This document shows, piece by piece, positions 1-20,000 of a DNA stretch of 20,000 bases (its first letter is position 1; each line of letters opens with the position of its first letter). Below the pieces are notes generated by a model that made no database searches, was not told the origin of the DNA, and was given only the letters and a program-made list of their open reading frames with translations. Source of the DNA: an uncultured virus (IMG/VR IMGVR_UViG_3300000313_000091) (Duplodnaviria; Heunggongvirae; Uroviricota; Caudoviricetes); the IMG/VR virus record IMGVR_UViG_3300000313_000091. One strand, written 5' to 3'. A program made the translations under genes and the position numbers.

Positions 1-1307
1 CATGCTCCGGTTATACGGCTTGCTATTGACTTTTTCCCCATTATCAAGCTGTATATATGCTCGTCAATAGTTTGATCGCCCAGCATTAAATATGAGCTTA
101 CAGGTAATTTCTGTCCTATTCTGTCGCATCGTGCTTCGCATTGTGTTAAGTCCGCATAAGTCCATGGCAGCTCAATGAATAGTTCTTCATTTCCAGATGT
201 TAAGGTGATTCCGACACCTGCAGCTTTGATGCTACAAAGGATTATTCTCGATTCTCCTTTTTGGAAAGAATCTATTGCGTATTGTTTGAGTATTTGTGAA
301 TCTCGGCCGGTGACTGTCACCGCATCAGGAAAAACTTCTTTCAGTCTATCTACGATAACATGCTGTGAGCAGAATACAACAATCTGTTTACTTATATCTC
401 TAATAAAGTCGATCGCAGCATCAACCTTTCCCAAACTAGCGATTGAACGAAGATTCATGAACTTGACTAATGCTTTCATTCGCATCTTCCGCCTGATTTC
501 ATCATCTGAACAATTCTTGTATTCAGAAAGATATTTTTTCAAGTCTTCGTAACATGTTTCATATTCCTCTCTATTTGAAATAGGGGTGATAATGGTGGAA
601 CGGGTAAGTTTCGGCAAGTCTTTCAGTACGTCCTTTTTCTCTCTTCGAAAATAACATGAAGCCTTAATTCTTTGCTGCAGTTCTTCCAAATTACCATCTT
701 CGCCATAATCGTGTAGGAATTTCCCATATCCTCCGAACTCTTTTATTCGTCCCATTATCGCTATTTGTGTAGCAATATCTGCCGGCACATTTACAACCGG
801 TGTTCCGGTAAGCATAATTACAAATTCTTTGCTGGCACATATCCCACGGACAAATTTTGTCTGCTGAGCACTTGGATCCTTGCAACGATGGGATTCATCA
901 AGTATAACCGACTTGAATAAGTTTATGGAGGGTTGAAAAATGACATCTTTTAGTCTAAAACCTTTTTTTGCCTCAATAACGAAGTATTTCCGTAGGCTTT
1001 CGTAATTGACTATGGCCACATCGTACATCTTCATTGTTAGATAGTAGGGGAATGTCGTTTTTATTGAATCAGTCAAGACAATCGGTCTTAAATTGGTAAA
1101 CTTTTCTATTTCACGTTCCCAATTTATTTTTAAGGAACTAGGACAAACAACTAATGTAGGCGTTGCACCAGAAATGGCAATGGTAGCGATAGCTTCAAAT
1201 GTTTTTCCCAAGCCCATATCGTCACCATTAATCAATCTCTTTAGTTCTAGACTTTTTTTTATCCCTTCTTTCTGATAAGGGTAGGGAGTTATCTTCAGTG
1301 TTTCCAT
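1..1307 (-). CDS. SNF2-family (SF2) helicase, 3' end beyond window edge
   Basis: Absent from the ORF track because there is no stop in the window. Manual translation from ATG 1307 is open to the edge: METLKITPYPYQKEG...GDDMGLGKT (motif I)...VVCPSSLKINW...ILDESH (II)...LTGTP (III)...AAGVGITLT (V)...QCEARCDRIGQ (VI). Confidence 0.93.
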   Translation of the reverse strand, partial: METLKITPYPYQKEGIKKSLELKRLINGDDMGLGKTFEAIATIAISGATPTLVVCPSSLKINWEREIEKFTNLRPIVLTDSIKTTFPYYLTMKMYDVAIVNYESLRKYFVIEAKKGFRLKDVIFQPSINLFKSVILDESHRCKDPSAQQTKFVRGICASKEFVIMLTGTPVVNVPADIATQIAIMGRIKEFGGYGKFLHDYGEDGNLEELQQRIKASCYFRREKKDVLKDLPKLTRSTIITPISNREEYETCYEDLKKYLSEYKNCSDDEIRRKMRMKALVKFMNLRSIASLGKVDAAIDFIRDISKQIVVFCSQHVIVDRLKEVFPDAVTVTGRDSQILKQYAIDSFQKGESRIILCSIKAAGVGITLTSGNEELFIELPWTYADLTQCEARCDRIGQKLPVSSYLMLGDQTIDEHIYSLIMGKKSIASRITGA

Positions 1308-1474
1308 TTCCAACCATTTAATTTATAAATTCGTTCCCTTGCAACTTCCGGATCGGTAAATGTTTCATGTGTGTTCCTTGCGGAATGGACACCATTAACA
1401 GGTTTCTCTACTTGGAATATTTCGTAAGAGTTCCCGTTTATTGTATAATAATATTCTCCAACTTTTCTATTCAT
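1295..1474 (-). CDS. Small hypothetical phage protein (59 aa)
   Basis: Manual translation MNRKVGEYYYTINGNSYEIFQ...ARERIYKLNGWKWKH. ATGA overlap with the upstream stop (1471-1474); overlaps the helicase start and fills the operon gap. Confidence 0.75.
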   Translation of the reverse strand: MNRKVGEYYYTINGNSYEIFQVEKPVNGVHSARNTHETFTDPEVARERIYKLNGWKWKH

Positions 1475-1893
1475 AAGAATTTATATATTTCTTCCTCAAT
1501 GTCTTGTTCGCTGCATTTAATGTATTTTGAAATCATAAGCTTTACCACACATTTGTAGAATTTCTCAAATTGAAATTCATCCATGTGTGCAAAATCGATT
1601 GAGTGATACATGATTACTCCATCGGATGATTCATCATACATGTGTAAATCATGTTTGATTCGGATAAGAAATGCTTCTTTATCGTATATCTTATACTCTT
1701 CAATCTTTTCATTCGGCATATTATCCAAAACTAGCCGGATTAAAGCGAAGAGTTTCTTATGGAAACGGATGTTGCGTACTTTCTTTATTTCTACGCAAAC
1801 GTCCGTCCCAAGTTTTAATTTCTTCTTATTGTCCAAATCTGAATCATATAGCGGAATAAGACCTTCGGATGTTACTCTACAATAGATCTTCAT
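1471..1893 (-). CDS. DUF1367/NinB-like phage recombination accessory protein
   Basis: RNIRFHKKLFAL and SIDFAHMDEFQFEKFY motifs; start moved to MKIY at 1893 because of the ATGA overlap with the upstream stop. Confidence 0.75.
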   Translation of the reverse strand: MKIYCRVTSEGLIPLYDSDLDNKKKLKLGTDVCVEIKKVRNIRFHKKLFALIRLVLDNMPNEKIEEYKIYDKEAFLIRIKHDLHMYDESSDGVIMYHSIDFAHMDEFQFEKFYKCVVKLMISKYIKCSEQDIEEEIYKFL

Positions 1894-2576
1894 ACGTAGC
1901 ACCAATACTTGAATGAGAGGTCAAGATATTTCTCTTTGCCTTTCTTATATACTTCACTGTCACGGGTGATCATTTTTTTGAATACTTTGAAATTCTTCTT
2001 ACTTATCGCATAGATGAAATCCTGCTTTGAATAATTCGGATTAATGGCTTGGGCGATATCCATATACCAGGCTCTTGATCTGTCCCAATCAAAAAAATCA
2101 ATTGATTGCTCGAATTGGTTTTGGGTGGTTGCAGCCGTTGTTTTTAAATCGCCTCCAAAAGTCCCGATCCACCAATCCCATTTACAACGTGTATCCAGTT
2201 CATAGTTAAAGCAAGCATATTCAAATTGTTGTTTTTCTTTTACCATGAACTTTTGCGTTTCTGAATTTGCCAAGACATATTTCAAGAAAACGTCTTTTTT
2301 AGCTTCATGGTAAAGTGCCTTGCGAAGCTCTTGAGCCCATTCAAATTCTTCTTGGGTGTATTGTTCTTCATCAACGGTATATCTATAGAAATTCACCTTA
2401 GTAGGTTCTGTAATGATGCCGTCAACCAATGTTCCCCGCCTGAATGCTTCTATGCGATCTTTTTCTTTGATAAAATTGAGTGATGGGTAAAGTTGATATT
2501 TAAAAGAGGTCAACGTTGAATTGCTGACCTCTTTTCGAAGATAGTATTCATCACTTGGAAGCTTTGACATCATCAA
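1890..2576 (-). CDS. PD-(D/E)XK exonuclease, RecE/ExoVIII (DUF3799)-like
   Basis: YY..VSNSTL, AFRRGTLVD, RCKWDW...GGDLKTT, WDRSRAWY motifs; close to recT. Confidence 0.8.
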   Translation of the reverse strand: MMMSKLPSDEYYLRKEVSNSTLTSFKYQLYPSLNFIKEKDRIEAFRRGTLVDGIITEPTKVNFYRYTVDEEQYTQEEFEWAQELRKALYHEAKKDVFLKYVLANSETQKFMVKEKQQFEYACFNYELDTRCKWDWWIGTFGGDLKTTAATTQNQFEQSIDFFDWDRSRAWYMDIAQAINPNYSKQDFIYAISKKNFKVFKKMITRDSEVYKKGKEKYLDLSFKYWCYV

Positions 2577-3714
2577 CGTATTTTATATAAGGTGATTCAA
2601 TAATATGATCATTTTTGTTTGCCTCTTTTTCACAAGCAATAATCATAAAGCCAAGTTTCTTATATAACTTGTCAATATCCATTGCTGCACCTTCCGATGC
2701 CCACCACATTTGTATAATGTTCATGAATCCCTGTCGATCAGTAATCTCTATTTTCTTTGTTACTTTCGCTTTGATAGGAGCGGATATTTGCTGCGCAAAT
2801 AGATTCTCGACGTTTGCAGTATTCTTTGCCAATGCAGTGGCTTGTTTTTCTTTTTCTTCATGGGCCTTTCGTTCCGCTTCTTTTCTAGCTGCATTCTCGG
2901 CATCTTTTTTTGCTAGTTCTTCTGCTGCTTCCTTGGCCGCTTCGGCATCAGTCTTTTTCTGTTCTTCGATTCTTTGAAGTTCAATTATTTTTGAAGGGAA
3001 CTTTTGAAGTATTTCATCCACAGTACCGGCAATATCAAAATTAAATTGATTTTCAATTCCTCTGATTGTTTCGGAATAGGCCTTATTTCCAACTTCCTTA
3101 TACTCTTCTTGAGAAAGGATGTCAGGCTTTGGTGGAGCTTTAAAGCATGTCCTATCAAAAACTAATGAAGTTCCTTGAATTTTCATTTTTACCTCTTCTG
3201 CATTATTTAGAGTGACGGATGAAAAGAGCGTCTGAATGGTCTTAATCGTTTCTTCTATGGCTCTGTTTCCTGCTTGCTTTAAAGTTTCTATCGTGTCATT
3301 GCGAAGATTTTCTTTTGTCTGAGATATTAGAAGTTTCCTTTCTGCTTCTTTTCTGGCTTTCTCGGCTTCTTCCAATTTCTTTTTGGCATAATCATCACGC
3401 ATTTTTTGGAGTTCTTCGATTGATCCCCCTTTCAGATAGTTTTCCAAAGAAGTAAAGCCAGCACGAATCTTATCAAAAATTTGTGTCACAGGTTTACGCC
3501 TTTCGTTCATCGTCTTTATCGTTGTGTTTGTTTTGGCAAGGAACTTTCTTATTTCTTCGTCCAATTCATCATTCATGCCGGATTTAGCTTTCTCAAGAAG
3601 TCTGTTGCCATAAGCCATGCAGTTTTTAGCACTTGTTTGGTTTCCAGCAATAGCATTCATTGTGAGTTCTTTTATCTCACTTATTCCTTCGACTTTTATC
3701 AATTCATTTTCCAT
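2551..3714 (-). CDS. Coiled-coil phage protein of the recombination module
   Basis: 387-aa E/K/A-rich helical ORF between recT and the exonuclease. Confidence 0.7.
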   Translation of the reverse strand: MENELIKVEGISEIKELTMNAIAGNQTSAKNCMAYGNRLLEKAKSGMNDELDEEIRKFLAKTNTTIKTMNERRKPVTQIFDKIRAGFTSLENYLKGGSIEELQKMRDDYAKKKLEEAEKARKEAERKLLISQTKENLRNDTIETLKQAGNRAIEETIKTIQTLFSSVTLNNAEEVKMKIQGTSLVFDRTCFKAPPKPDILSQEEYKEVGNKAYSETIRGIENQFNFDIAGTVDEILQKFPSKIIELQRIEEQKKTDAEAAKEAAEELAKKDAENAARKEAERKAHEEKEKQATALAKNTANVENLFAQQISAPIKAKVTKKIEITDRQGFMNIIQMWWASEGAAMDIDKLYKKLGFMIIACEKEANKNDHIIESPYIKYVDDVKASK

Positions 3715-3725
3715 AGCCTCATAAT

Positions 3726-4631
3726 TTAAAAGGGTTCATCTTCCTTTAATTCTATATGTGCACCAGTTGTCTTGACTTCTCCAAACGGTACATCTTCATC
3801 TTTTTTTTCTTCTCTAGGTTGGTTGTCTTCATCCGCTTGCATAACAGCACCGTCTCCAATGGCTATTCGTGGAAAGTTTTTGAAGGCATGCTTTATTACC
3901 TTAGCACATAAGAAACCGGTATCAATATCCGATCCGTCAGAACTATGACCATATAGCGCGTTAGCTAATCCATCGACTCTCGTCCCGTGTTCCCAATGTC
4001 CATTGTTTTTCTTGGAATAGCCAATCAAGCGTTGGATATCTTCGAGCACCATTACTTTATAATCGGATGAACCGTCCGGTCGTACAAGCTTAATGAATGC
4101 ACCTATTATTTTTGCATTTGCGGGACGGGGATATTTCATCATATACCGTACGATTGTTTTATCATTTTCCTCTCCGAAGCTGAATTCATCACAATTATAT
4201 ACGATCTTCGGGTTGTCCGCATATTTTATCTGGCCAGCACGTTGTCTTATTAGGAGCTCGCCGTAACCTGATATTTTTAGTACGGCCATCTTTTCATAGA
4301 TGGCTTGATCTTTCCCGTCTTTTACTGGCTTTGTGCCAACCTTTACACTAGAAGCTTCAACATAGGCTTGCGTGGAGCTGTTTTTCTCAATGCTTATCCC
4401 ATTAACTGCAATAGATATAAAAGCATTGAATAAAGACATATTAGAGCACTTTTTCAACTCTTCGGATGATCTTACTATCTGATTGAAAAGTTGAGCTTGT
4501 TCGTTATAAAAAGATTCTGCCCCATCGTTACCGAATTTGGAGCCGTAAATGATTAGGAACTTTTCTTTTGTCTTGTCCAGTGTTGCCACTTCTTCGGGTT
4601 TCACTCCATTTAAAAAATCGAATATGTCCAT
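3726..4631 (-). CDS. recT: RecT-family single-strand annealing protein
   Basis: LKKCSNMSLFNAF, LKISGYGELLIRQRAGQIK, IVYNCDEF, IIGAF, AKVIKHAFK motifs and an acidic tail ending in PF. Confidence 0.8.
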   Translation of the reverse strand: MDIFDFLNGVKPEEVATLDKTKEKFLIIYGSKFGNDGAESFYNEQAQLFNQIVRSSEELKKCSNMSLFNAFISIAVNGISIEKNSSTQAYVEASSVKVGTKPVKDGKDQAIYEKMAVLKISGYGELLIRQRAGQIKYADNPKIVYNCDEFSFGEENDKTIVRYMMKYPRPANAKIIGAFIKLVRPDGSSDYKVMVLEDIQRLIGYSKKNNGHWEHGTRVDGLANALYGHSSDGSDIDTGFLCAKVIKHAFKNFPRIAIGDGAVMQADEDNQPREEKKDEDVPFGEVKTTGAHIELKEDEPF

Positions 4632-4633
4632 GA

Positions 4634-4840
4634 TTATTGTTTTTTGTATGATTCCATTATGATTTCAACTGCTGAAAGATGTCTTTTCATTTGTTCATTT
4701 TCCTTTTTATAAGTGTCATTCCAATATTTCAAAGAAGAGTTTTCACCGATCAGTTTCTTATTGGATTCAGATAATTTCTGATTCTCATTTTTCAGTTCTT
4801 CGATAATGTCGGATTTTCCTTCTTTTAATTCAGATTCCAT
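4634..4840 (-). CDS. Small coiled-coil hypothetical protein
   Basis: 68-aa ORF tightly packed in the operon. Confidence 0.7.
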   Translation of the reverse strand: MESELKEGKSDIIEELKNENQKLSESNKKLIGENSSLKYWNDTYKKENEQMKRHLSAVEIIMESYKKQ

Positions 4841-5055
4841 TTCTTTTCCTCCTGTTCTTTTAATTCTTTAGTTATTTTCTTGAGCTCTTCCTCGGATATG
4901 ATATTTATATTTTCTATGGATAAAGCACATCTACATCGTTTCTTAATGTCAGATTCTATTTCATTGATATTTATTATCCCGCCCTTGGCTTCTACCAAGG
5001 CAATTCCTTTTTTCCCCTTTTCACCAGAAAAGGAAACGATCATATATCTATTCAT
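4825..5055 (-). CDS. Hypothetical phage protein
   Basis: 76-aa ORF overlapping both neighbours in the operon. Confidence 0.7.
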   Translation of the reverse strand: MNRYMIVSFSGEKGKKGIALVEAKGGIININEIESDIKKRCRCALSIENINIISEEELKKITKELKEQEEKKWNLN

Positions 5056-5455
5056 GTAAATAAGATTTTATTTCTTTTATAAATTCGTATATGGAGTGAC
5101 AGATAACATATTTACTGCCGTTCTTTTCAGCTTCTTCTTGCCATTCCTTTTGTGCTGGCGACTGTTTACCTTGTGGGGTTTTCATTTCGATACAAAGTCC
5201 GCCGTAATGCTTATTCCCCTTTAATAAGATAAGGTCTGCAACTCCAGATGTAACGCCTTCATCTTTTAAGTTTTTGGCTGTTATTTTATCACGCCAACTT
5301 CCGTTAGGAATAGCAAAAAGTACTTTTGATAGGTAAGGGTATTGGTAACGAAACCAATTAACACAAGAAACTTGGATATTATGTTCTCCATTACCGTGAC
5401 TTCTTTTTTGTTTGGGAAGCTGCTTCATCATTTCGTCAAAAATCATCTCTCTCAA
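5048..5455 (-). CDS. VRR-NUC domain nuclease
   Basis: EHNIQ..C..WF, LFAIPNG, GVTSGVADL, IEMKT..GKQSPAQKEW motifs; start uncertain (TTG 5455 or ATG 5446). Confidence 0.9.
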   Translation of the reverse strand: MREMIFDEMMKQLPKQKRSHGNGEHNIQVSCVNWFRYQYPYLSKVLFAIPNGSWRDKITAKNLKDEGVTSGVADLILLKGNKHYGGLCIEMKTPQGKQSPAQKEWQEEAEKNGSKYVICHSIYEFIKEIKSYLHE

Positions 5456-5458
5456 TTC

Positions 5459-5752
5459 TTATAGTTTAAAGTATCTGTTGGCCGCCCTTTCATCGTGCGA
5501 CTTTATAATGTTTATTAATCTTGTTTGTTTCTGTCTAAAAGATAAATCATCATCAAAATGACTATGACAGTCTCGGCACCCAGCAATAATATTCCATCTT
5601 TCAGTATAATATTCAGGATATTCACTCCTAGGGAGCATATGCATCAGATCACTTGCCGGTTTTCCACATATTTCACAGAACCGCGGAAGTTCTTTTCTTA
5701 TTTTATCAAGCTCTCTATTTTTAGCAGCTTGTTTCTTACTCACTTTTTTCAT
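5459..5752 (-). CDS. HNH-type endonuclease
   Basis: CEIC...H.LPRS...NIIAGCRDCH zinc/HNH pattern; start moved to MKKVSKK (5752), downstream of the hairpin. Confidence 0.75.
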   Translation of the reverse strand: MKKVSKKQAAKNRELDKIRKELPRFCEICGKPASDLMHMLPRSEYPEYYTERWNIIAGCRDCHSHFDDDLSFRQKQTRLINIIKSHDERAANRYFKL

Positions 5753-5755
5753 AAT

Positions 5756-5788
5756 AAAAAAGCCCGTCACCCTTTCGGGAAACGGACT
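5756..5788 (-). terminator. Intrinsic terminator between antirepressor and HNH genes
   Basis: Minus strand AGTCCGT-TT-CCC-GAAA-GGG-TG-ACGGGCT followed by a T run. Confidence 0.7.
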
Positions 5789-5815
5789 AAAAATCAAATT
5801 ATATGGCTAACTAAT

Positions 5816-6577
5816 TCAGGCCGCGATTTTAGAATTGTAGATCCTTAATATGAATTCTTTTCCTTTTTCAGTCCAATACATATTCTGGCGTGTTTTTATT
5901 TCACCATTAGTGGCTGTGTATGGATAAGGTTTATGTTCAGTATATCCTTTATCCCTATATTGTGAGTATAGGTAATAAGTTCCACTTTGTTTATATTGTA
6001 TATTCCATTGGCACAATAATTTATTGAGTTTGATATGTGATATTCCAAGGAATGCCGCAATCATATTTACGGTCAATAGCCCTTTACTAGATAAAACCTT
6101 GTCGCAATATTCAACTTTTGGAGCGGATATCGTTAACTGTTTGGCTTGTTCTTCATTCTGTAGTGCCAAGCGTGCCTTTTCCGCTCGTTCCTCTTTTAAT
6201 TTAGTAGCAAGGCTTATGACGAGATCGGGATTTGATACTACTTCCTCTATCGTTTCAGGTGTCATATAGGCTCCATGTTTACGGATAGATGGAAGAACAT
6301 CACTCGTTACCCATTTGCGAAAAGGCTTTGCATTTTCAGATTGAGATTTCAATATAAGTTGATACAGTCCCGATTCATTGACATATTTAAATACGCTATT
6401 TTTAGGGGTACACACAATTTGTGTATCTTCTTCATCAACACATCTAAGTGCTGTATATCCATCTCGGTAGCCTAATATTTTTGCTAAATCTGTTCCATTA
6501 AATAGTGGTTGCTCGCATGTTCCAGTTACTCTTACTTCACCGAAAGTGGCATTACTAAATATTTGTATATTATTCAT
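5816..6577 (-). CDS. Phage antirepressor, BRO-N plus KilAC domains
   Basis: IQIFSNATFGEVR...VNESGLYQLI...AKPFRKWVTSDVLPSIRKHGAY; C-terminal APKVEYCD...WTEKGKEFI; start moved to MNNIQIF (6577). Confidence 0.92.
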   Translation of the reverse strand: MNNIQIFSNATFGEVRVTGTCEQPLFNGTDLAKILGYRDGYTALRCVDEEDTQIVCTPKNSVFKYVNESGLYQLILKSQSENAKPFRKWVTSDVLPSIRKHGAYMTPETIEEVVSNPDLVISLATKLKEERAEKARLALQNEEQAKQLTISAPKVEYCDKVLSSKGLLTVNMIAAFLGISHIKLNKLLCQWNIQYKQSGTYYLYSQYRDKGYTEHKPYPYTATNGEIKTRQNMYWTEKGKEFILRIYNSKIAA

Positions 6578-6652
6578 TTCTCTTAAATAATAAAGGGCAA
6601 AATAAAGAATGCCTATGGATTGCACTCTGAATCCAATGCCCTATAAATATCC

Positions 6653-7390
6653 TTATTGCTCGATAATAACGATGTCAGGACAAACTAAGTTGATCCTTTG
6701 CAAAACAGAATTAATCATGTCGTCGCGTTCTTCTTGAATAATGTCATTTGCTTCAGGCGACACAAGTGTACAGGTAAAATCATCCGGATTAACATAAACC
6801 TCACATTCTACTTTCTGTTTTTCTTGCCCTTTAAAAATAGGAATGATCAGTGAAAACGCCTCCGGCAAGTTACTTTCTACAATCTGATTAACTAGAATTT
6901 TTCTATTGCCACGCGTATCATCTGAGTGTTCAAGATCTTTGTCCACTTTTGCCTTGAAATTACGAAGCTGTGTAACAAGATTCATTGCAATTTGACGATT
7001 TTCAAAGAAAGTTCTATTCATCTTAATTAGCTCTGCCATTTCAAAGCTGGTAATATATTCTCCGCCATTAATGCCGAATTTCTTGTACTCCTCTGATTCT
7101 TCAAGTTTACCGGTAATAGTACTACCATATGCATTGTTTTCATCACATTTAAGCATAATCATAAGTTGTTCACGATTCACAATAATATGGCCCGATTTTT
7201 GATTAATCATATTAATTCTATTACGTGTTTCAAGCCACCGTGCTGGAGCATCAATAGTCCCACAAATGTTAACTTGCAAAGGTTCTTTAAGATCCAATGC
7301 TTTACCTTCTCTAAATGTAAATTCTGCACATCCTGATAGAAAACTTTCTGCTATATGTTCCGAAATTTCTTTTTTTACTTCTTTTTCCAT
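6653..7390 (-). CDS. Conserved phage early protein (possibly DUF2303/YfdQ-like)
   Basis: 245-aa ORF with LPEAFSLIIPIFKG motif; family call tentative. Confidence 0.65.
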   Translation of the reverse strand: MEKEVKKEISEHIAESFLSGCAEFTFREGKALDLKEPLQVNICGTIDAPARWLETRNRINMINQKSGHIIVNREQLMIMLKCDENNAYGSTITGKLEESEEYKKFGINGGEYITSFEMAELIKMNRTFFENRQIAMNLVTQLRNFKAKVDKDLEHSDDTRGNRKILVNQIVESNLPEAFSLIIPIFKGQEKQKVECEVYVNPDDFTCTLVSPEANDIIQEERDDMINSVLQRINLVCPDIVIIEQ

Positions 7391-7422
7391 GATTATATTT
7401 ATTATGTTAGTTGATAATTACG

Positions 7423-7860
7423 TTAGTTAGTCCCCGTTGCTTGCAAGGCATTGCGTCTTAATTCACCTTGTATCGTGCCTTGCATCTCTTTTGGGGATGA
7501 TTTTCGTAGATAAACGAGTTTACCCTCATTGTTATAATAACCGGTTTCTCCGTTCTCGGTGAATTTGAAACAAGCTTCTGTAACGAGCTCTGCTTTGGCT
7601 TTCATTTGTTGTATCAATTCATCCATTTCTTTTTCGAGGCTTTTTAATTGCTCTGAATATCCTTTCATAGCTTCCTTTTTCTCCTCGGTTACATCATGAA
7701 CTTTTATAGCCATTCCGGCTAATTGTTCTTTTACATCTTCCATTTTGGCGAGTGAGAATTCTTTTGAGTAAGTTAAACTCTCGACAGCATCGCAATTGTC
7801 TTTCAAAAAGTTTGTACGTTCCAATCCGGAAGTATACTCATGTCCTAATGTTTTATTCAT
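7423..7860 (-). CDS. Hypothetical phage early protein with central coiled coil
   Basis: 145-aa ORF with AT-rich leader, co-oriented in the operon. Confidence 0.75.
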   Translation of the reverse strand: MNKTLGHEYTSGLERTNFLKDNCDAVESLTYSKEFSLAKMEDVKEQLAGMAIKVHDVTEEKKEAMKGYSEQLKSLEKEMDELIQQMKAKAELVTEACFKFTENGETGYYNNEGKLVYLRKSSPKEMQGTIQGELRRNALQATGTN

Positions 7861-7892
7861 TTCGTTTATATTTTAATTAAATAGTTACTTGC

Positions 7893-8108
7893 TTATATTT
7901 TTGTAATATCATTGTCTGATGCGACACCTCTTAAGACATTTCCATCAACCATAATCCGATATACTTTTCCAAATCCATCCTCTAAGGAGAAAGAGGCATA
8001 TACTTTTTTTATTTGTGCGACTTTACCAACCATATTAGGTTGTAGATCGTTTGAGGTGATTTTTACTCTATCACCTACACATAATTCTTTACCTGTTTCT
8101 ACTGCCAT
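7893..8108 (-). CDS. Small KOW/SH3-like beta-barrel protein
   Basis: VGDRVKI...GKVAQI pattern, 71 aa. Confidence 0.65.
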   Translation of the reverse strand: MAVETGKELCVGDRVKITSNDLQPNMVGKVAQIKKVYASFSLEDGFGKVYRIMVDGNVLRGVASDNDITKI

Positions 8109-8135
8109 TATTTTATATTTAAATGATTAATACTC

Positions 8136-8170
8136 AAATAAAAATGGAGCTCGGATGATTCCAAGCTCCA
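8136..8170 (-). terminator. Intrinsic terminator in early-operon leader
   Basis: Minus strand TGGAGCTTGG-AATCAT-CCGAGCTCCA-TTTTTATTT. Confidence 0.7.
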
Positions 8171-8263
8171 TGCAAGAAGAAAATTTACCTAATGCCTTAT
8201 GCAATTCATTCCATGGTGAGTATCAAACCCATACCCCAATCTGCTTGCATATTTTTCATATGA

Positions 8264-8426
8264 TTGTGGGCAAAGCGGGGTTCGAACCCGCAGAAGTATC
8301 GTCGACGTTATGTTTTCGCAAAGCTACTCGCATTAATAGCCGCACCGGTCTTCATGATATTCAAGTTATGTACAACTCACTTGAATTAATTCATTGAGCC
8401 TGTTTTTCCGTAATGCTCATTTGCCC
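8264..8426 (-). ncRNA. Expanded tRNA-like element (~160 nt)
   Basis: Acceptor GGGCAAA(8426-8420)/TTTGCCC(8274-8268); T arm GCGGG-TTCGAAC-CCCGC; D-like GAGC/GCTC stem; oversized central arms; no canonical anticodon loop. Confidence 0.6.
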
Positions 8427-8653
8427 GTTTGCCCGCCAAGAGGCGACGGGCTTAACCTTTTACCAAATAACTTCTTGCGATGTAGAACCAAGTAGGAGAC
8501 TTTCGCTACACTTGTCTTTTTATTCAAAAACGAATAAATCTTTGTATGAAGACATAAATTTTAATAAAGCGTCTTCATTTTTCTTTAGTGCGAAGTTTTT
8601 AGTTTCCCTTTACATCCCTTTTTTTGTTATGTATTAATTCATGGATTGCCACG

Positions 8654-8947
8654 TCAGCTGTTTACTTGACTAGGATCTACTGTTCCAACTGCTATATCCG
8701 ATGGACTTGGCTCACTAGATAGGGGAGGCGTAGGCTCATTTTGTGTATCAGTATTGGATGGAGTTGCATCTATTTTTCCACTTATCGAACCGTCTGTCTC
8801 TTCGATAGACTTGTTTGGATCCATCGCTACTTCATTCCTACTACAGAATTTGTAGTAAACATTAGCTAGACTAATGATACTTTCATTTGGTTTTGCTTGT
8901 GTTGCTGCCAAATACAAACATTTTAATCTTAACTTTTTACCGAACAT
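8654..8947 (-). CDS. Hypothetical protein with S/P/T/D-rich disordered tail
   Basis: 97-aa ORF with AT-rich leader, co-oriented with the early operon. Confidence 0.55.
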   Translation of the reverse strand: MFGKKLRLKCLYLAATQAKPNESIISLANVYYKFCSRNEVAMDPNKSIEETDGSISGKIDATPSNTDTQNEPTPPLSSEPSPSDIAVGTVDPSQVNS

Positions 8948-9009
8948 CTTTGTAATTTATATTGTTTCTCGGACTATGCCGAGCCATTTTTTATTATAAC
9001 TCACCAACT

Positions 9010-9058
9010 TTGTCGGATATGAGGATTCGAACCTCGCAAATAGTAACCATTTATCCGA
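9010..9058 (-). ncRNA. Minimal tRNA-like element (acceptor plus T arm)
   Basis: TCGGATA-AATGGTTACTATTTG-CGAGG-TTCGAAT-CCTCA-TATCCGA-CAA. Confidence 0.55.
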
Positions 9059-9275
9059 TCGCACATTTTACATCTGTGCCAAGATGTGTATTGTATTTAT
9101 CCTCGTTGCAAATCTTCGCTCTTTATACATTCCTGCATACATCATCGCCGATTCTTGCTACTCCGATTATTTTTCGCTTTCTCTATAATGAGACTACGCG
9201 CCGATTTATAGGGGTGGTCTATAACCTATCGGATTAATCCCTATATTGTTCGTGTAAAGAATATTCTCTACGTCC

Positions 9276-9458
9276 TTACACGATCCTTTTACTATTAAGA
9301 TATTTGTAAACTGATTCTTCGTTATAGATAATGTTATGTTTGCTTATCATATAGAAAGAGAAATAAGCTGCATCTCTTAATTTTTTAAGTGTGGAGGGAC
9401 AAATGTTAAGAAGCTCGCAAACTTGTTCTCCTGTCATTGTTCTAATCTCTTTTTTCAT
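9276..9458 (-). CDS. Excisionase-like (HTH_17/MerR-type) DNA-binding protein, 60 aa
   Basis: MTGEQVCELLNICPSTLKKLRD...IIYNEESVYKYL; start at 9458 by ATGA overlap. Confidence 0.8.
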   Translation of the reverse strand: MKKEIRTMTGEQVCELLNICPSTLKKLRDAAYFSFYMISKHNIIYNEESVYKYLNSKRIV

Positions 9459-9610
9459 TTTGTGAATCGAATTATAAGGGTTGAACCTGATACAATAGTA
9501 ATTATAAGGGCCACTAAACATTCTTTCATTGTTGCCGTATCGCTTTCGGCTACTATCAAGCTCCATAAAAGAGCAATAAAACATGACATGATTATGATTA
9601 TATTTTTCAT
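9455..9610 (-). CDS. Small two-TM membrane protein (51 aa)
   Basis: Manual translation MKNIIIIMSCFIALLWSLIVAESDTATMKECLVALIITIVSGSTLIIRFTK; starts 2 nt after the upstream stop and has an ATGA overlap downstream. Confidence 0.7.
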   Translation of the reverse strand: MKNIIIIMSCFIALLWSLIVAESDTATMKECLVALIITIVSGSTLIIRFTK

Positions 9611-9612
9611 CT

Positions 9613-9828
9613 TTAGAAGTTTTTTATGATTATCATTTCTTTTCTATATCCATCTTTATGTATGGAATACATTGGTCTTGTGGCTCCATTTCTTTTTGCC
9701 TCTTTATTAATCCGGCAAGCAATGGCGCGATAAACAGCTTCGTTGACATTTTCTGTCAATTTTATAGTTGAAGGCTTATTTGTTTTTGCCCTCATTATTT
9801 TCTTTTTTATCGTTATTTCTTTATCCAT
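9613..9828 (-). CDS. First gene of early operon (Cro position), basic 71-aa protein
   Basis: Highly basic; immediately downstream of the leftward promoter; function inferred from position only. Confidence 0.65.
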   Translation of the reverse strand: MDKEITIKKKIMRAKTNKPSTIKLTENVNEAVYRAIACRINKEAKRNGATRPMYSIHKDGYRKEMIIIKNF

Positions 9829-9844
9829 CTTCTGAAATATTTAT

Positions 9845-9852
9845 TACTTTTG
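9845..9852 (+). promoter_or_regulatory. Rightward Bacteroidetes sigma-A -7 element
   Basis: TACTTTTG matches TAnnTTTG; TTTA lies 21 nt upstream. Confidence 0.55.
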
Positions 9853-9887
9853 TGCGTTCATATGTTAATTAGCTTATGAACGTGATG

Positions 9888-9950
9888 CAAAGTTAGTACA
9901 TATTTCTGTATTAAAAAATAAATAGTACAGAATAATGTACTATTTATTTT
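9888..9950 (-). promoter_or_regulatory. Leftward early promoter with two operator palindromes
   Basis: TAACTTTG (9895-9888); AGTACA-N6-TGTATT (9895-9912) and AGTACA-N6-TGTACT (9924-9941), the latter within a perfect 15-bp inverted repeat at 9915-9950. Confidence 0.75.
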
Positions 9951-10040
9951 AATTTAGAATTATTCTAAATAATGAAATTGGTAACTCCCGATAAATAAAG
10001 GGGGTGATTGTCCATTGAAATCTTGTACAAATAGCGTAAT

Positions 10041-10388
10041 ATGAGAAGAAAAATAACAGAAGAAGAGTTTGAATTTTTAGACCAAGCATTAAGGTGCCGT
10101 AAGATGTTTAGAAATGATATACTACAATATCCAAGTGAATTAGTTAACAGATTAGTTGGAGATGGAATGATAAAATTAGGTAAGAGCGGAATTGAAATCG
10201 AAGCTGAAATAACAGAGGATGGGATAGGTAGTAGATCTGATTATCTCAATCCTCCTATAAAAGAAGTTCATAAAGAAGAAAAAATAGGCAATAAGGTAAT
10301 AAACAGTTTATGGTTCAAAATTTTATTGCCTATTTTAGGATTAATAATTGCGCTGCTCGAATTGGCTTTGCAATGGGGGAAAAAATAA
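10041..10388 (+). CDS. Hypothetical protein with C-terminal TM helix
   Basis: 115 aa; LWFKILLPILGLIIALLELALQWGKK tail; N-terminus possibly winged-helix-like. Confidence 0.75.
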   Translation: MRRKITEEEFEFLDQALRCRKMFRNDILQYPSELVNRLVGDGMIKLGKSGIEIEAEITEDGIGSRSDYLNPPIKEVHKEEKIGNKVINSLWFKILLPILGLIIALLELALQWGKK

Positions 10389-10390
10389 AA

Positions 10391-10489
10391 TTACTTCATG
10401 CCGATTAAAATTGTGATAGCTATTTTCCAAAGCCAATCAATGATTGGAAGATATTGATCACATAATTCGTCTAACTTTTTTTTATCCAT
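10391..10489 (-). CDS. 32-aa hydrophobic/amphipathic peptide
   Basis: MDKKKLDELCDQYLPIIDWLWKIAITILIGMK; A-rich leader; stop lies 2 nt from the convergent gene's stop. Confidence 0.55.
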   Translation of the reverse strand: MDKKKLDELCDQYLPIIDWLWKIAITILIGMK

Positions 10490-10537
10490 AATTTATTTTT
10501 TATGTTTCTTGTCCAAAACTCGTTTTTGACTACATTA

Positions 10538-10633
10538 TCAAAAAAATAATGTAGCTATTGCTTCTACTATTAAGGTTGTAGTTGCGCTTGCAATAATGGA
10601 AGTGATAATACATTCTTTTGTCTCTTTTTTCAT
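10538..10633 (-). CDS. 31-aa single-TM peptide
   Basis: MKKETKECIITSIIASATTTLIVEAIATLFF; A-rich leader. Confidence 0.55.
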   Translation of the reverse strand: MKKETKECIITSIIASATTTLIVEAIATLFF

Positions 10634-10758
10634 TGTTCTTTGATTTATTTGTAAACGGTTTAATTTTTCGCGAAAATTTTTGCCAAAAATATTTTTAATT
10701 GATTTACTATCTAATAATTAATATTCTTAAGCAAGAGTTTTGAAAGGAAACGGGCAGT

Positions 10759-11141
10759 AAAAGTTCTTTTAGGTGTTTTGGGTACCAAAAGAACAAAATA
10801 CTACATGGTGATATGCTCTTAAGCAATGGCTCGTCAGAGGTTTCCGTATGCAGGTAGGCATCAAATAAGTTATCCTACTCTCAGCTCTTTTCTTCATCTC
10901 TTATTCAGATGTATGCGCGTCGCTGATTTAGTTAACGCCCGGATATTAGCATATTTCATCGATCCGGTTTTCAATGCAGATCGACCATATACTAACCGAA
11001 AGCTCCTGCATTGGGGCATTACACTATTGTGCAATAAGAAACCCGTAATAGATAGCAGCTATTACGGGCATATAATGAGACATTCCGGATGGATTGTCGT
11101 AAATAATCTATGTTCCTGTAACATCTGCTATATGTTACAAG
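10759..11141 (-). ncRNA. Candidate structured ncRNA or long leader with complementary hairpin loops
   Basis: At least six stems, with G-U pairs favouring the minus strand; begins directly after a TAACTTTG element; loops ATAGCAG and CTGCTAT are complementary. Confidence 0.6.
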
Positions 11142-11144
11142 AGA

Positions 11145-11169
11145 CAAAGTTAATACAGAAGTATGTAGT
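11145..11169 (-). promoter_or_regulatory. Second leftward promoter with a third operator copy
   Basis: TAACTTTG (11152-11145) abutting AATACA-GAAGTA-TGTAGT (11152-11169), 16/18 identical to the reverse complement of the 9895-9912 operator. Confidence 0.7.
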
Positions 11170-11190
11170 ATAAAACAAAAATAAGATAAA

Positions 11191-11928
11191 ATGAATGAAA
11201 TAACCGAAAGATTTTTTAATGTGATAGATCAAATGGGGTTAAAACCTTATACGGTATCTAAAGATATATCATTTATTTCTCAGCAAAAAATGACAAATGC
11301 CAAAAAAGCTAGAAATGGTGTAAGCGTAGACATGATAAGTGCATTGTGCTCATATTATGAAAATATCAATGCAGAATATATTATTACAGGAAAGGGTTCT
11401 CCATTAAAAGATAATTCGCCTATTCCTTTGTCTGAAGGACAGACAATAGAAACAATAGATGATTATAAAGAAGCCGTAAATAGGGGTGTGGATTTGATTC
11501 CAGAAGTGAATTTCAAATTTGCGGCTGGTCAAACGGCATTGGTCAATGGGGTAGAAAATGTAACAAGGTATTGGTATTTGCCAGACTGCAAGGATTGTGA
11601 AGGAGTAGCTCAAGTAGTAGGAAATTCTATGTCTCCAGTTCTTCCTTCCGGATGTTGGGTAGCTTTAAAGAAGGTTACTATTCCAAGCAATCCATTGCAA
11701 ATTCCTTTTGGAAGTATATTTGGCATTGTGGTTGAAGATTCTGAAACAGAAGAATATCGCGGGCATATAAAGGTATTGAGGAGATATAAGGATCCTGCAA
11801 AGGAAGGGAAGTATTGGATAGCTCATTCTATTAACGAAAAAGACTTTGATGATTTTGATATTGAGATATCTCAAGTGAGAAGTCTATGGATTGTGAAACA
11901 ACATGTTGTAAGCGATATATTATTATGA
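11191..11928 (+). CDS. CI/LexA-like phage repressor (HTH plus S24 peptidase)
   Basis: N-terminal HTH with INAEYIITGKG; Ala-Gly site FAAG; GNSMSP serine and HIKVL lysine motifs. Confidence 0.9.
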   Translation: MNEITERFFNVIDQMGLKPYTVSKDISFISQQKMTNAKKARNGVSVDMISALCSYYENINAEYIITGKGSPLKDNSPIPLSEGQTIETIDDYKEAVNRGVDLIPEVNFKFAAGQTALVNGVENVTRYWYLPDCKDCEGVAQVVGNSMSPVLPSGCWVALKKVTIPSNPLQIPFGSIFGIVVEDSETEEYRGHIKVLRRYKDPAKEGKYWIAHSINEKDFDDFDIEISQVRSLWIVKQHVVSDILL

Positions 11929-12356
11929 ATATTTTAAATATTTTTTCTAGAGGGAGAAATTGGTTTGGATCTATTATTTTGTTTTTAATTCCCTTGTTTA
12001 TGTTTTCATGTAAGGGAGATGATGATGTATTATCCTCATTGGTGGGAAGAACTTATTCTGCAGTAATACATTCTTCAACGAATTTAGGGGAAACAATAAG
12101 CATTTGCAAAGTTTGGACATTTGAGTCTGATAGTACTTTTGAGGAAACAACAAAAAAAATTAGTGCAGATAGTGTTATAGTAAGCAATCCGATAAATGGC
12201 ACATACAAATTGAGCTATCCTAAGTTGGAAGTATCTATCAATTATGGCACTTCCAAGCGAATATATGATTGCAACTTCTCAGGTGTAAATACTATTATTG
12301 GAAGCTATTATGATAGTTCTAATAATGAGGTGACTTATGACTTTTATAAGAAATGA
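11925..12356 (+). CDS. Lipoprotein, probably surface-exposed
   Basis: Start MNIL at 11925 overlaps the repressor stop (ATGA); hydrophobic stretch then FMFS-C-KGDDD with an acidic patch after the Cys. Confidence 0.75.
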   Translation: MNILNIFSRGRNWFGSIILFLIPLFMFSCKGDDDVLSSLVGRTYSAVIHSSTNLGETISICKVWTFESDSTFEETTKKISADSVIVSNPINGTYKLSYPKLEVSINYGTSKRIYDCNFSGVNTIIGSYYDSSNNEVTYDFYKK

Positions 12357-12371
12357 AATATCTGAAATATT

Positions 12372-12917
12372 ATGAAGAAAATATTAATTATATCATTGTT
12401 GAGTCTAATATCAATAGGATGTTACTCTTTTAATACGAGTAATTGTAATATGAGAGATTCTTCTTACACTGAAGTTAGAGGAGAATTTTGGAATTTTTAT
12501 TTTGGAACGTCAAAAGAAATTGTTGAAACATCATTAAAAAATAACAGCATAAATTGTTATATAGATAACTTGGGTACATTATCTACAGATCAGCTTATGT
12601 TTGGTGGATATGGGTTTTCATATTCGTCTTTTTATTTTGTAAATAATAAATTTTTCGAGGTAATATTTGTAGCTAGATTTGTAAATAAGAATGATGCTAT
12701 TTCTAGATATAATGAGATCTTATCTTCCTTGAAAAATAGTTATGGAAATCCTTCAAAAAAGTATAATGTTGGATGTTCATTTTGGGGAAAAGAAAATACT
12801 TGCTCAATAGAGTCTGAAAAGTTAGAAGCTAATGATGGAAATCTTTACTACTATGTAAGGCTTTCTTATTGGAATGAAAGTTTGTATAACGAATACAATA
12901 AAGAAAATAAATTATAA
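12372..12917 (+). CDS. Secreted or lipoprotein hypothetical
   Basis: MKKILIISLLSLISIGC signal peptide; 181 aa. Confidence 0.75.
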   Translation: MKKILIISLLSLISIGCYSFNTSNCNMRDSSYTEVRGEFWNFYFGTSKEIVETSLKNNSINCYIDNLGTLSTDQLMFGGYGFSYSSFYFVNNKFFEVIFVARFVNKNDAISRYNEILSSLKNSYGNPSKKYNVGCSFWGKENTCSIESEKLEANDGNLYYYVRLSYWNESLYNEYNKENKL

Positions 12918-12942
12918 GAAATACGTATATAGAAAAGACAGA

Positions 12943-13152
12943 ATGATTATGAGAAGGTTTGATCTAGTTTATAAGATATTTAAAATGTTGTGCATGTTAT
13001 TTGCAATAGTCGCATTGTTTTTATTGGCTGCTGATTTTCGATATGATTTTAACTATCAATCAAGTGGATTCACCTATGACAAATGGACTGGAAAATGTTT
13101 TTGTTGGTATGAAGGGAAGAAACACTATATAATAAAGGGCAGCCAAATGTGA
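12943..13152 (+). CDS. Small membrane-anchored protein
   Basis: One TM segment followed by FRY...DKWTG; start at 12943 or 12949. Confidence 0.65.
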   Translation: MIMRRFDLVYKIFKMLCMLFAIVALFLLAADFRYDFNYQSSGFTYDKWTGKCFCWYEGKKHYIIKGSQM

Positions 13153-13188
13153 TCTTAAGGAAGAGCGTACGGCGAAGCTGAGTTTCTG

Positions 13189-13220
13189 CAAATATAAATA
13201 AAGAGAGAATATTAAACAAA
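13189..13220 (-). promoter_or_regulatory. Consensus leftward promoter at prophage edge
   Basis: TTTG (13220-13217)-N20-TATATTTG (13196-13189). Confidence 0.6.
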
Positions 13221-13239
13221 TTATATGATAATGAATGTA

Positions 13240-13300
13240 TGGGTAAATTCTGGGTAAACAATATGTAACGTGTTGTATACTGCTAGTAATCAATAGTTTA
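13240..13300 (+). promoter_or_regulatory. att arm: direct repeats and IHF-like site
   Basis: TGGGTAAA at 13240 and 13251 (11-bp spacing); AATCAA-TAGT-TTA at 13288-13300 matches WATCAA-N4-TTR. Confidence 0.55.
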
Positions 13301-13314
13301 TAAAACAATAAATG

Positions 13315-13360
13315 AGCTTCCCAAGCTGAGGGTCGAGGGTCCGAGTCCCTTTTGCCGCTC
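13315..13360 (+). pseudogene. 3' fragment of tRNA-Gly(CCC), prophage att site
   Basis: AGC-TTCCCAA-GCTGA anticodon arm, GAGGG-TCCGAGT-CCCTT T arm, TTGCCGC acceptor strand; no D arm or 5' acceptor strand upstream. Confidence 0.88.
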
Positions 13361-13372
13361 GCATTGATTATT

Positions 13373-13404
13373 AGGCAGTTACATTGATTGTGGCTGCCTT
13401 TTTT
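13373..13404 (+). terminator. Terminator of the original tRNA gene
   Basis: AGGCAGTTACA-TTGAT-TGTGGCTGCCT-TTTTT. Confidence 0.8.
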
Positions 13405-13431
13405 ACTTCAAAAAAAGCTTGTAATGTTGTA

Positions 13432-13509
13432 TTATTTACAGTGAGAGAAGATGGAGCAGAAATAACATTATTAAGATTAGATGAAACTCATTATGGCAAC
13501 AAAAAATAA
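13432..13509 (+). pseudogene. higB: C-terminal remnant of HigB/RelE-like toxin
   Basis: Frame LFTVREDGAEITLLRLDETHYGNKK* overlaps the higA start, resembles HigB C-termini (HY motif), and has no room for an N-terminus. Confidence 0.6.
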
Positions 13510-13780
13510 ATTATCGGTTCCCTTTATGGCTATTCATCCTGGTAGTATACTAAAGGAAGAGTTAAGAGAGAGAGGAATCAAACAAAAAGATTTCGCTCAA
13601 CTGATTGGTATGCGAGAGACACATCTGAGTACTTTAATAAAAGGTAGAAGAAACATTTCGGCTGAAGTGGCTGATAAGTTAGAAACGTACTTAGGTATCT
13701 CGTCTGTATCTTGGTTAAATTTGCAAACTCAATATGACTATGATTGCAGTATGATTGAGGAGAGAGTGATAGAGACGTAG
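13493..13780 (+). CDS. higA: HigA-family antitoxin (XRE HTH)
   Basis: AIHPGSILKEEL...QKDFA...LIKGRRNIS...WLNLQTQYD; start at MATKNK (13493). Confidence 0.9.
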   Translation: MATKNKLSVPFMAIHPGSILKEELRERGIKQKDFAQLIGMRETHLSTLIKGRRNISAEVADKLETYLGISSVSWLNLQTQYDYDCSMIEERVIET

Positions 13781-14090
13781 TTGTTATTGTTGCTATTTCA
13801 TCTCAGCCTGATTCTCAGTGTAGAATAATTCTAAGACTTGATGCTGGCATTCAGTTAAAAATGATTTGTTGATCAATTAATTTATTGCACATTTTTAAGA
13901 GTACTCTTTTTGCATATCAATTTAGCGAGTTGATTGATTATTTTTTTTGCTCTTGCATAGGATGCATATCTTTAGTGCGTACGAAAGATGCAAATGGAAA
14001 AGAAAGATAAGAGATATATCTGATCTAAAAAATAAGAATATAATAAATAGACAACAAGATAACTTACTTACATCATAAGCATTAATTTTT

Positions 14091-14131
14091 GCTCGTAGGC
14101 GCTTTCTAACCTTAGCGCTTGCGAGCTTTTT
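14091..14131 (+). terminator. Intrinsic terminator
   Basis: GCTCGTAGGCGCT-N10-AGCGCTTGCGAGC-TTTTT. Confidence 0.65.
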
Positions 14132-14310
14132 CTGTGCCTTACTCAATTGACCGTTTTTTATTTCTGATCACTGATCTTTAATGAAGATGAAGAATCACTC
14201 TCCTAATGTATCTTTGTTTACAAAAAAAATAGATATTCAGATATTTCAAGTTTCAGAGCTGCAACTTGAATTTTGCACTATTCTATACAAATAATTATGC
14301 CTACTCCTTA

Positions 14311-17178
14311 CTAGTCTTTATGTTTCTTAGGCTGTTTGTTTAATCGATAGATCACATGAAACAAGAAATATCTTGGAAGTACATTGTAGTAGGTTTCCAC
14401 TCGTCCTTGCGCATTGATGGTGCGTTGCACATTGGAGAGGTTACTTAAAATGTCAAATCCGTCAAGTACAAAGATCAAGTTGCCATGCATAGCTCGTTGT
14501 GAAAGACGAGCATTCCATATCAACTCATTGGTGTTCATGTTGTGATCCTCATAGCCGCGTCGTCCGTACTCCGTTAAATCCATGTTGAGTTGCATATTCC
14601 AAGGAAATTCAACCTGCCCTGAAAAACCATAATTGAAATCTGCCGCATTGATCGTATTGAAATCTTCACGTGCGCTTTCGGAATGCGTCCATTTGCAACG
14701 ACTAATAACATTTAAAGATAGCTTGTCTCTATGAAATCTGCATTCCAAGGATTGAGTGAGGTAAAGCGACTGTACAGTACTACGATTGCCTGTATTGCTA
14801 CCGGCTACACTCACCAAATCCACATTGTGTTCATACTGCCCATTTGTGCCGGTATTGAATGTGAAAAGCTTCTTGGCATCCAATGGACAAGTATAATTCA
14901 CATCCGCCGTTCCATTCCAATTTCCGTTTATGTTATCCGGTTTAGTTGTGCGTATACCTGTGGCTTTATCGTAGACATATCCCATTGCCACGGCATTCTG
15001 CGTTATTCCATAATTCGTACTTACGTTGAAAATTCTTTGGTCATCAGATATGTTGCGATATGATAATGACATATTGTGTGAACGGGTATTTTTAAGATTC
15101 GGATTGCCCAATGTTACATATAACGGATTGGAATCATCGCGGACGTTTAGCAGATTATTCATAGATGGAGCTGATGAGTTACAACGATAATCGAATGAGA
15201 TTGATTTTTTCCATCCATTTATTGTCTTAGAAATACGTAGTCCCGGACTAAACAACCCTACATTACGTGTTAATGTGGTGTCAAGTGAAGCTCGTTGATA
15301 AACAAGCTGGTTTTTATCCAAATGGAATGGTAATTGTACGTCGAAATTCATTTCCTTTTTCCCTTTTTTACCTAAGCGCCAATGAATGTCTGAGCCCACA
15401 TCATGTGAATAGTTATATCCTCGTGAGTAATAACTGTTTTTTGCATCGATTGCCAACTGAAGCGAATCAGCTGTCGAAGGCAAGGAACCTAGTTCATGGC
15501 TACCAAAAGTTTTCCATCCAGCCAAACCATCAAGCCTATAAAGTGAGCTGATGCTTGATTGATAGGACTGCCCATAGCCATAGTAAGGTACTATAGAGAG
15601 CCGGGAAGATACATTATACCAATATTCGGCCCTCAACTTATAGTCGTAATTTTTACCTGGCGTAGTGTTATATTGATTTCTAGCATCCGTTGGCGATGAT
15701 GAATTAGAAGGATAATCTAGACGAGAATGACTGTAATTATTATTTTTTTGATCAGTATAAGTGAAGTTTCCCGTAAGCGAGATATAGTCGTTACTATGAG
15801 GCATCTTTACCATTGACATCATATTTGTAGATAATGTCAAAGAATGATTATTTCCTATCGCATTTGATACGTTTCTGTTGATAGCAATTTTTCGCATCAA
15901 GCTTCCTGGGTTTGACGTATAAATACTATCTATTAATCCCTTATTGAAATATTTTGAAGGTTCGTCAGAAAAGGTAGCCGAGAGTGAGTTGCTTAGCGTA
16001 TTTGCTTTAGAATACATTAGATTCGTCATAAAAAAGATTCCTCCTTTTGAGCTATTAAACCATGAGATCGTATTCGAAAGATTATACCCAGTGTTGTTGG
16101 TATGCACATCACTCAAACTTCGCCCGTAAGTATCACCGCCTGATAGGAAGTTTACGCTATTCACATTATTCTGCTCATTGGTATTTGTACGGATGACTTG
16201 GGCAGCACCGTCAATATTTAAATTATGGGTATTTTCATAGTTATAATTTACGCCTGCTGTTTTAGTAGTAATGAGAGCTCTAGACCCGGAAACAGGTGTC
16301 GATTCATTATTCTCACCGGGCTCTTGCATATCACCAAGGTTGTTGTCGTTGCCAAATACTGAAAGATGAAGCCTTGATGTAAACAGCGAACCGAAAGCTT
16401 TGCCAAGATAGCGATTGTTTGAGCCTGTTCCAACTTCCATATTCGATATCCACCCGAATGAATAATCGCGTTTTAGTTGTACATCAATTACCAACTTCTT
16501 GTCATTGGCATCACGTCCCATGATTTTGCTCATATCACCCTCTTTTTCATAGACCTTCACTTTGCCTACCATGTAGGCAGGTAAATTCTTTAGCAACACT
16601 TTGTTATCACCTTTAAAAAACTCTTTGCCGTTCAATAACATGCTTTCAATATATTTCCCATTCATAAAGATGCGCCCATCGCTTTTTAATTCAGCTCCGG
16701 GTAGTTGTTTTATTAAGGCATCAAGCATAGAACCTTCAGATAATTGGAAAGCATCGGCATTATAAACCAACGTGTCACCATTGACATAGAACTTTATTCT
16801 GGTAGCTTTGACCGTCACTTCGCCTAATTGGTGTGTATGAATCTTCTTGAACATCTCCGTCTTACCGACATATCGATTCATTTCGCGACGGTAAAACTTC
16901 ACGTCTATATCTTTGTAGACCGTTTCATAACCAGGATGGGTGAGACGGAGAATATGTTTACCATCATTCACTTTTAAGGCATAAAATGACCATTGCGTAT
17001 AAGCGGTATCTATCACCGTGCTGTCCGTTCGCATTAATTCAACACGTACACTGTCAATTCTTTCTTTCGTAATTGCATCAACAACGCTTCCTCCTATTTC
17101 TTTTTTCTTATCATTTTCTGTAGAAAACAAAACATACGGTAGTAAAAGTAACGGAAGCAGACATATATATTTTTTCAT
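14311..17178 (-). CDS. Outer-membrane beta-barrel protein (TonB-dependent-receptor-like, N-terminal carboxypeptidase-regulatory-like domain)
   Basis: Signal peptide, LGEVTVKA, GDTLVYNADAF, LIKQLPG, GNPNLK, C-terminal PRYFLFHVIYRLN; 955 aa. Confidence 0.88.
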   Translation of the reverse strand: MKKYICLLPLLLLPYVLFSTENDKKKEIGGSVVDAITKERIDSVRVELMRTDSTVIDTAYTQWSFYALKVNDGKHILRLTHPGYETVYKDIDVKFYRREMNRYVGKTEMFKKIHTHQLGEVTVKATRIKFYVNGDTLVYNADAFQLSEGSMLDALIKQLPGAELKSDGRIFMNGKYIESMLLNGKEFFKGDNKVLLKNLPAYMVGKVKVYEKEGDMSKIMGRDANDKKLVIDVQLKRDYSFGWISNMEVGTGSNNRYLGKAFGSLFTSRLHLSVFGNDNNLGDMQEPGENNESTPVSGSRALITTKTAGVNYNYENTHNLNIDGAAQVIRTNTNEQNNVNSVNFLSGGDTYGRSLSDVHTNNTGYNLSNTISWFNSSKGGIFFMTNLMYSKANTLSNSLSATFSDEPSKYFNKGLIDSIYTSNPGSLMRKIAINRNVSNAIGNNHSLTLSTNMMSMVKMPHSNDYISLTGNFTYTDQKNNNYSHSRLDYPSNSSSPTDARNQYNTTPGKNYDYKLRAEYWYNVSSRLSIVPYYGYGQSYQSSISSLYRLDGLAGWKTFGSHELGSLPSTADSLQLAIDAKNSYYSRGYNYSHDVGSDIHWRLGKKGKKEMNFDVQLPFHLDKNQLVYQRASLDTTLTRNVGLFSPGLRISKTINGWKKSISFDYRCNSSAPSMNNLLNVRDDSNPLYVTLGNPNLKNTRSHNMSLSYRNISDDQRIFNVSTNYGITQNAVAMGYVYDKATGIRTTKPDNINGNWNGTADVNYTCPLDAKKLFTFNTGTNGQYEHNVDLVSVAGSNTGNRSTVQSLYLTQSLECRFHRDKLSLNVISRCKWTHSESAREDFNTINAADFNYGFSGQVEFPWNMQLNMDLTEYGRRGYEDHNMNTNELIWNARLSQRAMHGNLIFVLDGFDILSNLSNVQRTINAQGRVETYYNVLPRYFLFHVIYRLNKQPKKHKD

Positions 17179-17704
17179 CTCTGAATATTCATAATTTTCG
17201 TAAGGGAAAGTAATTCATTTGCATAACTCGATAAGTATACTCAATCATTCTCAATCTTTTATCAATAAAATGATAACTGGCATATCCTATTGGAAATAAT
17301 GCGACTGATAGGCCGCACATATGCAAATTACTATAAATGATAAGTTGCCTCTAAGCATGTTCTTTAATGTCTCCCATATATAAAGCATTGTTTCTAGTTT
17401 AGCAAGTAATGGATCAAAATTATATTTCACTAATTTATCGACAAATATTATACAATTATTCCACAGCATTACAAATACATATGATTTATTACTGTTATTT
17501 TTGTATATTTTCACATAATGACTATGCGTTTAGCATTTGTTGTAGATACTATGCTTGATTATTTAGTATTTTAGCAAATCTTATGCAACCTTGCAATAGG
17601 GTAAGATCAATTTGCACAGATATCTCTTTTACCACTATTATTTTACAAAAAGAATACAACGAAAAAACTAATGGAATATTAATAACAACTATAAATTATA
17701 GTCT

Positions 17705-17953
17705 ATGAAAAGATTCATTTTATTATTATCTATTGCATGTCTTCCTATGTTGGGAATACAAGCAAGGCATCATGTGATGAGCTCTCGTAAGGCCCATGTG
17801 GCAATGGTATATGTCTGCACAGGTCCATATGCAAAAGTGTATCATTCTTCTCCGGATTGTAGGGGATTGAATAGATGCTCAGGAAATATAAAGAAAGTAT
17901 CTCTGAAACATGCACAGCAGATGGGTAGGAGAGCATGTGAAATTTGCTATTGA
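17705..17953 (+). CDS. Small secreted Cys/His-rich putative metal-binding protein
   Basis: Signal peptide then VYVCTG..AKVYH...C.GL..C...RACEICY. Confidence 0.8.
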   Translation: MKRFILLLSIACLPMLGIQARHHVMSSRKAHVAMVYVCTGPYAKVYHSSPDCRGLNRCSGNIKKVSLKHAQQMGRRACEICY

Positions 17954-18010
17954 TTAAAATATTGAATGATGAGTATGCTCTATCATAAAAGGTAAATACA
18001 AATTTATTTG

Positions 18011-18018
18011 TATATTTG
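18011..18018 (+). promoter_or_regulatory. -7 promoter element
   Basis: TATATTTG about 60 nt upstream of the 18078 ORF. Confidence 0.5.
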
Positions 18019-18077
18019 CCGATTCATTTATCGGTCGCTTCTAATTTAGAAGCACAATAAGCAATAAGATTAAAACA

Positions 18078-18419
18078 ATGAGTTCTGTATATCAAATATT
18101 ATTTCTTTTAGAAAATGAAGAAGCTCTTATCTGTGAAGTTAAACGTACCGATTTGGTAGATGCGCCTAAAGATAAGAAGTATCATTGGGTATTTTACGAT
18201 AAGACTGATAGTTCTGTTCAGAAACTCTCTTTTGTTTCGATGAATTCTTCTGATGATATTCAGGAAAGGTCGTTTAAGCAAGGTGAATTAAAATTTAATG
18301 CATCCGAAGGTATTTTTGAAGGAGGCGATAAATGTTTTATTCTCCAAAACCATTCAGGAATTTCATTGTCAAAGATTGTATTGGATAAAGTATGCTGCTA
18401 TCTTGATCAGCTCTGCTAA
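18078..18419 (+). CDS. Hypothetical protein
   Basis: 113 aa, flanked by a promoter element and a terminator. Confidence 0.75.
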   Translation: MSSVYQILFLLENEEALICEVKRTDLVDAPKDKKYHWVFYDKTDSSVQKLSFVSMNSSDDIQERSFKQGELKFNASEGIFEGGDKCFILQNHSGISLSKIVLDKVCCYLDQLC

Positions 18420-18441
18420 TTGAATTCAATATCGTTAAAAT

Positions 18442-18483
18442 AAACGTCCGATATGTAGCTTTAACTATATATCGGACGTTTTT
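18442..18483. terminator. Probable bidirectional terminator
   Basis: AAACGTCCGATATGTAG-N6-CTATATATCGGACGTTT between convergent genes. Confidence 0.8.
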
Positions 18484-18516
18484 CAATTGAGAGGTGAATA
18501 ATCCTCTATAATTTGT

Positions 18517-18798
18517 TTAAATAGAGCCGGATTCTATATCATTTTCTGATATTAGAAAAGCGTATTCAATGTTATGGACTTTACTGAATTCCTCTGCTTT
18601 ACTCAAACTCTTTTTTACGAATTCGCATGCCTTATCATAGGTTGTACCCTCTGAAAATTGCGCTTTCCATGTTGTTGTTAATTTACCTACCTTTTTAAAA
18701 TGACGACTTTCCAATGACTCATAAAAGTCATTTTTCCCTTTTGGCAGAGCCAAGGGCAAGTTGATAGTAAGTAAGACTTTGTACTTCTTATTTTCCAT
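18517..18798 (-). CDS. Hypothetical protein, possibly GhoS/Cas2/VapD-like ferredoxin fold
   Basis: 93 aa with a beta-alpha-beta pattern (KVLLTINL...NDFYESLES.HFKKV.KLTTTW); fold call tentative. Confidence 0.65.
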   Translation of the reverse strand: MENKKYKVLLTINLPLALPKGKNDFYESLESRHFKKVGKLTTTWKAQFSEGTTYDKACEFVKKSLSKAEEFSKVHNIEYAFLISENDIESGSI

Positions 18799-19062
18799 GA
18801 AATTTATTTTTTATAAAAATACTGCAAAAATGCGTCAATCTTTTAAATGCCATGTTAATTCTTGTCCTTTACTGGAAATTGGGAATTCCTTTTTTGATAT
18901 GTCGCTGTGAAATGTTCTCATGGGTGAGTGTTTCATTTGTTTCCACACATTTAAGAATCTGTTGTTTAATGCCAAATGTATTCTATGTTATTTTTTAGAA
19001 GGTGGAGAAATATGAATATATGTTTATAAAGATAAAAATAGCTTTCGCATAAATAATGCATA

Positions 19063-19688
19063 AATCAAAAGAAGTTCAGAAGTTCAGCACCCTCCCTCTC
19101 TTTTTTTAGTATTTTCTCATGAATTCTATTATATTTATTCATAAACTTGCATCAATATATTAATTATCAATTCGTTATGTTTGTGCTCCAAATCTACTGC
19201 GTGAAAACCTCTTAGATCATCAGAGCACATCAATACTTATGAATTTGACAAAAAAGTTGTTTTATTCCACTTCTTGGCAGTGAAGAGGTTCAAGAGGGTC
19301 AGAGAGAGTTCAGAATTGAACTTCTTGCACTATAAATCAGGTATGTGATATCATAAATATGCAATAAGTGCATTGCGTCCTTTCAAATACTCTGATAATA
19401 AATAGATTAGAATTCGATATACGCATATTTATAAAGAAGTTCACAAGAAGTTCAAATTTGAGCTTCTTGAACTTCTTATAAATATGTTAAAACAGATGCT
19501 ATATTATAGTATATATAACTAGTAATCAATACATTACATAGTATATTACACTATGTAATATATTCTATAATATAGATTATAGGATCTATTTCTATAAATC
19601 CTTATTTCACAATATACTTAGAATAAGAGAGTTGCATTTCCCAAATTTAGGGTATAAAGCCCATTTGAACTTCTGAACTTCTTTGATT
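19063..19688. repeat. Array of GAAGTTCA repeats in direct and inverted clusters
   Basis: Forward copies at 19071, 19079, 19285, 19294, 19305, 19436, 19447; reverse copies at 19317, 19459, 19468, 19666, 19674 (some degenerate). Confidence 0.8.
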
Positions 19689-19740
19689 GTTTCTATTTGT
19701 ATTATTATCTGTTGTTATGTGATAATAATACGAATGTTAC

Positions 19741-19890
19741 CGTCCGTTCTCCTCATAGTTACGAGTTGTTCACCTCTCTTAAGCGAGTTGTTTCCTCCGT
19801 AACTGTGAGTTTGTTCGCTCCTAACTACAAGTTGAGCAACTCTCAGTTATGGGTGGAACGAAATGCTATAACGAGTTAGACGGAACGCTA
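19741..19890. repeat. Degenerate 22-bp periodic, partly palindromic repeat
   Basis: GAGTT-like anchors at 19763, 19785, 19807, 19829, 19851, 19873. Confidence 0.6.
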
Positions 19891-20000
19891 TTGACATGTC
19901 TTTTACTTAAAAGTGTTTACATAACTGCGGTTAGTAGGCTGAAAATGTTTACTTAGTTAATTACTAAAATACTAAATAAGTTTACACGATACGTAAAGCT

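Follow-up and report, generated by a model that had tools for sequence, protein, structure and literature searches.

A ~110-nt RNA with covarying complementary loops beside the repressor genes of temperate Bacteroides phages, and its possible role as a transcription attenuator

As judged from sequence comparison, the element described here belongs to a family of ~110-nt RNAs that lie beside the repressor genes of many temperate Bacteroides phages. Its members share a layout that begins with a promoter of the Bacteroides type, on which operator-like palindromes are superimposed, and continues with a 5′ hairpin (P1), a small middle hairpin (P2), an intrinsic-terminator-like hairpin (P3) and a U-run, all opposite to the repressor gene, with complementary apical loops in P1 and P3 (L1 and L3). 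On the basis of predicted folds, our preferred reading, which we hold with slightly better than even confidence, is that the element is a cis-acting leader RNA (attenuator) of a transcript that is controlled by the repressor and directed away from its gene, and that it probably decides between stop and read-through of the first lytic-direction transcript. To our knowledge, almost nothing is known about lysis-lysogeny regulation in gut Bacteroides phages, and it is at this switch that the element sits.

The element was found in a 20,000-nt stretch of DNA from an uncultured virus (IMG/VR record IMGVR_UViG_3300000313_000091; hereafter the window), which is a temperate phage or prophage of the Bacteroides type. 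An initial annotation of this sequence had proposed a novel minus-strand RNA of ~380 nt, with two hairpins whose 7-nt loops are exactly complementary, and all of the features it listed are present where it had placed them. Its proposal that this RNA starts directly 3′ of a promoter with operator-like palindromes is likewise supported. The −7 box of this promoter, TAACTTTG (11145..11152, minus strand), which we take to be such a box from its match to the Bacteroides consensus TAnnTTTG, ends 6 nt before the P1 arm, and the second TTTG (11179-11176, minus strand) is a candidate −33 box. P1 (11115..11141, minus strand) consists of the arms CTTGTAACAT (11141-11132) and ATGTTACAGG (11124-11115) around L1, ATAGCAG (11131-11125), while P2 (11079..11098, minus strand; GACA.TCC....GGA.TGTC) is a predicted fold. 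P3 (11041..11069, minus strand), which was flagged by a terminator scan, consists of the arms CCCGTAATAG (11068-11059) and CTATTACGGG (11051-11042) around L3, CTGCTAT (11058-11052), of which L1 is the exact reverse complement. The U-run 3′ of P3, TTTCTTATT (11033..11041, minus strand), is weaker than in most relatives. The fold signal of the region exceeds chance and depends on the strand: for 10740-11160, the minus strand folds at −121.8 kcal mol–1 with z = −5.1 (none of 100 shuffled sequences folds as well), compared to z = −1.8 for the plus strand. Two further remarks of the initial annotation hold as well, namely that the segment is more GC-rich than its flanks (G+C of 0.39-0.41 at 10775-11149 vs 0.24-0.28) and that G-U pairs favor the minus strand, as strand-specific G-U pairs are seen in P3 and the scores of the covariance model introduced below agree.

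The gene divergent from the element, P0002 (11191..11928, plus strand), encodes a CI/LexA-like repressor (phrog_4, “transcriptional repressor”, E = 3.4e-10). On the strand of the element, an ORF for a 31-aa hydrophobic peptide (10538..10633, minus strand) is the first plausible coding sequence; it has a −7-like box upstream, at about 10683, and leftwards on the minus strand lie genes for an antirepressor, RecT, VRR-NUC and an SNF2 helicase. Several candidate coding sequences within the region were rejected. A 115-aa plus-strand ORF at 10826-11173 has no Pfam match, overlaps the promoter and the conserved RNA, and is broken by indels in the related metagenome contig L242, and a 42-aa minus-strand ORF at 10769-10897 meets a stop after three codons in the same contig. 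A leader peptide starting from an AUG in the 3′ arm of P1 would have 7, 11, 14 or 20 codons with a type-dependent sequence, position 16 is C in one of the loop types (type E), and such a peptide was rejected as a conserved feature. No second element was found near the other minus-strand terminator of the window (8171-8144).

The proposed ~380-nt unit did not survive comparison with relatives, as the conserved part comprises only ~110 nt and ends at the second, terminator-like hairpin and its U-run. What follows in the window is a lineage-specific noncoding module (10759..11032, minus strand) outside the conserved family, which includes a hairpin CAATGCAG/CTGCATTG (11013-10972, minus strand), further stems CCGGAT/ATCCGG, CATCT/AGATG and GTAGG/CCTAC (all minus strand and all present as described), and a terminator-like hairpin GTTCTTTT/AAAAGAAC (10794-10763, minus strand) followed by TTTT (10762-10759). 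In L242, the repressor (161 aa) and the operator differ from those of the window, and the element region is about 75-80% identical to that of the window (estimated from the alignment) with the loops flipped, whereas the ~355 nt downstream of its element are about 98% identical to the window. Within this stretch, 1-nt indels in L242 break every ORF of the module on either strand, and all six substitutions that fall in predicted stems of the module keep pairing; two pairs, both in the hairpin 11013-10972, are changed on both sides. Of the later stems in the initial annotation, CAATGCAG/CTGCATTG is therefore retained in L242 through these two compensatory pairs, while ATTGCAC/GTGTAAT is broken there. 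The fold of the module has z = −3.1 on the minus strand vs −0.9 on the plus strand. Beyond L242, the module was not found in the other loci fetched, an exact 24-mer of it had no match in IMG/VR, and a search of 401 Bacteroidaceae genomes with its DNA gave only chance matches of 30-45 nt. An ORF or other sequence directly follows the element in 45 of the 46 element loci from our repressor search and in all pattern-derived loci. Being limited to the lineage of the window and L242, the module is not part of the family. No further loop-loop pairs were found within it, and the 270 nt are probably a lineage-specific structured RNA or a long 5′ leader of the 31-aa peptide gene (10633-10538), whose counterpart in L242 is divergent with its hydrophobicity retained.

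The initial annotation had predicted that homologues would adjoin the repressors of Bacteroides phages, and this is where they were found. Our starting set comprised 69 IMG/VR loci encoding relatives of the repressor, which reduce to 35 distinct upstream regions; the element is carried by 24 of these regions (46 loci), and is absent from the remaining 11 (23 loci). In all 46 element loci, it lies on the strand opposite to the repressor. A covariance model (R1) built from 22 sequences detects 45 of the 46, the one that it misses (L007) being without P2. In the window, R1 matches 11139-11030 with 74 bits on the minus strand vs 43.6 bits on the plus strand, and for elements of the loop type that we call B, the element strand scores 125 bits vs 29 bits for the opposite strand. 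We also scanned for the family without presupposing the loop sequences, using the P1 stem with any 9-nt loop, a P1-stem pattern preceded by a promoter prefix and allowing any base but G at loop position 2 (IMG/VR and metagenomes), and a pattern for P2 alone with the loops left free (IMG/VR). The P2 pattern matched 94 IMG/VR stretches (41 distinct sequences), all of which carry the element. The window’s own loop type was not found in IMG/VR by the pattern scans. R1, which is biased to types B and C, gave no match in three whole genomes, though two of these hold elements of type A. Relatives of the repressor also occur in Bacteroides muris, B. pyogenes and one Bacteroidaceae bin.

TAnnTTTG occurs in 62 of 64 distinct regions upstream of the element, where it ends at a distance of 4-5 nt from the P1 arm, and a second TTTG lies ~20 nt upstream of the −7 box in homologous regions. 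The palindromes between the −33 and −7 boxes differ greatly in sequence among homologues. These variable palindromes look like operators, and their position over the promoter suggests that it is repressed in lysogens.

Among GenBank phages, a blastn search with the type A element returned a single match, the cultured Bacteroides phage BS-TP2 (PQ571275.1), which carries at 11169-11287 a type A element 95% identical to that of one of our loci (L021). The element lies there in unannotated DNA, 22 nt from a gene annotated as “transcriptional repressor”. This phage has been reported in 33.5% of 930 metaviromes (PMC12694917), and a term search of the main text of that paper found mention of neither a repressor nor noncoding RNA. 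Neither the 421-nt region of the window nor the type B element gave a blastn match among GenBank phages, and the same holds for a tblastn search of these phages with the repressor at E ≤ 1e-10.

Evidence that the two loops pair comes from their covariation. Including the window, we found eight loop-pair variants (given as L1/L3): type W of the window (ATAGCAG/CTGCTAT), type W′ of L242, in which both loops are flipped (CTGCTAT/ATAGCAG), type A (GTTGCGG/CCGCAAC), type B (GTTGCAG/CTGCAAC), type C (GTACGAG/CTCGTAC), type D (GTAGCAG/CTGCTAC, in L409), type E (GTAGGAG/CTCCTAC, in L306) and type F (GGTCGAG/CTCGACC, in L320). All 41 distinct elements from the P2 pattern are complementary at 7 of 7 loop positions. 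On an alignment of 32 distinct elements from which type A was left out (A7), 223 of 224 L1:L3 cells are paired (99.6%), with six of the seven pairs changed on both sides, whereas 35-47% of cells pair across the whole structure in a control in which the 3′ partners were slid; the seventh pair covaries once type A is added. Loss of loop complementarity in homologues would have counted against the initial annotation, and instead we find it kept through compensatory changes at all seven positions, the sole exception to full complementarity being one element (L094) with a single A-C mismatch, which is also without a U-run. For comparison, the chance that a given pair of 7-nt loops is complementary is about 4^-7. 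A structure-only scan returned 30 distinct candidates with 7/7 complementary loops and seven with 4/7 or fewer, compared to four candidates in shuffled DNA, and across the 401 Bacteroidaceae genomes none of 14 chance occurrences of a 15-mer containing loop 1 had a downstream loop-3 complement, unlike the one true element. The hairpins themselves are also largely paired on A7. P1 is 98.4% paired with none of its six pairs changed on both sides (types B-F/W), and two of its pairs covary between type A and the other types; the equivalents of P2 are 89.8% paired with two covarying pairs, and P3 is 98.4% paired with three.

The loop type is uncoupled from the protein repressor. Within one cluster of repressors (at least 90% identity, 13 loci), the element is of type B in ten loci and of type A in three, and both operators and downstream genes vary within each loop type. 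By this comparison, the element is an autonomous module, and the loops are not operator sites of the adjoining repressor.

P3 has the make-up of an intrinsic terminator or attenuator, being a stable hairpin with an immediate U-run that lies a short way downstream of a promoter and precedes a gene. Among types B-F/W, a U-run follows P3 in 48 of 51 distinct elements, and in L242 it is T8. Because the three distinct elements without a U-run nevertheless retain complementary loops, loop pairing may matter independently of termination. In most lineages the first ORF starts 6-38 nt 3′ of P3, and many of these ORFs encode small hydrophobic peptides of 20-81 aa. A spacing of 6-38 nt leaves no room for a promoter of their own, and expression of these ORFs therefore needs read-through of P3. 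In the window itself, two features count against an attenuator, namely the weak U-run and the lack of an ORF for about 400 nt. Downstream of the element, type A loci have a small ORF and then a convergent gene for a protein of 145-205 aa with N-terminal hydrophobic segments. The window likewise has an ORF convergent to the element transcript (10041..10388, plus strand), encoding 115 aa with a C-terminal hydrophobic segment, and its C-terminus is conserved in L242.

Taking these features together with the predicted energetics, we envisage the following sequence of events. Transcription would start 4-6 nt before P1, and the RNA would fold as P1, P2 and P3 with its U-run, with pairing between L1 and L3 as the decision point. 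Once the 5′ arm of P3 and L3 emerge from the polymerase, L1 would capture L3, and in most types the 3′ arm of P1 could then shift onto the 5′ arm of P3, forming a long-range antiterminator helix that would prevent the terminator, such that RNA polymerase would read into the small gene 6-38 nt beyond P3. If P1 is instead kept closed, P3 would form, possibly still kissing P1, and transcription would stop with release of a compact ~110-nt RNA. P1 would thus play the part of an anti-antiterminator, L1:L3 with its extension that of an antiterminator, and P3 that of a terminator. Candidate inputs that could tip the balance are polymerase speed, a factor binding to the highly conserved P1 stem, and the concentration of the RNA itself. 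We infer that transcription starts and stops at these points, and likewise which fold wins in the cell and what tips the balance.

The predicted folds are consistent with this scheme. When the RNA is cut at L3, the minimum-free-energy fold is the L1:L3 helix extended by pairing of the P1 3′ arm with the P3 5′ arm in seven of the eight types. The alternative helix, whose 18 pairs join the P1 hairpin to the top of P3, has 97.6% of its cells paired on A7, vs 17-53% in slid controls. For the nascent RNA, the alternative helix is predicted to be 7-14 kcal mol–1 better than the P1-closed fold in all eight representatives (and 4-8 kcal mol–1 better in 10 of 10 type A sequences), whereas the finished RNA prefers P1 + P3 in seven of the eight; among finished type A sequences, P1 + P3 is the minimum-free-energy fold in nine of ten, and ties with the L1:L3 fold in the tenth. 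We note that these nearest-neighbor energies leave out tertiary kissing and folding kinetics. Upstream pairing that is mutually exclusive with the terminator arm is found when wobble pairs are used, as judged from predicted energies and conservation, while no plain Watson-Crick complement of at least 6 nt to a P3 arm was found upstream. In type A, the helix extends past the loops by only about 3 bp. In its flanks, the alternative helix shows one-sided, wobble-compatible changes, and true covariation is confined to the seven loop pairs, so a static kiss explains the covariation equally well. The tertiary kiss of the initial annotation is therefore upheld insofar as the loops pair, but this pairing may just as well form the core of an alternative antiterminator helix as a static contact. 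In sum, the original observation is confirmed, far more strongly than a single sequence could show, and its interpretation partly supported.

A static fold of this kind, in which P1 and P3 both stay closed in a permanent intramolecular kissing complex and there is no switch, is an unlikely alternative. Its product would be a compact, nuclease-resistant small RNA of ~110 nt or the 5′ domain of an mRNA, acting through its stability or as a recognition platform for a protein or RNase III. With its full complementarity and a length of exactly 7 nt, L3 has the loop size of ColE1 RNA I/RNA II, and we estimate that a linker of 45-50 nt would allow an intramolecular kiss. Covariation backs P1 and P3 as hairpins (two and three pairs, respectively), the finished RNA favors them, and the three elements that lack a U-run but have complementary loops would also fit. 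However, a static fold leaves the expression of ORFs 6-38 nt past a strong terminator unexplained, and would reduce to coincidence the complementarity that types B-F/W conserve between the whole P1 hairpin and the top of P3.

Alternatively, the terminated leader could pair through its loops with other copies in trans, as dimers, multimers or with nascent leaders of the same type, thereby raising or lowering termination as a form of RNA-level immunity or feedback, in the manner of P4 CI RNA or of IsrK on its own read-through transcript. This we consider quite unlikely. The loops evolve faster than the P1 stem (6/7 loop pairs changed on both sides vs 0/6 in P1), as expected of specificity determinants, the loop types are not coupled to the protein repressor, and there are precedents in P4 CI RNA and IsrK (PMC4825925) and in a phage leader that, once terminated, works as a small RNA (PMC7547250). 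The cis partner would, however, be present at far higher local concentration, and the promoter looks repressed in lysogens. In addition, comparison of the eight types shows that they are connected by single-pair steps, like ordinary compensatory drift, and the flipped pair of the window and L242 would still cross-pair, making it a poor route to new specificity. The more specific proposal that the loop pair is an RNA “address”, by which leaders recognize only leaders with matching loops, in cis and in trans, and so switch termination, strikes us as just as doubtful. Were it true, Bacteroides phages would have a second immunity or feedback code, encoded in RNA and separate from the protein repressor, which would diversify by single-pair steps and loop flips.

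Less probable again is an antisense or convergent device, in which the RNA would act against a long lysogenic mRNA that runs through the element into the repressor gene, with the loops initiating pairing to this mRNA, or the promoter interfering with it, such that repressor synthesis is turned off after induction. In none of 15 loci is there a canonical plus-strand −7 box within 170 nt of the repressor ATG, which is why the element RNA may, in addition, run antisense to a long repressor mRNA. Two facing boxes lie further upstream, at 820-990 nt in type A loci and at about 1300 nt in the window, with a co-oriented membrane-protein gene between these boxes and the repressor. Nevertheless, weak activator-dependent repressor promoters are often without a consensus box, and antisense pairing requires no complementarity between loops on the same strand, which leaves the central observation unexplained; such a device could also coexist with an attenuator. 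Finally, while on DNA the two 7-mers form an inverted repeat with a spacing of about 70 bp, close to a regulated promoter, we regard it as extremely improbable that they are inverted DNA binding sites covarying to fit one protein, as each forms the exact apex of a hairpin with strand-specific G-U pairs in its stem, the loop type is uncoupled from the adjoining repressor, and the flip in L242 reverses the orientation of a DNA site but is neutral for RNA pairing.

Returning to the attenuator as the preferred reading, the family is amenable to testing, as the element is carried by the cultured phage BS-TP2. Its design is compact, with two hairpin loops that would choose between stop and read-through, and has already been validated by natural variation, which provides eight natural and mutually orthogonal loop pairs. 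If the mechanism is confirmed, the element would represent a new leader architecture in RNA biology, and could provide portable orthogonal transcription gates for the engineering of Bacteroides.

No match to a described family was found in Rfam. At gathering thresholds, Rfam 15 gives no match in the window, with only noise at E-values up to 10, and the best scores in E-value scans of the window and of type A and type B elements (8.9-19.9 bits) are far below the thresholds. At the position of the element in nine homologous loci there is likewise no Rfam match, with DUF2693-FD RNA and tRNAs found elsewhere in these loci. Our literature searches found no description of the element, the main text of a microbiome RNA catalogue (PMC8040213) contains no kissing or repressor-linked motif, and short strings of the element were not found in those of its supplements that were searched.

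The closest functional comparison is with classical attenuators, that is, leaders of the trp, pyr and bgl types with a terminator, an antiterminator and an anti-antiterminator. As in these, the element lies at the 5′ end of a transcript and has an intrinsic terminator and an upstream segment that can pair with the 5′ arm of this terminator, and its first hairpin would compete for the terminator-pairing segment. Unlike in these, the predicted antiterminator is nucleated by two complementary apical loops, which could also meet as a kiss between intact hairpins, and the element shows no sign of a leader peptide, a ligand pocket or a known RNA-binding protein. Kissing hairpins are familiar from ColE1 RNA I/RNA II and R1 CopA/CopT, and from the dimerization site of HIV-1, which converts a kiss to a duplex. 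The element shares with these its fully complementary 7-nt loops and the possible spread of the kiss into the stems, but in those systems the partners are on opposite strands or two molecules, whereas here a single short RNA contains both hairpins, of which one is a terminator. The put sites of phage HK022, two adjacent stem-loops that cause polymerase to ignore distant terminators, are similarly protein-independent cis RNAs just downstream of an early phage promoter that affect termination; they are without loop-loop complementarity or a terminator of their own, and we set them apart by description only. Complementary loops are also reminiscent of a phi29-type pRNA, but the element has no Rfam match, and the genomic place of pRNA differs from a site beside a temperate-phage repressor.

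Among phage leaders, the element resembles P4 CI RNA and the c4 RNA of P1/P7 in that short complementary segments on one transcript would govern premature termination. The pairs of the P1/P7 c4 antisense RNA covary between related phages. A complement to two flanking sites, as in P4 CI and C4 RNAs, is not seen in the element, which has one partner in each case, and no further complement of L1 or L3 was found in unpaired stretches of the downstream module of the window. In P4, as described in PMC4825925, short complementary RNA segments in the leader govern premature termination. The CI RNA processed from this leader targets two sites, seqA and seqC, by pairing, whereas the element has a single loop pair, is accompanied by a protein repressor, and has no Rfam match. 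IsrK of Gifsy-1 (PMC4825925) and StxS of Stx phages (PMC7547250) are terminated leader transcripts that act as small RNAs, with short terminated and read-through isoforms from one phage promoter, as the element would have; unlike the element, they are without an internal kissing pair, and there is no relation to it in sequence or structure. The nearest analogues are functional and not homologous, and the element is a new RNA family with what our fold models suggest to be an unusual attenuator design.

Between the putative kissing-loop leader RNA of the window (11139-11030, minus strand) and its relative on the metagenome contig L242 (909-1018), the stems are identical and each loop is swapped for its own reverse complement, as if one hairpin loop had been inverted and an inversion of the other had then restored complementarity. 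In the relative locus L104 (395-600, plus strand), a complete element with type B loops (GTTGCAG/CTGCAAC) is followed immediately by a second terminator hairpin carrying the type A loop CCGCAAC, and the same arrangement is found in four further loci (L108, L123, L179 and L180). TTGCGG, without a P1 stem, lies ~37 nt upstream of the second hairpin in such loci, and the arrangement looks like a truncated tandem second element. We note also that a near-palindromic GTT(T/A)AAC motif is kept in the P1-P2 linker of elements of types A (GTTTAAC), B and C (both GTTAAAC, which pairs with TTTAA located 3' of P2), and is not present in the window or L242 elements.

The first ORF behind the element often encodes a small (20-81 aa) hydrophobic peptide, as in the window (10633-10538) and in relatives such as L008, L014, L036, L089, L111 and L126, with sequences that vary from lineage to lineage; others encode small soluble proteins. 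Farther along the same strand, phages with the element also carry the DUF2693-FD RNA (Rfam RF02926, 62-78 bits), which we found on the minus strand of the relative loci L002 (1289-1337 and 1032-1082), L010 (759-807), L021 (1315-1363) and L035 (1261-1309), and not in the window.

ORFs 9828(-) and 10041(+) of the window diverge, and the gap separating them holds, at 9915-9950, a perfect 14-bp inverted repeat with the core AGTACA-N6-TGTACT, accompanied by facing -7 boxes at ~9845(+) and ~9888(-) and similar to the operator-like palindrome at the element promoter of the relative locus L097. The minus strand of the window has only one further strong hairpin of terminator-like form (8171-8144, 12 pairs followed by TTTTT), which stands closely upstream of ORF 8108-7893 and for which no kissing partner was seen. 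On the same strand, 14311-17178 encodes a 955-aa outer-membrane beta-barrel protein (PF14905) and is probably host DNA, such that the prophage end is expected around 13.8-14.3 kb; the window showed no integrase.

In the cultured Bacteroides phage BS-TP2 (L421, PQ571275.1), which carries a type A element, a DDE transposase gene (7493-8851) lies two genes away from the repressor gene. Hankyphage is described (PMC12135933) as a transposable Bacteroides phage with a CI-like repressor at its end.
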